A stretch of 64,000 bases of DNA from the sequence record MH791411.1, one strand, 5' to 3'. The number at the start of each line of letters is the position of its first letter. Position 1 is the stretch's first letter. Both the position numbers and the translations under genes were made by a program. The notes beneath the pieces were generated by a model. The model had not been told where the DNA came from. It made no database searches and worked only from the letters and a program-made list of their open reading frames with translations. Origin of the DNA: Escherichia phage Ecwhy_1. Below are positions 1 to 64,000 of this stretch, piece by piece.

Positions 1-2741
1 CTATTACTGGTGATCTGACCGTATCTGGAACTGTTACCCCTGGTGCAATTGACCTAAGTACTACCGATATTAGTTCTAAATCCCTAAGTACTACTGAAGG
101 TGCTACAATTGGTGGTGACCTAGTTGTTAATGGTTCAATTGATTTAAGTTCTTCCAATGTTTCAGCAATTACCCTTGCTAGTTCTGGTAATACTACCGTT
201 GGTGGTAACCTAGTACTAACAACTGGTGTTGTAACTGGCAGCCCATCTGTATCTGGCAACCTTTCAGTTGCAGGTACTGCGGCAGTAACTGGTGCAACTA
301 CCCTAACTGATATCGTAAATATCGGTAAGAAAGTAACTGTAAGCACTGGTGGTATTCAAGTAGTTGCAGGTGGTATTAATACCGACGCTATATTAGTATC
401 CGGTGATACAACTTTAAACAACACTACTGTAAACACTACCTTAAATGTAACTGGTCAAAGTACAGTAGCTGCACTAAGTGCTGCATCTTTGAATGTATCT
501 GGTGATAGTACTGTTCAAAAACTAACAGTTGAAGGTGAATTGGTTCCACAAGGTGGTATCGACCTAACTGGTGCAGATATTTCTGCTAATAGTCTTGCAA
601 CTGCTTCAACAATCACTGCAACTGGACTAAGCACACTAAGTGGTGGTGTAAGTACTACTAATGTTACTGCATCTGGTACAGTGAATGCTGGTAGTTTGGA
701 TGTTACTAACAACGCAACCGTTGGTGGTAATTTGGGTGTAACTGGTTCATTAACTTCTGGTCCATTGAGTGTAACAGGTATTGCGAATATTACTGGTGTA
801 ACAACTGTTGGTTCATTGGTTTCCGGTGCAGTATCTGGTAGTACTGGTACATTTAGTTCAACATTAGGTGTAACTGGTGCAGCTACATTTGACAATGACG
901 TAACTGTTGAAGGTGTATTCACCCCAGCAGGTGGTTTAGACCTAACAACTTCTGATATTACGGCTAAGAGTTTGTCAGTATCTGAAACTATTCACTCTGA
1001 TGGTGCAGCTTCCTTTGGTGGTAACACAACAGTAGGTGGTACATTGGGTGTAACTGGTGCAGTAACTGCTCCATCGGCAACCCTAAGTGGTACTGGTACT
1101 GCACTAGCAGTAACTAATAATGCAACTATTGGTGGTACATTAGGTGTAACTGGTCAAGCATCACTTGGTTCTATAGTAACTTCTGGCGTTTCTGCAACAA
1201 GTGGCTCTTTCAGTACTACTCTTGGCGTTACTGGTGCTGCGACATTTGGTAACGATGTAACTGTAGTTGGAACACTAACTCCTGGTAGCTTAGATCTAAC
1301 TGGTGCAGATATCTCTGCTAAAACACTAACTCTATCTGAAACATTAAATGCAACAGGTAATACTACCCTTGGTGGAACATTAGGTGTAACTGGTTTAGCA
1401 ACAATTGGTGGAACACTAACGTCTGGTGCAGTAACTGCTCCATCTGCAACCTTGAATGGTTCAGGTACTGGTCTAGCAGTAACTAACAACGCAACCGTTG
1501 GTGGAACATTAGGTGTAGTTGGTCAAACAACACTAGGTTCTGTTAAAACTGGTGCAACTCTAACAGTTGGTACACCATTAGGTGAGCAGCCTGAAACTGT
1601 ACAGATTATGCCAGACACTTATATTGCTGGTAAACTACGTGTTGAAGGTGGTATTAACGCAGATATCGATGTTGGTGGACAAACACTAGAACCGTTTGCA
1701 GTAATAGCATCTGATTCTTTATCTTCTGCTGGTAATATTACTGCTGGTGCAGCAATTATTTCAAGTTCTGCAACAATTGGTGAAGTCGGTTCACAAAACA
1801 ACAACCTAATCGTTAATGGTAACGTTGTAAACAACGGTAACTTCACTGTTACTGGTGTACTAAATGCACAATTGAACCAAGCAGATTCCGATGTAGCTGT
1901 TAAGTCTTTGACTGCAACTAACAACGTATCTGCTGGAACCACATTAAGTGCAGGTACTGCAATTACTGCTGGTACTTCCATCACTGCAACTGGATTACTT
2001 AAAGGTAATACTTTAGAAGTTACTACTACTGGTTCATTTGGTGGTTTAGTAACTATGTCAAGTGGTGCAAATATCACTGGTGCAATGACCACTGCGGGTA
2101 ACATAACAGTGGGTGGCAATATCACTGCAACTGGTACTGCTGGATTCGCTGCAACAACCGTTTCTACAATTACAACAACAGGTTTGGCTACAATTGCAAG
2201 TGCATCCATTACTGGTAACGCAACAGTAGGTGGAACACTAACTGCGAATGGTAACGTAACATTAGGTGACGCAGCGGCAGACGTTCTAACCGTTAATGCA
2301 ACTTCATCATTTAAAGAAAATGCTGTGTTTGATAAGGCAGTAACAGTAACTGGTGCACTAACCACTACTAATGCTAACTTAACTACTACAACAGTAACTA
2401 CCAAAAAGTATGATGTAATCCCAACTCAAGTTACATCATCAGTAATTGCTCCAACCGGAACATGGACTCCAGATGGTACAAGTAACGTATACTTCATCAC
2501 TCTAGACCAAGATACCACGTTGGCTCCAATTACTGGCCTAATTGGTGGTGGTAAAGCTGCATCAGTATACATCTATGTTAAACAAGATACAACTGGTAAC
2601 AGAAACTTTACAACTGATGGTACTTATGCTGTTGTTGATGGTGAACTAAACAAAACTGCTGGTAGTGTGACCATTTACCAAGTAATTTATGATGGTGTAA
2701 GTCCAGTTACTGATTTGTTCATTGCACAACGTACTGCTTAA
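1..2741 (+). CDS. repeat-rich fibrous virion protein (tail-fibre-like), 5' end outside window
   Basis: Frame 3 is open from the first bases of the window to TAA at 2739-2741, so the listed ATG at 489 is internal. Gly/Thr/Val/Ser-rich protein with reiterated modules (TPxxLDLTxxDIxAKSL, GGTLGVTG, AVTAPSATL, LAVTNNATVGG). Confidence 0.7.
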   Translation, partial: ITGDLTVSGTVTPGAIDLSTTDISSKSLSTTEGATIGGDLVVNGSIDLSSSNVSAITLASSGNTTVGGNLVLTTGVVTGSPSVSGNLSVAGTAAVTGATTLTDIVNIGKKVTVSTGGIQVVAGGINTDAILVSGDTTLNNTTVNTTLNVTGQSTVAALSAASLNVSGDSTVQKLTVEGELVPQGGIDLTGADISANSLATASTITATGLSTLSGGVSTTNVTASGTVNAGSLDVTNNATVGGNLGVTGSLTSGPLSVTGIANITGVTTVGSLVSGAVSGSTGTFSSTLGVTGAATFDNDVTVEGVFTPAGGLDLTTSDITAKSLSVSETIHSDGAASFGGNTTVGGTLGVTGAVTAPSATLSGTGTALAVTNNATIGGTLGVTGQASLGSIVTSGVSATSGSFSTTLGVTGAATFGNDVTVVGTLTPGSLDLTGADISAKTLTLSETLNATGNTTLGGTLGVTGLATIGGTLTSGAVTAPSATLNGSGTGLAVTNNATVGGTLGVVGQTTLGSVKTGATLTVGTPLGEQPETVQIMPDTYIAGKLRVEGGINADIDVGGQTLEPFAVIASDSLSSAGNITAGAAIISSSATIGEVGSQNNNLIVNGNVVNNGNFTVTGVLNAQLNQADSDVAVKSLTATNNVSAGTTLSAGTAITAGTSITATGLLKGNTLEVTTTGSFGGLVTMSSGANITGAMTTAGNITVGGNITATGTAGFAATTVSTITTTGLATIASASITGNATVGGTLTANGNVTLGDAAADVLTVNATSSFKENAVFDKAVTVTGALTTTNANLTTTTVTTKKYDVIPTQVTSSVIAPTGTWTPDGTSNVYFITLDQDTTLAPITGLIGGGKAASVYIYVKQDTTGNRNFTTDGTYAVVDGELNKTAGSVTIYQVIYDGVSPVTDLFIAQRTA
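36..1560 (+). repeat. in-frame tandem repeat array (units of roughly 110-120 codons) inside the fibre gene
   Basis: Successive protein units beginning near nt 36, 546, 921 and 1275 share the same motif order (TPxGxLDLTxxDIxAKSL, GGTLGVTG, AVTAPSATL, LAVTNNATxGGTLGV). Confidence 0.7.
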
Positions 2742-2752
2742 TAATTATAATA

Positions 2753-2784
2753 AAAAAAACGGTGTCATCAATTATGGTGACACC
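2753..2784. terminator. hairpin downstream of fibre gene (possible weak or bidirectional terminator)
   Basis: Inverted repeat ggtgtca/tgacacc (2761-2784) preceded by an A-run 2753-2759; no clean T-run on the plus side. Confidence 0.4.
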
Positions 2785-2807
2785 ATCTTAACAAGTGAGG
2801 TAGATAT

Positions 2808-3587
2808 ATGTTTACATATGTAAAAGGTAGTTCTAAAGAAAATTATGAATTGGGTAACATCATCTCCAACCCAGTTGGTGTTAAGGGTTTAAAAGAACGC
2901 CCTGGGGCAACTCCAGATGATGAACAAACATATCGTTATTTGTACAGTGATATCCGTGCACTTTATGGTATTTCAAGTAAAGATGGTTCTGAAATTGAAC
3001 CTAATAACGCTGTTCGCAAAGAAGAGGGTTTCTGGTGGTTGGAATATAAGAATGTTGGTAATGTGAACGCAATTAATGAGAATTTGGAATATATTAAACT
3101 ACAAGATAGTAATCAACCAGTCATCACATTCTTAGAAGAAGCAGAAGGTGAATATAAAGAGTTAACAGTACTGAAAACTTATAATTATGTTGATATGGAC
3201 ATTGCAGCAGTTAAATCTGATCTGAAAGCACGCACAGTATCATCTCGTAGTGATCGTATTAATGCTGGTTATATGTTTAACGGTCATCGTTATAGTACTG
3301 ATCTAGCTGGTCGTCAAATGCTTCTTAATTATTATACACAAGTAACTTCCGGTTCTGATAGCGTTTCGATTTTCCTTGATGACGCAATTGTAAAACTATC
3401 TGCTGCTGAAATGACTCAACTATACACTGAAGCATTTGCTATGGTTGAATCCCTATTTGCAGAGTGTAATAAGCAATGTGCTGACATTGATGCAGTTCCT
3501 GATGCTGATGAAGATGCAATTTATAAAGCACAACAGGCGGCTGTATGGGTATATGAAGGTATTGATATTCCTGAGCGTATTCGTTAA
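2808..3587 (+). CDS. hypothetical protein, possibly a fibre accessory/assembly protein
   Basis: 259-aa ORF with gaggt RBS upstream of the ATG, sitting between two fibre genes; no motif I can name with certainty. Confidence 0.5.
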   Translation: MFTYVKGSSKENYELGNIISNPVGVKGLKERPGATPDDEQTYRYLYSDIRALYGISSKDGSEIEPNNAVRKEEGFWWLEYKNVGNVNAINENLEYIKLQDSNQPVITFLEEAEGEYKELTVLKTYNYVDMDIAAVKSDLKARTVSSRSDRINAGYMFNGHRYSTDLAGRQMLLNYYTQVTSGSDSVSIFLDDAIVKLSAAEMTQLYTEAFAMVESLFAECNKQCADIDAVPDADEDAIYKAQQAAVWVYEGIDIPERIR

Positions 3588-3593
3588 TTTATA

Positions 3594-3632
3594 TTTTTTT
3601 AAAGGTCAACTATGGTTGGCCTTTTCTTTTAT
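3594..3632 (+). terminator. rho-independent terminator
   Basis: Stem aaaggtcaac/gttggccttt (one mismatch) at 3601-3624 followed by a T-rich tract tcttttatc. Confidence 0.55.
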
Positions 3633-3678
3633 CTAAAATAAATACTTAATATATAATCTATTCTGAGGAAATATTTAA

Positions 3679-5643
3679 ATGAGTATAAATCGAATTAGAG
3701 GTGATGGTGGTGTAATTATAGATAGTCAGGCATTTCTAGAATTACCTAAAGCACCGACTAAAGAAACCGCTGATGTGGTTAGATCAGGGATGATTAGATA
3801 CAATAAAGGATGGAAAGCATTTGAAGGTGTACTAGACTTTGAAGATGGTTCAATGGCATATCGACGTTTTGCAAACCTAGATGCAAACGGTAAACTTCTT
3901 ACTTCCCAATTACCAGATTCAGTAACTAGTGGTTTACAATTTGTTGGTACATATAATCCCATCCCAGATGATATCGATCCACCTTTAGCACAAACTCCAC
4001 TACCAGCACCATCACCATCGCTTAATGGTGATTATTATGTCGTTCGTGGTATAATGGATGCCGCACAAGCACATTATGAAGCAAATAATCCACAAACAAG
4101 TCCTGTTACATTTACACCTACAAATCCAACTGGACAAGGTAATTGGATTGAAATTTTATATTATGTTGACTCTAATCCAAATATATCTGGTGCTAAACTA
4201 GTAACATACGCTTTTGCTAGAATTATTACTGCATCTATTCCCAGTACTGGACATGATGGCCTTGAAAATTTAGCAACAGATACTGACTTGACCAAACCAT
4301 TTGCATCTGGTGTTCCAATGAACCAAACTGCACTTTCAGATGGTGATTGGATTATTATAACTGAAGATAAGAATATACGTCTTCGTCAGTCAAGAACAAG
4401 CATTTCCGCTGCTTCAGTATTATATGACAATACTGTAATGATTGCAAATCATCGCCAATTTAGAACAAACGCAGGGACCGTTCAAACATCCATAGATAAC
4501 GTTGTGATTGAGTGTTTACGTAGAACTGGCGATTCCATGTATAATGATGGAACAGACGGCTCTGGGCGTTTTGGGGTGGTGTATGGCAGTGCAGCAGCAC
4601 CAGCATTGACATTTAATAATAATCCGTTTGACCCAACGAACAACCCAGGTAATGACCCAACTAAGTGGTCCGATGCTAATACTGGTATATTCCATCCAGC
4701 AGATGATGCAATTGGTTTTACAACAGCCGGAACTGAGCGTGTTAGAATTAATAATGGAACATTAACATTATTCCAAACTACCGCTACACCAGCAGCTACG
4801 CCAGTAATACGTTTTGATAATGCATCAAACACAAACGTAGGGATAAGTGCAAGTAGTAATATTATTTCTTTAAGTTCAATGAATAAAGTTCAAGTTGAAT
4901 TTAAAAATGGTGAATCACATTTTCATGGAAATATTATTGTAGATGGATCAACATCACTAACTGGTGATTTAAACGCAGGTAACATCACTGCCAGCGGGAA
5001 TTTAGTTGTTAAAGGTAATACAACACTAGGCGACACTACTGGTGACACTATTACAGTTAATGGTGTTAGTACTTATAATGCAAATACTAATTTCAATGGA
5101 ACTAATAACAAATTCAAAAACATAAACTTACTAGAGAATGGTGTATTCACATTAGAAAGTACTACAAACCAAAGTGATATAAAACTACTTGGTGCAGACT
5201 TACGTTTCACTATGGGAAGTTATGCTGATGTAAGTATATATGATAACGGTGTTATTCGTACTCGTTTCAACCGATATGGTATTCAATTACCAGTACTGGC
5301 TACAATTGATAACTCAGTTGGTGTTGATGGTATGATTGCATACTCAAATACCGAACGTACATCGATGCAGAAGGTCCAAGGACAATGGGTTCCAATTGGT
5401 TCTGGTTCTGTACGTACTGACCCGTTTACTGCGTCAGCGTGGGTTTTAAACGGCTCATATTACACATTAACAGTAACTGCTAGTAACATAGTAACTGCTG
5501 AAATTCAAGAACTCGTAAGTACTGGTGTTTACACTCGTGTTGAAGTTGATAGTGTTACATTCAATGGAACAAGCGTAGTGTTCAGTATTCCTGCAACTCC
5601 TGATGTGAGATTTGCCGGACGTACACTGGTTACATTAAGATAA
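3679..5643 (+). CDS. tail fibre protein
   Basis: 654 aa; N-terminus (GMIRYNKGWKAFEG) is the type commonly seen at tail-fibre N-termini, followed by Asn/Thr/Gly-rich beta-type sequence; GAGGAAA RBS. Confidence 0.65.
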   Translation: MSINRIRGDGGVIIDSQAFLELPKAPTKETADVVRSGMIRYNKGWKAFEGVLDFEDGSMAYRRFANLDANGKLLTSQLPDSVTSGLQFVGTYNPIPDDIDPPLAQTPLPAPSPSLNGDYYVVRGIMDAAQAHYEANNPQTSPVTFTPTNPTGQGNWIEILYYVDSNPNISGAKLVTYAFARIITASIPSTGHDGLENLATDTDLTKPFASGVPMNQTALSDGDWIIITEDKNIRLRQSRTSISAASVLYDNTVMIANHRQFRTNAGTVQTSIDNVVIECLRRTGDSMYNDGTDGSGRFGVVYGSAAAPALTFNNNPFDPTNNPGNDPTKWSDANTGIFHPADDAIGFTTAGTERVRINNGTLTLFQTTATPAATPVIRFDNASNTNVGISASSNIISLSSMNKVQVEFKNGESHFHGNIIVDGSTSLTGDLNAGNITASGNLVVKGNTTLGDTTGDTITVNGVSTYNANTNFNGTNNKFKNINLLENGVFTLESTTNQSDIKLLGADLRFTMGSYADVSIYDNGVIRTRFNRYGIQLPVLATIDNSVGVDGMIAYSNTERTSMQKVQGQWVPIGSGSVRTDPFTASAWVLNGSYYTLTVTASNIVTAEIQELVSTGVYTRVEVDSVTFNGTSVVFSIPATPDVRFAGRTLVTLR

Positions 5644-5650
5644 TAAAAAA

Positions 5651-5678
5651 GGGAGACATAAGTCTCCCTTTTCTTTTA
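5651..5678. terminator. bidirectional rho-independent terminator between convergent genes
   Basis: Perfect hairpin gggagac-ataa-gtctccc (5651-5668) flanked by aaaaaa upstream and ttttctttt downstream; lies between the plus-strand fibre gene (ends 5643) and minus-strand thyA (ends 5676). Confidence 0.7.
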
Positions 5679-6605
5679 TACAGCCATTGGTGCTTTGATT
5701 GTTGGCATTGGATCGTAATTAACTAATTTGAAAGAATCCATAGTGAAATCTTCAATATCAGTAATAGTAGGATCTAGCCATAATTCTGGTAATGTACGTG
5801 GTTCACGTTGGAGTTGCTCTTTTACTTGTTCAATATGGTTTTGATAGATATGGCAGTCGCCACCATTCCAAATAAATTCACCAACATCTAACCCTGTAAT
5901 TTGTGCAATCATATGAGTTAGTAGTGAGTAACTACTAATATTAAATGGCACACCAAGGAATAGATCAGCACTACGTTGATGAAGAATACAACTTAGTTTA
6001 CCCTGTACAACACAAAACTGCACAAAGCTATGACAGGGTGGCAAAGTCATAGCATCAAGCTCACCAACGTTCCATGCACTTAGAATGTGACGACGACCGT
6101 ATGGATCAGTATTGATACCTTCAATAACTTGTTTTAGCTGGTCAGTTACACGACGCATAATAACACCATGTGAACCAGTATAATCAATAACTTTATACCC
6201 TTTATCTTTTAGTTCTTGAATTTCTTCAGTACTGGAACTGAATTTATAATCTTCCCATTCACGCCATTGTTTACCATAAACTGGGCCAAGCTCACCATCA
6301 GAATACCCAAGGCTTACACCTTGATTAAGGTAGTTGTCTGTCCAAATTGTTTTCTTTTCTACATCACGTGTCCCGTGTAAAATTTCACACAGACGACGCT
6401 CATCGTGAGAACCTTCAATAAACCATAACAATTCTGAAGTCATTGCTTTCCAAGCCAAACGTTTAGTAGTTACTGCTGGGAAACCTTCTTTTAGGTCAAA
6501 ACGCATTTGTTGTCCGATTAGCTTGATAGTGCCAACACCAGTACGATCAACGCTTTCGACACCTTGATCCAGAATTCTTTGATATAGTTCTTGTAGTTGT
6601 TTCAT
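5676..6605 (-). CDS. thyA: thymidylate synthase (ThyA/Td)
   Basis: Canonical ThyA motifs: RTGVGT, GFPAVTTKRLAWK, GPVYGKQWR, ILSAWN, LPPCH catalytic Cys, LGVPFNISSY. Uninterrupted ORF, no intron. Confidence 0.9.
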   Translation of the reverse strand: MKQLQELYQRILDQGVESVDRTGVGTIKLIGQQMRFDLKEGFPAVTTKRLAWKAMTSELLWFIEGSHDERRLCEILHGTRDVEKKTIWTDNYLNQGVSLGYSDGELGPVYGKQWREWEDYKFSSSTEEIQELKDKGYKVIDYTGSHGVIMRRVTDQLKQVIEGINTDPYGRRHILSAWNVGELDAMTLPPCHSFVQFCVVQGKLSCILHQRSADLFLGVPFNISSYSLLTHMIAQITGLDVGEFIWNGGDCHIYQNHIEQVKEQLQREPRTLPELWLDPTITDIEDFTMDSFKLVNYDPMPTIKAPMAV

Positions 6606-7198
6606 TTTACGTCCTTGAAAAATGTAATAAAGTGTTCCATGTGTTTTTGTGTAGCATTACGTGAACCAATCCCAGTCCAATTACCGTGTGGTGCTGGTAT
6701 TGAGAATGTTTCAGTAAACTCTTTCAGTACTGTATCATAATAAAATACAGAGCGAGTGTTCATATCATAACAATATATTTCTGGATTGTCAACTGAATCC
6801 ATATACATCTGTACGGCCCATGCAGTTCCACCTGAAACTTGCGTAGGTGATGTAATATTTGCAATACAATATACTCTTTTTGTATTAAGTATCTGGTAAC
6901 TATTCCTTGCAAGTAAGTTATATACATACGAACCAGGCTTAGGAACTTTACGGCGTAAAGAGTAACATGCAATGTTTAATTGTTTTAATATTGAACTATC
7001 ACAAAGGATATTGGGTGGAATTTCTAATATAGTATTTTCATCTACGCTGCTTTGGTGACCCTTGAATGAAAAATTTATTACTTCAAATCCATTGTCTTTT
7101 GCATAGATAGAAAAAAGGCGGTCAGCACCTGCTGCCCCGCCACTGAAACATACATTAGATAAACCATTGATTGCTTCATCTAATTCTATTTTATTCAT
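6602..7198 (-). CDS. hypothetical protein with Rossmann-like glycine motif (SLOG/DprA-like?)
   Basis: 198 aa; motif FSGGAAGADRLFSIYA resembles the Gly-rich loop of SLOG/DprA-type folds; stop overlaps the thyA start (ATGA). Family assignment tentative. Confidence 0.5.
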   Translation of the reverse strand: MNKIELDEAINGLSNVCFSGGAAGADRLFSIYAKDNGFEVINFSFKGHQSSVDENTILEIPPNILCDSSILKQLNIACYSLRRKVPKPGSYVYNLLARNSYQILNTKRVYCIANITSPTQVSGGTAWAVQMYMDSVDNPEIYCYDMNTRSVFYYDTVLKEFTETFSIPAPHGNWTGIGSRNATQKHMEHFITFFKDVK

Positions 7199-7203
7199 TT
7201 ATA

Positions 7204-7857
7204 TTATTTTGCTTTACGTTCAGCAAATGCCTGTTTAACTTTCTCAATTGCTTTGGTTTGTGAAATTCCTTCTGGGATTTCAATATAGAAAGTTTTGCTA
7301 TCAGGTGCTACAGGTGTTGCTTGAACTTGTGGACGTAGAGATGGTTCTAAGTTGTAAGCACGTTCAAAGTGCTCTTTAGCCAACTGCTCATAACGTTGTG
7401 CATCTTTAAGTAGTTGCTCAACAATGGTAGCTTCTTCAACAGAAGTATCGACTTCTTGTGGCTTGAATGGGTTGTATTCTTTAACTTTACCATCTTCATG
7501 TTTTTTAGCATCATTATCATTGATTGCGTTGTTTAGAACATCAAGAGAAATCTTACTGTTTCCACCAACATGCATATCAATATCACAAGTACGTGCACGA
7601 CGCAAATGTTGTAGATTATGAAGAACATCTAGCATTTTGCGACCGTCTAGATGACCAATCTTATGCATAACTTCCCACAAATCTACATTCGATTGACCTT
7701 GATTCATTACTAAATCTGCAACAGATTGAGCATATGCTTCAGGAAGTGAGTCGCGATAAACAATGAGACAATGTTCTGGATCATCAGGGAGTGAACGCCA
7801 TACCACAAATACTCGTGAACCCGTATTACGTACTACACCAACGTGACGAATAGCCAT
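7204..7857 (-). CDS. hypothetical protein
   Basis: 217-aa ORF with ATG start, in a tight minus-strand array. Confidence 0.5.
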   Translation of the reverse strand: MAIRHVGVVRNTGSRVFVVWRSLPDDPEHCLIVYRDSLPEAYAQSVADLVMNQGQSNVDLWEVMHKIGHLDGRKMLDVLHNLQHLRRARTCDIDMHVGGNSKISLDVLNNAINDNDAKKHEDGKVKEYNPFKPQEVDTSVEEATIVEQLLKDAQRYEQLAKEHFERAYNLEPSLRPQVQATPVAPDSKTFYIEIPEGISQTKAIEKVKQAFAERKAK

Positions 7858-7859
7858 TA

Positions 7860-8090
7860 TTATTCTCCTTTATTTTGTTCAGCAGCAGCTTGTGCAGCAT
7901 CAGCTTCTTCTTGTGCTTTGATATCTTCGAGTGCAGAGTTAGCAAACTCAACAAACTTAGATACGACTGGAGCAACATCAACAAGTTCTTCGACTTTAAA
8001 TGAATTACGAGCCACAGCAGCTTCCATGATTTTAGCAGCGTTGATTAGGTCGATTAGGGTTAGTTGAATTTTTTCTGGTTCTTGTTCCAT
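7860..8090 (-). CDS. hypothetical small acidic protein
   Basis: Track ORF 7860..8189; the ATG at 8090 (MEQEPEK) has a GGAGAG RBS, the upstream starts do not. Confidence 0.45.
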   Translation of the reverse strand: MEQEPEKIQLTLIDLINAAKIMEAAVARNSFKVEELVDVAPVVSKFVEFANSALEDIKAQEEADAAQAAAEQNKGE

Positions 8091-8199
8091 TTTAATACTC
8101 TCCATGTATGTTGTTACAAATATAATTATATCACCTTTTTCCAAGCTGTCCCGCTGAAAAAAGTAGAGAACGGAATTTTCCGTTCTCATTATTTAGTAC

Positions 8200-9609
8200 T
8201 TAGCTACGTTGACGCTTTTTGTCAGCTTCATATTCGTAGTGTACAGTTTCGCCAAATGGTGCTTGTTTGTTAGGATTACTGTGGATAACAAACAGTGTCT
8301 TACAGTAATCAGGATCACCCCATGACTGCCACGGCTCACCATCTGTAAACATAATAAGCTGTTTAGGCTTATAGTTGTCATGCTTCATATGAACCCATAC
8401 TGCTTCAAAGTCAGTACCACCACCACCTTTCACTGGATATTCGAGAATCTTACTCTCTTCACCAGTTTTGTAATCTTTCACAGTATAAACTTCAGTATCG
8501 AACGTCATGATACGGATTTTAAATTGTTTAAACTGCTTAGTGATACCCAGTACTTCACTGATGAAATCACGGAGCATATCTTCAGAGATAGAACCGGATG
8601 CATCTAGTGCAATTGCAATATCAATATCATCATCTGGTTTCATACCAGGGAAGATTGGATTCCCGTAGAATGAACCAGAACTACCAAAACCAGCACCCCA
8701 TGAACGACGATTAGGATTTTGATAAGTTGCATCAGACTTCAACCAGCTACGCAGTGTGCGGTGAAGTTTGGAACGCCAGTCAATCTTAGGTTCTTTGAAG
8801 TTGTTAATCATACGTGCGATTTCAGCAGGAGTACCACCTGCACGAGCAGCATTCATCATTGCTGTTTTGAAATCATCCATATAATCACGTTTTTGTTTAT
8901 CACTTGAACCACCTTCTTGACCTTCTTGTGGAACGTCATGCTGGTCGATTGTTGTACCTTTGCCTTTACCATCTTTGATATCACCAAAAGTACCGCGTGA
9001 TTTACCTTCACCCTCACCACTACCAGCCTGTGGATTTCCTTCACCTTCTCCGTCTTGATCCTGCTTATCTTCTTCTTCGAGAATGTTATAAATCTCTTCA
9101 GCAGTCATACCATCGTACTTTTTATCGTACAGCCATTGGCTTTGGATTTTACCAATTTTATCACGAACAAGAATCTGGTTAATTGCATAGTCAGCAGCAC
9201 GGTTATAACGCTGCGGGTCACGCATACCACGACGCAAGAAGTGGTCATATGCACAGTGAAGAATCTCATGACAGATAACTGCAATCAGGTTTTCATCGGT
9301 CAAACCTTCTGTCATTTCTTTAAGTTGTTCTTCAGTTACTTCAGGATGTTTCTCACGAATTGCTTCTTCGTATGCTGACTTTTTGGATTGGTCCTGAATA
9401 CCCATGATGAATTCTACGTTGTAGAATAAATGCTTACCATCTACAGCCAAAGTACGACACCATGTGTTGTTTGCAACTGGACGCAGACGAGAAGCCAGTA
9501 CACCAAAGAATGGGAATGTTAGCATTAAAGATGTGCGAGCTAAGATCAGACGATCTTGACATTCTTTCTGGAGAGCCGGAGTAACATCACTGAAACGTTT
9601 ATCTGACAT
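8200..9609 (-). CDS. VWA-domain protein with N-terminal HExxH metallopeptidase-like motif (CobT/DUF2201-like partner of MoxR ATPases)
   Basis: 469 aa; HEILHCAYDH in the N-terminal half; VWA MIDAS-like motif DIAIALDASGSIS in the C-terminal half; Gly/Glu-rich linker; GAGGA RBS. Confidence 0.7.
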   Translation of the reverse strand: MSDKRFSDVTPALQKECQDRLILARTSLMLTFPFFGVLASRLRPVANNTWCRTLAVDGKHLFYNVEFIMGIQDQSKKSAYEEAIREKHPEVTEEQLKEMTEGLTDENLIAVICHEILHCAYDHFLRRGMRDPQRYNRAADYAINQILVRDKIGKIQSQWLYDKKYDGMTAEEIYNILEEEDKQDQDGEGEGNPQAGSGEGEGKSRGTFGDIKDGKGKGTTIDQHDVPQEGQEGGSSDKQKRDYMDDFKTAMMNAARAGGTPAEIARMINNFKEPKIDWRSKLHRTLRSWLKSDATYQNPNRRSWGAGFGSSGSFYGNPIFPGMKPDDDIDIAIALDASGSISEDMLRDFISEVLGITKQFKQFKIRIMTFDTEVYTVKDYKTGEESKILEYPVKGGGGTDFEAVWVHMKHDNYKPKQLIMFTDGEPWQSWGDPDYCKTLFVIHSNPNKQAPFGETVHYEYEADKKRQRS

Positions 9610-9629
9610 TTGTATTTCCTCGTTTAGTT

Positions 9630-9660
9630 AAGATAAAAGAAGGATACCATGTGGTATCCT
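9630..9660 (-). terminator. intergenic hairpin with U-run (partial terminator/attenuator between ATPase and VWA genes)
   Basis: Palindrome aggatacc-atgt-ggtatcct (9641-9660); on the minus strand it is followed by tcttttatct. Confidence 0.45.
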
Positions 9661-9684
9661 CCTTGTCAACACTCTTTTTAATTA

Positions 9685-11013
9685 TTAACCAAGAGAGCGT
9701 GCTTTACGTACTAGGTCAGAGTACTTCATAACGAAGTCTTTAAACGCTGGTACATCTTTAATCGTAATCGCTACTTTATGAAGCGTGATGGTACGAATCG
9801 CCAGTACTGCCAGTTCTGCTTGAGTTGCAGAGAAGTTATGGTCTAGGAAGGTGATGAAGTTGTTGCACAGCTTACCCCAATCTTCCACTGGTAGACGTTG
9901 TTCTTGCTTCTCATTGTAGAGGTCGATAATTTTGTAAACCAGATTCAGAGTGATGAAGTAGTTCGCGGAAATATCAAGCGAAGCATCAATCTCTTTAATC
10001 TCACCCTGTAGGATGGACATGGTATCTGGTAGTTTAGCTACGTTATCAACATACTCGATGTATTCAGTTGCTACGCCTTCACCAACACGACCTGCAATCA
10101 TCGCACGGAACACTTCTTTATCAATGTTCTTAACTTTCTTCAGATCTTCGTAGCGTGCTACTGCTTCCCATGAACGTGGAGAAGTACCACCACAGTGAGA
10201 AGGATCTTGTGGGCTAAGGGTGTTGAAGTGTTTAGCACCAGTGTTGTTGATGAACGCTACAGTTGCTGGGTTCAAACGCTTACCAATCGCATAATCGTTA
10301 ATCCAATCTTGATGATAAGGAATCATTTCGATGTGGGTCATACGGTCACGCAGTGGTGTAGCTAGAGAGAACGTTACACCGCCATCAGTTTCACGGTTAC
10401 CTGCTGCGAGAATCAGTGCAGTCTTAGGTAGCTTCATCTCACCAACACAACGGTCGAGGATTAGCTGATAAGACGCTGCCTGTACAATCGGCATTGCAGA
10501 GTTGATTTCGTCAAACAGAATAACACCTTTCCAATCTGGAGACAGTTTCAGTACTTTAGGTGCTGCCCACACAACTGCTGTTTCAGCGATGTAATCTTGT
10601 GCACTAGCCAGTTCAGATTCAATCAGTTGCTTACCATCCATATCAAGGAACACTTTCTCTGGAACTGGGATACCGCGAAGGTCACTTGGTTCAATCTGAG
10701 ACAAACGGAAATCGATAAAGTTAGTGTCTTGGTCGATTAGTTTGGCTTCAAACGCTGCCAGTTCACGGCGAAGTTGATCAGCATTTTCAGTATCAGCTTC
10801 GATTTGTTGTTTCATGAACTCAATTTTTGCCACGTTATCTTTACGCAGTGGGTAGTTCTCATCAGCGTATTGACGTGCGATAGCAGATTTACCGATACCA
10901 GGGCTACCCCAAATCATCAGGCTATCTTGAATCATGTCAGCCAGTGCCATTGCTTCTTTAGCTTTCTTAGGAGTCAGTTTTACGTTCAGGATATCGTTGT
11001 TTTGAGTAGACAT
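9685..11013 (-). CDS. MoxR/CobS-like AAA+ ATPase
   Basis: 442 aa; Walker A GSPGIGKS, Walker B ILFDEIN, and overall MoxR/CobS-like arrangement; AAGGAAA RBS. Confidence 0.8.
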   Translation of the reverse strand: MSTQNNDILNVKLTPKKAKEAMALADMIQDSLMIWGSPGIGKSAIARQYADENYPLRKDNVAKIEFMKQQIEADTENADQLRRELAAFEAKLIDQDTNFIDFRLSQIEPSDLRGIPVPEKVFLDMDGKQLIESELASAQDYIAETAVVWAAPKVLKLSPDWKGVILFDEINSAMPIVQAASYQLILDRCVGEMKLPKTALILAAGNRETDGGVTFSLATPLRDRMTHIEMIPYHQDWINDYAIGKRLNPATVAFINNTGAKHFNTLSPQDPSHCGGTSPRSWEAVARYEDLKKVKNIDKEVFRAMIAGRVGEGVATEYIEYVDNVAKLPDTMSILQGEIKEIDASLDISANYFITLNLVYKIIDLYNEKQEQRLPVEDWGKLCNNFITFLDHNFSATQAELAVLAIRTITLHKVAITIKDVPAFKDFVMKYSDLVRKARSLG

Positions 11014-11079
11014 GTATATTTTCCTTTTGTTGGATAAAATCGTTTAGGTTTCTATTATAGCCAATCCGTGGGCAAAAGT

Positions 11080-11122
11080 AAAGGAACTGTGTTAAAAGAA
11101 TTTTTAACTTATCAGTTCCTTT
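11080..11122 (-). promoter_or_regulatory. 10-bp-stem hairpin in the 5' leader of the ATPase gene
   Basis: Inverted repeat aaaggaactg (11080-11089) / cagttccttt (11113-11122), 23-nt loop, between the promoters and the ATG at 11013. Confidence 0.5.
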
Positions 11123-11179
11123 GTTACTTCATGAATCATCCGTGTATTTAAAAAGGCATTTCTCTTTGCCGTCTTGATG

Positions 11180-11212
11180 TGGTCATTATATCACATCGTT
11201 CAGGCTTGTCAA
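11180..11212 (-). promoter_or_regulatory. sigma70-type promoter P1 (consensus -35/-10, extended -10, A-rich UP-like tract)
   Basis: Minus strand reads TTGACA (plus 11207-11212), 16-nt spacer, TGaTATAAT (plus 11185-11193); A-rich tract upstream of -35. Confidence 0.55.
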
Positions 11213-11271
11213 CAACTTTTTTATTTCTTTTTCAATCTCACATCTTGTGATTTTGAAAACTTGCTTCGTGG

Positions 11272-11304
11272 TGGTCATTATAACACATCATTCGGCGTTG
11301 TCAA
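11272..11304 (-). promoter_or_regulatory. sigma70-type promoter P2 (tandem copy of P1)
   Basis: Minus strand reads TTGACA (plus 11299-11304), 16-nt spacer, TGtTATAAT (plus 11277-11285); part of a ~60-bp direct repeat with P1. Confidence 0.55.
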
Positions 11305-11329
11305 CATCTTTTTTTCTTTATTTTCGAAG

Positions 11330-11707
11330 CTACATGTGCATCGAAAATAACATTCTAAAATCATCACCACACAATGTTAACTCTGTAACTATCATTGCGT
11401 CCGAGAGGTATATGTACTGCCCTTCTACATAGTAGGGTGAAGTACATATCCTATCAAGCGATGTAAAGATTATAGAACTTTTGAACTCTCTTTGCAAGGG
11501 GATTTTTGTAAATTCGTAAAGAATGTTTTCTTTACAAATTGTATATCCAAACTTGCTAAGTCTTAAACCACCGCCAGTTCTGAAATTTTCAAAAATTGAC
11601 ATCAGAAGCATACGGTCTGTTAATTCAGCGTCTGATCCATGTACTTCTCTAACTTTTAAAAGTACATCGTTTTGAAATTCAGTACTGTTGTGTGGTTCAG
11701 GAATCAT
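11330..11707 (-). CDS. hypothetical protein
   Basis: 125-aa ORF ending just upstream of the tandem promoters. Confidence 0.45.
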   Translation of the reverse strand: MIPEPHNSTEFQNDVLLKVREVHGSDAELTDRMLLMSIFENFRTGGGLRLSKFGYTICKENILYEFTKIPLQREFKSSIIFTSLDRICTSPYYVEGQYIYLSDAMIVTELTLCGDDFRMLFSMHM

Positions 11708-11710
11708 AAA

Positions 11711-12103
11711 TTACATCCCCACGAAACCCTGTCTTGCTGCATATGAAGGAGCATCTTTAACTTTATAGTCTTGGACACCATCTTTACCAATTTTCGGACC
11801 CATATCTTTGGTTCCGAAGCAGCAATCAGTGGATTCATCAACTTCTTCAGTACTTTCATCATTATATCGAACATCCGATAAAATGTCACACGCTTTTTGA
11901 AGCTTTTCTACGATTTCTTTTTGATCTTCACCTGATTTAACCTTATCCACAATGTGGATAAGGCATTCGGTGATATCTTTAAGTAAATCGGTGGCAACAG
12001 CATCAGAAGGAGTCTCAACTGCAAAACTTTCTTCTTCAGTAGATTCTTCACTAGAAGTGATTTCATCTAATGCTTCAACCAATTCACGATAATTATATCC
12101 CAT
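11711..12103 (-). CDS. hypothetical acidic protein
   Basis: 130 aa, Glu/Asp-rich; ATG at 12103 abuts the stop of the upstream gene. Confidence 0.5.
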   Translation of the reverse strand: MGYNYRELVEALDEITSSEESTEEESFAVETPSDAVATDLLKDITECLIHIVDKVKSGEDQKEIVEKLQKACDILSDVRYNDESTEEVDESTDCCFGTKDMGPKIGKDGVQDYKVKDAPSYAARQGFVGM

Positions 12104-12104
12104 C

Positions 12105-13097
12105 TTATTTGTCCCCTAGAAATTGTTGATATTTCTTCTGGAGACTTTCGAAAATGTCTTCGACTTCTTCATCGCTTTCATCTTCTAGTTCTTCGTTACC
12201 TTCCACTGACTCATCACTCTCATTAACATTGAGTGGGTTGTCACCTAGAGCAGTACCTGGAAACTTAGGTTCAAATTTGTGAACACGGTTCTCGTTACCG
12301 TCATTGTCATAGTACTCTGGTTCAGGACGATTGTCAACATCTTCATCAACGACACGTCTCCAGTAGAACTTGTTACCCTTGGTAATAACAACAAAGTGGT
12401 CACCTTCTACACCATTAGTTTTAGCTTGACCGTCACGAACAGCATCAGCTTCAGTGTTGTAAGGACCAAAATCAGTACTGTCACCTTGTTCTTCATCTTC
12501 AGAGATGGTTAGGTCTGGTAGGAAAGTGTTTTCTTCAACTTTAACTTCAGTATCTGGGTTACCTTCTACTGAATATTCATCTTCTGGTTCGTCTTGAAGA
12601 CCAGCTAGAGATAGCATACGACTGAAATCGAATTCTTCTTCGATGATTTCTTCTTCTTCTTCCTCTTCTTCAACTGATTCTAGTTGAGGTTGACCGGAAA
12701 GATCTAAAGAAAACTCTTCTTCATCTGCAACACCAGGCTCTTCGAACTCTGCATCCATACTTACTTCTTCAGAATCACCACCAAAATCACCAGCTTCAGC
12801 AGATAGTGAGTCAGCAGCTACTTCCAATGGGTCTTCAACTGGTGCATCAATCGCACCATCCATTGTACCACCAACTTCTTCTTCAGCACCCGCACCAATG
12901 GAATCCATGTCGAGTGGAGCGATTGGTGGTAGAGAAGGGGTCATAGACCCCATAGAAGGAACTGGAGCAGCAACAGGAGAAGCTTGACGCTCTGCTTGAC
13001 CAGCTAATGCAAGCATACGAGATAGTGTTTCTAGATCTTCAGATTCTAGACCTGCGATATCGATTTTAACTTGTGCTTCATTAATTTTTTTAGCCAT
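12105..13097 (-). CDS. highly acidic low-complexity protein (poly-Glu tract; repeated SRML[AS]LAG motif)
   Basis: 330 aa; run EEEEEEEEIIEEE; motif LSRMLALAGQ and FSRMLSLAGLQ occur twice; AAGGA RBS and ATG. Confidence 0.6.
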   Translation of the reverse strand: MAKKINEAQVKIDIAGLESEDLETLSRMLALAGQAERQASPVAAPVPSMGSMTPSLPPIAPLDMDSIGAGAEEEVGGTMDGAIDAPVEDPLEVAADSLSAEAGDFGGDSEEVSMDAEFEEPGVADEEEFSLDLSGQPQLESVEEEEEEEEIIEEEFDFSRMLSLAGLQDEPEDEYSVEGNPDTEVKVEENTFLPDLTISEDEEQGDSTDFGPYNTEADAVRDGQAKTNGVEGDHFVVITKGNKFYWRRVVDEDVDNRPEPEYYDNDGNENRVHKFEPKFPGTALGDNPLNVNESDESVEGNEELEDESDEEVEDIFESLQKKYQQFLGDK

Positions 13098-13119
13098 TTT
13101 AAATAAATCCTTTTAGTTA

Positions 13120-14631
13120 TCAATCATTCTTATTTAATGATTTTAAAATTTGCACTGTTTCATCCTTTTTACCAGATAGTAAAATGTCAGCAGCAATTAG
13201 AGAAACCTCATCACCACGCGTTAAGAGTACTGTAATTTTCTTAGCGTAAGGTGATTCTTTAATTCGTGAAGCCAATGATTGAACTTCATCACCAGGAGCA
13301 GGAACTTCAGGTTCTGGCTCTGATACAGGTTCTGGTTCTTTAGTAGGTTCAGCTTTTGGTTCAACTACATCAGTACTTGATACTTCAGCATCTACTTTCT
13401 CTTCAGGTTCTTCTTCTTTCTTATCAGCATGTTCTGCATCATAACGAGCAAGAATGTCATCAGCAGTTGATTTTGGAATCAATTTACCTTCTGCACTGAT
13501 AAAGCGGTTACCACCGATATAAGAATACTCTGTGCCTTTCTTAGATTTTACTTTAGTTCCGATTTTCATTGCACCAGAACTGTTATGGCGAATTATATCA
13601 CGTTGAGCAGCACGTTCAACACTTTTTGCAGCACTAGAATTTAGTTGTTTTTTAGTTTCTACATCAAACCATGCATTTTTTTGTTTAATGTATGTTTTAC
13701 CTTTATTTGAAGTAATGCGGTAACCATGTGGAACCACAACAGATTCAGTTTCTTCAATCTCTTCATCTGCTTCATTAATGGATTCTTTTGTTGCGAATAC
13801 TGGCTGTTTTACTGGTTGTTTAGGTTGTTCTGGCTTTTCACCTGAACCAAAACGTTGTTCACCTGATTCATGATCACCAGTTAGTGAAGGAAAATCACCA
13901 GGGTTAGCCTTAACAAATTGCTGATATGCATTAAAGATTACATGTGCATTTTGTTCTGGAATTACAACATTACCATCATTATCACAAAATTCTTTACCAT
14001 TCCATTCTGAACGAGTATTACCTTGTACTAATGTAGATTTAATTGGAATTAGTTTGTTTTTTGGTGCTAATTGGCGAGCAATACGCATACCTTCATCGGA
14101 AAGTTTACGTGTCATTGCTGGGTCAACTGGACGTCCAGATTTTGCATCAACAAAACGGTGATTTTTAGGGATGAATTTAAATCCACTAACTTCCATACCT
14201 GCTGGAATAGAAATATCATCAGCATATGGTGGAAGGATATAGAATTTTAGGGAGTTCCATTCTTTTTGTAGAGTTTCTTTTGAAACATTATATACACGGT
14301 GGTCATCTGCCATTAGTTCAGTGATAATTTCACTTTCAGTTAGTAGAATTCCATCTTTAGAATTGAAACGATTTTCACCAAGAAATGTACACTCTTTACC
14401 TTCAAGAATATATTTTTTACCAATTTTATATTCACTAGAAGATAGATTGTGCTCAACAATCTGTTGTCGAGCACTTGCGTACATGGATGGGTATTTTTTA
14501 GGGTCTACCATTAACATATTATTGTCGTTAAACCAGAAACCTTCTAGAAATACATATTTGCCACCAGTGTGAGAAGTATATACATATCCATTAGGTACTG
14601 TGGTAGTTTCAGTACTGAAAAAATTATCCAT
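13120..14631 (-). CDS. hypothetical protein with four internal small-domain repeats
   Basis: Track ORF 13120..14673; the ATG at 14631 (MDNFFSTE) has an AAGGAG RBS. Four related segments (GGKYVFLEGFWF, KIGKKYILEGKECTFLGENRF, GKTYIKQKNAWF, KKGTEYSYIGGNRF). Confidence 0.55.
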   Translation of the reverse strand: MDNFFSTETTTVPNGYVYTSHTGGKYVFLEGFWFNDNNMLMVDPKKYPSMYASARQQIVEHNLSSSEYKIGKKYILEGKECTFLGENRFNSKDGILLTESEIITELMADDHRVYNVSKETLQKEWNSLKFYILPPYADDISIPAGMEVSGFKFIPKNHRFVDAKSGRPVDPAMTRKLSDEGMRIARQLAPKNKLIPIKSTLVQGNTRSEWNGKEFCDNDGNVVIPEQNAHVIFNAYQQFVKANPGDFPSLTGDHESGEQRFGSGEKPEQPKQPVKQPVFATKESINEADEEIEETESVVVPHGYRITSNKGKTYIKQKNAWFDVETKKQLNSSAAKSVERAAQRDIIRHNSSGAMKIGTKVKSKKGTEYSYIGGNRFISAEGKLIPKSTADDILARYDAEHADKKEEEPEEKVDAEVSSTDVVEPKAEPTKEPEPVSEPEPEVPAPGDEVQSLASRIKESPYAKKITVLLTRGDEVSLIAADILLSGKKDETVQILKSLNKND

Positions 14632-14644
14632 GTGTTGATTCTCC

Positions 14645-15190
14645 TTAAGAAAGCATACGCAAAAGTTGTTCACGCTGCTCTGGACTTAATTTTTGTAGAG
14701 CATCAGGGATACTAGAACCTTGTGCTTTTGGCTGTTCCTGTGGTGCTGGTTGTGGAGCATTGTCAGGTTGAGCTTGTGGTGCAGGACGTTGTTGTTCTTC
14801 ACCTTTATCATCATCACGATAATCATTCATCAAGTCACGTGCTGCTGCCAATAGAGCAGAACCAACATCTTTAGGAGTAAAAGTACGACGACTGTTATTT
14901 CCCAGGTGTTTTATATCAAGGTTATTTCCTTTGAAGAATTGTGCAACATCAGCATATGGTACTGATGGCTGTGCTTTACCGTATTTGCGACCAACATAGC
15001 GTTTAAATTCAGCCCAAAGACGGTTTGCTTCTGCACCAACTTCTTGTGCACCTTGTTCTACTTGACCACTACCGAAAAAGCCTTTTACTTTTCCTTTTGC
15101 ACTATCTACTGCACTTTGTGAACGACTATATGGACGAGCTTCATTTAGCTCTTCATCATTATAGTCTAACATTTCATTAAGTATACTCAT
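14645..15190 (-). CDS. hypothetical protein (Gln/Pro-rich, C-terminal LLRMLS motif)
   Basis: 181-aa ORF; C-terminus EQREQLLRMLS resembles the SRMLxLAG motif of the neighbouring acidic protein. Confidence 0.5.
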   Translation of the reverse strand: MSILNEMLDYNDEELNEARPYSRSQSAVDSAKGKVKGFFGSGQVEQGAQEVGAEANRLWAEFKRYVGRKYGKAQPSVPYADVAQFFKGNNLDIKHLGNNSRRTFTPKDVGSALLAAARDLMNDYRDDDKGEEQQRPAPQAQPDNAPQPAPQEQPKAQGSSIPDALQKLSPEQREQLLRMLS

Positions 15191-15193
15191 GTC

Positions 15194-15727
15194 TCAATCC
15201 TTTTTACCAAAACCAGCACTCATATATTGAGAGTATTTATTGTCACTTTTAACTGCTTCAATCGCATCTTTAACTGCGGTTACAGCACGTTCTTCACCAG
15301 CTAAATCATGGCTGTCTTCTGGTTTGCCAAAATCAACACCAATTACTGGTTCGTAATCGTCAAAGTCAATATCATCTTCGAGTTCGGTCATTTCTTGTTG
15401 ACGTGGTTCATCTTTACTACGTACACGGATTAGAGCTTCAGTCATACTTAGTAGGTTGCCAATTTCATACATTAGTACGTTTGATTGAACACCACGGTGG
15501 CATTTGAAATCAAACATCCAAATTTCACCACAATCTAATTCATAAAAATCTAGTGGTCTTTCCATGAAAATAGTTTTCTTTAGTGCACCAATATCAAATG
15601 CATCATAACGATCCATTAGGCGTTGTGATACTTTACTTAGTTGCTCATTGGTAGGTTCAACTGCAAACTTGACTCGGTATTCAAAAACTGGTTTTTTATC
15701 CGTTAGGATTTGTTGTAATCTATTCAT
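15194..15727 (-). CDS. hypothetical protein
   Basis: 177-aa ORF, acidic C-terminal half. Confidence 0.5.
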   Translation of the reverse strand: MNRLQQILTDKKPVFEYRVKFAVEPTNEQLSKVSQRLMDRYDAFDIGALKKTIFMERPLDFYELDCGEIWMFDFKCHRGVQSNVLMYEIGNLLSMTEALIRVRSKDEPRQQEMTELEDDIDFDDYEPVIGVDFGKPEDSHDLAGEERAVTAVKDAIEAVKSDNKYSQYMSAGFGKKD

Positions 15728-15754
15728 TTTAATAACTCCATAAGGTCGTTTAAG

Positions 15755-16771
<1,017 letters not shown>

Positions 16772-17866
16772 TTAAAAATCTCCTAATATGTTACCTAATC
16801 CGAATTTTGAGCTTGCAGAAGAAACGATGCTTCCTAAACCAATAGCATTTGCACCTCTTGTCACTGCGGAACCTATGTTTCGGATGGTATCAGGAGTAAT
16901 GTCACCACGAAGGATATCACCAGCACTACTGATTATATCACTAACTGATGTTCCTGCTCGGATAATTTTACCAACTGTCGAAATTCCTTTAGTTTTGTCA
17001 TCAAGTTCACCAAAGTACTTAAAGAATCCACTCACACCAAGACCTTCAGTATCGGTGATGAGTTGTGCAATTTCCATTGTAGGGACACCAATACTCAAGT
17101 ACCCTTCAGGACCAAAGTTGTTACACGCTTCATAACGCATAGTCAAAGATAATAGTGCTGGGTCACCTTCACTTTCCATAGATTTAGTTTCTAATTGTAT
17201 ATCTTCGATGAATACATTTATCATGTTATGAACTGTATAGGTTTCATTATCAATTTCATAGATATTAATTGATTTGAAAAAGTACTGGTTGTCGTAGTTA
17301 CCATTGTTCATTACAGAACGACCCCAGTTTCCACCTAAACCATTGAAATTTTCGGGTGTACTGAGTACGTCATTTCGGTAAGATTGTGGGTTCTTGTCAA
17401 AGAAGTCACCATAGTAGAACTTACGATATGCGTCCATTAGGAGATATCCAGCACCATCAACAGTATCGTAGAAGACAACATTACTTGGTTTATAAACAAT
17501 ATCACCAGTAACTAAACGTTTTTTGTTGTATTGGTTTACGGTTTCAACACTAAAAGAAAAACTAGGAAGTGTTACATCTTTTACAAAGCACGATACATTA
17601 TTAACATCAAAATCAGTATGTGTATCTGGGAGTTGGGTTTTAATAAAGTTCTTTGCGAACGGGGTTAGTACAAATTCGATAATAAAACTGTTCTTAAATT
17701 TTGGTAAATTATAGAATGAAAAACCCATTTCACCTGCTGTACCAAACACACGTTGTGCAGCGTTATAATTCTCAAAAGCTGGTTCTCTAATGATGTTGAT
17801 ATTGTCAATAACACCATTAACTATACTAGTTCCAGTACTGACAAATGAATCAAAAAAATCACTCAT
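16772..17866 (-). CDS. tail-tube-fold protein with C-terminal extension (possible tube initiator/baseplate-proximal)
   Basis: 364 aa; segments PKFKNSFIIEFVL and VKDVTLPSFSFSVETVNQYNKKRLVTGDIVYKPSNVVFYD parallel the PKAKYKFRV and RDSVGNASAKAL regions of the two upstream tube genes. Confidence 0.5.
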   Translation of the reverse strand: MSDFFDSFVSTGTSIVNGVIDNINIIREPAFENYNAAQRVFGTAGEMGFSFYNLPKFKNSFIIEFVLTPFAKNFIKTQLPDTHTDFDVNNVSCFVKDVTLPSFSFSVETVNQYNKKRLVTGDIVYKPSNVVFYDTVDGAGYLLMDAYRKFYYGDFFDKNPQSYRNDVLSTPENFNGLGGNWGRSVMNNGNYDNQYFFKSINIYEIDNETYTVHNMINVFIEDIQLETKSMESEGDPALLSLTMRYEACNNFGPEGYLSIGVPTMEIAQLITDTEGLGVSGFFKYFGELDDKTKGISTVGKIIRAGTSVSDIISSAGDILRGDITPDTIRNIGSAVTRGANAIGLGSIVSSASSKFGLGNILGDF

Positions 17867-17877
17867 GGGTTATCTCC

Positions 17878-18654
17878 TTATAATCCAATGCTACCGAAAA
17901 CACGGTCAATGATATCTAATCCTTGGTTTACGTTTTCAGGTAAAAGTGAATTTATTCTAGTACTGTACATTTCTTCGATATTATCGAATTGGATACAATT
18001 ATCAGGTTTTATTGTAATAACCATTTCAACAGGAGAACTTGAACTATAGTCAAGTGAATCATATGATATATTTTGTATAACACATCCTGTTAGTACAAAG
18101 TACTCCATAACGCCAGCACTATTGTATGATGAACCACCAATGAACTGATCAACAGCGTTGACTAATCCAGTATTGTTGGTAGCGGCAGTTGTTGCATTAA
18201 CTAATGTGTTTCTTCCCAAGTCTTCTAGTGTATCATCAGAGTTGCGACCATTCAACATCTGAATGACAATTCCGAACTTATATGAACCATAATCATGGTC
18301 AGTTCTGGAAGTAATTCTTCGTTGAAAATCTAATTGTTTCTGTAATTGTCTTGACAAGGCTTTTGCTGATGCATTACCAACTGAATCACGGATAGTTAAA
18401 GTAATTGGGTCCCAATCGTGACTACCAATGTAAGATGTATTTGTTGTAAATTGATATAGTTTATGAGTACTGAAAGTAACAGTAGGTCTATCAACTTTAT
18501 CAACATCTAATGCAATGTGATCACGCTCATCTATATCAGTACCGAAATTATATACAATAACACGAAATTTGTATTTTGCTTTCGGTTGTAACATTGAACG
18601 GTTACGTCCTGATGGTAGAGGAACGCCATATTTATTAATCATGTTATTTGCCAT
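17878..18654 (-). CDS. tail tube protein, paralogue B
   Basis: 258 aa; shares YGVPL, QPKAKYKFRV and RDSVGNASAKAL with the adjacent tube gene; AAGAGG RBS. Confidence 0.7.
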   Translation of the reverse strand: MANNMINKYGVPLPSGRNRSMLQPKAKYKFRVIVYNFGTDIDERDHIALDVDKVDRPTVTFSTHKLYQFTTNTSYIGSHDWDPITLTIRDSVGNASAKALSRQLQKQLDFQRRITSRTDHDYGSYKFGIVIQMLNGRNSDDTLEDLGRNTLVNATTAATNNTGLVNAVDQFIGGSSYNSAGVMEYFVLTGCVIQNISYDSLDYSSSSPVEMVITIKPDNCIQFDNIEEMYSTRINSLLPENVNQGLDIIDRVFGSIGL

Positions 18655-18697
18655 AGCAACCTCTTTTATTTTATAAGGTATTATACTTTATTTAGCA

Positions 18698-18725
18698 TAA
18701 AAAAAGCCCCGAACTAGTTCGAGGC
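18698..18725 (-). terminator. rho-independent terminator between the two tube genes
   Basis: Stem gccccgaact/agttcgaggc (18706-18725, one mismatch); on the minus strand followed by a run of 7-8 U. Confidence 0.7.
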
Positions 18726-18743
18726 TTACGTTTAAAAGAAAAA

Positions 18744-19430
18744 TTAATTTTCGTAGAAGTTACTATCTGGTAGAGTAGTACTACTAATGTTGGTTTGTGC
18801 ACCACTAATAGAGGTAGCAGTGGATGGGTTACCGAAACCAGTAATTTCATCACCGAACGCTTCACCATTAGGACCGAGTTTTGCACAGCCGTCTGGTTGA
18901 ATTGTCATAGAAATAACTTGTGCTTCACTTGAGGAATAATCCCAGTCACCAAAGTTACTAGATTCGATAAAGCAGCCTTGACATACCCAAGTACTCAAAG
19001 TACCTTCAAAAAGGTTAGAAGTGTTTTCACTATTGGAGCCATCTAGCTCTTGAATCCACATTTCAAATTTGAACTGGGAATCAGTCATACGAGATTCTTG
19101 ACTGTAATAGTTAAATTCTTTACGCATTTGGTTATAAAGAGCTTTAGCAGAAGCATTACCAACTGAATCACGGAAAGCCACATCAATAGTATCCCAAGTA
19201 TACTTACCTTTATAGTGAGCAGAACTGTTATAACTATGCACAGTGACGTTTTCATGTGATACAGATACAGCACCAACGGTGTTGGTATCTAGGGTAATCA
19301 TATTGCCATCGTCGTTAGCACCGAAGCCAAAGAAAACAACACGGAATTTATATTTTGCTTTAGGTTGTTTCATAGAGATACGACCACCGCCAGCGAGCGG
19401 AACGCCATATCGATCAAGCATTGTAGCCAT
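18744..19430 (-). CDS. tail tube protein, paralogue A (probable major tube protein)
   Basis: 228 aa; AGGAG RBS; first gene after the sheath and followed by a strong terminator, as expected for an abundant structural protein. Confidence 0.75.
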   Translation of the reverse strand: MATMLDRYGVPLAGGGRISMKQPKAKYKFRVVFFGFGANDDGNMITLDTNTVGAVSVSHENVTVHSYNSSAHYKGKYTWDTIDVAFRDSVGNASAKALYNQMRKEFNYYSQESRMTDSQFKFEMWIQELDGSNSENTSNLFEGTLSTWVCQGCFIESSNFGDWDYSSSEAQVISMTIQPDGCAKLGPNGEAFGDEITGFGNPSTATSISGAQTNISSTTLPDSNFYEN

Positions 19431-19486
19431 TTATATTCTCCTGTTATGGAATGACATCTTTATATTATTTATCTATTACTTACACT

Positions 19487-19733
19487 TTTATTGAAGTATC
19501 TCATCAACAGGAAACCAATCTATATTCACACAATACAAGTACTTTTTTTCTTGTTTATGATCTGTATAGTTTACACCAACCGACCATTTACCATTTGTGT
19601 AAACATTGTATTCTCGAATTATACCGACAATGTTCCAAATTTTGTATAAAAGCTTTAAGGATTTTTACGGCATCGTCCTGTGTTGCTACAGTTTTACTTA
19701 CATCTTGTAATGTTTTTTTAAGTATTTCTTCCA
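19487..19733 (-). pseudogene. small ORF with apparent frame break between sheath and tube genes
   Basis: ATG at 19733 with AGGA RBS; this frame stops at 19587-19589, and a second frame stays open to 19487 with protein-like sequence (YNVYTNGKWSVGVNYTDHK). Could be a frameshifted gene, a programmed shift or a sequence error. Confidence 0.3.
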
Positions 19734-19781
19734 TATTATTCCTGATCGTTGAATTAATAACATAACGTATTTAATTTTAAA

Positions 19782-19810
19782 CAATAAAAAAGGGAACCAA
19801 AAGGTTCCCT
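19782..19810 (-). terminator. rho-independent terminator after the sheath gene
   Basis: Hairpin agggaacc-aaaa-ggttccct (19791-19810); on the minus strand followed by ttttttatt. Confidence 0.7.
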
Positions 19811-19817
19811 TAGTGTT

Positions 19818-22481
19818 TTATTGAGTCTTTTCAATACGAATAGGTACGTAAATGAAGTTGATAGACTTAGTAGGTTGGATTGCAATATCCATCCAAAGTT
19901 CGTTACGGTCAATACGTTCAGAAGTGTTGTTACTTTCGTCACAAACTACTGCGAAGTTATATAGACCTTGTTGTTGAACGATTTCAGCTAGGAAGCTATT
20001 CACTACACCACTGAATTCCTGACGAGTACTTGGAGTATTCAAACGGAATAGGAATGGTTCAGAGATGATTTCTAGTTGACGACGAATGTAAACAACCAAA
20101 CGAGCAACGTTAACACGGCTTAGTGCAGAGGTTTGGTTAGCAGATAGTGTTTTATCACCATATACTAGCAAGCCACGGTTAGGACGCATTGCAATTGGGT
20201 TAATGTTGTTGGTATACATCACGTCACGTTGACCTTGGTTGTATACTACTGGTTGATATTCACCTTCACTGTTAATGAAACCAGTACTTGCAGCGTTGGT
20301 TACAACACCACGAGTAGTACCAGCAGGTGGATACCACACATAACTAACACTATCACTGTACGCATAGGTACGCATTGCAACAGTACTGCCTGGAACTGCA
20401 ACTTCTTCACCATCAACGTTAGTACTTAAACACCAGCCCATGTACTGAGCAGCATAATCATATGCAGAAGTACGGCCTACTGAACCATTACTTGGTGCGT
20501 TGTTTGCGTTGGTAGCCCATTCTTGAACTGCACTACCGTTTCCGGTTGGGTTCAAACGAGCAGGTACATCAGTTACGATAAACGCTGTTTCTTTACGATC
20601 AGTGTTTAGGGTAATACATTCATCTAGAGTTTCTACATAACCAGGAACACAGATTAGGTTAAAGTTGATGAATTCAGAACGGATATCATCATTACCGATG
20701 ATTACAGCAGCTAGTGCTTCAACGATTAGTTTGCGTTGTGCTGCACGACCGAATAGACCTGCACCATCAAGACTAACACCACTAACAACTTGCCATTGAC
20801 CATTAACCATTTTCTTAACAACACCTTCGGTATTACCGAGGTCAATTGCAAGCATACCATTCTGATAAAGAGCAGCAGAAGCAACTTGTTCAGGGAAGTT
20901 AAAGTCAGCGAAAATCATACCGTTTAGAGTACTTTGGTCAGTATTGTCTAGTTTAACCCACTCACCATCAACGTTACGATAGAAATCATAACCATCAATT
21001 CCTTGAGATAGAGGGCGTACCCAAATTAGACGGTCTGCCGAAGGTTCATCAACTTGAACATATTTGTTATCTTCTTGTACTAGATCCCATTCGTCATTTG
21101 CAACATCTGCAATGTACATGGTAACAGTTAGGTTATCGGAATTACCGAAATCATACCAAATAGTACCGTCTTTAGCAATACTACGTGGAACAGAAGAGCT
21201 AACACGTAAGTTATTAACGTTAACTAGAGAATAGTTGTTACTATCTACAGTTAGTTTAGCTAGTTCATTCGCTGCAAAAATATCATCACCGCTTTGGGTA
21301 ACTTTAAAGCTATAACCTTTGGTGTTTGTAACTACCAAACCGCCATTAGATTCACGTTTGAATTTGAATCCATCATTGATAAGATCAGCACTAACATTTA
21401 GATTATCGATGATAGTTTGAGTATTAATTACGCCACCTTGTGGTACTGCAAGTACTTTAACAGATTTGTTTAGGTAAGCGAAAGTCAAATAACTATTTTC
21501 ACCAGCTTGCTCAATAACAGTTTCACCTAGTGGTACTGCTGGAGCACTAATTGCTGATAGTTTTGCACTTTGAATATAGAAAGAGAAACTCTTACTATCG
21601 TCATCAAAACGGCAAGCAATATAACTGTTGTTTAGTACACCACTCTTAGCTTCAACTTCTTGGAAAGAATTACCAGTATATGCTGGAACGATATTCCAAA
21701 CTTGAGTTAGAGATGCATAACGTTTTAGAACAAAGCGAGTGCCAAAATAGTTTGAACCATTTTGAGTATAACCATCACGAATCCATACGTTACCTTGTTC
21801 AACAGTTGAACCAACTGGAACTTTGTTGATTGGTGATAGATAAGTTTCAACCTGTACTAGACCAGATGCTGCACGTTTGTACATAAGCATTTGACCATTA
21901 CTTGGCTTATAACGTAGAACTAGATCATCAACGTTTAGACCAACTAGGCTAACATCGTCAACTTCTTCAGAACTTACGATGGTAACAGGCTTCAATTGCC
22001 AGTCATAGAAGCTGCTTGGGCTGTCTTTCTTAGCAACATAAGCTTCAATTTGTGATTGAGCAGCATCAAACCATAGAGTACCATTTGGTACTGGACCAGT
22101 TGGTGCAGTTGCACTTGGTGATAGTTGAGCTAAATCGATATCAGCACGAATAACATATGCACGGTTGGTGATGCCTAGATAAGAATACACAGCATGTAGA
22201 CCATATTCGTTTAGTTCGTCACCTTGAACAACTGAACCATTGTTCATTTGGAAAATTGGTGAGCCAAATGTATCTAGTGAGCTTTTCTGTGATGTTAGTA
22301 GCTGTAGTTTACCAGCGTTTGCTTTAGTGGTTCCCGCAGCGATTGCACTGCTACCAGGAACAAGTTTGTCTTCAGCAGTAGCGATTACAAATAGTGGTAC
22401 TGTGCCAGGAGCAGCAGCAGTACTCATACTTTCATCAGTTACTGAAATGGAAACGCCAGGTGAGAGTAGATCTCCTGCCAT
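19818..22481 (-). CDS. contractile tail sheath protein
   Basis: 887 aa; N-terminus MAGDLLSPGVSISV; C-terminal region (RVNVARLVVYIRRQ, VVCDESNNTSERIDRNEL, IQPTKSINFIYV) matches the conserved sheath C-terminal domain as I recall it from T4 gp18; GGAGGA RBS. Confidence 0.85.
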   Translation of the reverse strand: MAGDLLSPGVSISVTDESMSTAAAPGTVPLFVIATAEDKLVPGSSAIAAGTTKANAGKLQLLTSQKSSLDTFGSPIFQMNNGSVVQGDELNEYGLHAVYSYLGITNRAYVIRADIDLAQLSPSATAPTGPVPNGTLWFDAAQSQIEAYVAKKDSPSSFYDWQLKPVTIVSSEEVDDVSLVGLNVDDLVLRYKPSNGQMLMYKRAASGLVQVETYLSPINKVPVGSTVEQGNVWIRDGYTQNGSNYFGTRFVLKRYASLTQVWNIVPAYTGNSFQEVEAKSGVLNNSYIACRFDDDSKSFSFYIQSAKLSAISAPAVPLGETVIEQAGENSYLTFAYLNKSVKVLAVPQGGVINTQTIIDNLNVSADLINDGFKFKRESNGGLVVTNTKGYSFKVTQSGDDIFAANELAKLTVDSNNYSLVNVNNLRVSSSVPRSIAKDGTIWYDFGNSDNLTVTMYIADVANDEWDLVQEDNKYVQVDEPSADRLIWVRPLSQGIDGYDFYRNVDGEWVKLDNTDQSTLNGMIFADFNFPEQVASAALYQNGMLAIDLGNTEGVVKKMVNGQWQVVSGVSLDGAGLFGRAAQRKLIVEALAAVIIGNDDIRSEFINFNLICVPGYVETLDECITLNTDRKETAFIVTDVPARLNPTGNGSAVQEWATNANNAPSNGSVGRTSAYDYAAQYMGWCLSTNVDGEEVAVPGSTVAMRTYAYSDSVSYVWYPPAGTTRGVVTNAASTGFINSEGEYQPVVYNQGQRDVMYTNNINPIAMRPNRGLLVYGDKTLSANQTSALSRVNVARLVVYIRRQLEIISEPFLFRLNTPSTRQEFSGVVNSFLAEIVQQQGLYNFAVVCDESNNTSERIDRNELWMDIAIQPTKSINFIYVPIRIEKTQ

Positions 22482-22575
22482 ATTAAATCCTCCAAAAATA
22501 ATTGGTTATTCGAATTATATTCGTATAGTCTTATTTATTGAAGGATTTGAATGTCAAGTCCTAATTGTTTTAATT

Positions 22576-23202
22576 TCACTTATTGGCATAAATAACGCTC
22601 AATGCTTGTTGGTGCAACGCTTCAATTGTGCTATTATTTTGTACAATGATATCAGGATTATTGATACCAATCCACGCCCATTCAGATTCATGAACTGATT
22701 CTAACTCAATTGGTTTCATGCTAATATCACCTTTATTAAAAGATGCTGCTAAACCATACCAGTGTGGGAGGGTACGCTGAACTTCAATCACAATACCATT
22801 TAATGAACGAATCATTTTTAGTTCATTTGGAAATCGGCAGTCAGTAATGATAATATTCCCTTCAACAGATTGCATTGACTTCTCTAAGCTATGGACCCAA
22901 ATATCATTATGAAAGTACTTACGCAAAATATTAGTACCGTAATTCTGTAATACCCAACGAGGGGAAACATCATCACGCCCCAACTTCTCACACCAGTACT
23001 GGTCTGGCTCTTCACGGAGTTTACGACTTTCCTTAGTCGAACCCTCAAGCATTTCACGATCCCATCCAAAGATAGCAGCAACTGAATCTTTAAGATTAGT
23101 TGCAAATGACATTCTTGTGTAACCATTATTGATAAAAGTTTCACCAAAAGTATCTTTGCCACTACCGATAGTACCGTTAATTGCAATTATTTGTCTTTCC
23201 AT
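22576..23202 (-). CDS. deoxynucleoside monophosphate kinase (T4 gene 1-like)
   Basis: 208 aa; P-loop GTIGSGKDT, plus WVLQNYGTNILRKYF and IITDCRFPNE segments paralleling T4 dNMP kinase. Confidence 0.65.
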   Translation of the reverse strand: MERQIIAINGTIGSGKDTFGETFINNGYTRMSFATNLKDSVAAIFGWDREMLEGSTKESRKLREEPDQYWCEKLGRDDVSPRWVLQNYGTNILRKYFHNDIWVHSLEKSMQSVEGNIIITDCRFPNELKMIRSLNGIVIEVQRTLPHWYGLAASFNKGDISMKPIELESVHESEWAWIGINNPDIIVQNNSTIEALHQQALSVIYANK

Positions 23203-23220
23203 AATACTTCTCCATGTATA

Positions 23221-23499
23221 TTATATAAGTACTACTAAATCCTTTCCTACTAAACATTCAAGTAATCCAACTATAAACTCACTCCCATAATATATAGTAA
23301 CATAAGTGATGTAGAATGTTTCTCCATTATCATCACGACATATACTCGCCCACGCGTTTATTCGATCTCTACCGAAAACATCTACGATTGATTCTTTTAT
23401 AAATTTCCAGTTCTTTTCGGTTGATTCATAATCCAATGTAGGTGCTCCACAAGTATATTTGTTATACATTGCATACACTGCATCTATGTTGTTATTCAT
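23221..23499 (-). CDS. hypothetical protein
   Basis: 92-aa ORF with ATG start. Confidence 0.45.
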   Translation of the reverse strand: MNNNIDAVYAMYNKYTCGAPTLDYESTEKNWKFIKESIVDVFGRDRINAWASICRDDNGETFYITYVTIYYGSEFIVGLLECLVGKDLVVLI

Positions 23500-23543
23500 G
23501 TCAGGTTCCTTTAGATTAATATTATCATTATATCACAACATAT

Positions 23544-23576
23544 AAAAAAAGACCCCATATAGGAGTCTTTTTTTTG
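23544..23576. terminator. imperfect hairpin flanked by A-run and T-run (bidirectional terminator-like)
   Basis: aagac-ccc-atat-agga-gtctt (23549-23569) with aaaaaaa upstream and tttttttt downstream. Confidence 0.45.
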
Positions 23577-23578
23577 TT

Positions 23579-24370
23579 TTATCCGATAATCATTCCAAGT
23601 GGGTCACCACCATCTTTGTATCTCTTCAACTGTTCTTTAAGCTGTTCTTGAAGTTGTGCACCTTCATTACGTAATGTATCACCATCCATAGAGAATGTAC
23701 CCTGTGGTCCAGGCAATGTAGCAAATTTAGCACGGTTGCGACCCAACATAATCATAGCTTCAGACAATGCCCAGTCACGTAGCCAAGGATAGCTTTGTTG
23801 ACGTTGGAATAGCAATGGTTCAGGTATATTATGATATACATGTAATAGCACTTCTTCAGTACCGCGAATATCACGATCAATTATTAGTTTTTTGGTCATT
23901 GGGTTGAACTGGAAGATGATTTCTCTACCAAACATACGCCCAACTAATTCTTGGAATTGAAAACTAAAATCATAAGTAGTTAAGTCATAACCACCAGCGT
24001 TACGTGCAGACGTTAAAAGGTAAGTGTTGGTAAATGCGAGTGAAAAAGGGTCTACTGAGTTACCACTACCAGAACTTAGATAACCGTTACCATAACGATA
24101 AATCTGTTTGACAATTTCAACTTCAGTAGGAAGCATGTATACAGATTGTGAATCATAGAATTTCATGTTCAAGAATGCTTCTTCTTTTGAAGCAGAACTC
24201 CATGCTCGGTAGTTTGATACCGCATTATCAATTGCAATTTCCAATTGACCATCAGTAATTTCAACTTCAACTGCACCAGCACCTAACATTTGAGTGATAA
24301 CATCTTTCAGTTTTTCACGATGATCAAAGTTTGGAGCATCTGGGTTTCCACCCATATAATCGTAAGACAT
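23579..24370 (-). CDS. hypothetical protein (possibly virion/tail-associated by position)
   Basis: Track ORF 23579..24385; the ATG at 24370 has a GAGGTG RBS. No confident motif. Confidence 0.5.
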   Translation of the reverse strand: MSYDYMGGNPDAPNFDHREKLKDVITQMLGAGAVEVEITDGQLEIAIDNAVSNYRAWSSASKEEAFLNMKFYDSQSVYMLPTEVEIVKQIYRYGNGYLSSGSGNSVDPFSLAFTNTYLLTSARNAGGYDLTTYDFSFQFQELVGRMFGREIIFQFNPMTKKLIIDRDIRGTEEVLLHVYHNIPEPLLFQRQQSYPWLRDWALSEAMIMLGRNRAKFATLPGPQGTFSMDGDTLRNEGAQLQEQLKEQLKRYKDGGDPLGMIIG

Positions 24371-24420
24371 AAAAAAGCACCTCATTAATGTTTATATACA
24401 TTATTTAGAGGTGCTAATAG

Positions 24421-24639
24421 TTATTTGGAATTATACAAGCAATACAAGTATACCATAGGAGCAAAATGTTCGGTATCAACTAAGTATATTAACTGGGTGT
24501 CATATATACCGTACAAATCTCGAAATTTATCTCTGTACAGCAACAATGACTTATTGTTGTGTGGGTCAACCCAGTACTTTAAGTCATTGTAGTGCAACGT
24601 GTTATTACGGTAACCTGATAATATTTGTTTTTTAGCCAA
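24421..24639 (-). CDS. hypothetical small protein (non-ATG start?)
   Basis: 72-aa ORF whose first codon appears to be TTG with no clear RBS. Confidence 0.3.
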   Translation of the reverse strand: MAKKQILSGYRNNTLHYNDLKYWVDPHNNKSLLLYRDKFRDLYGIYDTQLIYLVDTEHFAPMVYLYCLYNSK

Positions 24640-25009
24640 CTTTTTTACAATTACTTAGTAAATGCATGATGGCATCAGCGGTAAATGGTCCCAGTACTAA
24701 AACTTCTTCTCCATTACCGAAGATACTCAATGGTACAGATTGTTGTCCTGCTAGATATTCGATTTGTTCTAATTCGAAAATGTCATCAGCAGCATAAACA
24801 ACCTGTTCCATTTCATTATCTTTAATCCATGACTGCCAATGTTCTTTAAACTGCTTCGCTTCGTATTCCAGTACATAGTTAGGTGATTCTGGATTGTACT
24901 GATGTAGCATTGTCATACCAGCCATAACCAGTTCTTTTGGTGATGGAGTAGAATCTTTCAGTACTACGATAGCTTGGATAGTTTTAACTTTAACGTTTTG
25001 AGCAGCCAT
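24632..25009 (-). CDS. hypothetical protein
   Basis: 125-aa ORF. Confidence 0.45.
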   Translation of the reverse strand: MAAQNVKVKTIQAIVVLKDSTPSPKELVMAGMTMLHQYNPESPNYVLEYEAKQFKEHWQSWIKDNEMEQVVYAADDIFELEQIEYLAGQQSVPLSIFGNGEEVLVLGPFTADAIMHLLSNCKKVG

Positions 25010-25021
25010 TAGATACCTCTA

Positions 25022-25330
25022 TTATAGAATGATTTTGTTATCAGGAACAATCAGTGCTGGTTTTTCTTCGATAGCCTTGATTGCTTCAACATAAGCTTCA
25101 ACTAGTGCAGGGTTTGCATCGCTGATGCTAATGATGTTGGATTTATAAAAAATAACGCCTTTTTCAGAACTAATGAATTCTAGATAATCACGTAGAATGA
25201 TTTCACCTTGTTCGTCAGTACCTAGCTGTGCTGGGTAGTTAACTACTACTGCTTCTGGTGCATCATTTTGTAGAATTGCTAGTACTGGGCCAACGCTGTT
25301 GATGTTTAGTAGTTTAACGGTCATAGTCAT
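25022..25330 (-). CDS. hypothetical protein
   Basis: Track start 25339 is TTG; the ATG at 25330 has an AAGGA RBS. Confidence 0.45.
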   Translation of the reverse strand: MTMTVKLLNINSVGPVLAILQNDAPEAVVVNYPAQLGTDEQGEIILRDYLEFISSEKGVIFYKSNIISISDANPALVEAYVEAIKAIEEKPALIVPDNKIIL

Positions 25331-25349
25331 TTTTGTCAAGTCCTTTTGT

Positions 25350-25829
25350 TTATTTTAGAATGTATAAGTGTTTTTCTGCATTAACCAGTCTGTGGTCAAT
25401 GATTTCTTTGATAACGTTCCAGTTACCACCGCCTAAATCGGCTCCAATTTTCGGGAAGTGTACATGGATCTCTTGTGGTTCATTTTTAATGAATTCATTC
25501 ATCGAGTTAAATGCAAGGTCAATCGCATCATAACTTACATACTTCTTACCATCATTACCATAATACTCTTGTGTAATGCAGTTTGCAATAATTAAGTTAT
25601 TATTTGGTGCTGCATAGACAACTTCACCCAATTTCAAACCATTCTGATTGGTATAACGTGTATGATACACATCATATGCCAATTGGTGACGCTTTCTTAA
25701 TTCTTTTGCAAAACCAGAACCCATCTTACCCTGAGCGTTACAACCATGAGCGATAATATGTAATGCAGTTTGATCAGTAGTAACAGTACTGAATAAATCA
25801 AACAGATTACCACAATGTTCATGTATCAT
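25350..25829 (-). CDS. macro-domain protein (ADP-ribose binding/processing)
   Basis: 159 aa; IIAHGCNAQGKMGSGFAKEL and HVHFPKIGADLGGGNW match the macro-domain Gly-rich ADP-ribose-binding loops; GGAGAA RBS. Confidence 0.7.
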   Translation of the reverse strand: MIHEHCGNLFDLFSTVTTDQTALHIIAHGCNAQGKMGSGFAKELRKRHQLAYDVYHTRYTNQNGLKLGEVVYAAPNNNLIIANCITQEYYGNDGKKYVSYDAIDLAFNSMNEFIKNEPQEIHVHFPKIGADLGGGNWNVIKEIIDHRLVNAEKHLYILK

Positions 25830-25839
25830 TATATTCTCC

Positions 25840-25869
25840 GAAAAGAAAGGACTCTGTAATCAGAGTCCT
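25840..25869 (-). terminator. rho-independent terminator
   Basis: Hairpin aggactctg-taat-cagagtcct (25848-25869); on the minus strand followed by a U-rich tract. Confidence 0.65.
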
Positions 25870-25880
25870 TAATTTATATT

Positions 25881-26138
25881 TTATTCTTCTTCACCGAATC
25901 GAATTTTTTTCAATTCTTTTCGTTGTTTGCGAGCAATGGTACTTTTGTGAAGTCTATTACCACGTTTTGTGTCTTTCGTAATGTACCATGAATCTTCTGG
26001 TGCATTATAATCACAATAACCATCTTCTGTAATCGTCCCTAAGAAAGCAGACTTTTTAGGAATGGATGTTTGAGCTTTAGCAGCGAATTGGCCTTTTGCT
26101 AATTGTTCACGAAAACTGAGCATAATAGTATCTCCCAA
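25881..26138 (-). CDS. hypothetical small basic protein
   Basis: 85-aa ORF, Lys/Arg-rich C-terminus. Confidence 0.45.
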   Translation of the reverse strand: MGDTIMLSFREQLAKGQFAAKAQTSIPKKSAFLGTITEDGYCDYNAPEDSWYITKDTKRGNRLHKSTIARKQRKELKKIRFGEEE

Positions 26139-26168
26139 ATTGTTACGAAGAACTTGTGTTCTTCATTA

Positions 26169-26411
26169 TTATTTAGGGTTGCTCGAAACCTCTACTGAAG
26201 CGATGAATGCCAAAATATCATCTTTACTGAAAGCTTCAATAATATAAGCAACCGCTTTATCGTACTGTTCTTTCTTAGTAGTGTATTCTTTCATTTTGTG
26301 AATTTTACGTTGTGCTTTAACTTTTGCAGCTTCCATATCAGGCATTTTAAATTCAACACCCAATGTGTCAGCTAAATGTTTTGCACGAGATGATACTTTA
26401 TCAATATTCAT
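26169..26411 (-). CDS. hypothetical small protein
   Basis: 80-aa ORF. Confidence 0.45.
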   Translation of the reverse strand: MNIDKVSSRAKHLADTLGVEFKMPDMEAAKVKAQRKIHKMKEYTTKKEQYDKAVAYIIEAFSKDDILAFIASVEVSSNPK

Positions 26412-26659
26412 TAATTCCAGCGACCTTCTTTAAGACCTTCAACGAAACCAGTACAGCCACCTGGAACGTAAACATCGTTTACGAAAATTTGTGGAACCTG
26501 TCGTACTGGCTCACCACATAGTTCAGATAGTTTAGCACCATCAATACCAGCGGTAACAATATCGATAAACTCCATATCAAATTTGTTATTTTCACATACT
26601 GCTTTAGCAGTGTCGCAGAATTTACAACCAGTAGTGCGACCATAAATTTTAACTTTCAT
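26411..26659 (-). CDS. glutaredoxin/thioredoxin-like protein (NrdC-like)
   Basis: 82 aa; CxxC active site (GCKFC) near the N-terminus and a C-terminal GG motif, typical small glutaredoxin layout. Confidence 0.7.
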   Translation of the reverse strand: MKVKIYGRTTGCKFCDTAKAVCENNKFDMEFIDIVTAGIDGAKLSELCGEPVRQVPQIFVNDVYVPGGCTGFVEGLKEGRWN

Positions 26660-27059
26660 TTCTTTTCCCTTTATTTCGTTGAAACATTGTAACAGCCTTT
26701 ATTATACTGTTACACATTCGTTCAGTCAAATACTTTTGACAATCTAGTACATCAATGTACATGAACTTATCCAATTCTGGGTGACTTCTACCATATCTGT
26801 TTGTGTAAGTACTTTTACACTCCAACTCTTCTGGTATAGGCTTATCTTTGGCTGTATAGAAAAATAAAACTAAACGTTTCCCCTTTCTATACGATACATC
26901 ACCAAGAAACAGAAGATCATCTTCATCGATTTCATATCCTGTCTCTTCGTAGCATTCACGTACAGCAGCCTCTTTAAATGTTTCTGTACCTTCAGTTTTA
27001 CCTTTAGGTAAGTCCCAGTGATTCTGTCCGTGTTGTATGCCCGATAAGTATCTGACCAT
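26649..27059 (-). CDS. Nudix hydrolase
   Basis: Complete Nudix box GKTEGTETFKEAAVRECYEETGY (Gx5Ex7REUxEExGU); track start 27062 is GTG, ATG at 27059. Confidence 0.75.
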   Translation of the reverse strand: MVRYLSGIQHGQNHWDLPKGKTEGTETFKEAAVRECYEETGYEIDEDDLLFLGDVSYRKGKRLVLFFYTAKDKPIPEELECKSTYTNRYGRSHPELDKFMYIDVLDCQKYLTERMCNSIIKAVTMFQRNKGKRNES

Positions 27060-27168
27060 CACGATAAAATATTATACCACAGCTATAACGCATAATCTTA
27101 TCTCTTTATCATCAAGTGATGTTCAGATACTAGTAATTATATCAGAAGATGTTAACTTGTCCCAGCTT

Positions 27169-28284
27169 TTAGAACATTTGCTTGATTGCTTCAATACGCA
27201 ATTCAGCAACAAAATCACGAATCTCCGATGTTTGGAGTTCACCATCTTTCACTAACTGCTGAATATCAGGTAATTCAACATCAGTATAACGATCATAAAC
27301 TTTAATAATCAAATCTTCAAGTTCAGAATCAATTTCTTTGTTCAAAATGAAGTTTTCCAGTACTTTGTAAAGGAAATCTTCACCACCATTGTTTTTGATA
27401 TTCATATCCAGTAAGATTTGTCCCATTTCAACTGGGGTCTTCTTACGGAAGGTTTTAATATCTTCACGGAAACGCTTGATGTAATTACTAAACTTAACGT
27501 ACTTAACTGGAACCTTAATGGAACCGTTAAGTACTGAATCATTATTTACTTCTTCATTTTCAAGAAGTACTGTCCATAAGAAATATGGTTTATATTCTTC
27601 TGTACAATTTGCAGCGATAGAATCAATTAATTCCAGACGTTTCTTGGTAACTGGAACTGTAGTAAATGCCTTTTCGTAATAACCAAATTGTACCAGAGTT
27701 TTGATAAACTTGGAAGGGTTTTCTTCAGAAAGTGCTTTTTCGAATTCAACAAAAACACGATCTGGAACTAGATGGTCTAGTTCACCAGTACTAACCATAT
27801 CTTTACACATTGTCATAGTATCATCATGGATTGTAAAGTCGGAGTAACGCGTAGCGAAACGGGCCAAACGTAGAACACGCAATGGATCTTCTTTAAAGTG
27901 TTCTGATACATGACGAAGTACTTTGTTCTTGATATCAGCTTTCCCGCCATAAGGGTCGATGTGAATCTGGAGTACTGGATCATATGCAATACTATTGATT
28001 GTGAGATCACGACGATATAGATCTTGTTCTAGTGTCACACCTTTTGTATTCACTTCGAAGCCACCATATCCAGTACCAGTTTTACGCTCAGTACGGGCTA
28101 ATGCGTGTTCATTACCTTCTGGACTTAGATATACAGGGAAATCCTTACCTACTTGCTTGTATCCAATACTTTGCAAGTATTTAATATCGGATTCGGTAGC
28201 ACCGACAATAACATAATCTTTGTCTTTTGCACGGATACCCATTAAACGGTCACGAACGTAGCCACCAACCAAATACTTTTTCAT
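27169..28284 (-). CDS. tRNA nucleotidyltransferase (CCA-adding enzyme / poly(A) polymerase family)
   Basis: 371 aa; N-terminal GGYVRDRLMG and DKDYVIVGAT match the class II CCA-adding/PAP head domain. Confidence 0.7.
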   Translation of the reverse strand: MKKYLVGGYVRDRLMGIRAKDKDYVIVGATESDIKYLQSIGYKQVGKDFPVYLSPEGNEHALARTERKTGTGYGGFEVNTKGVTLEQDLYRRDLTINSIAYDPVLQIHIDPYGGKADIKNKVLRHVSEHFKEDPLRVLRLARFATRYSDFTIHDDTMTMCKDMVSTGELDHLVPDRVFVEFEKALSEENPSKFIKTLVQFGYYEKAFTTVPVTKKRLELIDSIAANCTEEYKPYFLWTVLLENEEVNNDSVLNGSIKVPVKYVKFSNYIKRFREDIKTFRKKTPVEMGQILLDMNIKNNGGEDFLYKVLENFILNKEIDSELEDLIIKVYDRYTDVELPDIQQLVKDGELQTSEIRDFVAELRIEAIKQMF

Positions 28285-28285
28285 A

Positions 28286-28408
28286 TCATTCCCCCATCAA
28301 CCAATCACGTAGACGTTCCCAGAAGCCTTTTGGCTGATATTCTGGATATTCATATTCATCTGTTCCTTGCTCGGAAACACCCCAATCTTCTTCTAATACT
28401 GTAATCAC
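28286..28408 (-). CDS. conserved micro-ORF, copy A (about 40 aa, ends DWLMGE)
   Basis: GTG start with GGAGG RBS; stop TGA one nt before the CCA-enzyme ATG; paralogue of copy B at both nucleotide and protein level. Confidence 0.4.
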   Translation of the reverse strand: MITVLEEDWGVSEQGTDEYEYPEYQPKGFWERLRDWLMGE

Positions 28409-28419
28409 AATGCCTCCAA

Positions 28420-28857
28420 TTAAATTAATCTATCACGTAGACGGTCGTAATATTTTGCATGTATATCTAGTATACACTGAAATGATGGATAGTCAATACT
28501 AAATGTATCATCAATGAACATGTACTGAAGAAGTGTTTCTGGTCCATTATCAACAACTGGTAATGTCCCTTCTTTTTTTGATAGGGTGTGCCACATCAAC
28601 TCACTTTCAATATGGTGAGTTGCGTATGTCAATTCAATCTTACTTTTTCGTAGTAAAATTAACAATTCATCATTGTCATCGAGTGCATTACGAAATTTAA
28701 TACGAACTGTACCCTGGAAATTATTAGTGTACATAACACGATGATGATTGTATGAAATTAAACCACGTCTTTCAGTACTGATTTCATGTTCAGCAAAGTA
28801 CTTTAACGTTTCATTAAATTTTGGAATTTTACTTGCGTCCACCAATGTAATCCTCAT
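28420..28857 (-). CDS. hypothetical protein, member of a tandem paralogue pair
   Basis: C-terminal LLQYMFIDDTFSIDY parallels YLQYQFIDDTFGFDF in the neighbouring gene; start 28857 or 28863 uncertain. Confidence 0.5.
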   Translation of the reverse strand: MRITLVDASKIPKFNETLKYFAEHEISTERRGLISYNHHRVMYTNNFQGTVRIKFRNALDDNDELLILLRKSKIELTYATHHIESELMWHTLSKKEGTLPVVDNGPETLLQYMFIDDTFSIDYPSFQCILDIHAKYYDRLRDRLI

Positions 28858-29236
28858 ATACATGATATACGTTCATTATACTATTATATAGTTCAAAGTC
28901 AAATCCAAATGTGTCATCAATGAACTGGTATTGCAGATATTCTTCATATGAAGCATCAATTGGTAATGATCCAGCACGAATATCATCTGATTTAAAATCG
29001 TCAATGTATCTTAATGTTATGTCTTCATCAACAGTAATATCTATCATCAACGTATCGTCACTGTACCAAAGGTTATGTATACGGATGTAAAGTTTCTTAG
29101 CACGATTAAAACTAGATACATTGGTATTGCGATGGAGTTTATCTAAGTTGAAGTAAAAACCAGGCTCGTTTTTACTTATGTTTTTCATATGTTCTGCAAT
29201 CGAATCAATTATATAATCAATGTTGAATGTTCTCAT
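28829..29236 (-). CDS. hypothetical protein, member of a tandem paralogue pair
   Basis: Paralogue of 28420..28857; the ATG at 29236 overlaps the upstream stop (ATGA); track start 29242 is TTG. Confidence 0.5.
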   Translation of the reverse strand: MRTFNIDYIIDSIAEHMKNISKNEPGFYFNLDKLHRNTNVSSFNRAKKLYIRIHNLWYSDDTLMIDITVDEDITLRYIDDFKSDDIRAGSLPIDASYEEYLQYQFIDDTFGFDFELYNSIMNVYHVYEDYIGGRK

Positions 29237-29418
29237 AAACAAATCTCATAGCGGTTTGTGTTTGGATTGTAGCAATAGGTATCATTAATTTTAACACCAG
29301 GTTTAAGTGTTATTGTTGTTCCTACTTCAGTACTGGGTTCTGCATCACAATAAATCATCACACCAACGCCACAGATTAAAGCTAAGATACAAATAATAGC
29401 ACATATTGTATATTCCAT
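29233..29418 (-). CDS. small membrane protein
   Basis: 61 aa from the ATG at 29418; N-terminal hydrophobic helix ICAIICILALICGVGVMIY; start overlaps the stop of micro-ORF B (TGATG). Confidence 0.45.
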   Translation of the reverse strand: MEYTICAIICILALICGVGVMIYCDAEPSTEVGTTITLKPGVKINDTYCYNPNTNRYEICL

Positions 29419-29543
29419 CACTCCCCCATCAGCCAATCAAAGAGACGTTCCAAGAAGCCATTAGGCTTGTATTCTGGTTCTTTGTTCACGTCGGTTTCTT
29501 GTTCATAAACACCCAAATCTTCTTCAAGTATAATTGTATTCAT
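29418..29543 (-). CDS. conserved micro-ORF, copy B (41 aa, ends DWLMGE)
   Basis: ATG start; protein MNTIILEEDLGVYEQETDVNKEPEYKPNGFLERLFDWLMGE parallels copy A; stop overlaps the next start. Confidence 0.45.
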   Translation of the reverse strand: MNTIILEEDLGVYEQETDVNKEPEYKPNGFLERLFDWLMGE

Positions 29544-29926
29544 TATATATTATACTCTATTATACCATCATCACTTTCACCAGACAACCACTTAATGTAA
29601 TTTACTTTGTAGAAATTAATCAATGCATAAGTGCTGTACTCAATCAACAAGTGATCTCTCAAGAATTCGTCTTGAGCATATCCATCTTCATCCAAATCTG
29701 TTGGAATATCAGTTTCTTTGTCTTGAATGTGTAAAGTTATTGTGTCTTTTGTTATACAAATTGTTATATGATTACAAATAGTAATGATGATTATGCTATA
29801 TGTTCTATTGAAATATATTGTGAAATCTTCATTAATATTATATCTTCGACTTTCTTCATATTTCTGATATGGGTCGAAATGTGATAAATTAACTTTAATT
29901 AATGTATTTCTCAACTTACACCTCAA
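29543..29926 (-). CDS. hypothetical protein
   Basis: 127-aa ORF; start codon uncertain. Confidence 0.35.
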   Translation of the reverse strand: MRCKLRNTLIKVNLSHFDPYQKYEESRRYNINEDFTIYFNRTYSIIIITICNHITICITKDTITLHIQDKETDIPTDLDEDGYAQDEFLRDHLLIEYSTYALINFYKVNYIKWLSGESDDGIIEYNI

Positions 29927-30307
29927 TCATATAAAGTAATTATACATTTTATTGTACAATATAAAAAGGTCTTTAACATTATCATAAGTAATATCAGATA
30001 CATCATGAATTAATGATAACTGGAAAAATGATGCTTCGTCTATCTCTACTGGGATTATAACATCATAGTCTTCGTCAATTTTATGGGTGTAGTATTTTAT
30101 GTGATCAGCATTCAACACAAGGTTGTATTTTGTATCATCTTCAATTAATCCGACAAATTGAGATTTTTGATTAATAAAAAATCCAATCCCAACACAACGG
30201 TTATCTGGATATGGATAGTACCATCTATTAATAACTAGGTGTTCAGGTAAGTCCATATCATGTGTTGATATTAAAGATTTTACAATTCCCATCCAGGAAT
30301 AATTCAT
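29927..30307 (-). CDS. hypothetical protein
   Basis: 126-aa ORF with ATG start. Confidence 0.45.
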   Translation of the reverse strand: MNYSWMGIVKSLISTHDMDLPEHLVINRWYYPYPDNRCVGIGFFINQKSQFVGLIEDDTKYNLVLNADHIKYYTHKIDEDYDVIIPVEIDEASFFQLSLIHDVSDITYDNVKDLFILYNKMYNYFI

Positions 30308-30321
30308 AATTAAAACTCCAT

Positions 30322-30350
30322 AAGAAAAGGGACAGAATAATCTCTGTCCC
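30322..30350 (-). terminator. rho-independent terminator downstream of the hpf-like gene
   Basis: Hairpin gggacag-aataatct-ctgtccc (30329-30350); on the minus strand followed by ttttctt. Confidence 0.65.
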
Positions 30351-30361
30351 TTTATTATATC

Positions 30362-30694
30362 TTACTCTTCGTCTTCAGTCAAGTCTTCTTGAACTGGATG
30401 TTCGGGGTGGTTACGGCGATGCAATTTGATGCTTTTGTCTTTACCTAAGACAGTTTCCATTTTTTCAAATGAATCACCAATTGCTTTGTATAAATCTGCA
30501 TCATCGGCGGTGACAATCTTACCACCTGATGTTAAAGTTACGGAATATTGATTCTTATGCTCTTTCTTCACATGAACACCGATATAAAGTACTGAAGAAT
30601 CACTAAACTTCGTTAGTGCATTTGCTTCTGCATGAATCGCGTCATTGATTGCTGGAGTAATATCAACATTACCTTGGATAACTAAATCTAGCAT
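30362..30694 (-). CDS. hpf: ribosome hibernation promoting factor / RaiA-family protein
   Basis: 110 aa; aligns along its length with E. coli HPF as I recall it (ITG-N-V-ITxA near the N-terminus, a G-x-I-xA-x-DxYxAIDxxxxKL core, Lys-rich tail). Confidence 0.7.
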   Translation of the reverse strand: MLDLVIQGNVDITPAINDAIHAEANALTKFSDSSVLYIGVHVKKEHKNQYSVTLTSGGKIVTADDADLYKAIGDSFEKMETVLGKDKSIKLHRRNHPEHPVQEDLTEDEE

Positions 30695-30719
30695 AATTTA
30701 CCTACCTTTTTTTTTAGTT

Positions 30720-31646
30720 TTAAAGATTACTAACTAACAATTCTGCACGGTTTCCTACTTGACGATACCATAGAGAATTCTTAATTTCTTTTTTGAACTT
30801 GTTATTATTTTGATTATCAACGCTTTTCCATAATTTATTGAAAGTATTTAACTTATCAACTCCTAATGTAAATGCCATCTCAAATAAAATTCGTTGTTGT
30901 TCAGCCGTAAGGTTTGTTGCATTTCTTTTCTTCAATAATAAAACTAAATCATTATTAGTTCGTTCCATGTCAGACAATAAAAGTTTATGTGCTTGTGACT
31001 TCGTAATACCATTACGATACTTACTTGCATCTGATTCTTTCTTTCCAAGATAATGTCCGTACCCAATAGTGAAGTTACCTTTTATATCACGATACGGATA
31101 AAATTTAGAATTTCGATATGGAACTCCAACTTTCCCACCAAGTAAACGTCGTTTGTTCTTGGACTGAAATTCAATAGAACCTTCAGCTTCTTTGATGTGA
31201 TTGACAATTTCTGGATCTTTATAATCAAACAGTACAGTCACATCTGGTAACAATACGTGCTTCAAATCCTCTTTTGTTGGGATAAAGATACCCTGAGAAG
31301 TATGAAGAGTTGCATTTAAGTTGATGTTCTTCAACAAAATGACATAATCTTCAATCTGTACATTTTTAGGTTTAAATTTCTGTGCAATAGAATAATAACT
31401 ATCACCAGGTTGAACCGTATAATGTTTCTCGCTGCTTGGAACTGCTTTTGGTACTGACACCTGTGGTAGTTCCTGCTTTTGAATTTGCGTAACTTGTGGT
31501 TTTAAATTATGCACCTGACTTTCGTCTAATGATGATGCACGATCACTTTGAGAAAAACCATAAAATCCAATCGCAGCGAATAGGGCTGATGAAACTAATA
31601 CGCCTACGGCAATTTTAGTTTTCAGTTCTTTTTTCGCTTTTTTCAA
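30720..31646 (-). CDS. endolysin: N-terminal TM/signal-anchor + LysM + T4-lysozyme-like (GH24) domain
   Basis: Hydrophobic segment KIAVGVLVSSALFAAIGFYGF; LysM (YTVQPGDSYYSIAQKF); lysozyme motifs GNFTIGYGH, RILFEMAFTLG, SLWYRQVGNRAELL. No in-frame ATG near the 5' end; probable TTG start at 31646 preceded by AAAGGAGG. Confidence 0.8.
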   Translation of the reverse strand: MKKAKKELKTKIAVGVLVSSALFAAIGFYGFSQSDRASSLDESQVHNLKPQVTQIQKQELPQVSVPKAVPSSEKHYTVQPGDSYYSIAQKFKPKNVQIEDYVILLKNINLNATLHTSQGIFIPTKEDLKHVLLPDVTVLFDYKDPEIVNHIKEAEGSIEFQSKNKRRLLGGKVGVPYRNSKFYPYRDIKGNFTIGYGHYLGKKESDASKYRNGITKSQAHKLLLSDMERTNNDLVLLLKKRNATNLTAEQQRILFEMAFTLGVDKLNTFNKLWKSVDNQNNNKFKKEIKNSLWYRQVGNRAELLVSNL

Positions 31647-31813
31647 AACGCCTCCTTTGTTGGTTGTTAACAATGAGCAATCACAAAGAGGGCAAAGAGG
31701 CCATTTGCAAAAGCCTCATTGGACTTTCTACAGTACTCAGTTGTTCTTTGGAACATTTAAGTAGTATAGCATACTTTTTAGTTATATCAAGACCTATTTA
31801 CCAAATAACCACA

Positions 31814-32224
31814 TTAATCGTAGTATGTTCTACCAATGGTGATGTGATATTTGAAATATTTAGATGCCAAACCCAGTTCATTACGAATATGTGCAATGAA
31901 ATCATCTTCAAACTCTATGATAAAGAATGACCCAGGTTTCTTATTGTCTTTTACTTCTTCGATGAAAGGATCGAACTTAATCTTAACTTTCATACCATCG
32001 TACTTTTTCCAGTACTCTGGATTTGGTGGCACTTCACCACGAACGATACTGACATGTGCTCCCCATTGTGGGTCTTTAATATCAATATGTAAGTCAGTTC
32101 TGATGAAGTACTGGTAGTATCGAACCAACTGTAATGGAAGTTGCAGTACTAACCAGAAGTCCTTCTTCTTTTTCATAGTGCCACGATCTGGATCATACAC
32201 CAGAGTTCCTTCCATTTCAATCAT
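31814..32224 (-). CDS. 2H-phosphoesterase-like protein (LigT/cyclic-phosphodiesterase fold)
   Basis: 136 aa with two H-x-[ST]-x motifs (AHVSIVRG and YHITIGRT) at the spacing expected for the 2H superfamily. Confidence 0.5.
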   Translation of the reverse strand: MIEMEGTLVYDPDRGTMKKKKDFWLVLQLPLQLVRYYQYFIRTDLHIDIKDPQWGAHVSIVRGEVPPNPEYWKKYDGMKVKIKFDPFIEEVKDNKKPGSFFIIEFEDDFIAHIRNELGLASKYFKYHITIGRTYYD

Positions 32225-32231
32225 ATTTTAC

Positions 32232-32435
32232 CTATAAATTTACATATATATTTTTATTTTCAATACGAACATAAGTTTCTAAAACATCTTTCGGAATTTT
32301 ATTACTTGTTTTGTACCATGTAGTATTATCTACTAAAACAAAAGTTTCACCTTCAGTTTCACCAAATGTACTTAGTGCATAAATGAAGTAGTTTGGTGAT
32401 GCACTACAATAAACATCAGCATTAATTTCAATCAT
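32232..32435 (-). CDS. hypothetical small protein
   Basis: 67-aa ORF. Confidence 0.4.
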   Translation of the reverse strand: MIEINADVYCSASPNYFIYALSTFGETEGETFVLVDNTTWYKTSNKIPKDVLETYVRIENKNIYVNL

Positions 32436-32581
32436 ATTTTACACCACAATAAAGCTTAATACAACGAGTGTAATAAACACACCCACAATGGCGGTCATTT
32501 CAGGGTTAGCATCGTATGTATAACGGATGCACTTTAGAAAATCTTTACCAAACTTTTTTAGTCCATTCATATATTTTCCTT

Positions 32582-32938
32582 TCATTTCTTGTGTAAAGGG
32601 TCGGCACTTTCATAATAGATTGTATCATTGTTTCGCTCAATAGTAAAACTCTTTTGACACAACTCTTCAGCTAAACCCTTAGCATAGTTTAATACATCTC
32701 GGTTGAGATATACTTCTTCTTTTGGGAAGCGTGGGTACTGAATAATACGAGCACACATTCCACTTTCAAGACCACCCGTGTAGATGTATTCACACGGAAT
32801 CAATTGTACACAAAATCCAAGCTTGAATGCAAACTTTCGTGTGTACTCTCTTGCTGTTTGGATATCACCAGCAATATGAATATTCCAGTACTGTGTTTCA
32901 ACTGTACCTTTGTCGATGTATTTCATACTCATCTCCAA
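32582..32938 (-). CDS. hypothetical protein
   Basis: 118-aa ORF. Confidence 0.45.
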   Translation of the reverse strand: MEMSMKYIDKGTVETQYWNIHIAGDIQTAREYTRKFAFKLGFCVQLIPCEYIYTGGLESGMCARIIQYPRFPKEEVYLNRDVLNYAKGLAEELCQKSFTIERNNDTIYYESADPLHKK

Positions 32939-32955
32939 TTATAGCATAAAAAATC

Positions 32956-33351
32956 CTACTTGCCCAAATCTTCTATAATTCTTTTTATGATATCATTGTT
33001 TTCCAGACATAAAGTACTGAAATTTCTACCTGTTTTTTCATTGAGTTCATTAATCTCAAGCATAAGATAACCATAAGTGATATCTTGGACCCTACTTCGT
33101 TTTACCCTTGAGTACAGTCTGATGGGTACAGATACACGAGTATTCAAAAAGAATTCTGATAAATCATAACGATATACCAGGTATTCATTCTTGTAACGTT
33201 TACGACTGTACGATTCTAAACACTGTGGGAAACGTCTATCAAACATACTACTTCTTAGTTGAAGTGTGATTGGATCTAACTTATGCGAGAAATACTTTTT
33301 GATTATTTTATTAAATCTTGTTACATGTCGTTTACGCCATCTCATAATCAA
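32956..33351 (-). CDS. hypothetical basic protein
   Basis: 131-aa ORF, Arg/Lys-rich. Confidence 0.45.
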   Translation of the reverse strand: MIMRWRKRHVTRFNKIIKKYFSHKLDPITLQLRSSMFDRRFPQCLESYSRKRYKNEYLVYRYDLSEFFLNTRVSVPIRLYSRVKRSRVQDITYGYLMLEINELNEKTGRNFSTLCLENNDIIKRIIEDLGK

Positions 33352-33791
33352 ACCTTAAAAAATATAATAGGAAAGTATTTTGTTTCCGAATCTGAAATAC
33401 TGTTACAGTAATCTTTCAATTCATCATGGATAACATTCAAATGAATAGTAGGATAGTTCATAGGTTTCTGTACTGGGCCAGTGGCATATACGCAATCTGT
33501 TCTATCCCAACTTACATATTGGGTTGGGTAATTATCTTTAGTACGTTCTTCAATAATAATATTATATTCTGGTGTATTGAATATATACATATCACATTGT
33601 GAAATGTACTGAACATTAAAATCACCGTCAGTGAGATGGATCATGTTCCCATCGCAATATAAGCATGATGGTTCAGTGTATCCTAAAATTGAAGATAAAG
33701 TTCTGAAGTTTGCTCCTGGACCCAAATATACCAAATTCGTGTGTAAACAAATATCAATGAAACGTTTGAAGACTTCAGTTTCGTTATGCAT
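33348..33791 (-). CDS. hypothetical protein
   Basis: 147-aa ORF; start overlaps the downstream stop. Confidence 0.45.
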   Translation of the reverse strand: MHNETEVFKRFIDICLHTNLVYLGPGANFRTLSSILGYTEPSCLYCDGNMIHLTDGDFNVQYISQCDMYIFNTPEYNIIIEERTKDNYPTQYVSWDRTDCVYATGPVQKPMNYPTIHLNVIHDELKDYCNSISDSETKYFPIIFFKV

Positions 33792-33834
33792 ATAGATACC
33801 TTAAAAAGACCCCACATAGTGAGGTCAAACACTT

Positions 33835-34059
33835 TTAAACGTTATCATCATCCAAAGCTTCACGGTAAACATAATAAACATGCGTACCTAGAAGAACAAT
33901 GAGTACAATGAATACTAACCAGAATGGTACAAAATGCAGTACAAGTGCAAATGCCATTACGGTAATAACCATCACTACTGAACTAAAAATAAGACTAGTC
34001 GCTTTTTTAAATCCAGATAGTACATCATTCAAAACGCGTTTCATAAATGAATCAACCAT
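33835..34059 (-). CDS. small membrane protein
   Basis: 74 aa; hydrophobic segment VVMVITVMAFALVLHFVPFWLVFIVLIVLLG. Confidence 0.45.
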   Translation of the reverse strand: MVDSFMKRVLNDVLSGFKKATSLIFSSVVMVITVMAFALVLHFVPFWLVFIVLIVLLGTHVYYVYREALDDDNV

Positions 34060-34636
34060 TTTTATTCCTCATATAATCCATATAGCAAGTTCTGCATAGA
34101 CTCTTGTATGATTCATCACCACCAATAAAGACTTTATCAGTACTTTCAACTATACGGGCATTCATAGTGGCTTCTTTGCCACACTTCTGATTCTCACACA
34201 CGTTCTTAAGTTCATGTATGTCATCAGCTATTTCGAACAGTCTTTGTGAACCTTCAAAAAGATTGGATTCAAAATCTGTTCGTATTCCATAACAGGAAAC
34301 ATCAACACCATAATTATCTGCTATATCAGCTAAATGGTCAATTTGTTCTCTGTTTAAAAATTGACATTCATCAACATAGATACTGTTAATGTCAACGTCA
34401 TTTTTGAGTGTTTCTTTAACTTTAAGAAGAACACTAATGTCATTTTTTGGAATTACTTCAGCCACAGCTTCGATGCCAATTCTTGAAGTAATCTTTCCTG
34501 TTCCATAACGATCATCAAGTGCACTGGTTAAGTAAATTACCTTCATTCCATTTTTCTTATGGTTATATGCTTTTTGTAAAAGATGAGTACTTTTACCACT
34601 AGACATACTACCATAGTAATATACTAATTTACCCAT
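34052..34636 (-). CDS. tdk: thymidine kinase
   Basis: 194 aa; P-loop GSMSSGKST, VDECQFL, and a C-terminal zinc-ribbon-like cysteine cluster (CxxxxC ... CxxC), the type II thymidine kinase layout. Confidence 0.85.
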   Translation of the reverse strand: MGKLVYYYGSMSSGKSTHLLQKAYNHKKNGMKVIYLTSALDDRYGTGKITSRIGIEAVAEVIPKNDISVLLKVKETLKNDVDINSIYVDECQFLNREQIDHLADIADNYGVDVSCYGIRTDFESNLFEGSQRLFEIADDIHELKNVCENQKCGKEATMNARIVESTDKVFIGGDESYKSLCRTCYMDYMRNKNG

Positions 34637-34967
34637 TTTTAATCCTTAAGTACGTGTGCTTACATTTTAATCTATTACCATAGGATGAAATTGGGATATT
34701 GAACATTTCTATTTTACCCTCTTTTAAAAGACGTAAAATATCTGGATCGTTTTTGGTTTGTACACAATGAAGACCATTGACTTGAATTTCTAAACCATTC
34801 TTCAGAAATTCATAAATCTTCTGTCTACGCTTCCCACCGAAACTTTCATTTCGGATAACATCTCTTAGGTCTTTATATTCTTGTTTTAATTTCCTGTCAA
34901 AAAGTGTTCCATCTTTCTTTCTGATTTCTTCAATACACTTATATTGAGTTTGTCCTCTAAGAGCCAT
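34629..34967 (-). CDS. hypothetical basic protein
   Basis: 112-aa ORF. Confidence 0.45.
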   Translation of the reverse strand: MALRGQTQYKCIEEIRKKDGTLFDRKLKQEYKDLRDVIRNESFGGKRRQKIYEFLKNGLEIQVNGLHCVQTKNDPDILRLLKEGKIEMFNIPISSYGNRLKCKHTYLRIKNG

Positions 34968-35436
34968 ATTTGACCTCGTTGGGATATTTCTTCATTAACT
35001 CATGTAAACGTTGAATTTCCTGATTTTTCTTATGTTCTTCATCATACTTCTTAGAAAGATTCTTTCTTGTATTTGTTTCTAATAATCTAAAATTAGTACA
35101 GAATCTATCATTTTTAGCAACGTTCTTACGTAACGCATCAAAAACAGTACTGAAATAGTTATCCAATGGAAAAGAAGTATCAGTGTAATTATAAAAATCC
35201 ATTACATTTGTCATGTTCACATGTTCAATTACCGCACCATTGTGCGTTACAATAAACATTATATCACCATAATTACAATTTGCATCAGTACGGTACAGAT
35301 ATAAATGATCACGTAAATAATCTTTTAATTTATGTTCAATACCACTTTGTTCAGTACTTTGAAATACCAAAACTTCACCATAGATTGTATTACCTTCATA
35401 ATCATTTGGTTCGCGGATAATTGTAAGGTTATACAT
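34957..35436 (-). CDS. hypothetical protein
   Basis: 159-aa ORF. Confidence 0.45.
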   Translation of the reverse strand: MYNLTIIREPNDYEGNTIYGEVLVFQSTEQSGIEHKLKDYLRDHLYLYRTDANCNYGDIMFIVTHNGAVIEHVNMTNVMDFYNYTDTSFPLDNYFSTVFDALRKNVAKNDRFCTNFRLLETNTRKNLSKKYDEEHKKNQEIQRLHELMKKYPNEVKYGS

Positions 35437-35444
35437 ATAACTCC

Positions 35445-35735
35445 TTATACCGGAGATACGGTACTCAGCATTAGTAGAGCAGTGTTTTCATCAATTTCAT
35501 GTTGATTGTCGCACACTAGTGTTTCCAATAGGTCTGGATTGTAATAATAATGTTCATAATCTGTATCATTTGGAATATGGTGATAGGTGAATACAATGTC
35601 AAATACATCATCATCATTTTCACTTTTGAAACGCTTTAATTCTTCTACACTTTCAACAAAACCATACTCTTCAAAAGCAGTAGTACCATCAGTAAGTTTC
35701 ATCCATGCACTTGCGACAATTTTCATAAATTTCAA
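35445..35735 (-). CDS. hypothetical acidic protein
   Basis: 96-aa ORF. Confidence 0.45.
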   Translation of the reverse strand: MKFMKIVASAWMKLTDGTTAFEEYGFVESVEELKRFKSENDDDVFDIVFTYHHIPNDTDYEHYYYNPDLLETLVCDNQHEIDENTALLMLSTVSPV

Positions 35736-35739
35736 ATCC

Positions 35740-36327
35740 TTATTCTTTTGTAATGTTTAGTTTAGAAACGAAATGGTTTTTTGCTTCTTCAAATGTCATT
35801 GAAGTATATACTGGGTTCCAATTATCGTCAAGATCTGTAAGTACTTTAACTTCCATTACATCTTCAGGTGTGTAGAATTGCCATGTGTTATGATCTGGTT
35901 CATAATTAGGGTCTAGTGTGAAAACTGTTCCATTCTGACCATAAACTTGTCCATCCTCTAATAGCTCACGAAATAAGTCTTCCCCAGTTGTTGGGTCTTC
36001 GTATGCATTATAAAAAGGAAAAACAACATTCTCAACATCAGTTCGGGTAGTACCATCGTCTTCATCATATTCAACCAAACGGTCCTGATGAAATACTAGG
36101 TCAATAGCACCAATGCGAGGTTTATTATGTGGAGTTTTGATTTCTTGCTGGGAATTGTAATCCATACGTTCAGTACTGATGAATACACCACTTGGTGTGA
36201 TTTCAATACCAGATACATTTTCTGGTGAATAATAAGAGTCACACATATCATCAATATGCATGTGCTCATGATACACTTCCATTTCAGGGTTCTGCATCAA
36301 CAGTGCTGCTAGGTCTTTTGCTTTCAA
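35740..36327 (-). CDS. hypothetical acidic protein
   Basis: 195-aa ORF. Confidence 0.45.
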   Translation of the reverse strand: MKAKDLAALLMQNPEMEVYHEHMHIDDMCDSYYSPENVSGIEITPSGVFISTERMDYNSQQEIKTPHNKPRIGAIDLVFHQDRLVEYDEDDGTTRTDVENVVFPFYNAYEDPTTGEDLFRELLEDGQVYGQNGTVFTLDPNYEPDHNTWQFYTPEDVMEVKVLTDLDDNWNPVYTSMTFEEAKNHFVSKLNITKE

Positions 36328-36716
36328 TCTTCAATCTCCATAGAGTCATCACTTTCGTAATCATCACTAGTGTACTTAGTTTTTACCTCAATACCATTCT
36401 CATGAAGGTATGTGATAAAGCCATTACCATGAACGAATTGATTATAATATGTATTTTCTTCTACATGTGAGTCATAATCATCTTCGTAATATGTGGGCAT
36501 TGTAACATCATGACCAGCACTTTGCAAGTACTGGAACAATTCTTTCAGAACTACTTCGATATCACCTTCTTCTGTGCCATAACAATATGCAGGTTCACCG
36601 TGAGTGAATTTGAATCCTTTACAGGAAACTGTATAAATGTCACTCATGTTCATACCACAATCATCACATTCATGTATAGAACAATGCTGGTGGAATTTAA
36701 TCTTTTTGATTTGCAT
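36324..36716 (-). CDS. hypothetical Cys-containing acidic protein
   Basis: 130 aa; N-terminal HxHCxxHxCxxC cluster, acidic C-terminus. Confidence 0.45.
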   Translation of the reverse strand: MQIKKIKFHQHCSIHECDDCGMNMSDIYTVSCKGFKFTHGEPAYCYGTEEGDIEVVLKELFQYLQSAGHDVTMPTYYEDDYDSHVEENTYYNQFVHGNGFITYLHENGIEVKTKYTSDDYESDDSMEIED

Positions 36717-37050
36717 TTAGAAAATCCTGTAAAGATGTAGTAGACATTGGACTATCAGCACCATCATACCACAGTGATGTATATGGCTGAACTGAACTAA
36801 TATCAATACAGAATCCTTCACGCTCACATTTTCGAGCGAATTCTTCAGTAGTTAGTTTGTTACCAAAAGAAATCTCAAATTCATAACTAGACATATCAAT
36901 ATCAGTACTGTAAATCAATGTACCATCATATGTAATATGGAGTTTAGAATCTGCGTCAAAAAGACGATCTGAAATAGCTTCATAATCATCTTCAGGAACT
37001 GCTTCAATAAGACGGGCCATTAGTCCAGATGTTACGCGGTAATCACTCAT
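36697..37050 (-). CDS. hypothetical protein
   Basis: 117-aa ORF. Confidence 0.45.
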   Translation of the reverse strand: MSDYRVTSGLMARLIEAVPEDDYEAISDRLFDADSKLHITYDGTLIYSTDIDMSSYEFEISFGNKLTTEEFARKCEREGFCIDISSVQPYTSLWYDGADSPMSTTSLQDFLNANQKD

Positions 37051-37066
37051 TTTTTAATCCTTTTTT

Positions 37067-37684
37067 TTATTTTTCAAGTTTATCAATAATAGAAGGTGAT
37101 ACTTTTACATTGAATTCAGAATCAGGAAAATCTTTAGAAAATGAATCAATTTGTTCTTGTGAAAGTTCTTCTTTTTGTGGAAATAACATTTTAACTAAAT
37201 TTTTACCACATTCAATTGCTTCATCATACGACATAGTTTCCCATGTTCCATGCCAAGTACTAGGTTCATATTCTGTCAGTACAGAAATGAAATCAATATC
37301 ATCGGGTGTATACCAAACAGCATTTTGATTCCCTGATGGTGCTGATTGATTTTTACCTAATAAAACAATTGGCTTTTCATAAGGAATGTTAAATATCAAC
37401 CCAGATTCTAAGTTAAGAACAGTTTGAATAGATGAACCCTCCAATTTTGGAGTAATAGTACCATCCTTAAAGAAAATTTGTACATGACCCAAGAGTGGGG
37501 TTTCATATGGTGTAAGTACATTTTCAGAAACTGATGTGGGTTTTGCCGTTGTGAAAATACCAGATGGGGTGACCATTAATTTATTATCAAAATTCTGATA
37601 ATGCAATTCACTATCCACATCATAATGATAAATGTCTAGATTTGGTTGAGATAGTAGTAATTTTGCTAAATCATGAGATTTCAT
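37067..37684 (-). CDS. hypothetical protein
   Basis: Track ORF starts with GTG at 37714 inside the terminator hairpin; the ATG at 37684 (MKSHDLAKLL) has a GGAGAAA RBS. Confidence 0.5.
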   Translation of the reverse strand: MKSHDLAKLLLSQPNLDIYHYDVDSELHYQNFDNKLMVTPSGIFTTAKPTSVSENVLTPYETPLLGHVQIFFKDGTITPKLEGSSIQTVLNLESGLIFNIPYEKPIVLLGKNQSAPSGNQNAVWYTPDDIDFISVLTEYEPSTWHGTWETMSYDEAIECGKNLVKMLFPQKEELSQEQIDSFSKDFPDSEFNVKVSPSIIDKLEK

Positions 37685-37695
37685 TTTATTTCTCC

Positions 37696-37725
37696 AAAAG
37701 AAAAGGAGAGTCACAATGACTCTCC
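37696..37725 (-). terminator. rho-independent terminator
   Basis: Hairpin ggagagtca-caa-tgactctcc (37705-37725); on the minus strand followed by ttttctttt. Confidence 0.65.
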
Positions 37726-37732
37726 ATATATT

Positions 37733-38173
37733 TTATTGTAAAACTTTGAGTTTGTAAAGCATTCCTTCACAAAAACTCATAATGTCTTCTAGCGTGTTAG
37801 TACTACCATAGTCTTCAGCCTCTTCTAGCATAGCATGAATGGCTTTACATTGACTAACATATTCTTCAAGAATTGGTACACAATCCTCGATAGGGGTAAA
37901 ACGATAACTGTTACCAGTACCTACCTGCAATGCCCCGCGAGTGTTCATAATACCCTCTACAAATGCATCAACGTACTCAGGTAACTCTTTGTATAGTTCA
38001 TCCAATTGTAGGTGCTTCGTGTAGAAATGGCTCTGTAAATGCCAGTTGTGAGCAGCAGCACTTAAAAATAAACTATTCTCAATAAATGTAAGTAGTACTT
38101 CATCATAAGAACTATCTTCTTCAGTATCTCCGATAAAGTCCATTACATGTCGTAAATCATTAATATTTTCCAT
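37733..38173 (-). CDS. hypothetical protein, possibly ferritin/Dps-like four-helix bundle
   Basis: 146 aa; AAAHNWHLQSHFYTKHLQLDELYKELPEYVDAF loosely resembles the Dps/ferritin-like His/Glu/Asp motif region. Weak assignment. Confidence 0.45.
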   Translation of the reverse strand: MENINDLRHVMDFIGDTEEDSSYDEVLLTFIENSLFLSAAAHNWHLQSHFYTKHLQLDELYKELPEYVDAFVEGIMNTRGALQVGTGNSYRFTPIEDCVPILEEYVSQCKAIHAMLEEAEDYGSTNTLEDIMSFCEGMLYKLKVLQ

Positions 38174-38203
38174 AAATCTCTCCTTAGAGTTATTCTATGG
38201 TAT

Positions 38204-38632
38204 TTAGTTAATAATAAAGGTAACTTCAGGATTCATTTCTGAAACTGCATTTCTCTTACTTCTATTCCATAGTACTCTATTGTTATATAATGAAGAATCA
38301 CAAATTATAAGTAAGCAATTCCTTAATCTACTTACAGTACTTTGATTACTTAAATCAGTTTCTGTAACAAAAAATACATTATCAGGAACTTCTACAGGAA
38401 TTGATTTATCAAAGAAGAAAACTACAATAGGTCTGTTTGTATGAACTAAATTAATAAAGTCTAAAATACTGTTATAAAATTCAGTTCCTTTGTTTAAACT
38501 TAATGGATCTTTGATTCTCTTCAAATAGGTCTGAACCAAATTATGATCGCTTTTGATTTGATACTCAAAATATTCTTTGAATAACATTTGTGTTAATTCA
38601 GATGTATTGGATATTTTCGTTGTGTTACTCAT
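38204..38632 (-). CDS. hypothetical protein
   Basis: 142-aa ORF with ATG start. Confidence 0.45.
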   Translation of the reverse strand: MSNTTKISNTSELTQMLFKEYFEYQIKSDHNLVQTYLKRIKDPLSLNKGTEFYNSILDFINLVHTNRPIVVFFFDKSIPVEVPDNVFFVTETDLSNQSTVSRLRNCLLIICDSSLYNNRVLWNRSKRNAVSEMNPEVTFIIN

Positions 38633-38769
38633 TCACTTCGTTCTCTCGTAACTCAAGAAGTCACTACGTTTACTTCGTAAACTAGTTCCTTCTGAAAATG
38701 ATAATGTACTTTAAAAGCTTGACGGGATTTGTTGAGGACTATTTCATCCCCCCGCAGGGGAATGAAGGT

Positions 38770-38796
38770 AATAAAAAAGAGACAATTAAGTCTCTC
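38770..38796 (-). terminator. rho-independent terminator ending the long non-coding region
   Basis: Hairpin agagac-aattaa-gtctct (38779-38796); on the minus strand followed by tttttta. Confidence 0.6.
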
Positions 38797-39322
38797 TTGA
38801 CGATGATGGCATCGGATATTATCGAATTGCGAATTTCTCAAATTTTGGACGGATCTTTCCTGTACCAAAATTTAGAGAGCGAAAGCGGGTTGCTCGGTTT
38901 CTCTCTATCGCAGTCATATGCAACGGTCGCTGGTCTTTTCATCAACAGCACTCAGTACTAAACTCTATTCGATCAAAGTAGTACCTGTTCTCAAATTTTG
39001 GACGCAACTTTCTTGTAAAATCGCGTCCACAATCCTTGAACTCCCTTAGCAAATTCGTAAGGTGCGAACCTTATACATCTATCTAGGAACTCTCTGTGTG
39101 CTTATTGGAGTTCTTTATACAGCCGTGTCGCCGTGATTCGTGGTCTTATCTCGTGTTTGTTTGATTGCCAGTACTCTAACAGGTTTCTTTTGCTGTTCGC
39201 TACAACGGTAAAGCTCATCTATCCTTTACATTTTCAAGAGAAGTAGGTTCTCATTATCCATTTTTCAATGTCCGTTGTCATTTTACAATATACATTATAT
39301 CACTAGGATGTATTATGTCCCG
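38797..39322 (-). other. structured non-coding region (candidate ncRNA or regulatory region)
   Basis: About 0.5 kb with no convincing ORF on either strand, visibly more G+C-rich than its flanks, with two related stem-loops (aaattttgg..ccaaaattt at 38840-38873; ttttggacgc..gcgtccacaa near 38993-39032), a long hairpin at 38873-38907, and a possible extended -10 (TGATATAAT on minus, plus 39294-39302). Confidence 0.3.
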
Positions 39323-39736
39323 TTACATGTATACCTTTTTCAAATCCTTGGAACAACGGTCAAAAATTGTGTTGATGAATTCGACATCCTCTTTGATATT
39401 GGAGTCTATAGCATCATTCTCGTTTCTTGTTGTGTTCCTGTATTTGTGTTCAGGGTGATTGTATACCACCTTGACTACATTATTTAGGTCTACAAAAAAT
39501 GACGATTTTTGCGTATAGGAAGCCTGAAGCTTGATGAGTTTACCATCGTTTTGTAGATTAGTCTTGTGAATTAGTTCTTCAATACCATCTAAATGGCTAT
39601 AGCTATCCTGTTCTTTGACGAATGTAACAGTTACCAGTACTGACTTCTCATCTCCAAAGTCAGAGATATTTTTAACAGCACTGATGATTTCTAAGTTTGA
39701 AAAATCTAATTCTTTTAGCATTACAAATATTTCCAC
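39323..39736 (-). CDS. hypothetical protein
   Basis: 137-aa ORF. Confidence 0.45.
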   Translation of the reverse strand: MEIFVMLKELDFSNLEIISAVKNISDFGDEKSVLVTVTFVKEQDSYSHLDGIEELIHKTNLQNDGKLIKLQASYTQKSSFFVDLNNVVKVVYNHPEHKYRNTTRNENDAIDSNIKEDVEFINTIFDRCSKDLKKVYM

Positions 39737-40077
39737 AAAGTTCGATAAGTGATAATTTCTTCTCTGGTAACAGAAACTTCATAGCACTTAACACCATCAG
39801 TTTCATTTCTGAATGGTTCTGCTGGTCTATCTTCTGTTAAACCTCGTTCATACGTACAATGATAATATTTGTTCGTGTTCATGTCAAGAAAAACTAGATC
39901 AAATTCTTCTGTCCATCGTCTATGCCCTTTACTTTCATTACTAATGATTTTGTACTTAACATCGGGATTGAATGATTCAGTACTGTCATCCCATGTACCA
40001 TAGTCAGTATATTCATCATCTTCATCTAACTCTGCCAGATGCCACATTAACTGCGGTAAAAAGATTTTAGATTTCAT
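39721..40077 (-). CDS. hypothetical protein
   Basis: 118-aa ORF; ATG at 40077 with GGAGAA RBS. Confidence 0.5.
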   Translation of the reverse strand: MKSKIFLPQLMWHLAELDEDDEYTDYGTWDDSTESFNPDVKYKIISNESKGHRRWTEEFDLVFLDMNTNKYYHCTYERGLTEDRPAEPFRNETDGVKCYEVSVTREEIITYRTLWKYL

Positions 40078-40088
40078 TTATTTTCTCC

Positions 40089-40120
40089 AAAAAAATAGGG
40101 ACTCGATTTCTCAAGTCCCT
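40089..40120 (-). terminator. rho-independent terminator after the HNH gene
   Basis: Hairpin agggact-(10 nt)-agtccct (40097-40120); on the minus strand followed by attttttt. Confidence 0.55.
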
Positions 40121-40131
40121 ATCATAACATA

Positions 40132-40743
40132 TTAATTGTGATTATTCAATTTCTTTTGTTCTTTTTTTAGAGCTTTCATATGTCGTCCAAAATCACGAAC
40201 ATGCCATATATGGTCGGTTTCCCATAGTTCTGTACGTAAACGGCGTTCTTCCAATTCTTCTGGCGTAGGAATTTTAGATTTCTTCTTATCTTTATTGAAA
40301 AAATCATTCATATGTTCTTCCAGTAGATTTCTACCCTTAACTTTTTCCAGGAATTCATCTACTGATTCAGTTTTATTAGAACGAAGACTGTTACAACGTG
40401 AACACATGGTGTTGTAATTTGACTCTAAATCAGGTCCACCCTTAGATGCTAGTTGGTTATGATCTACTGTCATCAGTACTTCATATAGACCACAAACTGC
40501 ATAGACATTTAAGTGAGGTTTACCATATACCGGATCAGTGCTATGTGAACGCTCAATGCGAACTTCAGTGGCTTCAATACCACACGCAACGCATTTACGA
40601 TTCTTAACGAATGTAAGTACTTTTTGTGGGAAGTATCGGAAAGTAACACCGTTATATGTATAGCGTTTCATCTGTGTACTTCTTTGATTTAACTCATCAA
40701 GAAGTGATAGTTTGGCAACATAGTAGACCTGATATTTTGACAT
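40132..40743 (-). CDS. HNH-family endonuclease (free-standing, possible homing endonuclease)
   Basis: 203 aa; CVACG ... VDHNQLASKGG ... NYNTMCSRCN gives the HNH motif with zinc-binding cysteines. Confidence 0.65.
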   Translation of the reverse strand: MSKYQVYYVAKLSLLDELNQRSTQMKRYTYNGVTFRYFPQKVLTFVKNRKCVACGIEATEVRIERSHSTDPVYGKPHLNVYAVCGLYEVLMTVDHNQLASKGGPDLESNYNTMCSRCNSLRSNKTESVDEFLEKVKGRNLLEEHMNDFFNKDKKKSKIPTPEELEERRLRTELWETDHIWHVRDFGRHMKALKKEQKKLNNHN

Positions 40744-40745
40744 TT

Positions 40746-41060
40746 TTAATCCTCGGATTTAATTTTAACCTTAACATCTTGATTTTGTAAATCACGAATA
40801 GTTTTAATTAATGCATCATGTTTTAGTGCACAGTCATTGTACATTGCATCCCATTTTACGAGTACTGCAAGAATTTCAGCACCATCATATCCTCTGAACC
40901 CGTTTTTATCGACCATGATTTTACTTGGTAGTGGTGTATTTTCGTCACAACGTTCAAGTAAGATTTCTTGTTCTACAATTGGCTTAGGTTGATACTTAAT
41001 TTCTTCAGCACAACCACTAATTAATAGAAAAGAAATTGCAAATACTAAAGCGTATTTCAT
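40746..41060 (-). CDS. outer-membrane spanin (o-spanin lipoprotein)
   Basis: 104 aa; signal peptide with lipobox LLISGC; directly downstream of and overlapping a TM plus coiled-coil protein. Confidence 0.55.
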   Translation of the reverse strand: MKYALVFAISFLLISGCAEEIKYQPKPIVEQEILLERCDENTPLPSKIMVDKNGFRGYDGAEILAVLVKWDAMYNDCALKHDALIKTIRDLQNQDVKVKIKSED

Positions 41061-41431
41061 TTGAATTTATTCCTCGCTGCAAGGGAATTCTGTTTAAGTT
41101 CATTCAGAAGTTTAACGCCATCTTCATCTAGACATACGTTTTTGTAAACTTCTCTTTCTACTATAATAGGCACTTGTGTCTCAATAACTTTAGCATTATC
41201 TTGCATTATCTTTTTGGTTTCTATATAGTTTTTTGCATTTTCTTGCTGCATCTTAGCGAGTGCAGAATCAACTTTCTTTTCTATTTTTTGGTCAATACTT
41301 TCTTTATAACCAGTATAATAAGTATTTGCTGACCATCCACCGTAAACACAACCTGCCATTACTCCTACTACCAAAATTGGTTTCCAATATGGTATTAAAA
41401 CTTTTGAAACAATAATTTCTAGTACACTCAT
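41057..41431 (-). CDS. inner-membrane spanin (i-spanin)
   Basis: 124 aa; N-terminal TM helix (ILVVGVMAGCVYGGW) followed by a charged coiled-coil-like periplasmic domain; stop overlaps the o-spanin start. Confidence 0.5.
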   Translation of the reverse strand: MSVLEIIVSKVLIPYWKPILVVGVMAGCVYGGWSANTYYTGYKESIDQKIEKKVDSALAKMQQENAKNYIETKKIMQDNAKVIETQVPIIVEREVYKNVCLDEDGVKLLNELKQNSLAARNKFK

Positions 41432-41484
41432 AATAACATCTCCTATAGTTGGTAATATTATTTAGAGTGTACTATATTATATGT

Positions 41485-41901
41485 TTACAACATTTTTTGA
41501 ATATGATCTACGAGTTTATACAGTTTAGTGTTTTCATTCTCGTATTCCAAATCAACTTCAACTTTGAATTCTTCTTCAAGTTCCATGATCATTTCAATCC
41601 AGTCAAGCCAATCGAATTTAAATTTTTCCACGACTTCACATTTAGTAAGATGGAAGTTCATTGATACATCTTTTTCGGATGCATTTTTGTCGCGACTTGT
41701 AATGAATTTGACAATTGCTTTTTCAACGTCAGTTAATTCACGAGTGCGATATTCTGGTTCAAGATACCATTCGCCATTATTGATAGCTTCCAACGAAAGT
41801 CTAAGTTCATGCATTAGTTTATAACGATCAGTACTTTTATGGATGCGGTTAACTTCGCGATTCAGTACACGTAGTGCGTCTTTGATTTGTTCGTTTAGCA
41901 T
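41485..41901 (-). CDS. hypothetical protein
   Basis: Track start 41940 overlaps the upstream gene; the ATG at 41901 has an AAGAGGA RBS. Confidence 0.45.
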   Translation of the reverse strand: MLNEQIKDALRVLNREVNRIHKSTDRYKLMHELRLSLEAINNGEWYLEPEYRTRELTDVEKAIVKFITSRDKNASEKDVSMNFHLTKCEVVEKFKFDWLDWIEMIMELEEEFKVEVDLEYENENTKLYKLVDHIQKML

Positions 41902-41911
41902 AACAATCCTC

Positions 41912-43150
41912 TTATTTTTTACTGTACCATTGCATTTCACGGATATCTAATAGTACCTTCGTAGCCAACTTTATGTTTGGTCGCTTCGGTAGATGGGTCT
42001 TATGATACGCCACATTTCGGATGTAGTCAACCTTTTCGTTGAAATAATCCATAACTTCTTGATACAACCACTTCCCGTTACGAATGTCCATCAACATAGC
42101 AGCATCCGGTCGGTGAACTTGGATGATACCAGTTTCAAGTGCTTCCTGTGCTGTATTCAGCAGCCTGACTGTATGCATTGCGTGTTTACAATCATAACCG
42201 TGGTGTGATTCAAGAATAGCACGTTTGGCATTACGATTCTGCTTCCATTTGTGATAACTCTTACGGTTCTCACTATTTTCTTTGTATTCTTTTTCATTGA
42301 ATTTTACAATGAGTTCAGGACGAACTTTCAATTCTTCTGTAGTACGTTCTTTGTTGAAGTAACGTAGTGAACCATCAGCATTCACTGTACTTTCATTCGG
42401 GTTGATAATTACCCCAAAGATGTTTTCACCGTAATGGATTAGTTCATATCCAGAATTGTAATTCAATAAATTGAAATCACGATCTAATACTTTATCAGTA
42501 CTATAATTATGTACTAAACGTACAAAATGATATTGTTTCAATGCTTGTGTTGAAACTAATTGTAATGAAGTATCACGCATGTATTTTTCAAAATCAATTT
42601 TTGTAGCATTGAATGGGTGAAGATTGGATTTATTCAAACGGTCAACCAAATACTGCGGAAATGTATCATACATCCATGAAAGTACTTCGTCAACTGGATG
42701 TTCTTCTAAAATTTCATTTAGTTTACGTTCAGCAATTCGTTCCTTATCGAGCCAGCCGTGGTGATTAGACATACGCTTAACCTGATTGTATGCATATCCA
42801 CTGTATGAGTGTGCAATCTTTGAACTCAATAATTGCTGATTGAATGAGCGTAGATAGTCATAGATTTCAGTACTTTCTACGATGTGTTCCGGTTTAACCC
42901 ATAGTGATTCAAGAATGTTTGGGTTAGCTTCAGTATACAGACTTAAGTACTGATTGATTTCATAAAATTTAGTATCTTCTTCAGAAGTATCTGAAACTTC
43001 CTTAACATTAAAAAAAGGAGTTAGGATATATTCTTTGTTTGCAAGGAAGATACCACGATAATCTGTATCACTTTCTGGTGTGCTTGTGCCATACGCCTGT
43101 GAACCAGCTAAGTGTTTCACAATAGTTTGTTCTAGAAAATTGTTTTTCAT
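41912..43150 (-). CDS. Pol-beta-superfamily nucleotidyltransferase
   Basis: 412 aa; N-terminal GSQAYGTSTPESDTDYRGIF fits the GS-x(9-13)-DxD nucleotidyltransferase signature. Substrate unknown. Confidence 0.6.
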   Translation of the reverse strand: MKNNFLEQTIVKHLAGSQAYGTSTPESDTDYRGIFLANKEYILTPFFNVKEVSDTSEEDTKFYEINQYLSLYTEANPNILESLWVKPEHIVESTEIYDYLRSFNQQLLSSKIAHSYSGYAYNQVKRMSNHHGWLDKERIAERKLNEILEEHPVDEVLSWMYDTFPQYLVDRLNKSNLHPFNATKIDFEKYMRDTSLQLVSTQALKQYHFVRLVHNYSTDKVLDRDFNLLNYNSGYELIHYGENIFGVIINPNESTVNADGSLRYFNKERTTEELKVRPELIVKFNEKEYKENSENRKSYHKWKQNRNAKRAILESHHGYDCKHAMHTVRLLNTAQEALETGIIQVHRPDAAMLMDIRNGKWLYQEVMDYFNEKVDYIRNVAYHKTHLPKRPNIKLATKVLLDIREMQWYSKK

Positions 43151-43548
43151 AAGTAAATCGTTAACTCCTTTAGAAAACCATTATAGTATCGTTTAAAATC
43201 ATGATCCAGTACTTGATAGTCATTGTAACTAAATCCAAGATTGATGATGGTATCTTCTTGGAAGAATTTCTCTTCATTCATTACTTCGATGGGTTCGTAT
43301 TCTTTCCCACCTTTACATACTTTAGTAAAGAACATACCATCATTGTTAATTTCAACGTACATGAAATTATTTTCTGGATCTCGTGGACACACAATGTTTA
43401 GTGAACTTGTCCCATTGTTATTATATTCGTATGAAATAATATCAAAAGAATCGATGCCATAACATTTGGACTTTTCTTTGTCACCAAAGACTTTTCTATC
43501 TGTACTCATATTGCGTATAGTACTGTAGATATCATCGATTGTAGTCAT
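43147..43548 (-). CDS. hypothetical protein
   Basis: 133-aa ORF. Confidence 0.45.
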   Translation of the reverse strand: MTTIDDIYSTIRNMSTDRKVFGDKEKSKCYGIDSFDIISYEYNNNGTSSLNIVCPRDPENNFMYVEINNDGMFFTKVCKGGKEYEPIEVMNEEKFFQEDTIINLGFSYNDYQVLDHDFKRYYNGFLKELTIYL

Positions 43549-43550
43549 AA

Positions 43551-44060
43551 TTAACCACCGTACTTTGACTTATATGTTTCTAAAGATAAAGAAATGCGAT
43601 TTTGCTTTTTAATTCTTTCATCAATATCCTTTGAATTCTTAACACTTCTGTATACATCAGCTAATAAATTATAATCTTCTTTATTTGAGCTATGTAATGC
43701 CCAACCTATATCTGTTTTGATTCGAACATATGCTTTATTTGATGTGAAATAAAAATTGAATCCGTTAGACCCATCAAAAATATCATAAGTATTTACCCAA
43801 TCTCCATAAGGAAAACTCATTGGTACTGACTCATAATCAATGGTGATATCCGATAAATTTTTAGAACAGTACTTTACAAAGTGGTAAACAATCGGATCAC
43901 ATTTTGATAATTCGTATTTGTATTCAATGATAGTTTTTCTATTAGTATCATTGATGGCATATTCTTTTATCAATGGACTTTTTTTGATGATAAGAGTCCA
44001 TAGAAACGATTCTAATCCAGTTTCATCAACTTTTTCTTTCTTTTTGAAAAATGAAATCAT
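43551..44060 (-). CDS. hypothetical protein, tandem paralogue 3 of 3
   Basis: 169 aa; shares the N-terminal pattern T-x2-(D)R-x3-I/L-E-x-KY-x-LSK with the two upstream genes. Confidence 0.5.
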   Translation of the reverse strand: MISFFKKKEKVDETGLESFLWTLIIKKSPLIKEYAINDTNRKTIIEYKYELSKCDPIVYHFVKYCSKNLSDITIDYESVPMSFPYGDWVNTYDIFDGSNGFNFYFTSNKAYVRIKTDIGWALHSSNKEDYNLLADVYRSVKNSKDIDERIKKQNRISLSLETYKSKYGG

Positions 44061-44578
44061 TTATATAAACCCTTAATTTTCTGTCTATTATGTATATCAT
44101 TTTGCTGAATTTTCAAATTAGTAAGATTGTGTCTTACACCTTCAACGCCACGCATTATTTGTAACATAATTAGTGATTCGTCATATGTTAGAACATTGCT
44201 ATTATTATCGATATATACTTTCACTCCACTTTCAAGATAATCATTTTCTTTGGAGTTAAAGTTTCTAATAGCAAACTTAACGCCATTTGTTGCATCACTG
44301 AATACATATCGTTCCGCACCGTAGAATGTTTTTCCACGAAATAAACCGCCTTCTTCAAACTTCCAACGACTGGATTCATAATCATTAACGTAATCAATGA
44401 TTAATGGTAGCAAAGGGTGTTTGCTCAATTTATATTTTGCTTCTAACAGAACACGACGATCTTGATCTGTATTGATGATATCTTTAAGTGTGAAACTTTT
44501 TGATATAATTTTAAAGATAATTTCATGCCAAATTAAAGTACTGTTTTGTTTTCCAACTGGGCCAAAAAACATATTCAT
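44057..44578 (-). CDS. hypothetical protein, tandem paralogue 2 of 3
   Basis: 173 aa; TDQDRRVLLEAKYKLSK motif. Confidence 0.5.
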   Translation of the reverse strand: MNMFFGPVGKQNSTLIWHEIIFKIISKSFTLKDIINTDQDRRVLLEAKYKLSKHPLLPLIIDYVNDYESSRWKFEEGGLFRGKTFYGAERYVFSDATNGVKFAIRNFNSKENDYLESGVKVYIDNNSNVLTYDESLIMLQIMRGVEGVRHNLTNLKIQQNDIHNRQKIKGLYK

Positions 44579-44584
44579 TCCTCA

Positions 44585-45151
44585 TTAGTATAAATCAGTA
44601 ATGTCTTTGTATGCATTAATCTGTTTTTGTTGTAATGAAAGTTCATTGAGTTTAGTTACCATTTTATCTACACCAACACGTATATAGAAAATAATAAATG
44701 AATCTAACTTGCCTAGAGTAATTCTTGAACTGTAAGTTGAAAGTTTTCTTGCATAAACATAAATTTCTTCTTCACTTGGTAAACGTTTCTCAATCAGCAA
44801 GTTTTCCACACCATTCGGCTCATAATCAATCTCGAACTCTACGCCTATCACAGTATCTTGAATGATATCAGTATATGAACCACCGAAAAAAAACTCTCTT
44901 GGTTTGGTTCTCCAACGAGGACTAAATGGGTCAGATGCGTATTCTTTTACAAATTTGTAAAAGGACATTTTACTGAGCATATACTTCATCTCAATTAGTG
45001 CTTTGCGGTCATCATCAGTTTTAAACTCTGCTTTGAGCGATGGACTTTTACACAGTAACTTAACTAAATTGTTGTACATCTTTAATGTACGTTGGTCTTT
45101 CATTTCTTGGATTTTGTGACGCTTTGGTGGTGGTAGTAAAGATTTGACCAT
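44585..45151 (-). CDS. hypothetical protein, tandem paralogue 1 of 3
   Basis: 188 aa; TDDDRKALIEMKYMLSK motif. Confidence 0.5.
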   Translation of the reverse strand: MVKSLLPPPKRHKIQEMKDQRTLKMYNNLVKLLCKSPSLKAEFKTDDDRKALIEMKYMLSKMSFYKFVKEYASDPFSPRWRTKPREFFFGGSYTDIIQDTVIGVEFEIDYEPNGVENLLIEKRLPSEEEIYVYARKLSTYSSRITLGKLDSFIIFYIRVGVDKMVTKLNELSLQQKQINAYKDITDLY

Positions 45152-45184
45152 AATTTCCTCCTGTATTTTCTAGCATTATACACA

Positions 45185-45214
45185 TAAAAGAAAAGCCCGT
45201 CAATAGACGAGCTT
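45185..45214 (-). terminator. rho-independent terminator after a fibre gene
   Basis: Hairpin aagcccgtc-aata-gacgagctt (45193-45214, one mismatch); on the minus strand followed by ttttctttt. Confidence 0.6.
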
Positions 45215-45221
45215 AAAATTT

Positions 45222-47951
45222 TTAATGCCAACGTGTACCAGAGCTTGAAGGAACACCAGTACTTGCGGGGATAGCAGAACCACGCTTGGTCGTACTAGGT
45301 CTGTATGTCAAGAATCGGGTTACCTTTTCAGTATCAATTGACGTAATACTCGTACTTCCAGTAACAATATCACCAACATATACGTTTGTCAATGTCTCAT
45401 CAAGAAGAGTTGTACTGATAACGTATGCCGCTTTTCTTGTGTTACGGTTCATTTGAATGTAAAGATAAAAAGTACTGTTAGCTGGGTTAGTTTTAATAGT
45501 ACTTAATTCTATGGTTTGAATCGCCAATCTATCAAACATACCACCAAGGAATACCGGAACTTCACGGGTGAAGTACACAGTGAAACCTTCAGCAACATCT
45601 TGTGAAACTACTACGATTTTATCTTGTACAGTTCCTGAACCATCAATCAACCCATCCATCTGTGCTGATGTTGTCCCAAAGAGACTAAACACTGCTTTAG
45701 TTTGATAATCTGAATCTTGAAGATGATAGTATCCAAATCCAACACCTGGTATAACTCCGTGCTGGAATGCATTGCCATTATCTATGTAGCTGGATGACAT
45801 AAATCGGTTAGATGTAATCAAACCATTCACTGTTTTAGCAATCATCAATTTGAATTGAGCATTACCAGGTTGTGAAAACTGATGAACTGCATCAACACCA
45901 ATATAACCAAAACCAGAATACTTAGCAACAGTTAGACCAGTACAGCGTTTCATATAGGCTTCGGTTACAATACCTGTTACAGAATTAAGTGTTTCGTATC
46001 TAGAACTCACCATAGACGCAGAACTAATATTGGTTCCTGAAACCGTGACATCAACTTCAGAATATATTGCATAACCTTGGTTATTTCCTAAGTTATATGC
46101 AGAAACCACCGCAATAGATTTTGAGAAAGAACTATCTGGTACATAATATAAAGCAATTTTACCAGAAAATGCTCCTACTATTCCAATATTAGCAAGTATT
46201 TCTTGTTTTAATGTTTCCAGAACATTATCACCAATTGTATAAGAACCATCAAATTCTAAAGTATCTGGGTTAAACAAACCACCACTTGTTTTGTATACAC
46301 CTTCAATGAATGATGTCCCATAACATTTAACTGAACCGTCAGTATCAATTAGTGAAATCATACCTGTATATTTGAAATCATCACCAAGACGAGTTCGGTT
46401 AGCTTGTGGTGCAAAACCATTAAGTGTTGTATTGTTTTGTACTGAATTGAACTGGAAGGTTGGATCAGTACCAATTTCAGAAAATACTGTATTGTTATAA
46501 CCATATGACTCATCTTCATATGTTCCAGAACATGCTAACAGTACTTTACGTTTATCAATAAAACGTGTTCCTAAAAGGTTTTCACCTACTGCACTACCAT
46601 ATGTTGGGGCAACGTTTACAAATTTAGAATTGTTCGCTTTGCGAGTACTGGCAACCCAACTATCATATGGTGTTCCTGTTACGTTATAAACCTGAATACC
46701 ATAGGTTTCAGAAGAACTCCAACGAGCACGTGTGCTGAATACTAAACCGTCATAGGTTTGGCATATAGAACCAACGTTACCTAATTGTGGAACACCTAAC
46801 TGTGTACCCATGAAGTTATTCATCTCAATGGCAAATGGGTTTGTTAGTGTGAATCCATCAACATCATTATATTCCGCTGCTATTGGTGCTCTACTACTTC
46901 CATCAATTGATAATGATTTAGAGTTGATAGTATAAACAAAACTAAAACCACTAGCATAAACAGTACTAATATATAGATTTGATACTAAACGGTTAGTTGG
47001 GAATAATGTAATTCTAATCTTTGATAAATCTGGACTTACGTTTGCTTGTATATTATAATCTGTATAATCTGAATATTCAACTCGTGTAACTGGTGAAGTG
47101 CATTCAAATAATGAATCACTACTAGTTCCAACTGAATATAATCTTTCATAAATTTTCAAATTATTAGCACTTGTGTAGTTAACACTTCTTAAGGTTTGAC
47201 CAGAAAAACCAGTAACCTTAGCAAAAGTACTCATAGTACCATCTTTAATACTACTTGTATTAACAGTATATAATGTTAAAGCCAAACCATAGTTTGCTAT
47301 AGTAGTGTCTTTGCACCACACAAATACTTTATCATTAACGATATGTGCATACAATGGTTTATCTGTACCAAATGATGTAGCAGCGATAGAAGCGTGAATA
47401 TGTGCAACTTCGTTAAATGTACCATTTGTTAAAGTGAAAATATAATTACTTGCACTAGATAGGCTAACTAGTAATTCATAACCATTCGTTCCGATGAACT
47501 GTTTAACATTTTCAGTACTTGGAAGAATTCTAGGATGATATTTTGATGTAGTACTGATAACACTACTTTGTGTTAGTGCATCAATATTACGCAAATCACG
47601 AATGAATGCATAGTAATATCCTTCAGTACTACCATTTGTACCAGCACGTAATACCACACCAGTACCATCATCTTCGACTATTGTTGGTTGCATACGGTAT
47701 ACATCTGAAAGCGACGTTGCCCCTTCGTATGAACCATTAACGTTTAATGGTAGATAATCCATTTCCCCTATACGGGAGATTGGTAACATATCAAGTATTT
47801 TTTGAACTTCTGATCTTTTATAAATTGGATAGTCAACAATACCTGTATTTGCGTCTGGTGCTGTACCATTAAAAGTACGCATAGCGTACTTTCCACCAAT
47901 TGCCAAATTTCCAAGTATAGCAGCACTACCAATGATGCGTTTGGATGACAT
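45222..47951 (-). CDS. tail fibre / receptor-binding protein, paralogue 1
   Basis: 909 aa; conserved N-terminal (LPISRIGEMDYLP) and C-terminal (TYRPSTTKRGSAIPASTG ... GTRWH) modules shared with 47968..48555 and 48568..51264; Asn/Ser/Thr/Gly-rich centre. Confidence 0.7.
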   Translation of the reverse strand: MSSKRIIGSAAILGNLAIGGKYAMRTFNGTAPDANTGIVDYPIYKRSEVQKILDMLPISRIGEMDYLPLNVNGSYEGATSLSDVYRMQPTIVEDDGTGVVLRAGTNGSTEGYYYAFIRDLRNIDALTQSSVISTTSKYHPRILPSTENVKQFIGTNGYELLVSLSSASNYIFTLTNGTFNEVAHIHASIAATSFGTDKPLYAHIVNDKVFVWCKDTTIANYGLALTLYTVNTSSIKDGTMSTFAKVTGFSGQTLRSVNYTSANNLKIYERLYSVGTSSDSLFECTSPVTRVEYSDYTDYNIQANVSPDLSKIRITLFPTNRLVSNLYISTVYASGFSFVYTINSKSLSIDGSSRAPIAAEYNDVDGFTLTNPFAIEMNNFMGTQLGVPQLGNVGSICQTYDGLVFSTRARWSSSETYGIQVYNVTGTPYDSWVASTRKANNSKFVNVAPTYGSAVGENLLGTRFIDKRKVLLACSGTYEDESYGYNNTVFSEIGTDPTFQFNSVQNNTTLNGFAPQANRTRLGDDFKYTGMISLIDTDGSVKCYGTSFIEGVYKTSGGLFNPDTLEFDGSYTIGDNVLETLKQEILANIGIVGAFSGKIALYYVPDSSFSKSIAVVSAYNLGNNQGYAIYSEVDVTVSGTNISSASMVSSRYETLNSVTGIVTEAYMKRCTGLTVAKYSGFGYIGVDAVHQFSQPGNAQFKLMIAKTVNGLITSNRFMSSSYIDNGNAFQHGVIPGVGFGYYHLQDSDYQTKAVFSLFGTTSAQMDGLIDGSGTVQDKIVVVSQDVAEGFTVYFTREVPVFLGGMFDRLAIQTIELSTIKTNPANSTFYLYIQMNRNTRKAAYVISTTLLDETLTNVYVGDIVTGSTSITSIDTEKVTRFLTYRPSTTKRGSAIPASTGVPSSSGTRWH

Positions 47952-47967
47952 ATTCTTTTTCCTTTAA

Positions 47968-48555
47968 TTACCAGCCTAATGTACCAGTTTGTGTTGGATT
48001 TCCAGTACTGACTGGGAAAGATGAACCTTTTTGTGTTGTACTTGGTCTGTATGTATTGAATCGTGATACGCGTTCAATGTTGATAGCAGTAATACCAGAA
48101 GTTCCAACGGTAATAGTCCCGATGAACATTATAATCTGTGATTCTTGTAATTGTGAAGTTGAGATTCTATAAATTGGCTCTCCCAGTACTAAAGTAGCGT
48201 ATACATATTGTGTTTGTGTGCCTGATGCCACTGTTGGTGCTGTCACTGCAACAACAGGGTAATTATAAAGATAGCCACCGATGAATGCAGGTATCTCTCG
48301 GTTAAAACGTAATGAATAACCGCTTGATGTAATTGACAAACTAGATACATCATAAAGTTCACCATATTGTGATAATGGTAAACCGTTAACAATAGAATCA
48401 ACTTCATCTTTTGTTAAGAGGGGGAATGTACATTCCCCATTTGCGTCTGTTCGATACGATACGTCATTAATATCACTAATAGATAGTCCAGTGTTTTTAT
48501 TCTGGACTACGATTTGTGACATAGCTTCGATATCGGATCTTATAATATATGCCAT
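47968..48555 (-). CDS. short fibre-family protein (N- and C-terminal modules only)
   Basis: 195 aa; LPLSQYGELY at the N-terminus and FNTYRPSTTQKGSSFPVSTGNPTQTGTLGW at the C-terminus match the two long fibre genes; no central domain. Confidence 0.6.
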   Translation of the reverse strand: MAYIIRSDIEAMSQIVVQNKNTGLSISDINDVSYRTDANGECTFPLLTKDEVDSIVNGLPLSQYGELYDVSSLSITSSGYSLRFNREIPAFIGGYLYNYPVVAVTAPTVASGTQTQYVYATLVLGEPIYRISTSQLQESQIIMFIGTITVGTSGITAINIERVSRFNTYRPSTTQKGSSFPVSTGNPTQTGTLGW

Positions 48556-48567
48556 AAGATTAATCCT

Positions 48568-51264
48568 TTACCAATTGATTGTTCCTGTTTGTGACGGTAG
48601 ACCATAACTAACTGGGAATGAAGAACCAGCAGCTTCAAGAGACGCACCGAAAATATCCAATCTTGAACGTTTTTGTATGTTAACATTTGATATTTGTAGT
48701 GAGTTTGTTTGTATAGTACCTATCCAGAAAATATTATATGCTGTAGAACCAGTTTCTGAAATAACATCAGTTGTTATTACATATTTTGCATTACCTTGTT
48801 CCATTTTAACATATACATGAAATAATGTGTTTGCTGGATTAGCCTTAACTGTAGTTAAGTTTATACTAGTAATCGGTAATGTAAATGCTTTACCAGAAAG
48901 AATTACTGGAGTTTCTTCTGTGAAGTACACAATAAAACCTTGAGCAACGTCTTGTGAAACTACGTTAATCGGTGCACCTTGAGCAGTCCAGTTATTATAA
49001 TCAGCAATTGTAGTACCACATTTTTGGAAAGTCATTTTGTTTACATAGTCTATTGCTTGGAAATAACCAAAACCAATACCAGGTAAAGCTGCTGGTTGAA
49101 TACCTTGCTCATAACTTGCATGTGAACCACTGATAATAAAACTATCAAATTGTGCAGTTGCTTTTGTTACATATGCTCTGAATTGGTGTGTGTTTGTATT
49201 ACCAATAGTTGGGTGAGATAATGGGTCAGAACCACCTATGAAGTAGAAAGAACCACCATCATATATTGTTAAACCAACAGAAGACGAAGCAAAACTACCA
49301 TTACCATTTGGTGTAAAGTTACTTCCGTAAACGTTTTCTAGTACTAAACGCTTGAAGGTAATTGTAGTGATATTACCTGAACGTGTATTCACATTCACTT
49401 CAGCAATTCTAATATAGTTCTGATATGTATTTGTAACTGTACTTAGCATTACGAATGCAGGTATATCAGTTTGTTGTGGAACAAACAATGTCATATCTTT
49501 ATAAGCAGCGGAAGATAAGTTCCAGTCGCTTAGTACTTTGGCGTATTCAGCATTTCTGAAATTATCAAGTACAGATTGAGTAACACTAATGATACCAGTT
49601 CCGTTCATATTTTTATCATATGATAGTGATTGGGAATATCTCTGACCTACCATGAATATCCCACCATTTGTAGTAACATTATTACCACTAATGGAACTAA
49701 TAAAAACTCTGTTGTTCGTGTTATCTGTCACATTAGCACGTTCTGTTGTTGGCTCATAACCTTGTATGGTTCCACGTGATAAAGAATTAAACGTAAAGTT
49801 AGGAGTACTTTTATGAACTGCATAAGATGGACGGAATGCACCAGAACCAGTTGAACGAGAATACTGTTTAGTACTGTTCCCTGGAAGCAATTCTACGCCG
49901 TTAATAAAAGAACCAACTGCTGAACCAAATGAAGGACGAACTATGCCATTTCTGAAATCAGTTGAAATGTTCGCACGTACATTAATCATGCTATATATTG
50001 ATTGTGCAGTAAATTTAGCTTTCTGCATAAGCAATGGTTCTGCTAAGTTTGGACATGCAGTACAGAATACTTCACCTGTATTCAGATAATAATATGAACT
50101 GTAAATGTTTCTTGCACCGCTATGGTCATATAAAGGATCTTTGTTGAGAACGTTACCAGTAGCAACCAATGCCGAACCTGTGTTTGTAACAACAAATGGT
50201 GCAGCAAATGTACCAATATCGTTCCCATTATCCAAGTTACATTGTTTAGTACTCATGTTAAAATTGAAACTATAACTATGCTGTGGTCGGGTATTGTAGT
50301 TTGCCATAGTGAACCATGCGTCACCATTCATTCTGAATCGGAAGTTCTGCGTTCCTGGCTCCTGAGCAACATATAAATCGATAGATGTCATATAAATCCC
50401 CATACCAGCCAAATTTTGTGGTACATAGACATATGGCTTATCAGCAATATTAGTTGAGTTAACATGGTCAGTAATGATTATATTATTCTGAGCAGTATAT
50501 GTAGTATTGTAAAAAGTTTTTGTTGTCCATCCCGTGATTCGGGTAGCAGTATAAGTACCGTTTGCAATATTCAATACAACACGAACAACAACAATCTGTA
50601 GTTTGTTATTTTCATTAAGGACGTTGAATACATAAACTGAACCGTCTTCTGCCATCATAGCATACTCAATCCCACCTTCAGGTGAAATATCAGCTTGGTT
50701 CACAAAAAGACCACTATGTTGTGTATCATCCAATGTACCATTCGTTACTGATATAAACAACCCATTAGTATTGGTAGATGTGTCATTGTAACGACCTAAT
50801 AGTATTTTTGAATCAGTATTGTATAAACCAATAGCAACACGGTTTGCCCCAAAATAGCCAGGCTTATACTGACGGCTTGTATTAACAGTACGGCTCATAT
50901 CGGTAACGGATAATGCGTTCGCTAGGTAAGAATAAAATAAACCTTCAACACTACCGTTTGTACCACTACGTAATAGTACTAATGTGCCATCGTTTTCTAA
51001 AAGTATTTTGTTTCTACGTTGGGATTGGTTTTCTGATGCACCATTAAAATCACCAGATACCCCAGCAGGTAGATAGTTATGTGTACCATAATGCGAGATT
51101 GGAAGTAAACTAATTACATCAAGTAATTCTTCTTTGGAATATGTATCAATTTCCATATTACCATTAGCATCAAATACTTGATCATTGATGCCCTGTACTG
51201 TTCTTTTCCCTTTAACTGTCACATTATGAGTGACGTCTAAGCCACCATATATTTTCTTTGACAT
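48568..51264 (-). CDS. tail fibre / receptor-binding protein, paralogue 2
   Basis: 898 aa; N-terminal LLPISHYGTHNYLP, C-terminal module ending GTINW; AAGGA RBS. Confidence 0.7.
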   Translation of the reverse strand: MSKKIYGGLDVTHNVTVKGKRTVQGINDQVFDANGNMEIDTYSKEELLDVISLLPISHYGTHNYLPAGVSGDFNGASENQSQRRNKILLENDGTLVLLRSGTNGSVEGLFYSYLANALSVTDMSRTVNTSRQYKPGYFGANRVAIGLYNTDSKILLGRYNDTSTNTNGLFISVTNGTLDDTQHSGLFVNQADISPEGGIEYAMMAEDGSVYVFNVLNENNKLQIVVVRVVLNIANGTYTATRITGWTTKTFYNTTYTAQNNIIITDHVNSTNIADKPYVYVPQNLAGMGIYMTSIDLYVAQEPGTQNFRFRMNGDAWFTMANYNTRPQHSYSFNFNMSTKQCNLDNGNDIGTFAAPFVVTNTGSALVATGNVLNKDPLYDHSGARNIYSSYYYLNTGEVFCTACPNLAEPLLMQKAKFTAQSIYSMINVRANISTDFRNGIVRPSFGSAVGSFINGVELLPGNSTKQYSRSTGSGAFRPSYAVHKSTPNFTFNSLSRGTIQGYEPTTERANVTDNTNNRVFISSISGNNVTTNGGIFMVGQRYSQSLSYDKNMNGTGIISVTQSVLDNFRNAEYAKVLSDWNLSSAAYKDMTLFVPQQTDIPAFVMLSTVTNTYQNYIRIAEVNVNTRSGNITTITFKRLVLENVYGSNFTPNGNGSFASSSVGLTIYDGGSFYFIGGSDPLSHPTIGNTNTHQFRAYVTKATAQFDSFIISGSHASYEQGIQPAALPGIGFGYFQAIDYVNKMTFQKCGTTIADYNNWTAQGAPINVVSQDVAQGFIVYFTEETPVILSGKAFTLPITSINLTTVKANPANTLFHVYVKMEQGNAKYVITTDVISETGSTAYNIFWIGTIQTNSLQISNVNIQKRSRLDIFGASLEAAGSSFPVSYGLPSQTGTINW

Positions 51265-51309
51265 ACATATCCTTGTAATTTAGATATTAGTTACTGTATT
51301 TATGAATGT

Positions 51310-51334
51310 AATAAAAAAGCACCCATTGGGTGCT
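51310..51334 (-). terminator. rho-independent terminator after nrdG
   Basis: Hairpin agcaccc-att-gggtgct (51318-51334); on the minus strand followed by ttttttatt. Confidence 0.65.
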
Positions 51335-51339
51335 TGTGT

Positions 51340-51810
51340 TTAAAAGTCTTTATTTTTATATAAAATTCGTTGGTTATTTGAACCACGAAATGGTAATGTT
51401 AAATTCTTTTCTTCTGAAACAAATTTACCATCAACTAATACATCTAAGTACTGAAGAATGTCTTTAGCATGATTATTCATAATCTCTTCTAAAGTATATC
51501 CACTCCAGCACCAAATAGTTTTATTGGGATAAGTCTCTTTTACAATCTTACATAGTTCTAAAATTGTTTCTATGTTCTTTTTCATTAGAGGATCTCCACC
51601 AAGGAGGGATAATCCACTAACGTAAGGCTTACTGAGTTCAGCTAAAATTATATCAATTGTATCAGTACTGAACTCTTGTCCACTTCTATAATCCCATGCT
51701 TCTTCATTGAAGCATCCGTCACACCCATGACTGCACCCACTAACAAAAAGGGAGCATCTTACTCCCTCCCCATTAATAAGGTCGTCTTTAATTATCGTCT
51801 GGTAATTCAT
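51340..51810 (-). CDS. nrdG: anaerobic ribonucleotide reductase activating protein (radical SAM)
   Basis: 156 aa; Cx3Cx2C radical-SAM motif in SGCSHGCDGC near the N-terminus; downstream of nrdD. Confidence 0.85.
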   Translation of the reverse strand: MNYQTIIKDDLINGEGVRCSLFVSGCSHGCDGCFNEEAWDYRSGQEFSTDTIDIILAELSKPYVSGLSLLGGDPLMKKNIETILELCKIVKETYPNKTIWCWSGYTLEEIMNNHAKDILQYLDVLVDGKFVSEEKNLTLPFRGSNNQRILYKNKDF

Positions 51811-52114
51811 CTAATATTGCACTCACTATCTCAACGAGAACATCACCATGACATGATTTCGGTTTACAGAAACAGCCAAGACGTTTCCCTGCTAACTCAA
51901 GTAAATCATCAATCTGAACTTCACCGTTAGAAATACGCTCAATAATGTATTCTCTGAACTTTTCGATTGATTCTTCCCTTGTAGCAACAATGAACTCGGC
52001 TTTGGTCTGTTTATCACTGATATGGGTAAATGGGTTGCCCCATTTAGACCCACGACCGATATACACATCATACGGTTCTTTATATTTGTTAACCACAATT
52101 GGCTTTAAATCCAT
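51788..52114 (-). CDS. small conserved protein (DUF4326-like?) between nrdD and nrdG
   Basis: 108 aa; GRGSKWGNPF and a C-terminal CFCKPKSCHGD cluster; my recollection is that this matches the DUF4326 family. Confidence 0.45.
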   Translation of the reverse strand: MDLKPIVVNKYKEPYDVYIGRGSKWGNPFTHISDKQTKAEFIVATREESIEKFREYIIERISNGEVQIDDLLELAGKRLGCFCKPKSCHGDVLVEIVSAILDELPDDN

Positions 52115-52122
52115 AATGTACC

Positions 52123-53928
52123 TTATTTGTGTTGTATACGCTCACAACATTCTTGTTGTTTGCCTTTGTTGAATCCACGAGACGATGGGTTCCCCAAATA
52201 TCCAGAAACACGACGAATCACTGAGATTGTCTTCTCATTGCGATTATCACATACTGGACAATGAAAACCGTGTTTATCTACACTGAACTCACCTTTATAC
52301 CCACACTCGTAACACTGGTCAATTGGCTGGTTGATGCCAAAATATGGAATCTTTGTGTAAGCGTAATTGACTAAAGTCTCAAGTGCTTGAATATTGTTAC
52401 TTAGGTTGGGTGATTCCACATAACTGATGTTTCCTCCATTACTGAGGTAAGCAAAGCCCTCTTCGTAGCTCCACTTATCAAATGCAGAACTTTCTACCCA
52501 TACTGGTTGATGGAAGGAATTTGTGATGTAATCACGTTTTAGTACTGAAGGGTATTTAGATTCGATGCAACGTGCAAATTTGTAGCAAAGTGACTCTGCT
52601 GGGGTTCCATATAGACTAAAAGCTATATTACTCTCTTTTTTGAACTCATCGCATTTTACTTTCATATAATTCAGTACTGACATACAGAACTCCTTACTGA
52701 TAGAACCAGTCAGAATTTCTGAACATTCAACTAAACCAACGTAACCAATACTAATACTAGCATATCCGTTATAAAATAGCTTGTCAATCGTTTCTTCTGC
52801 CCCTAAACGTGAAAGTGCACCTTCCATGAACAAAATCGGATTCTGCTTCGCTTTTGTGCCTTTTAAACGCTCTACGCGGTTCATCTGAGCACGATATGCA
52901 ATATTCATATGCTCGTCTATTTTATCAAAAAACTCTCCATCTGAGGCACTTTCAAGAGCAATTAGAGGTAAATTGATAGAAACCACGCCTAAGTTGAAAC
53001 GACCGTTATATTGCTCATTTCCATTGGAATCTTCCCATTTTCCTAAAAATGAACGACAACCCATAGGAGTTACTGCTGTACTGCTACTTCCTGTAACTTT
53101 GTGATTTAACGGCACAGAAACGAAGTCTGGGTAGATTCTCTTCGATGCACAACGCATTGCCAACTGTTTCATGTCATAGTTGCAATCATCGCTATTCATG
53201 TTGATTCCGTCCTGTAAAAAGAAAATTACTTTAGGAAACACAGGAGTGATCTTATCTTTACCTAAACCATTCTCATGTACTTTTAAGTACTGTTCAGTGA
53301 TTAATTTACCAAATTTTGAAGTATTCAGTCCTAAACTAAGAGAAATGAATGCTGCTTGACCATTTGTACTAATCATTGAATTTGTCTGGTAAAGTAAGGT
53401 TTGACACCCATCATAGACTTCTTTTCGTAATTCTTCCTCAATGTATTCAGTACTGAGATTATATGCCTTTTGCTTCGCTAATAGCTTATCCCACGACTTT
53501 TGGACGTAAGGTTCAAGACCAACGTCGATATGAGCCAACGATTGACCACCGTACTGGGAACTAGCAACAGCTTGTACAATTTGTGTCAGTACTGTACATG
53601 CTACACTAAAACTCTTTGGTTCTTCAATTTTGGCACAACCAATGGTAAATCCATTTTTTAGCATATCTGGGTAGTTAACTAAGCAACAGTTAGTTAATGG
53701 GCTGATATAGTAGTCTAAATCATGAATATGACCATAACCATCATTATGCCACTGCATTAGCTCCTTTGGAATAACATCTTGTGAATAATGCTTAGATAGG
53801 ATACCAGCAAGTAAATCCCTGTGTGTATTGACGCATTTCGCATCTTTGTTTGCATTTTCATTTGTAAGATCAGTATTGCTCTGATTTAGGAAATTTGTTA
53901 CGTCAGTATATAATTTATCTAATTGCAT
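52123..53928 (-). CDS. nrdD: anaerobic ribonucleoside-triphosphate reductase (class III RNR)
   Basis: NENANKD ... RDLLAGILSKH near the N-terminus; C-terminal zinc ribbon (CYECG ... CPVCDN) and glycyl-radical loop RRVSGYLGNP. Track start 53955 has no RBS; the ATG at 53928 has AAGGAAAG and gives a T4-like N-terminal length. No intron. Confidence 0.9.
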   Translation of the reverse strand: MQLDKLYTDVTNFLNQSNTDLTNENANKDAKCVNTHRDLLAGILSKHYSQDVIPKELMQWHNDGYGHIHDLDYYISPLTNCCLVNYPDMLKNGFTIGCAKIEEPKSFSVACTVLTQIVQAVASSQYGGQSLAHIDVGLEPYVQKSWDKLLAKQKAYNLSTEYIEEELRKEVYDGCQTLLYQTNSMISTNGQAAFISLSLGLNTSKFGKLITEQYLKVHENGLGKDKITPVFPKVIFFLQDGINMNSDDCNYDMKQLAMRCASKRIYPDFVSVPLNHKVTGSSSTAVTPMGCRSFLGKWEDSNGNEQYNGRFNLGVVSINLPLIALESASDGEFFDKIDEHMNIAYRAQMNRVERLKGTKAKQNPILFMEGALSRLGAEETIDKLFYNGYASISIGYVGLVECSEILTGSISKEFCMSVLNYMKVKCDEFKKESNIAFSLYGTPAESLCYKFARCIESKYPSVLKRDYITNSFHQPVWVESSAFDKWSYEEGFAYLSNGGNISYVESPNLSNNIQALETLVNYAYTKIPYFGINQPIDQCYECGYKGEFSVDKHGFHCPVCDNRNEKTISVIRRVSGYLGNPSSRGFNKGKQQECCERIQHK

Positions 53929-54063
53929 TTTACTTTCCTTGTATTTTGAAATCATCTGGGGGTGAAGTTATTTAACATCACCAGACACCATTATAGCGTC
54001 AGAACAGGGTATTTCTCTTGACCTATATCAAGGAAAGGTCACATTGCTTTATATTTGTACAAA

Positions 54064-54087
54064 TAGAAAAAGCACCACTAGGGTGCT
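54064..54087 (-). terminator. hairpin with short U-run (weak terminator) upstream of nrdD
   Basis: Hairpin agcacc-actag-ggtgct (54071-54087); on the minus strand followed by tttttct. Confidence 0.45.
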
Positions 54088-54204
54088 TTAAAGTACTGCT
54101 AATATAAAAACTGCCCAAATTAGCAGTACTACATTGGTTGGAGCGGCAAAAAACATATATGCAGCAATTGCACTGCATCCGATTACAAGTTTAGCTAGTC
54201 TCAT
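54088..54204 (-). CDS. 38-aa hydrophobic micro-protein (single TM helix)
   Basis: Not in the ORF track (under 60 aa). ATG at 54204 with GGAG RBS; translation MRLAKLVIGCSAIAAYMFFAAPTNVVLLIWAVFILAVL; stop abuts the hairpin. Confidence 0.35.
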   Translation of the reverse strand: MRLAKLVIGCSAIAAYMFFAAPTNVVLLIWAVFILAVL

Positions 54205-54376
54205 CTGGACTCCATGTAATAGTCACAGTAAATGTGCCTTCTTGGAAACCAAACTCATCTTGTGGGATTTGTCCAGCTAATGGGTTAAATCTTGAATCGA
54301 ATGCTTCATGTACGTCTCGCTGAATATCATAGAGACTTTCACCATCGTATTCTTTTTTAAAGATTTCATTCTGCAT
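54191..54376 (-). CDS. hypothetical small protein
   Basis: 61-aa ORF. Confidence 0.4.
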   Translation of the reverse strand: MQNEIFKKEYDGESLYDIQRDVHEAFDSRFNPLAGQIPQDEFGFQEGTFTVTITWSPDETS

Positions 54377-54776
54377 TTATACGTAACGACCCTCGTATTC
54401 TGTCTGGATATCCATCAAATAGATCAATGAATTGGTTTAACGCATAAGTACTGATGAATGGATTATTCTTTGCAAGTTCTATGCGTTTTTCAAAATCCAT
54501 TAATATAATCTCTGGTCTACTGAAATTTCCTTTACGTCTATATGTTAGTAAACGCTCGGTATGACCACTGAACTGAAATTCAAAATATGTTGATGCTGCA
54601 TAATCACTTCCATCAGGAACCGGAATTGAAAAATCAACATTGAACTTATTACCAAATGCGAAAAAATATCCACCATCTTCGTGTGGTATAGTTTTATCAT
54701 TTAGATGGAAATCTATTTCATCACCTAATATATCAAATATCTTGATACTTAGAGACATAAAATCATCGGCTAACAT
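54366..54776 (-). CDS. hypothetical protein
   Basis: 136-aa ORF. Confidence 0.45.
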   Translation of the reverse strand: MLADDFMSLSIKIFDILGDEIDFHLNDKTIPHEDGGYFFAFGNKFNVDFSIPVPDGSDYAASTYFEFQFSGHTERLLTYRRKGNFSRPEIILMDFEKRIELAKNNPFISTYALNQFIDLFDGYPDRIRGSLRINAE

Positions 54777-54787
54777 TTCTTTTTACC

Positions 54788-55006
54788 TTATTTTATAACT
54801 CTACAATAGAAATGAATAATATACGGAAATATAGGATTATCTACGTATGTTGCAAAATTAGCTATGGTAATTTTTTTATAGTACGAGTTATGTATGGATA
54901 TAATGGTTTGTGGGTCGATTGCTTCTCTATTTGATAGTTCAACAAAACGACCACACTTCATATAAGCCTTACCATAATAATCGTAAGTTATCTCATATTG
55001 TTCCAT
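54788..55006 (-). CDS. hypothetical small protein
   Basis: 72-aa ORF. Confidence 0.4.
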   Translation of the reverse strand: MEQYEITYDYYGKAYMKCGRFVELSNREAIDPQTIISIHNSYYKKITIANFATYVDNPIFPYIIHFYCRVIK

Positions 55007-55408
55007 TTATTCTGGATCTTTGTTTTTATCCACTGTATTGTTTTTGTTTAGATCAATACCGAGTGCCACTGCTGCTGCCAGGTTTTCAATACCATCACCA
55101 TTCAAACGAAAACCTTGCTTGAGTAGGTTTTGTGTGTAGTATTTGTTGTAGAAAAATGCCCATACAAACATGGCGATGAAACCTAATGTACCAAAACTAA
55201 TAACGTTCAGGATTACAAAGATGACAAACGCACCGATGAATGTTAGAAAATCAGAACGGAATAGTGCAGGGATTGGACCAAAAAAGAATGTAGTCCATGA
55301 AAAACCATAGAAACCGTCTTTCTTGATTCCAGTACTTTCATTTTTTAAAGAAATAGTTTTAGCCATTGTTGACTCCTTACATGTTATGATTTGGTATACA
55401 GTACACAA
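55007..55408 (-). CDS. membrane protein (two predicted TM helices)
   Basis: 133 aa; hydrophobic stretches TTFFFGPIPALF and FIGAFVIFVILNVISFGTLGFIAMFVWAFF. Confidence 0.45.
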   Translation of the reverse strand: MCTVYQIITCKESTMAKTISLKNESTGIKKDGFYGFSWTTFFFGPIPALFRSDFLTFIGAFVIFVILNVISFGTLGFIAMFVWAFFYNKYYTQNLLKQGFRLNGDGIENLAAAVALGIDLNKNNTVDKNKDPE

Positions 55409-55646
55409 ATACTAAATTGGAAAAGTGTTCAGTACTGGAATATTTTGCTAAATCTGTTATATGGAAGTAGACATCTTTGAAATTATCATTCTCAAATGTC
55501 GTTATTTGTAAACAGTGTGTGGGTCTGAAAATATAATAATAAAATATATCATCTTCAGCCACAACTGTATGGTTTTTGTAGCGTTCAATTTTTTTCATGT
55601 GTGAATAATTTCTTTTACCCCATATTCCATAATTGCCAACGTACAA
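55377..55646 (-). CDS. hypothetical small protein
   Basis: 89-aa ORF overlapping both neighbours; uncertain. Confidence 0.3.
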   Translation of the reverse strand: MYVGNYGIWGKRNYSHMKKIERYKNHTVVAEDDIFYYYIFRPTHCLQITTFENDNFKDVYFHITDLAKYSSTEHFSNLVFVYCIPNHNM

Positions 55647-55963
55647 ATCTCACAAGGCTTGGCAGGGACTGGAATACCATCTTTACTTACCCGTGCAATC
55701 AACAAAGTATGAACTTCAGCACGAGAAGCCAGCAAACATGAGATTTCAGCATGAAGAAATTCACCTTGTGGACGACCAGCACGGATTGCAAAACCTTTCT
55801 GTACTGGGTGAGTATGTGTGTAAGAATTAGTACGTGTTGCCAATACACGACCTTTCTTATCAAGTGCACGAGCAATCACACGATAACGTTTGTAGCTCCC
55901 CACTTGCTCGATTGGTGGCATCCGTCGCAATTCTTCAATTAGTTTCTCAAGTTTACGATTCAT
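55595..55963 (-). CDS. zinc-dependent cytidine/deoxycytidylate-type deaminase domain protein
   Basis: 122 aa; the deaminase zinc-ligand pair HAE (FLHAEISCLL) and PCxxC (AKPCEICTL) at typical spacing; shorter than classical dCMP deaminases. Confidence 0.5.
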   Translation of the reverse strand: MNRKLEKLIEELRRMPPIEQVGSYKRYRVIARALDKKGRVLATRTNSYTHTHPVQKGFAIRAGRPQGEFLHAEISCLLASRAEVHTLLIARVSKDGIPVPAKPCEICTLAIMEYGVKEIIHT

Positions 55964-56586
55964 AAGTCTAAGTCTATACCCTTTTCAAATGATTTCTCTA
56001 GAACCCAAAGTTTACATTCTTCACTCTCCAAATGCATCTTTGCCTCTTTCTGTTGTTCTATTGTACAAGACTTTATAAATTCACGCAAGGCTTCTATTGT
56101 ACTTTTTATATTTTTTATGTCTTCCAGAATTGTTTCTTTGGCTTCAGCATCAATTACAGATGAACTCCACCCGTGACGTTCTTCCCAAATTGTTTTTGTT
56201 GAATTGTAAATTGATGATGTAGAAATGACTGCATGGACCTTATTAAACGTATCGTCTGCTTCTTGTTGGGTGTAATCACCATAAGTGTTTAGCACATTTT
56301 TGTATAGTTCATCAATTGCCTCATCATAAGTATCACCACCGCAATCTAACTCATAATCATGTGCTTGTACCCATTCATCATCTTGCTCAACGTACATAGG
56401 TGAGATGAATTCTACCCAAAATTGTGTCTTTGTATTCAGAGCTTTAAATGATTCAATGCGGTTTGTGATTGGACACACATCATGTGGTTCGATATCAATC
56501 CTTGGGGGAACCATATCTCCGTTGATGAATTTAGGATGGCCCATAATCCACCAGTACTTTTCAGATGTAGTCATTGTAATCTCCAA
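55960..56586 (-). CDS. hypothetical acidic protein
   Basis: 208-aa ORF. Confidence 0.45.
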   Translation of the reverse strand: MEITMTTSEKYWWIMGHPKFINGDMVPPRIDIEPHDVCPITNRIESFKALNTKTQFWVEFISPMYVEQDDEWVQAHDYELDCGGDTYDEAIDELYKNVLNTYGDYTQQEADDTFNKVHAVISTSSIYNSTKTIWEERHGWSSSVIDAEAKETILEDIKNIKSTIEALREFIKSCTIEQQKEAKMHLESEECKLWVLEKSFEKGIDLDL

Positions 56587-56619
56587 ATAAAAAGTACTGC
56601 CACTATAACAGTACTGATA

Positions 56620-56979
56620 TTAAATGTAACGTTTCTTTTTATAATCATACCCTACTTCTTTGTAAAAGTCAAACAAAGAAGCATGGGTAAACGTAGGTAA
56701 CAGATCATATGGGTGCTGATAGTTCGCAATACCAACAACTGCCAGCATTGATTCAGCCGTTCTGGAATTTTCACTATCCCATTCATCTAAACGCCACAGT
56801 GAACAAAGAACTTCACGTTCGTGTTGCTTACCAAGAAAGAATTCAGCTTCACGGTCACGAAATGCACCTACGCTGATAGTACTTTTGTACCAGTCTTTCT
56901 CACCATAAGCTGGCATACGGATAATGTGTTTTTCTTGAGCTTCACCAAAGCGATGAAGAAATGCCACATAATCACTCAT
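56620..56979 (-). CDS. hypothetical protein
   Basis: 119-aa ORF; ATG overlaps the stop of the upstream micro-ORF. Confidence 0.45.
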   Translation of the reverse strand: MSDYVAFLHRFGEAQEKHIIRMPAYGEKDWYKSTISVGAFRDREAEFFLGKQHEREVLCSLWRLDEWDSENSRTAESMLAVVGIANYQHPYDLLPTFTHASLFDFYKEVGYDYKKKRYI

Positions 56980-57146
56980 AACTTATAACCCATTACTGGT
57001 TTTGAATAATCAGGTTCATAAAACTTTTCAGTACTGAACCCTCTGAAATTACCACGACCTGGCTTCGGACAAGCCATCCCTTCTACACCGTGCTTACCCT
57101 GAACCTTTCCGCAGTTTTTGCATTTGTATCCAATAACTTCTTTCAT
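56976..57146 (-). CDS. 56-aa zinc-ribbon-like micro-protein
   Basis: Not in the ORF track. ATG at 57146 overlaps the upstream stop (ATGA), and its TGA overlaps the downstream ATG; translation MKEVIGYKCKNCGKVQGKHGVEGMACPKPGRG... contains CxxC plus a further Cys. Confidence 0.45.
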   Translation of the reverse strand: MKEVIGYKCKNCGKVQGKHGVEGMACPKPGRGNFRGFSTEKFYEPDYSKPVMGYKL

Positions 57147-57391
57147 TGTGCATCCTTTGGAATAGTGTTAAGGCGTGTACGGTTTACAATCTTCCTGCAC
57201 ATGAGATTAAGATCTTGCCCATGACGCATCTCATGGCAAGCATACAATGTACCATCATAGTTAAGTTTAGTCAAATTCTGGCGAATGAACTCTGCATCAG
57301 CCTCCTGAACTTTAGGTGCACAGCCACAGAGAGTAATGGACACAAATATTGTTAATGTAATGAATATATTTTTCATGATATTTTTTCTCAT
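57143..57391 (-). CDS. putative small lipoprotein
   Basis: 82 aa; N-terminal hydrophobic signal ending ITLCGC (lipobox-like). Confidence 0.4.
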   Translation of the reverse strand: MRKNIMKNIFITLTIFVSITLCGCAPKVQEADAEFIRQNLTKLNYDGTLYACHEMRHGQDLNLMCRKIVNRTRLNTIPKDAQ

Positions 57392-58359
57392 TTTGGGCTA
57401 TAACCACTTTTAATTTTAGAAATTACTTTCTTCTCGAAGAACTTACGTGCTTCTTCAATAGTTTTGAATTCTTCACCATCTGTAGTACTGGTTTTACCAA
57501 TAGCACCATACTCAATAATTACTTCACACACTGGAGCATTCAATTCAATATTATAGAATTTGTTCGAAGAACCGTGAACATATTCCAAATGTACATTATC
57601 AGGAATGTTCTGCACATAATCATAGTTCTTGAAGATAATATCAATCATATTTTCTTCACCGCGATCAGGAAATAGTTCAGTATTATTCAGTACTAAACGC
57701 TGTGCAGCACGGAACATATCAAAATATTGTTCACCTTTTTTCAGTTCTTTTGTATCAGAACAGAAATGACCATAGTATTCTACATAATCATTCCAAGGAT
57801 AAATTCCTTCATCAGCAGTTTCAAAAGCGTAAGTTTCATCTTGTGGAACTTTAAAACCACGAGTTTTTGGATGAGAAATTAAGCACAGTGAAATATTATG
57901 ACCGATATCTGAATCATCAGTAATACTACCACCAACCATATGAACAACATTTTTAATACGTTCAAAATCTACATCTTCAATTTCATGATACATTAAATGT
58001 TCTTCAATATTACTTACTAGTAATGAATTACCATTTCCTGCATCGAATTCAAAAATGAAAAGTTCTACACAATCTTCTTCTTTCATTTCAATAGTATCAC
58101 TGAGTTTAATATACTCATTTTTTACTTGTTCAATATTTTCATGAGAACCAAAACTATAACGAGAACTGATATAACTACTACCATCCAACCATCCCATATC
58201 CCAAGGTTCTTCTGACATGTATTCGGTGCTATAGAAATCAGTCAAATCATCTCTCTGAGTACAAACCGTAAGAGAACGAACATTATTAAGACCTTGAACT
58301 TCAAGATTCAGTACTGTAGTGTTGCCGATTTTTTGTTCAGAAATAATTTTAGTTTTCAT
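57388..58359 (-). CDS. hypothetical protein with C-terminal WGR-like domain
   Basis: 323 aa; C-terminal ~80 aa (SSNKFYNIELNAPVCEVIIEYGAIGKTSTTDGEEFKTIEEARKFFEKKVISKIKSGY) follows the WGR pattern, with YGAIG in place of WGRIG. Confidence 0.45.
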   Translation of the reverse strand: MKTKIISEQKIGNTTVLNLEVQGLNNVRSLTVCTQRDDLTDFYSTEYMSEEPWDMGWLDGSSYISSRYSFGSHENIEQVKNEYIKLSDTIEMKEEDCVELFIFEFDAGNGNSLLVSNIEEHLMYHEIEDVDFERIKNVVHMVGGSITDDSDIGHNISLCLISHPKTRGFKVPQDETYAFETADEGIYPWNDYVEYYGHFCSDTKELKKGEQYFDMFRAAQRLVLNNTELFPDRGEENMIDIIFKNYDYVQNIPDNVHLEYVHGSSNKFYNIELNAPVCEVIIEYGAIGKTSTTDGEEFKTIEEARKFFEKKVISKIKSGYSPK

Positions 58360-58368
58360 TTAAAATAC

Positions 58369-58473
58369 CTATTGAAATGATTTACGCCATTTGACTAGTT
58401 TAACATTCATGTAAGTAAGGAACTCACGTTCCATCTCTTCTGGACTCATATTATCGCATTGCAAAGCGAACAT
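58369..58473 (-). pseudogene. truncated duplicate of the 3' end of gene 58491..59138
   Basis: Nucleotides 58381-58480 are recognisably similar to 58505-58600; the 34-codon ORF (MFALQCDNMSPEEMEREFLTYMNVKLVKWRKSFQ) parallels the C-terminus of the upstream gene (...NSDEVEREFITRVQIALHKSKK). Confidence 0.4.
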
Positions 58474-58490
58474 GTCAAGTGCACATCATC

Positions 58491-59138
58491 CTACTTTTTT
58501 GATTTATGTAATGCAATTTGTACTCGCGTAATGAACTCACGCTCTACTTCATCTGAATTAACACCATCATATTGTGTTTTGAATAGTTCCATAGCTTTGA
58601 TAGCCATCTGAACTGAAAGATCAGCAATACTTTCAGTACTGGTACTTTCAAATACATTTTTGAGGCTTAGTTCACCATCATCAATACATTCTTTTGGTTT
58701 GTTGATTTCTGGTACTTGGATGTATCGCAATGCTTTGTATTCTGCTTTGGTCAGATTCCCAGTCCATCTTGGTTCATTGAACAAGTCATGCATTGTAATG
58801 CCAGCTTCACCCATTAGGTGTACTAACTCTTCATTTCGGCGAATATGCTTTTCTTCATCTTTGAAATTTTTGTAAGTGTAAGCACAACGCATGATAGCCA
58901 AACGTACTTCACCACTTTTAGTAATTGTATACGTATGAATTGCATTATCGTAGTCACTTTCCCATTGTTGACCCGCATATTCGTACCAAAGGTCATTTGT
59001 CTCCCAACGGAGCATTTTACCTTCTAGTAGCTCGTCAATCATTTTAGCCATGTTACCATGATATTCACAACTGGTAATATTAAATCCACCATTGTACTTT
59101 GCAAGGTACAGAATCTTTTCTTGTGATACATTTTTCAT
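58491..59138 (-). CDS. hypothetical protein
   Basis: 215-aa ORF with ATG start. Confidence 0.5.
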   Translation of the reverse strand: MKNVSQEKILYLAKYNGGFNITSCEYHGNMAKMIDELLEGKMLRWETNDLWYEYAGQQWESDYDNAIHTYTITKSGEVRLAIMRCAYTYKNFKDEEKHIRRNEELVHLMGEAGITMHDLFNEPRWTGNLTKAEYKALRYIQVPEINKPKECIDDGELSLKNVFESTSTESIADLSVQMAIKAMELFKTQYDGVNSDEVEREFITRVQIALHKSKK

Positions 59139-59476
59139 TACATGTAATCCTTGATGTATTTTAGCAGTTTAGATTTCTCTTCGGTACTTAATGATTTCTT
59201 GTTCATCAAGTGTTTCATTTCTTGACGTTCAATTTCTTCACATCTTTTAGATTCAGCTTCAATTCGTGTATGGTATTCTTCGTCAGTTTCTTCTCTGGTC
59301 CAAATTACATTGTATCCATCGAAACCACCGTAACCACCGTCTGGTGAAAGACTAATGTATCCCTTGTACTCTGAACGGTACTTATTAAGAGTGTCAATAA
59401 AGGTATCAATGCCACACTGTTCAATTTCAATATAACCAATCACGACAGCAACTTCAATTTTGTTCATAAAGTTCAC
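59138..59476 (-). CDS. hypothetical protein
   Basis: 112-aa ORF. Confidence 0.45.
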   Translation of the reverse strand: MNFMNKIEVAVVIGYIEIEQCGIDTFIDTLNKYRSEYKGYISLSPDGGYGGFDGYNVIWTREETDEEYHTRIEAESKRCEEIERQEMKHLMNKKSLSTEEKSKLLKYIKDYM

Positions 59477-59494
59477 CTATAAAAATAGGGAGCA

Positions 59495-60052
59495 TTAGCT
59501 CCCTTTGTATTGATGTTTACGTTTAGTACTGTATTTCCAGCCAGTACTGTGTCTTGTTCTGATATCATCCCAATACGATGGTAGTGAACGCATCTTACGT
59601 CTTCCACGTATATCCGGTTCCCCCTCATCCTTCAGTACTGCACAAGCCATACGACGCTCTTGTTGGGTCTTAGGACGTTTGTATCTGGAGTGGTTATGTT
59701 TGTACATATACGAACGCTTGTGTCGCCATTCAGTGTCACGAGCATTTCGTTTATGATCCCAGTACTCATTATAGAGTATCATGTATTCACCCATAAGTAA
59801 ATCAGGAGATACAAGTAATCCTTTTTCAGTACAAAGATAATAACCTACGAACTTTTCTGGATACATTTCGTAATAGAAACGGTTCTTCCAAAATGTTTCA
59901 CGATTCTTTTTGTTGAATTCAGCTAAATCGAATTTCATCTTACTGTGGAAACGGTCTATACCGTCATGTTCCGCAATGTACTCTAACAGATTATCAATAA
60001 TCTCAACTTTACCTGAATCATGGTACAACGTAAATGTTTGGTCAAAAAACAT
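59495..60052 (-). CDS. hypothetical protein with basic C-terminal tail
   Basis: 185-aa ORF; Arg/Lys/His-rich C-terminal third. Confidence 0.45.
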   Translation of the reverse strand: MFFDQTFTLYHDSGKVEIIDNLLEYIAEHDGIDRFHSKMKFDLAEFNKKNRETFWKNRFYYEMYPEKFVGYYLCTEKGLLVSPDLLMGEYMILYNEYWDHKRNARDTEWRHKRSYMYKHNHSRYKRPKTQQERRMACAVLKDEGEPDIRGRRKMRSLPSYWDDIRTRHSTGWKYSTKRKHQYKGS

Positions 60053-60140
60053 ATATTTCTCCTTTAAGTTAAACTAACCTAATGGAATGTCATTCTTCCT
60101 TTACTACATGTTCTCATGGTTTAATCCTTTTGTCAATATC

Positions 60141-60173
60141 TAGAAAGAAAAAATCCCTGCCAAAAGACAGGGA
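60141..60173 (-). terminator. rho-independent terminator
   Basis: Hairpin atccctg-ccaaaaga-cagggat (60152-60173); on the minus strand followed by ttttttctttct. Confidence 0.6.
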
Positions 60174-60268
60174 TGAAAAACTGAAATAACACATGGAGTT
60201 CTTTTTAAATTAATAAAAAGTATTATTATTCTTATGAAAGTATTTATCATGAACTCCAGTTTATTGCT

Positions 60269-60466
60269 TCAAATGCCCCAATAACCTTTTTGTGCTACTA
60301 TCTCACGGTATTGAGCACGAGTTAGAACACCTTGTTTACGTAGAGCTTGAAGACCTGATAGGGTTTCTGCTTTACGTAGTTCGTAATTGCGTTGTTCTTT
60401 AGATTGAATAACTTTAACTTTCTTAACTTTTGCTACTGGTTCTTTTTTCTTAGGTTGCTTTGCCAT
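60269..60466 (-). CDS. small basic protein (possible nucleic-acid-binding)
   Basis: 65 aa; Lys-rich N-terminus; AAGGAG RBS. Confidence 0.5.
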   Translation of the reverse strand: MAKQPKKKEPVAKVKKVKVIQSKEQRNYELRKAETLSGLQALRKQGVLTRAQYREIVAQKGYWGI

Positions 60467-60532
60467 GAGTATTTCTCCTTTGTTGTTAACAATATTATTA
60501 TATCATGTATGGGACGAATGTCCCATACATTA

Positions 60533-61972
60533 TTACATATTTTCTTCAGCAAATTCTGCCAGTGGTGAACGAACGACACCTTCTAGTTCGATTACACGAC
60601 AACCGTCCCAGTTCTTGAACTTCTCGGTAACATAAGTTAGACCGCTGTTAACTGGACTAATGAATTTAGAGTCAATCTGGCTCAAGTTGCCCATAATAAC
60701 CACTTTACAGTTCATTCCTGCACGAGTCAGGATTGTTTTAGCCTGAGCAGGAGTAATGTTCTGGAATTCATCCACTACTAGGATAGTGTTTGTGAAAGAA
60801 CGCCCACGAACGAAGTTTAGTGCTTTGAACTGGATAACATTACGTTTCATGATTTCTTCGATACTGCCTTGTGGGTTAGCATCATCTTTGTGTAGGAATT
60901 CCAACGCATCAATGGCAGCTCCACAGAATGGAATCACCTTCTCTGCCTCAGAACCTGGCAAGAAACCAATGTCTTCGAATTGGGAATCTTGTGTTTTGGA
61001 GAAGATGATACGGTCGTATTTTTTCTTCTCTAGTACTAGCTCCAGTGCAGTAGCAATGGTGATCAATGTTTTACCAGTACCTGCGGAACCCAACAGTACT
61101 GTTAGATGAACATCAGGATCTAGGATACTGTTGATTGCTAGTGCTTGTTGAATATTCTTAGCCTTAATATCCCACACTTTAGCACGTAGAGCAACAGATT
61201 GTCCAATATCTTGGAATACAAGAATATCTTCTGGTGTTAAAGTACCATCATCTTCTTCAATTGCAGATTGGCCTTCGTACACAAATAGAACATCAGCATT
61301 ATCATATAGGTAATCACCGATGCAAATATTTTGTGGCATGATATGTTCAATCAAGCTTTTTGGAATGTAGTGATACAAACGGCGACCAACTTGTTCAGAT
61401 TGGATAGACACATCAGTTAGATTGCTATACACATCCCAAAAATCTAGGTCGAGGTGATGTTGACCAATGTGAATCAAATCACTATCACCAATCACGATAT
61501 CATGACGATAATCTTGAACTTCCACCCCGTAGCTTAGAGCCTTGATACGCATATTGATATCACGGGTAACCAGTACTGAATCAGTTGCTAATGCTACTAA
61601 AATGATTTTATCATCTGGTACTGTGCTTTTTAGAAGAGTTTGAACTTTCTCTTCGTTACCAGAAGTACGAATTAGTGCTTCAGCTTCTTCGCTTGTAATA
61701 ACAAACAATTTGCTTTCAGGACTCATATTAGTATGAACATCAGCAATATTAACACCAGTACTACTAATTTCTTCATGTGATGCATCAGAAAGGATAGCTT
61801 CAATGTTACGGATTGCAACACGAGCATCACGGGAAACATCCACATTACGACTTTTGATTGAATCCAATTCTTCAAGTACTGTGAACGGTAGAATGATAGC
61901 TGCTCCATCAAAAGCAATGGTAGCATTTGGATCAGATAGTAGTACGTTTGTGTCAATTGTATATTTTTTCAT
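60533..61972 (-). CDS. phoH: PhoH-like ATPase with N-terminal PIN-like domain
   Basis: 479 aa; N-terminal DTNVLL PIN-like start; C-terminal Walker A GSAGTGKT and Walker B VVDEFQN. Confidence 0.85.
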   Translation of the reverse strand: MKKYTIDTNVLLSDPNATIAFDGAAIILPFTVLEELDSIKSRNVDVSRDARVAIRNIEAILSDASHEEISSTGVNIADVHTNMSPESKLFVITSEEAEALIRTSGNEEKVQTLLKSTVPDDKIILVALATDSVLVTRDINMRIKALSYGVEVQDYRHDIVIGDSDLIHIGQHHLDLDFWDVYSNLTDVSIQSEQVGRRLYHYIPKSLIEHIMPQNICIGDYLYDNADVLFVYEGQSAIEEDDGTLTPEDILVFQDIGQSVALRAKVWDIKAKNIQQALAINSILDPDVHLTVLLGSAGTGKTLITIATALELVLEKKKYDRIIFSKTQDSQFEDIGFLPGSEAEKVIPFCGAAIDALEFLHKDDANPQGSIEEIMKRNVIQFKALNFVRGRSFTNTILVVDEFQNITPAQAKTILTRAGMNCKVVIMGNLSQIDSKFISPVNSGLTYVTEKFKNWDGCRVIELEGVVRSPLAEFAEENM

Positions 61973-62033
61973 AAAACATCCTTGAGTTATGAGTACATCC
62001 TTGTACTCGACTAATGGTTAGTGACTCGGAATA

Positions 62034-62336
62034 TTACATGCTCGGTTCGTATTCAACATAACATCTTGAACCACGAGCCTTTTCCTCCCAGCATTCCTGG
62101 TAAACTAGTTGACCAATTGATACTGGATCTCTTGATAACCCATTACGAACTTCACCAGTACTGGTTTTATAAGTAAATGAGCATTTATTTTCATTACATT
62201 GACCTAATCCTGTTACAGTCGCTGTATTGTAATGAATATTATAACGTTTAGTGTTCTCATGATATGAACTGAACCACAGAACACCTATACCTAATAGCGT
62301 TGTGCAAATAAGACTCTTGATATGTGTTGAAATCAT
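62034..62336 (-). CDS. hypothetical secreted/membrane-anchored small protein
   Basis: 100 aa; N-terminal hydrophobic segment LICTTLLGIGVLWF; several Cys. Confidence 0.45.
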   Translation of the reverse strand: MISTHIKSLICTTLLGIGVLWFSSYHENTKRYNIHYNTATVTGLGQCNENKCSFTYKTSTGEVRNGLSRDPVSIGQLVYQECWEEKARGSRCYVEYEPSM

Positions 62337-62653
62337 AGTGCATTAAATCCATTAGTTAAGTAAGTTTCAATATTAACTTTCCCTACTGGATTACTACTAT
62401 GTACATAGTATTTAAATGGTTCTTTAATATTATGCTCAAACATATAATCAATTAGAAATTTGGCAAAAGTGTATCCAGTTTTCTCATCTGTACTCAAGTC
62501 ACCCAAGTCATGGTCAAATGAGACAAATGCTGGAATTCCATTTTTGATTACGTATTCACATGCACTTTCGTAGTCACGACACAATACCATCTCTTGGTCA
62601 GGATAATATTTTTGATAATCACGAATATCATCCAAGAACATTGAGTACGACAT
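62333..62653 (-). CDS. hypothetical protein (receiver-like fold?)
   Basis: 106 aa; conserved-looking FLDDIR, FDHDLG and HSSNPVG motifs; family not confidently recognised. Confidence 0.45.
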   Translation of the reverse strand: MSYSMFLDDIRDYQKYYPDQEMVLCRDYESACEYVIKNGIPAFVSFDHDLGDLSTDEKTGYTFAKFLIDYMFEHNIKEPFKYYVHSSNPVGKVNIETYLTNGFNAL

Positions 62654-62662
62654 TTTAAACTC

Positions 62663-63214
62663 CTATAGATAGCTGATTAGTAAGTTTTCTTTTTGTACAA
62701 GATACTCTAATTCTTGTTTCGCAGTTCCGATGAAGTTCTGTGTCATAAGATTATTATATCCTGCTTCTCGATTTTGTCCCTTCGAATAACGAGAGATGTG
62801 ACATAAATTTACACCAGCCACCTCTGCACTAGCATGTTTGCCATATGCATAATTATCACGAAGTTTTTTAAGTTCAGCATAAGTCATTTCATAACTATAG
62901 CTATGTGAGTGACCCTCTGGAAACAATTCAAGTGATTTTAATGGAGACAGGCGACTTTTGTCAATGATATAGTTCATTTCTTCTTGTACTTCACGTTGTA
63001 ACGCATCTTCTAATGACTTATCAGTACTTTCAACTGTTCCACCACATGCACCCAACAATCCATCCCAACGCACTTGTAGGAGTACTAAGTTAACCACTGG
63101 AATATCATTTAGTTCATAACCAGAGTATGGGGTACATTCTTTTGCATAAAAGAAACAGAATACAAAATTTGCACGTTTCCCCAGTTGTCCCAGTGGTACT
63201 TCAGCTTTACTCAT
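62663..63214 (-). CDS. Nudix-like hydrolase (divergent Nudix box)
   Basis: 183 aa; GGTVESTDKSLEDALQREVQEEMNY approximates the Nudix box (REVQEE core) with altered spacing; ATG overlaps the Sir2-like stop (ATGA). Confidence 0.5.
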   Translation of the reverse strand: MSKAEVPLGQLGKRANFVFCFFYAKECTPYSGYELNDIPVVNLVLLQVRWDGLLGACGGTVESTDKSLEDALQREVQEEMNYIIDKSRLSPLKSLELFPEGHSHSYSYEMTYAELKKLRDNYAYGKHASAEVAGVNLCHISRYSKGQNREAGYNNLMTQNFIGTAKQELEYLVQKENLLISYL

Positions 63215-63963
63215 CGCATTCGTTCCTTAATTATAGTTTCAACCTGTGGAATTGCTTTCGTCGCAGGTTTGATGACCTTCTCATTAAAAAGAAAATCATT
63301 ATCATTTTTTCGGATGTTAACATTTACACTATAGCATGGAAGTGCACCAGCTAGTCTGGACCATACCAGTACTGTATCACTACTTCCAATAACTACAACT
63401 GTATCATTTTCTGTGAGACTTTTCAACACTTCATTTCGTTCTTCATAAATGGGGAGACGTACCCCATCAACGTAGCGATGATACTCACCAATCATCACTA
63501 CATTTGGTTTTGCAAAAACATCAGCTTTAGGGATATATGGTTCATAACCACAATTAATGACATTGTAATCATCAGTATTAATAGAAAAGTTCTCAATTAC
63601 TTCACATAAATTGCCGTGTAGTTTGAGTTCGGTTCCACCAATTCTAGTATATAGATCATCCATATTAGAAGTCATGTGTAAAAAACAATCACCATACAAA
63701 TCTTCTAATGATTTAATAAAGTAATGCATTTCATTAGGATGACATTCACCTAATTTTACACGCAATGTATTATAAAATGAATGAACTATATGATACTTAG
63801 AACTAAGTCGTGCAATGTTACAAACATCATTAATTTTGAAATTGTCCCACAACCCATCATCAAAGCGGAATGGTTCCATCCCGCTCTCAACTGAAAGACC
63901 TGCCCCTGAAATTATAAGTAATCTTTTGTTCCCAGCATTTTGTATAAATTTATCTGATATCAC
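63211..63963 (-). CDS. Sir2-family (sirtuin-like) NAD+-dependent protein
   Basis: 250 aa; ISGAGLSVESGMEPFR, TSNMDDLY, LHG and VVVIGSSDTV match sirtuin NAD-binding motifs; no CxxC zinc ribbon seen; GTG start at 63963 preceded by AAGGAG. Confidence 0.65.
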   Translation of the reverse strand: MISDKFIQNAGNKRLLIISGAGLSVESGMEPFRFDDGLWDNFKINDVCNIARLSSKYHIVHSFYNTLRVKLGECHPNEMHYFIKSLEDLYGDCFLHMTSNMDDLYTRIGGTELKLHGNLCEVIENFSINTDDYNVINCGYEPYIPKADVFAKPNVVMIGEYHRYVDGVRLPIYEERNEVLKSLTENDTVVVIGSSDTVLVWSRLAGALPCYSVNVNIRKNDNDFLFNEKVIKPATKAIPQVETIIKERMR

Positions 63964-64000
63964 ATTTACTCCTTATATAAAAAGTATCAAGTTTAATACT

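Follow-up and report, generated by a model that had tools for sequence, protein, structure and literature searches.

The locus and the 323-aa protein

The window, which is the whole 64,000-nt stretch of DNA that was analysed, contains a minus-strand gene for a 323-aa protein composed of two domains. The gene and the features that belong to it are as follows.

57388–58359, minus strand: coding sequence of the 323-aa two-domain protein (g228 of phage fEgEco12, XBS49310.1)
57604–58359, minus strand: N-terminal family-specific acidic alpha+beta domain (aa 1–252), delimited on structure models; net charge −27
58009–58047, minus strand: conserved motif FDAGNG..LLVSN (aa 105–117), from alignments
57907–57933, minus strand: conserved motif GGSxxDDxD (aa 143–151)
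57394–57594, minus strand: WGR domain (aa 256–322), from the Pfam profile PF05406 and the fold
58450–58478, minus strand: predicted sigma-70 promoter close to consensus, TTGACA-17-TGcGATAAT, extended −10 (11 of 12 positions match)
56620–57391, minus strand: g229 (82 aa, lipoprotein-like), g230 (56 aa, CxxC) and g231 (119 aa), with 4-bp overlaps
56593–56615, minus strand: terminator-like hairpin and T-run behind g231
57326–58489: exchangeable cassette of 1,164 bp, holding the promoter, the leader/g227, the WGR gene and the signal-peptide end of g229

The protein is the same as QAY00573.1 of Escherichia phage Ecwhy_1, without any difference in sequence. The Escherichia phage fEgEco12 (PP777464.1, 374,733 bp), an Asteriusvirus-like jumbo myophage, is 100% identical to window positions 55000–62000 over the 7 kb compared. 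Near the low end of the window (about 6600–7200), coordinates mapped from PP777464.1 are shifted by 14 bp (ORF at 6602–7198, predicted at 6616–7212). Therefore, at least one small indel separates the window from PP777464.1, or the window stems from another, nearly identical phage, for example Ecwhy_1. In the fEgEco12 record g228 is labelled 'WGR domain-containing protein', and Iyer et al. 2021 cited QAY00573.1, predicting it to be a transcription factor that binds DNA through WGR. The WGR assignment is thus already known, both in GenBank and in the literature. Our literature search found the protein mentioned nowhere except in Iyer et al. 2021, and the genome papers of fEgEco12 and phAPEC6 do not discuss the gene.

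Homologue search and alignment revealed 27 full-length homologues. In the phages that carry it, the gene evolves under purifying selection (pN/pS 0.086, computed from 20 differences). Several identical or near-identical copies of the protein are filed under WP_ accessions of Escherichia coli. These copies, which belong to the cluster of the window protein, sit on contigs of about 342–350 kb, and these contigs are whole jumbo-phage genomes within bacterial assemblies. Such phage-sized contigs in E. coli assemblies accord with reports of 'persistent virulent phage'.

The C-terminal WGR domain

WGR domains are best known from poly(ADP-ribose) polymerases (PARPs). A preliminary description of this DNA, made by eye, had seen a WGR-like domain at the C-terminus of the protein, and both profile and fold confirmed it. 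The Pfam profile PF05406 matched with 41.6 bits against a gathering score of 22 (E=1.3e-10), and it also matched all 27 homologues and three distant relatives. The model has the curved antiparallel sheet and C-terminal helix of the fold and can be superposed on solved WGR domains. The eponymous Trp-Gly-Arg is not kept, because Y284-G-A-I-G288 replaces W-G-R-V-G. Across the family Gly285 is invariant, the aromatic residue is kept (it is Trp in one member, P0011) and Arg is replaced by Ala, Gly or Pro. The solved WGR protein 2ra8 (Bacteroides fragilis Q64V53) shares this variant motif, so the Y-G-A form is a trait of a subfamily and does not exclude the protein from the WGR domain family. Conservation is 49–83% in the WGR domain versus 31–55% in the N-terminal domain. 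The pTM of the full-length model is 0.90, which argues for fixed packing between the two domains.

The binding mode of PARP-2 has been analysed in detail (PMC6294510). W151 stacks on the 5'-terminal ribose of DNA, the 5'-phosphate side is bound by K130, Y132, K179, K183 and Y201, and the 3' side is bound by R153 together with N127. Mutation of most of these WGR contact residues abolishes stable DNA binding (PMC6294510). We placed the contacts on the phage protein by the profile alignment, with the following result.

PARP-2 K130: phage K267, invariant
PARP-2 Y132: phage Y269, invariant
PARP-2 W151: phage Y284, aromatic throughout, Trp in one member
PARP-2 K179: phage K311
PARP-2 K183: phage K315
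PARP-2 R153 (PARP-1 R591): phage A286, which is Ala, Gly or Pro across the family; contact lost
PARP-2 N127: phage S264, not conserved

According to this alignment, the phage WGR domain retains the 5'-side contact set without the 3'-side pair. The C-terminal G319-Y320, invariant in the family, lies outside the tool alignment and may correspond to G-K-Y201 of PARP-2. The phage WGR segment is about neutral, versus about +6 for the equivalent segment of PARP-2 (counted from the printed sequence). The retained residues are compatible with nucleic-acid binding. They are no proof of end-binding, since the same Lys, Tyr and aromatic residues form the generic core of the WGR family.

The architecture of the protein differs from those of known WGR systems. 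DNA-dependent PARPs (PARP-1, PARP-2, PARP-3 and bacterial PARPs) carry an ADP-ribosyltransferase (ART) catalytic domain with an H-Y-E triad, whereas the phage protein has none. In PARPs the WGR domain precedes its partner and is followed by the helical regulatory domain (PARP_reg/HD), whereas the phage WGR domain comes after its partner and the protein ends three residues behind it. Furthermore, Trp has become Tyr, Arg has become Ala, Gly or Pro, N127 is lost, and the segment is near neutral instead of basic. The bacterial non-PARP type represented by 2ra8 is closest in both sequence and structure. In 2ra8, MolR-like and retron type XIII proteins the WGR domain is N-terminal and fused to repeats or to DUF4132, and these partners are absent from the phage protein. 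MolR-like proteins consist of an N-terminal WGR domain followed by DUF4132, whereas the phage WGR domain is C-terminal and there is no DUF4132 match. WGR domains in non-PARP contexts have been described, for example in accessory proteins of type XIII retrons (PMC7736814). The PADLOC profile WGR_XIII for the WGR-HEAT/ARM accessory of this retron type matched the phage WGR domain with E=0.044 only; these systems have repeats and a reverse transcriptase with ncRNA, whereas the phage protein has no repeats and no reverse transcriptase gene lies among its neighbours. In the literature that we found, no function has been shown experimentally for 2ra8, MolR-like or retron type XIII WGR proteins. The 'specific transcription factor' of Iyer et al. 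2021 is the same protein as ours; the paper assigns the WGR domain only and predicts the role, with no account of the N-terminal domain, of the promoter or of how the cassette behaves.

The N-terminal domain

The preliminary description had left the N-terminal part unassigned and suggested looking there for a PARP-like or other catalytic fold. Neither profile nor fold searches detected an ART/PARP catalytic or regulatory domain, and the protein is not an ADP-ribosyltransferase. In the model, a three-strand beta-meander and a helical bundle accompany a beta-alpha-beta-beta-alpha-beta core. The closest known folds are ferredoxin-like, ACT/RAM-like and eIF4E-like alpha+beta sandwiches; profile and fold searches gave no family or fold assignment. 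In searches of aa 1–252 against Pfam, NCBIfam, PHROGs and PADLOC there was no match besides a ThsB/TIR-like one (E=0.014–0.028). This lead was rejected as chance, as it came from one of 15 family members and the TIR profile did not recur. A SidE_mART match (E=0.056) was likewise seen in one member of the 15 and was rejected for the same reason.

A profile of the N-terminal domain alone matched eight proteins among 1.84 billion cluster representatives, namely four members of the family, three distant relatives (342–354 aa, with a C-terminal WGR domain) and P0030. The last one, a protein of 3455 aa with five repeats at profile positions 179–214, is probably a spurious match. XaC1_197 of a Xanthomonas jumbo phage (418 aa) has a C-terminal WGR domain that is 40% identical and shares YxxFG, VS[ND] and GGxxxDDxD with the N-terminal domain, with a weak profile alignment (E=0.0037). 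Judging from these sequence matches, full-length proteins appear to carry the N-terminal domain only as a fusion to WGR.

In the alignment G60, G71, N117, G144, D148, D149 and P164 are invariant in all relatives, and they are recognisable in XaC1 too. N117 belongs to the motif FDAGNG..LLVSN and is invariant also in the distant relatives. G144, D148 and D149 belong to the motif GGSxxDDxD, which is likewise recognisable in XaC1. From the topology of the modelled fold, the D54–Y63 loop, N117 and D148/D149 would lie together at one end of the sheet, where they might make up a common pocket.

The domain is acidic in all 16 members examined (net −20 to −33, pI 4.05–4.7), and the whole 323-aa protein has a net charge of −28. 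In charge per residue the protein is 9th of the 77 ORFs of the window, about 1 SD beyond the window proteome. The most acidic ORF by far is another one of 330 aa (12105–13097, minus strand; net −74, −0.22 per residue), whose neighbours are annotated as virion structural proteins.

Promoter and expression

The predicted sigma-70 promoter lies about 90 nt upstream of the ATG of the WGR gene. Its pattern occurs once in the 64-kb window versus 0.05 times expected from shuffles. The promoter is identical in PBECO4 and phAPEC6, and it is absent from WPEC3. In distant relatives the WGR gene lies inside an operon without a promoter of its own. An annotated 34-aa gene, g227 (58369–58473, minus strand), starts inside the −35 hexamer of this promoter, the strongest sigma-70-like one of the region (TTGACATG...). 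Because of this overlap, g227 may be a 5' leader and not a gene. The genes g229–g231 are probably co-transcribed with the WGR gene, and the hairpin behind g231 is likely to be the 3' end of the transcription unit. A Pfam search of g229–g231 found no domains.

Mass spectrometry of phAPEC6 identified 62 virion proteins, and gp336c, the orthologue of the WGR protein, is not among them (PMC7247149 Table 1). This, together with the predicted promoter, suggests that the protein is expressed early and acts inside the cell. A nearby gene encodes a PIN-PhoH fusion (60533–61972, minus strand), and its phAPEC6 orthologue gp341c was detected in virions with 8 peptides and 30.9% coverage, which is unusual for a PhoH-like ATPase.

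Distribution and exchange of the gene

The WGR gene was found in 16 E. coli phage records at 95–100% nucleotide identity. A homologue with 39% amino-acid identity is present in Erwinia phage Hallingskeid, and metagenomic jumbo-phage contigs carry homologues that are 37–74% identical and occupy the same syntenic slot, which is flanked by the PIN-PhoH gene on one side and by the dCMP-deaminase and NrdD genes on the other. Pattern scans of IMG/VR found no relatives, nor did a pattern scan of 185,579 bacterial and archaeal species (GTDB), each represented by a single genome.

The content of the slot varies among closely related phages. In WPEC3, 239 bp stand in for window positions 57326–58489 between flanks that are 99.8–100% identical, and this replacement (L006, 1827–2065) encodes CDS494, an ORF of 59 aa that has a hydrophobic leader. 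The same pattern of 72% coverage was observed in WPEC5, Turkey3, CMSTMSU, 121Q and Salmonella SD phages. One breakpoint of the cassette falls inside the downstream lipoprotein gene, and as a result the signal peptide of g229 differs between the two phage types. Between fEgEco12 and PBECO4, the block at 57300–58499 is 94.5–99.5% identical, whereas DNA on either side is 74–78% identical. PBECO4 (L007, 3889–4269) also has an extra 126-aa gene inserted after window position 57387, which overlaps the WGR stop codon by 4 bp, has no Pfam domain and does not occur in fEgEco12 or EC.P1. It might encode a partner of the WGR protein or might be merely another cassette.

A related jumbo-phage contig found in two samples (L013, 6001–6240) encodes a stand-alone 79-aa WGR protein in the same slot. 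It is 84% identical to aa 239–319 of the family member P0013, and no trace of the N-terminal domain is left at the locus; it is a clean natural deletion of that domain. As WGR alone is kept there, WGR is the core module. The presence or absence of the gene, its mosaic exchange and the deletion in L013 together indicate that the slot is hyperplastic, that the gene is dispensable and horizontally exchanged, and that WGR is the part which is retained.

We also considered the neighbourhood as a source of a functional partner and rejected it, as the immediate neighbours differ among fEgEco12, PBECO4, Hallingskeid and the contigs L003, L004 and L005, and a Pfam domain was seen in none of them. The products of g229–g231 are not partners conserved across lineages.

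NAD- and ADP-ribose-related genes of the window

The window contains several genes related to NAD and ADP-ribose.

62333–63963, minus strand: SIR2, Nudt16-like NUDIX and cREC_REC genes in a tight three-gene block
51788–52114, minus strand: DUF4326 (E=2.9e-24), between the NrdD and NrdG genes
25350–25829, minus strand: Macro-like protein of 159 aa, annotated 'phosphatase'

The profile matches of the block, which is conserved across the phage group, are strong for SIR2 (E=1.4e-19), the Nudt16-like NUDIX (E=1.4e-18) and the cREC domain (E=1.9e-23), and a second NUDIX domain occurs in the window (E=7.9e-12). The 159-aa protein matched the Pfam Macro model with 17.9 bits against a cutoff of 22 over model positions 2–116 of 118, and its sequence is probably that of a divergent macro domain. 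On the contig L003, a gene of the Acb1 family (anti-CBASS) lies directly upstream of the SIR2-NUDIX-cREC block. Genes of this kind are discussed by Iyer et al. 2021 under the heading of NAD-centred conflict systems of the phages concerned, and the authors predict that DUF4326 links NAD-utilising systems with DNA modification.

The preliminary description had taken the WGR domain as strengthening an ADP-ribose theme made up of Sir2, macro and Nudix genes. The genes of this theme are indeed in the window. A link between them and the WGR protein did not hold up. About 34 phage records contain the block, and the WGR gene is missing from at least 17 of these. When fEgEco12 is compared with PBECO4, identity is 79% in the block and 98% in the WGR gene. 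The PhoH gene, at least six other genes and terminator-like sites intervene between the block and the WGR gene, and the Macro-like gene is 32 kb away. The block and the WGR gene thus show neither co-occurrence nor a common history, and the protein has no catalytic domain. The thematic link is therefore unsupported, and the 323-aa protein should not be taken as a sign that the phage has an ADP-ribosylation system.

Possible functions of the protein

We tentatively favour the view that in group-2.2 (Asteriusvirus/Rak2-like) jumbo phages the protein is a dispensable, non-structural accessory that is made early, is absent from the virion and has two rigidly packed modules. The C-terminal WGR domain would be its conserved working part and would bind nucleic acid, with 5'-phosphorylated ends or nicks of DNA as the likeliest target. 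DNA ends or nicks are favoured because this is the only binding mode of WGR domains that has been established experimentally and because the 5'-side residues are retained. The acidic N-terminal domain may modulate or exploit this binding as a sensor or effector that binds a ligand, a metal or a protein; the ferredoxin-like core, the helical bundle and the polar cluster of invariant N117, D148 and D149 point in this direction. The probable role would be in host interaction or counter-defence, or in accessory regulation, early in infection. Presence or absence among near-identical phages and mosaic exchange are typical of accessory host-interaction genes, and this supports the accessory role. 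The net charge of the whole protein disfavours non-specific DNA binding and speaks against this view, as does the loss of the eponymous Arg and of N127, with which the 3'-side contacts are missing.

It is possible, though somewhat doubtful, that the protein is a phage-specific transcription factor, as Iyer et al. 2021 predicted. The WGR domain would then recognise DNA by sequence or structure, as has been proposed for MolR-like proteins, and the N-terminal domain would sense a signal or oligomerise, in the manner of a one-component regulator. However, the published assignment is a prediction by analogy, and we found no sequence-specific DNA binding by any WGR domain in the literature. DUF4132, the defining partner in MolR-like proteins, is absent here and the WGR domain is at the other end. 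Moreover, an unrelated 59-aa ORF cleanly replaces the gene in phages with 99.6% identical flanks, which rules out a part in the core transcription programme.

An inhibitor that binds proteins for anti-defence or host takeover is an unlikely explanation. Under this reading, the acidic N-terminal domain would act as a nucleic-acid mimic or as a blocker of a host nuclease or sensor, with WGR for scaffolding or targeting. The acidity of all 16 members, the accessory and horizontally exchanged cassette with its early-type predicted promoter, the absence from virions and the lack of cellular homologues in the scan of 185,579 species genomes are in line with it. However, the acidity is only about 1 SD beyond the window proteome, PADLOC and PHROGs searches gave no match, and the invariant residues form a compact Asn/Asp/Gly set instead of a distributed charge pattern. 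The natural variant L013 also loses the very domain that would act and keeps WGR. Classic DNA mimics such as Ocr are far more extreme in acidity. With the protein ranking only 9th in charge among the 77 ORFs, the idea of a DNA mimic was reduced to a minor rival.

Quite improbable, in our estimate, is that the N-terminal domain is a new enzymatic or small-molecule-sensing fold coupled allosterically to recognition of nicks or 5'-phosphates by WGR, by which the protein would shield replication intermediates of the phage or counter a defence system or nuclease. Finally, a part in an NAD/ADP-ribose system, be it as a cryptic PARP-like enzyme or as a reader or regulator that works together with the Sir2, macro and Nudix proteins of the phage, is very improbable: the renown of WGR from PARPs, the NAD-related genes of the window with the conflict systems described for these phages, and the single SidE_mART match speak for it, but no ART/PARP domain was found, the SidE_mART and ThsB/TIR matches are chance, and the block persists without the WGR gene and lies apart from it.

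Significance of the gene and its natural variants

The sighting of a WGR domain adds nothing in itself, as a GenBank name and a comparative-genomics citation of this exact protein exist. What remains of value is practical: the protein is compact, folds well and joins a non-PARP WGR domain to an uncharacterised one. Its natural variants are nearly isogenic and comprise the full-length form (fEgEco12, PBECO4), WGR only (contig L013) and replacement (WPEC3, 121Q). They lend themselves to finding out what is bound by non-PARP WGR domains, a question for which we found no experimental answer in the literature. The variants also permit testing of host-range or anti-defence functions of a variable slot in jumbo coliphages that are therapeutic candidates. 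The N-terminal domain and these variants are thus a reasonable, if not urgent, target for experiments. If allosteric coupling between the N-terminal domain and WGR were true, the protein would be a phage break sensor that follows a PARP-like logic with an output other than ADP-ribosyl transfer.

Follow-up and report, generated by a model that had tools for sequence, protein, structure and literature searches.

The region considered here belongs to a window of 64,000 nucleotides, the whole stretch of DNA that was analysed, whose sequence is 100% identical to that of the Escherichia jumbo phage fEgEco12, a member of Asteriusvirus (PP777464.1). All the genes in this part of the window are carried by the - strand. 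The resident gene, g226 (58491..59138, 215 aa), is followed after a spacer of 17 nt by a 34-aa ORF (58369..58473) that is annotated in fEgEco12 as the hypothetical protein g227 (XBS49309.1) and has the peptide sequence MFALQCDNMSPEEMEREFLTYMNVKLVKWRKSFQ. A further 9 nt separate this ORF from a gene of 323 aa (57388..58359, g228 in fEgEco12), referred to here as the WGR gene, whose product carries a WGR domain at the C-terminus (Pfam, E 1.3e-10). The last 34 codons of g226 (58494..58595, - strand) are echoed in a segment located at 58369..58485 (- strand), which contains the 34-aa ORF and will be interpreted below as the orphaned 3' end of another form of the gene, i.e., its last 37–38 codons approximately and a TAG stop (58369-58371). 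The bases GATGA (58486..58490, - strand), between the g226 stop codon and this segment, mark the scar of an 86-nt deletion with respect to genomes of the G17/BF17 type. Inside the segment, and facing the WGR gene, there is also a sigma-70-like promoter match (58450..58478, - strand). The paper describing fEgEco12 (PMC13070987) makes no mention of these genes or of promoters.

The first-pass annotation of this DNA had noticed that nucleotides 58381..58480 echo 58505..58600 and still encode a related 34-aa peptide. The homology is real, but the second interval was displaced by ca. 5–11 nt, the true correspondence being 58381..58482 with 58494..58595. The relationship of the peptide was also borne out, with 12 identities and 21 positives over 31 residues when compared to residues 185-215 of g226, at its C-terminus (pairwise comparison, E 6e-7). 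Searching the whole 64-kb window by tblastn, the 37-aa open frame that includes the ORF found the g226 site with 13/34 identical residues (E 7e-6), the next match having an E value of 2.6, and in an all-vs-all blastp of the 556 ORFs of the window the 34-aa ORF and g226 were paired at E 1e-4. At the level of DNA, the two share 50 of 93 nt (54%), with 14 of the 31 third codon positions identical, not above the first positions, and the best gapless direct repeat in 57300..59600 (58415-58461 vs. 58528-58574, offset 113) covers 47 nt with 70% identity. The E values obtained in the three protein-level comparisons indicate that the similarity is above chance, while the nucleotide identity and the third positions point to an old homology and not to a recent copy. 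A chance resemblance in AT-rich sequence, suggested by this unimpressive DNA identity and by the many chance pairs of like quality listed in the repeat search, can practically be discarded given the tblastn result and the fact that each segment separately matches the same family profile (phrog_15672) and the same columns of the type A protein described below; the similarity is therefore better than AT-rich sequence would give, which was the test set in the first-pass annotation.

The nature of the segment became apparent in the comparison with other phages. In phage G17 there are 86 additional nt between the upstream gene and the WGR gene, and these lengthen the reading frame upstream. The frame lengthened in this way with the G17 sequence (64 aa) was used as tblastn query for relatives and matched about 130 phage records, each time at the C-terminus of a larger protein (188–286 aa), for example RaK2_00510 (286 aa), GAP32_127 (270 aa) and orf29 of the Aeromonas phage ZPAH1 (188 aa). 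The GenBank notes on the RaK2 and GAP32 proteins describe them as similar to KVP40.0035. We refer to the full-length form (279–286 aa) of this KVP40.0035/RaK2_00510 family as type A. Two Escherichia phages, UE-S1 and TH47, have an intact type A of 279 aa at the same locus, flanked by the g225 homologue and the WGR gene. The positions 58369..58482 of the window match the 3' end of this intact type A of both sister phages at 112 of 114 nt (98%), and the type A homology begins at position 76 of the query, i.e., at 58485 of the window. Furthermore, the 34-aa ORF covers only the positions 239-272 of the 273 of phrog_15672, the profile of the KVP40.0035/RaK2_00510/GAP32_127 family (E 1.7e-11), with no full-length match, while RaK2_00510 covers positions 13-272. 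The 112/114 nt match together with the match restricted to the end of the profile indicate that the segment is the tail of a type A gene and not a copy of the tail of its neighbor. Compared to the family, the remnant retains the last 34 of 273 profile positions and lacks every one of the conserved motif residues. The first-pass annotation was thus right in seeing here the remnant of the 3' end of a gene. Judging from its distribution, type A is the ancestral form, since its relatives are numerous and widespread and type B, the form represented by g226, is known as seven clusters that are E. coli-associated or unnamed. The comparison of related genomes that had been suggested to find which copy is ancestral can hence be answered, in terms of two forms of the gene: the remnant belongs to the ancestral, widely distributed form and the end of the resident gene is derived. 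In UE-S1, a single protein of 389 aa (UES1_434; L006 1526..2695) joins the g225 homologue to type A. Its translation shows an internal MKNVTQEK start, and the fusion probably reflects a frameshift at the overlap of g225 and type A, or else an error of annotation or sequencing there.

The C-terminal domain of type A matches phrog_1247, described as 'MazG-like pyrophosphatase' (E 5e-16). The acidic metal-binding signature of the all-alpha NTP pyrophosphohydrolases is EXXE-X(12-28)-EXXD. In type A we find EELGE (EXXE, E208-E211), 23 residues and EAVD (EXXD, E235-D238), and the residues E207, E208, G210, E211, E235, and D238 are invariant in 41 type A homologues. EXXD is known to be a Mg-binding motif (PMC4491611). 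The AF2 model of type A (mean pLDDT 87) predicts four helices between residues 178 and 278, and the remnant would correspond to the last helix and a half (H231-249, H256-278). The top matches of this model in the PDB (Foldseek) were iMazG structures, 2q5z and 2q73, with a probability of 0.77–0.84 but an E value of ca. 0.9, and the human DCTPP1 (7mu5) was also listed, again with an E value close to 1. Type A would resemble the MazG-like NTP pyrophosphohydrolases, such as iMazG of Vibrio integrons (2q5z) or DCTPP1, in the EXXE/EXXD motifs and in the predicted four-helix architecture, and differs from them in that sequence matches outside PHROGs are lacking: Pfam and NCBIfam scans of four type A proteins, the type B protein and the 34-aa ORF gave nothing meaningful, and a PDB sequence search with RaK2_00510 and with a profile of four C-terminal domain sequences returned noise only. 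We tentatively describe this domain as MazG-like, a label that is likely but not secure. The remnant begins after EAVD and carries no residue of the MazG motifs, which are also absent from type B, so neither of the two would be expected to have pyrophosphohydrolase activity.

The resident gene shares with type A its first ~115 residues and diverges from there on. Comparing g226 with the UE-S1 type A protein, the identity was 39% with 61 gap positions (BLASTP), and the type B and type A families can be aligned end to end (hhalign, E 6e-50). In the latter alignment type B lacks the EELGE helix and has LSVQ where type A has EAVD. The protein g226 also matches phrog_15672 (E 6.5e-60), over positions 13-174 and again at the C-terminus; compared to the rest of the family, type B is devoid of about 60 residues of the C-terminal domain. 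Its last ~47 residues are a diverged counterpart of the last ~47 of type A, and the 34 codons echoed by the remnant align with type A residues 243-276. The seven type B clusters found, all of them from E. coli-associated or unnamed sources, are 69–94% identical to the g226 protein, and the alleles differ among themselves by 6–31% of their amino acids. With type B alleles so far apart, the split between A and B must be much older than the orphaning of the tail. The type B allele of the window is 99.9% identical to that of Turkey3, an indication that later homologous exchanges have also shuffled the upstream part of the locus. The last codons of g226 form a classic -1 slippery heptamer, A AAA AAG (58494..58500, - strand). 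A -1 frameshift at this heptamer (58500..58494) was considered as a way of joining g226 to the remnant, which does lie in the -1 frame, and was rejected because that frame meets a TGA (58488..58486) after two codons, and no extended g226 product is possible from the slippery site. Stop-codon readthrough joining both was rejected as well, as in-frame readthrough ends after 14 codons.

The echo had been read in the first-pass annotation as a recent local duplicate of the 3' end of g226. A tandem duplication, with one of the copies now reduced to a remnant, fits with two homologous segments that lie next to each other, agree in strand and order, and have a significant similarity. Nevertheless, we consider it very improbable. 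The two supposed copies are only 54% identical in nucleotides and 38% in amino acids, compared to the 98% that the remnant shares with a different allele, that of UE-S1 and TH47. Besides, the remnant of G17-type genomes includes, further upstream, type A sequence (KEAGKDGVKGEAVD) to which nothing in type B corresponds, and, as mentioned before, the divergence of A and B long predates the orphaning. What does hold of that reading is that the locus gives evidence of rearrangement, with a remnant left beside the allele that probably replaced the gene.

Paralogues are present in other parts of the window, and the statement made about them in the first-pass annotation was broadly true, several pairs having been detected in the all-vs-all blastp. 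The duplicated micro-ORFs that it placed near 28.3-29.5 kb were confirmed; they are located at 28286..28408 and 29418..29543 (both on the - strand), have ca. 40 aa and are 68% identical over 37 aa (E 8e-14). Three adjacent or nearby pairs, 44585..45151/44057..44578, 37067..37714/35740..36327 and 17878..18654/18744..19430, all on the - strand, have 24–32% amino acid identity (E 1e-8 to 2e-38). Two ORFs of ~900 aa, 48568..51264 and 45222..47951 (- strand), are paralogous (29% over 483 aa, E 1e-34), and a 195-aa ORF located between them (47968..48555, - strand) resembles the C-terminal ~170 residues of both, with 32% identity (E 8e-15 and 8e-21, respectively). It may represent a further C-terminal module that stands alone or was stranded. 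Also, on the other side of g226, a hairpin with a perfect 7-bp stem and a 4-nt loop (59487..59504), terminator-like on both strands, overlaps the 3' end of the ORF 59495..60052.

The megablast homology of the window with 121Q, Turkey3, WPEC3, CMSTMSU, and others stops exactly at 58490, next to the type B stop codon. What follows type B in 121Q-like genomes is an unrelated gene of 59 aa (gene 485 in 121Q), and the WGR gene is absent. At the junction the sequence of 121Q reads GTAGGTTCATATGAAAT (also given as GTAGGTTCATATGAAATTTT), in which gene 485 starts with ATGAAAT, and that of the UE-S1 type A reads ...GAAATGAACATCC (also ...CTTGAAATGAACATCCGT). The junction of G17-type genomes is GTAGGATGATATGAAAT|ATGAACATCC, in its longer form ...AAAAAGTAGGATGATATGAAAT|ATGAACATCCGT..., and the G17 sequence ...GTAGGATGAT, followed by 86 nt and by GTGCACTTGAC, aligns to GTAGGATGATGTGCACTTGAC in the window. 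The locus is most likely a recombinant of 121Q-like and UE-S1-like genomes, the parental genomes and the direction of exchange being those that we infer from extant sequences. A genome of the 121Q kind, with type B and gene 485 but no WGR gene, would have recombined with one of the UE-S1 kind, with type A and the WGR gene. The left crossover would have taken place within shared sequence, and the right joint would have been illegitimate, located just past the first 7 nt of gene 485 and ca. 200 nt before the type A stop. In this way a complete type B would have replaced most of type A, leaving a tail of ~200 nt stranded, which in the lineage of the window would have been trimmed to 117 nt by the later 86-nt deletion, the 34-aa ORF being what stays open from an internal Met codon. 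There are two extra bases (AT) at the G17-type joint, unlike what would be expected of a clean microhomology crossover, and this counts against the joint as proposed. Taking everything together, we think that 58369..58485 (- strand) is a decaying pseudogene fragment of type A that was stranded when type B replaced the gene by recombination, with a probability of roughly 0.88.

In the Hendrix model of phage mosaicism illegitimate recombination is followed by selection, and gene remnants are found at the joints. The case described here has the same elements, i.e., homology that breaks off sharply at a gene boundary (58490), the truncated end of a gene beside a functionally equivalent replacement, sister genomes that carry alternative modules (gene 485 vs. 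the remnant and the WGR gene) and a fragment in progressive decay, and we see no essential difference. Where it departs from mosaic joints in general is in that the intact, nonsense, frameshifted, and truncated stages have all been kept in sequenced relatives. Between g226 and the lipoprotein gene the cassettes are variable: PBECO4, G17, BF17, and WPEC5 have an extra gene of 126 aa (L002/L003 1587..1967) just downstream of the position of the WGR gene, which is absent from fEgEco12 and in WPEC5 is present without the WGR gene.

The sister genomes can be arranged by the degree of decay of the type A tail. UE-S1 and TH47 preserve the intact type A and the WGR gene. UB, BF17, ECO103 4-12-1, and EC22.5-2 have a remnant of ~200 nt with a nonsense change, CAA>TAA, although EC22.5-2 was placed here by a pattern of matches identical to that of ECO103 and not by sequence alignment. 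A remnant of the same size and with the same nonsense change has in addition a 13-nt deletion and ATG>ATA in BAU.Micro_ELP-22, and a 4-nt deletion in slurp01, G17, and Sharanji. In PBECO4, SP27, phAPEC6, EC.P1, and fEgEco12 (i.e., the window) the remnant is 117 nt long as a result of the 86-nt deletion at its 5' side. Finally, about 18 phages have type B and neither the remnant nor the WGR gene. The nonsense codon is common to eight phages, so that the frame is broken in 8 of the 13 that bear the remnant. The seven distinct point changes found in the remnant include six nonsynonymous, one nonsense and no synonymous replacements, and none of the three indels is a multiple of three. As a reference, over the same segment the intact alleles of UE-S1 and RaK2 differ by 22 synonymous and 11 nonsynonymous codons, with similar values for K64-1 and Munch; the difference between the counts for the remnant and those for the intact alleles has a p of ~0.002 (one-sided Fisher). 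One of the changes, CCA>TCA (58421 region), is present in every other remnant but missing from the window and EC.P1, even though these two have the 86-nt deletion in common with PBECO4, SP27, and phAPEC6. This counts against the proposed history in its simplest form, as it would require a later patch of recombination with a type A allele, or else homoplasy.

It could be argued that g227 is a genuine small gene, for example coding for a helical micro-protein whose partner would be the MazG-derived C-terminus of type B. GenBank annotates it, the frame is open in fEgEco12, EC.P1, PBECO4, SP27, and phAPEC6, and in the AF2 model the peptide spans one and a half helices at the end of a helical domain. 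However, in the other eight sister phages the frame is broken, and every point change is nonsynonymous or nonsense. There is no Shine-Dalgarno sequence in the 5–10 nt upstream of the ATG of the ORF, the nearest AGGA being 15 nt off, and the ORF begins at a Met codon internal to the parent gene. Furthermore, the 34-aa ORF annotated in G17, as those of slurp01, Sharanji, BF17, and BAU, corresponds to another piece of the wrecked gene, which overlaps this one and terminates at the TAA. The internal start, the lack of a usable Shine-Dalgarno and the loss of coding constraint argue against g227 being a gene, an alternative to which we give little credit. The 34-aa ORF, open as it is in the window, may be expressed, but probably not as a functional protein.

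The decay of the coding capacity leaves room for a different role of the DNA. The - strand of the remnant contains, at 58478..58450, TTGACA and GATAAT separated by 17 nt and with a TG upstream, which matches 11 of the 12 bases of the sigma-70 -35 and -10 hexamers at a spacing within 16–18 nt and is the best such site in 57300..60300. Transcription would start near 58443, leaving a leader of ~84 nt to the WGR gene. One could think that the dead tail has been kept by exaptation, as a sigma-70 promoter, leader and ribosome-binding site of the WGR gene. Along the window there are 13 sites with at least 11/12 matches, all on the - (coding) strand, when 4.2 would be expected counting both strands, and 4 of the 13 have the TG, compared to 0.35 expected. 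Six of them are outside ORFs, and the seven that fall inside may be non-functional. The hexamers and their spacing are unchanged in the 13 aligned genomes (13/13), without any of the seven substitutions and three indels having affected them, and the 86-nt deletion, on the upstream side, stops 7 nt short of the -35 hexamer. Still, this sparing is not significant, since we estimate that 12 bases would be missed by ~10 events in ~200 nt about half of the time, and the promoter stays for this reason an inference. A similar motif, TTGACA-17-AATAAT, is found at the same place in the Asteriusvirus EJP2 and not at the matching position in RaK2, K64-1, or Munch. In silico predictions of RpoD-like early promoters have been published for the related phage CBB (PMC5259590); we found no transcript-start data in the literature on this phage group. 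The 15 phages with the WGR gene (15/15) carry either the intact type A or its remnant immediately upstream, but this linkage is equally well explained by shared descent, and a leader of ~84 nt also speaks against the idea.

All in all, exaptation appears to us possible but rather doubtful. It is compatible with the explanation of the segment as a type A remnant, as only the coding capacity would decay, in several lineages independently, while selection would keep the hexamers, and the tail may persist either because the event was recent or because of the ribosome-binding region of the WGR gene and, possibly, the sigma-70 promoter. If true, it would be a small, datable case of coding sequence becoming regulatory sequence in a jumbo phage. 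A terminator-like hairpin at 58419..58432 was discarded as another possible function: it scores as such for the + strand alone, the coding strand shows no T-tract there, and the 4-nt deletion of G17 affects it. Elsewhere in the window two perfect (12/12) promoter matches, TTGACA-16-TATAAT with TG, are located at 11212 and 11304 (- strand), 92 nt apart, in an intergenic position upstream of the ORF 9685..11013.

The orphaned tail of type A is an ordinary product of phage mosaicism that the sister genomes document unusually well, and does not represent a new kind of system. It does call for a correction of the annotation, as XBS49309.1 (g227) and the corresponding entries for G17, slurp01, Sharanji, BF17, and BAU are not small proteins and all derive from a single wrecked gene. 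It also reveals that two alleles of one gene circulate in Asteriusvirus, one with and one without the MazG-like core, and provides a rare stepwise record of how the end of a replaced gene erodes, from intact to nonsense and frameshift and from there to truncation.

Follow-up and report, generated by a model that had tools for sequence, protein, structure and literature searches.

The window, a stretch of 64,000 nucleotides, showed 100% identity with Escherichia jumbo phage fEgEco12. It carries a block of five genes, all on the minus strand, in the order Sir2 > Nudix > cREC > membrane protein > PIN-PhoH, and all five ORFs were found at the coordinates proposed by an earlier reading made from the letters alone (the sequence-only reading). 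The features are as follows.

63211..63963, minus strand: zinc-ribbon-less sirtuin, Sir2 family, CobB-like (250 aa, GTG start)
62663..63214, minus strand: NUDT16-like Nudix hydrolase (183 aa)
62333..62653, minus strand: cREC (cyclic-phosphate-processing receiver-like) domain protein (106 aa)
62034..62336, minus strand: small membrane-anchored protein with four invariant Cys (100 aa)
61973..62033, minus strand: 61-nt spacer 5' of phoH, carrying the phoH RBS (read from the sequence)
60533..61972, minus strand: PIN-PhoH fusion, PhoH2-type RNA helicase and endoribonuclease (479 aa)
60269..60466: small basic ORF between phoH and the hairpin (65 aa)
60153..60174, minus strand: terminator-like hairpin, the first one 3' of the block (9-bp stem, then a T-run)
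25350..25829, minus strand: macro domain protein (PDB sequence matches)

The genes had been described as joined by overlapping stop and start codons. This is true of Sir2/Nudix and cREC/membrane protein (ATGA), and the remaining two of the four junctions are spaced: a 9-nt spacer holding an RBS separates Nudix from cREC, and the 61-nt spacer before phoH holds two copies of CAAGGATGT. AAGGAG lies 5' of the GTG start of Sir2. No promoter-like or terminator-like site was found in the 61-nt spacer, and no terminator-like site from the Sir2 start through to the phoH stop. Because the window is almost wholly transcribed from the minus strand, the common orientation of the block is weak evidence of a unit; the evidence for linkage of the genes is conserved gene order and gene fusion. 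The order of the block was kept in 12 of 12 cREC-anchored loci of Rak2-like jumbo phages, and on one strand in all seven complete Sir2-anchored jumbo loci, where Sir2 identity was as low as 46%. In Yersinia phage fHe-Yen9-03, Nudix and cREC are fused into a single protein of 302 aa. Comparison of synteny in related phages, which the sequence-only reading had proposed as a check, thus showed a conserved block.

Profile searches, another of its proposed checks, placed the sirtuin and the Nudix protein within the expected folds. The ORF at 63211..63963 matched Pfam SIR2 (1.4e-19) and phrog_2162 (1e-73), its top PDB sequence match was E. coli CobB (2e-21), and Foldseek with the AF2 model (pLDDT 92.1) also returned CobB as best match (TM 0.76/0.84), so the call of a Sir2-like protein was right. 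Residues N100, D102, D103, H116 and G117 were invariant in 54 of 54 phage sirtuins. It is a true sirtuin with intact catalytic residues, nearest in sequence and fold to the genuine protein deacylases CobB and SIRT5, with which it has the GAGxS, TxNxD and HG catalytic motifs in common; public annotations label it NAD-dependent deacylase. It differs from these enzymes in other respects. In canonical sirtuins the zinc ribbon is part of the small domain. The phage protein had been said to lack the zinc-ribbon cysteines, and indeed this segment holds only C120 and C138, neither of them conserved, with no Cys4 site and with a hairpin carrying a conserved (D/N)(I/V)GY motif instead. The CxxC...CxxC pattern is retained in distant phage sirtuins. 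In the zinc-less clade the class-III YxxR anion-binding Arg is replaced by Leu (Y64-N-T-L67-R68), and the protein scored 89 bits with the NCBIfam CobB-type equivalog, far below the cut-off of 318 bits. Defence-type SIR2 models gave no match to it. In the literature we found no experiments on phage sirtuins of this clade or on any cREC protein.

The Nudix ORF matched the Pfam Nudt16-like (1.4e-18) and NUDIX (2.4e-7) profiles, as the Nudix-like call had implied, and its best PDB matches were human NUDT16 (9e-12) and Xenopus X29. The match is at family level (PF22327): the extended Nudix box GG.V....SLED.L.RE..EE is common to both sides, whereas identity with NUDT16 is about 25-30% and the phage protein is fused to cREC in some phages. 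In the phage box, GGTVESTDKSLEDALQREVQEE, the RE..EE residues were kept across orthologues. NUDT16 cuts the pyrophosphate of macromolecule-linked ADP-ribose (PMC8883491). The 106-aa ORF at 62333..62653 matched cREC_REC (Pfam PF20274, 1.9e-23). The FLDDIR, FDHDLG and HSSNPVG motifs noticed earlier are invariant residues of this family, although the cREC identity itself had been missed. The product of 62034..62336 matched phrog_14661 "membrane protein" (1.2e-38), has a hydrophobic N-terminal segment and four invariant Cys, and keeps the same position in every orthologous jumbo-phage locus.

The last gene of the block had been named phoH; a PhoH domain is present (8.5e-45, residues 269-473), but the PIN-PhoH architecture of an RNA helicase-nuclease, with PIN_4 at residues 4-156 (4.3e-20), was overlooked. 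No other gene of the block is as well conserved. Mycobacterial PhoH2 has the same two-domain architecture, and the PIN acidic residues (D7, E34/E35/D37, D115/D116, D133), Walker A (GSAGTGKT) and Walker B (VDEFQN) are intact and invariant in the phage protein. Its best NCBIfam model was "RNA 5'-3' helicase PhoH2" (1.7e-45), under the cut-off, with 156 bits against 680 for the equivalog. Unlike mycobacterial PhoH2 it is phage-encoded and lies within an NAD+/RNA cassette, with no sign of a toxin-antitoxin role.

Elsewhere in the window, the claimed macro domain (25350..25829) gave E 0.003 with Pfam, a weak match that misses the cut-off, and was backed by PDB sequence matches to BT1257 (1.3e-15), the Streptomyces macrodomain 5E3B (2e-10) and yeast Poa1p, an ADP-ribose-1''-phosphate phosphatase (4e-4); PADLOC gave DarG (3.4e-9). 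The second Nudix reported nearby is also present (26649..27062, 7.9e-12). The WGR-like domain reported in the window was found (1.3e-10), confined to residues 256-322 of a 323-aa protein. NAD+ and ADP-ribose chemistry was the right frame: a catalytically intact sirtuin lies beside a NUDT16-like Nudix, and the window has a macro domain at another place. The two purposes suggested within it fared worse. For an ADP-ribosylation-based host takeover we found no ART, and WGR alone is only a nucleic-acid-binding module. For a counter-measure to NAD+ depletion, no homologue of Nampt, NadM or 2H was found in the whole fEgEco12 genome, and the only NAD+ enzyme of the cassette is a consumer; the absence of NAD+ salvage genes weakens this reading.

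The comparative context points to RNA-end processing, which had not been considered. In rV5-like phages a sirtuin of the zinc-less clade directly follows RNA ligase 1 and cREC; an AAA_33 kinase (polynucleotide-kinase-like) and a metallophosphoesterase are close by. In the T5-like phage SSP1 a sirtuin of the same clade is directly followed by a HAD_SAK_2 RNA-repair phosphatase (7.5e-20) whose gene overlaps its own. These neighbours, RNA-end enzymes, also distinguish the clade from CobB and SIRT5. Among diverse sirtuin-free phage loci, an RNA ligase was within 6 kb of cREC in 25 of 68 (37%), a raw count without a random-gene baseline. A Pnkp-like kinase was within the same distance in 20 of 68 diverse loci and a macro homologue in 6 of 68 other phage loci; at loci L009-L011, cREC is immediately upstream of RNA ligase. 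The fEgEco12 genome itself encodes a T4-type Rnl1 (RNA_lig_T4_1, 6e-14; T4_Rnl1_C, 1.7e-16) and Pnkp (HAD_PNKP, 5.8e-43), 15-18 kb upstream of the cassette on the same strand. The sirtuin clade beside RNA-end enzymes, cREC near RNA ligases and these two repair genes support a link to RNA.

This type of neighbourhood was described by Iyer, Burroughs, Anantharaman and Aravind (Viruses 2022), who predicted NAD+-dependent RNA repair (PMC9503650 section 3.7.3) with Tpt1/KptA-like removal of RNA 2'-phosphate by the sirtuin. The cassette is a further member of this already known, predicted-only system. We tentatively read the block as a sirtuin-centred system that consumes NAD+ to process RNA ends, in its jumbo-phage form, at somewhat less than an even chance, and we infer its substrate and every catalytic step as follows. 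The zinc-less CobB-like sirtuin would take ADP-ribose from NAD+ and attach it to a phosphate of a damaged RNA end, most likely the 2'-phosphate remaining once a 2',3'-cyclic phosphate is opened. Its conserved His would activate the ribose 2''-OH, and the RNA phosphate would depart as ADP-ribose 1'',2''-cyclic phosphate, which would be the Tpt1/KptA reaction on a sirtuin scaffold. The cREC protein, with a receiver fold and Asp/His pocket, may open cyclic phosphates on the RNA end or the by-product, and the NUDT16-like Nudix could cleave the ADP-ribose pyrophosphate, free or RNA-attached. The PIN-PhoH2 helicase-nuclease would unwind and trim the RNA, and sealing would fall to the T4-type Rnl1 and Pnkp that the phage itself encodes.

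The proposed chemistry is like that of the Tpt1/KptA pathway (Tpt1 > Cpd1 2H phosphodiesterase > Poa1p macro phosphatase), in which NAD+ is spent removing RNA 2'-phosphate as ADP-ribose 1'',2''-cyclic phosphate, and this product is then opened and degraded. The window also has a Poa1p-like macro domain, possibly a partner in ADP-ribose-phosphate clean-up. The folds are unrelated (sirtuin Rossmann versus ART, cREC receiver versus 2H); the proposed likeness is one of working, not of family membership. Several points speak against RNA-end processing. T4-type Pnkp itself removes 2',3'-cyclic, 3'- and 2'-phosphates, so a separate 2'-phosphate remover is not obviously needed. PIN nucleases leave 3'-OH/5'-P ends and not cyclic phosphates, which leaves PhoH2 unaccounted for in a cyclic-phosphate pathway. 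The conserved membrane protein finds no place in the scheme, the sirtuin is closest to true protein deacylases, and the YxxR Arg is Leu in its clade. In addition, fEgEco12 has no 2H gene. In 10 of 12 relatives one lies directly before Sir2, and its match is to the anti-CBASS Acb1 family (2.6e-17) rather than to a dedicated RNA cyclic phosphodiesterase.

The affinity to deacylases leads to a different view, which we consider rather unlikely: a CobB-like lysine deacylase or protein ADP-ribosyltransferase would remodel proteins of the host or the phage, the only task of Nudix, cREC and the distal macro protein would be to dispose of its O-acyl-ADP-ribose product, and PhoH2 would be an unrelated neighbour. 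CobB and SIRT5 are the best matches (2e-21; TM 0.76-0.84), every deacylase catalytic residue is invariant, the public annotation agrees, and Nudix enzymes and macro domains are known consumers of O-acyl-ADP-ribose (PMC9503650 section 3.4.1). The lost zinc ribbon and YxxR Arg and the low equivalog score argue the other way, and this view leaves unexplained why three phage lineages have the clade beside differing RNA-end enzymes and why cREC follows RNA ligases at sirtuin-free loci. A role in 5'-end decapping and decay, where Nudix would strip RNA of triphosphates or of caps made of NAD or other nucleotides, PhoH2 would load 5' and unwind 5'>3', PIN would cleave and the sirtuin would act on NAD-capped RNA, fits the NUDT16/X29 RNA-decapping family of the Nudix, the top PhoH2 model and the strong conservation of that gene. 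We regard it as quite improbable, since nothing shows that sirtuins accept NAD-capped RNA, cREC receives no role, and rV5-like and T5-like phages have the sirtuin without Nudix or PIN-PhoH.

An unlikely reading is that of an anti-defence NAD+-economy island, in which Nudix and cREC would destroy toxic ADP-ribose phosphates or host immune signals, either derived from NAD+ or made of cyclic nucleotides, and the sirtuin would modulate NAD+/ADP-ribose pools. Nampt lies just upstream of the cassette in 11 of 12 related jumbo loci, often with NadM, the Acb1-family gene is adjacent as stated, and an unrelated contig has the order PhoH > cREC > PRPP synthetase > macro > Nampt. Iyer et al. argue, too, that soluble derivatives of ADP-ribose are what the Nudix, macro and cREC domains of phages chiefly counteract (PMC9503650 section 3.7.4). 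However, fEgEco12 kept the cassette without Nampt, NadM and 2H, which means that it works without them. Moreover, a phage-encoded NAD+ consumer would be counter-productive against NAD+ depletion, no match to known anti-defence families was found with PADLOC and Pfam, and the RNA-ligase linkage of cREC and the sirtuin clade is not explained. Very improbable, finally, is that these are independent auxiliary genes which lie side by side by chance within a long run of co-directional genes. Transcription of the window is almost entirely from the minus strand, with tight gene spacing throughout, and no promoter or terminator bounds exactly these genes; but chance does not fit a strict order between phages with Sir2 identity of only 46%, the Nudix-cREC fusion, or the sirtuin-cREC and cREC-PhoH adjacencies, which both recur among unrelated phages.

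Within RNA-end processing, the nearest published relative is the type 1 sirtuin-centred jumbo-phage neighbourhood, whose prototype is Serratia phage BF (PMC9503650). The published configuration has 2H, whereas fEgEco12 has no 2H, Nampt or NadM, and its Nudix and cREC are separate genes. That description makes no reference to the conserved small membrane protein, to the NUDT16-like character of the Nudix or to the PhoH ATPase as one half of the PIN protein. The gene order of fEgEco12 is identical to that of the Eneladusvirus relatives compared.

The window is 100% identical to the Escherichia jumbo phage fEgEco12 (PP777464.1, 374,733 bp) and lies on the reverse strand of that record, where window coordinate w becomes 149917-w. 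The five ORFs claimed by the sequence-only reading were all found at their coordinates:

63211..63963, minus strand, Sir2-like protein (sirtuin)
62663..63214, minus strand, NUDT16-like Nudix protein
62333..62653, minus strand, 106-aa cREC domain protein
62034..62336, minus strand, 100-aa membrane protein
60533..61972, minus strand, PIN-PhoH fusion protein ("phoH")

The overlapping stop and start codons claimed for this block were seen as ATGA at the Sir2/Nudix and cREC/membrane protein junctions, but the other two junctions are spaced. Nudix and cREC genes are 9 nt apart, with the ribosome binding site (RBS) straddling the stop codon, and phoH is preceded by a 61-nt spacer (61973..62033, minus strand). 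Sir2 starts with GTG, five bases 3' of AAGGAG. The spacer carries the 9-mer CAAGGATGT twice, 21 nt apart, with the second copy overlapping the phoH RBS; this repeat may act in regulation or in translation.

The minus strand carries the transcription of almost the entire window, so the co-orientation of the block genes is by itself no evidence. A promoter and terminator scan revealed no terminator-like site within the block, and the first one past it was at 60174..60153, beyond a 65-aa basic ORF. Promoter-like sites were not enriched (25, against 19.9±4.5 in shuffled sequences). It means that the limits of the transcription unit are not definable from the scan. The Rfam scan of 59000..64000 gave just two chance matches, both sub-threshold, the repeat search gave nothing beyond short two-copy matches, and the tRNA search found no tRNA genes in the window.

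The Sir2-like call was borne out, with Pfam SIR2 (PF02146) matching at 1.4e-19 and 71.1 bits against a cut-off of 24, and both the SIR2 HMM and sirtuin structures matched 63211..63963 when the fold was checked. The closest solved sequence was E. coli CobB (2e-21). The AlphaFold (AF2) model, built from 24 homologues, had a pLDDT of 92.1 and gave TM of 0.7-0.84 with CobB, archaeal Sir2 and SIRT5. Among the 50 structural matches listed, all were deacylase-type and none was a defence-type SIR2, and PADLOC models gave no match at E<=0.01. A defence-type SIR2 NADase (ThsA, DSR, SIR2-HerA, SIR2-APAZ) was rejected on these structural matches and HMM (PADLOC) results.

The Rossmann NAD+-binding core GAGxS (G20-A-G22-x-S24) was conserved in 52-53 of 54 distinct phage sirtuins, and N100, D102 and H116-G117 of the T(Q/S)NxD and HG catalytic motifs were invariant in all 54. 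Over the same set G20/G22/S27, N100, D102, D103, H116 and G117 were invariant or nearly so. Judged from its sequence, the window sirtuin is predicted, very likely correctly, to be active on NAD+. The usual zinc-ribbon cysteines are indeed missing, as had been noticed: from H116 to G159 the sole cysteines are C120 and C138, neither of which is conserved, and there is no Cys4 small domain. The absence of the four cysteines is clade-wide, covering sirtuins of jumbo, rV5-like and T5-like enterobacterial phages, which have a conserved (D/N)(I/V)GY hairpin in their place. CxxC...CxxC is kept in about one quarter of more distant phage sirtuins (e.g. at loci L022, L034 and L037). In a small sample of these zinc-retaining sirtuins the neighbours were Nampt, glycosyl- and sulfotransferases and amidoligase. 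The class-III YxxR motif for acidic-acyl binding is changed in the window sirtuin to Y64-N-T-L67, with the Arg moved to 68; R67, which 42/54 phage sirtuins have, is Leu in the clade of the window. The score against the NCBIfam CobB/SIRT5-type equivalog was 89.5 bits, below the cut-off of 318.

The protein at 62663..63214 is a Nudix protein as called, and belongs to the NUDT16/X29 family (PF22327, 1.4e-18, 67.8 bits against a cut-off of 27). It matched human NUDT16 with 9e-12 and has an intact extended Nudix box, in which the metal-binding glutamates (RE..EE) appear as REVQEE aligned to RELREE of NUDT16 and are kept in the orthologues. NUDT16 cleaves the pyrophosphate of ADP-ribose linked to macromolecules (PMC8883491).

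The 106-aa protein at 62333..62653 is a cREC domain (PF20274, 1.9e-23). The motifs pointed out earlier (FLDDIR, FDHDLG and HSSNPVG) coincide exactly with the columns that are invariant in an alignment of 41 sequences, and the fold is receiver-like, with conserved Asp ending strands 1 and 3 and Asn after strand 4; no solved structure was detectable by sequence. The family is predicted to function as a cyclic-phosphate phosphodiesterase, and forms over 7,000 clusters at 50% identity. In a profile search of 1.84 billion representatives almost all matches were stand-alone, and long matches carried no further Pfam domain except in one HNH-split gene. In this metagenomic homologue (P0286) an HNH/NUMOD homing-endonuclease module interrupts the CDS, and the cREC halves flank the endonuclease domains.

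The 100-aa protein at 62034..62336 had been called "secreted-type"; a membrane anchor was seen at its N terminus, along with four cysteines that are invariant. It is likely periplasmic and disulfide-bonded, although it is encoded inside a cassette of cytoplasmic enzymes. All Rak2-like jumbo phages examined have it between the cREC and PIN-PhoH genes. PADLOC defence and anti-defence families gave no match for Sir2, cREC or the membrane protein. The "phoH" gene encodes a PIN-PhoH fusion of PhoH2 type (PIN_4 at residues 4-156, PhoH at 269-473) and has the highest conservation in the block, with the PIN acidic residues D7, E34/E35/D37, D115/D116 and D133 and the Walker A/B motifs invariant. Its score against the NCBIfam RNA 5'-3' helicase PhoH2 equivalog was 155.8 bits, below the cut-off of 680. 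A lead to virion association of the Rak2 PhoH (PMC5259590) was not confirmed in the main text of the Rak2 paper.

Conservation of the block was investigated in 59 IMG/VR loci with sirtuin relatives and in a second sample anchored on cREC. The order Sir2, Nudix, cREC, membrane protein, PIN-PhoH on one strand was present in all seven complete jumbo loci, with Sir2 identity of 46-90%, and in 12/12 Rak2-like loci of the cREC-anchored sample. Yersinia phage fHe-Yen9-03 has Nudix and cREC as a single 302-aa protein. Directly upstream of Sir2, 10 of the 12 Rak2-like relatives carry an Acb1-family 2H phosphoesterase, and a few kb further upstream 11 carry Nampt, with NadM too in seven. We searched the complete fEgEco12 genome, using the Yersinia-phage 2H as phmmer query for 2H, and found one Sir2, one cREC and one NUDT16-like gene, and no homologue of Nampt, NadM or 2H/Acb1 anywhere in it. 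fEgEco12 differs from phages with NAD+ salvage (Nampt with NadM/Nmnat) in missing both genes. PBECO4-type phages were not among the Nampt matches listed. The PBECO4/fEgEco12 lineage is thus exceptional in having none of Nampt, NadM and 2H. It looks like NAD+ salvage was lost or never acquired specifically in this lineage.

RNA repair genes are found around relatives of the cassette. The rV5-like phages have RNA ligase 1, cREC and Sir2 in this order, and next to them an AAA_33 kinase and a metallophosphoesterase. In the T5-like phage SSP1, the gene that Sir2 overlaps encodes a phosphatase of the HAD_SAK_2 "Swiss-army-knife RNA repair" kind, and PhoH is 3.5 kb off. The overlapping ORF was annotated as a second "Sir2" (Shigella phage SSP1, locus L007, 4998..7136), and is followed by two tandem DUF7415 proteins. 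At 68 diverse non-Rak2 phage loci with cREC, RNA ligase occurred within 6 kb in 25 and Pnkp-like kinase in 20, while a sirtuin or NUDT16-like gene occurred in none; cREC was directly upstream of RNA ligase in three independently fetched contigs. The fEgEco12 genome has T4-type Rnl1 and Pnkp genes on the strand of Sir2, 15-18 kb upstream of it. This region (record 68297..71194; L073 18297..21194; outside the window) is co-directional with the cassette. Here g182, annotated "hypothetical", is the T4-type RNA ligase 1, and g186, which carries the annotation "polynucleotide 5", is a complete Pnkp with both kinase and HAD phosphatase; two metallophosphoesterases, a PTH2-like hydrolase and a MazG-like pyrophosphatase are also present.

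Sirtuin-centred neighbourhoods of this kind were described by Iyer et al. (PMC9503650), including rV5-type and SP15/T5-type configurations. Their type 1, of jumbo phages, shares with the window the linkage of a phage-clade sirtuin with Nudix, cREC and PIN endoRNase, and differs in having a linked 2H; its role in RNA repair is a prediction. They proposed that the sirtuin acts KptA/Tpt1-like, taking off 2'-phosphates, and that 2H/cREC/Nudix resolve cyclic phosphates or degrade ADP-ribose cyclic phosphate (PMC9503650). The cREC domain was defined by the same authors in a 2021 jumbo-phage paper (PMC7824862) and is stated to be experimentally uncharacterised (PMC9503650). No later experimental work on phage sirtuin or cREC was found in the literature, and the fEgEco12 genome paper does not mention the cassette genes. 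The locus adds another member to this system, which is known but purely a prediction, and is a reduced version that has neither 2H nor NAD+ salvage. Since the system is already described in silico, the value of the locus is in testability rather than discovery. The fEgEco12/PBECO4-like phages would be a clean test bed because they keep the cassette, miss NAD+ salvage and 2H, and have E. coli hosts.

The NAD+/ADP-ribose chemistry and the domain calls of the sequence-only reading hold, but it missed the RNA dimension. Chances are about even that the cassette acts on RNA, and our overall reading, held tentatively, is that it may process RNA ends. The sirtuin would be a nucleic-acid rather than a protein enzyme, ADP-ribosylating terminal phosphates of RNA. 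Deacylation by sirtuins begins with an attack by the acyl oxygen on C1' of NAD+; the ribose 2'-OH, once activated by the catalytic His, then attacks the adduct. A phosphate oxygen might be the nucleophile in place of the acyl oxygen, and if the 2''-OH then attacked phosphorus, the products would be ADP-ribose 1'',2''-cyclic phosphate and a clean 2'-OH. By analogy, such phosphate-for-acyl chemistry is plausible on a sirtuin. Receiver-fold cREC would be a cyclic phosphodiesterase family, RNA-linked ADP-ribose would be the substrate of the NUDT16-like Nudix, and the block with PIN-PhoH2 could serve RNA-end healing and quality control, as backup for T4-type Rnl1/Pnkp against host ribotoxins. A Tpt1-like step by the sirtuin specifically is rather unlikely. 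The analogy is purely functional: Tpt1/KptA has an ART-fold catalytic domain (PF01885), and the cassette proteins have no Pfam match to it. We are equally doubtful of the joint proposal, in which the zinc-less sirtuin would be a non-ART Tpt1 on RNA, cREC a cyclic phosphodiesterase and Nudix an enzyme on RNA-ADP-ribose, making an RNA-healing machine with PIN-PhoH2. If true, nucleic acids would be added to the substrate classes of sirtuins, a first activity would be assigned to the widespread cREC family, and phage RNA repair would have an NAD+-dependent branch tied to host ribotoxin defences.

Several points speak against RNA-end processing. The window sirtuin most resembles real deacylases, and a rival reading is that it might be an ordinary one, accompanied by clean-up of O-acyl-ADP-ribose. 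Removal of 2'- and 3'-phosphates is already within the ability of Pnkp, which takes off both. PIN nucleases do not produce cyclic phosphates. The 2H gene is missing in fEgEco12, and the 2H of relatives is of the anti-CBASS Acb1 family. Further rivals are that the block could be a module for RNA decapping and decay, or an anti-defence or NAD+-economy island. On an unrelated 114-kb phage contig (L115, 4884..9185) the order is PhoH, cREC, PRPP synthetase, macro, Nampt; cREC and PhoH sit there within an NAD+ salvage block rather than an RNA-ligase block, and it means that an NAD+-economy context for cREC exists as well. The earlier suggestion of a counter-measure to NAD+ depletion is not among the best-supported roles, and fEgEco12 is without NAD+ salvage genes. 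Host takeover by ADP-ribosylation, also suggested, is likewise not among them. RNA-end processing also leaves the conserved membrane protein without explanation. As a last rival, the block genes might form no functional unit.

The WGR-like domain reported at 57388..58359 is a WGR domain, but it covers only residues 256-322, the C-terminal 67 residues. About 250 N-terminal residues gave no detectable family, and no ADP-ribosyltransferase domain was detected in the protein. The WGR domain as a sign of ADP-ribosylation was rejected on these grounds.

An RNA/tRNA-maintenance cluster was observed at 24632..28284 on the minus strand:

27169..28284, minus strand, CCA-adding tRNA nucleotidyltransferase
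26649..27062, minus strand, MutT/RppH-like Nudix protein
26411..26659, minus strand, glutaredoxin-like 82-aa ORF
25350..25829, minus strand, macro domain protein
24632..25009, minus strand, ORF annotated aminoacyl-tRNA hydrolase (no Pfam match)

It contains the second Nudix and the macro domain that had been recognized from the sequence. The macro domain is real: its Pfam match was weak, but among PDB sequences it matched BT1257 (1.3e-15) and the yeast ADP-ribose-1''-phosphate phosphatase Poa1p (4e-4). Its homologue is present in six of the 68 non-Rak2 cREC loci, and in one of these six it adjoins the RNA-repair nucleotidyltransferase RlaP.
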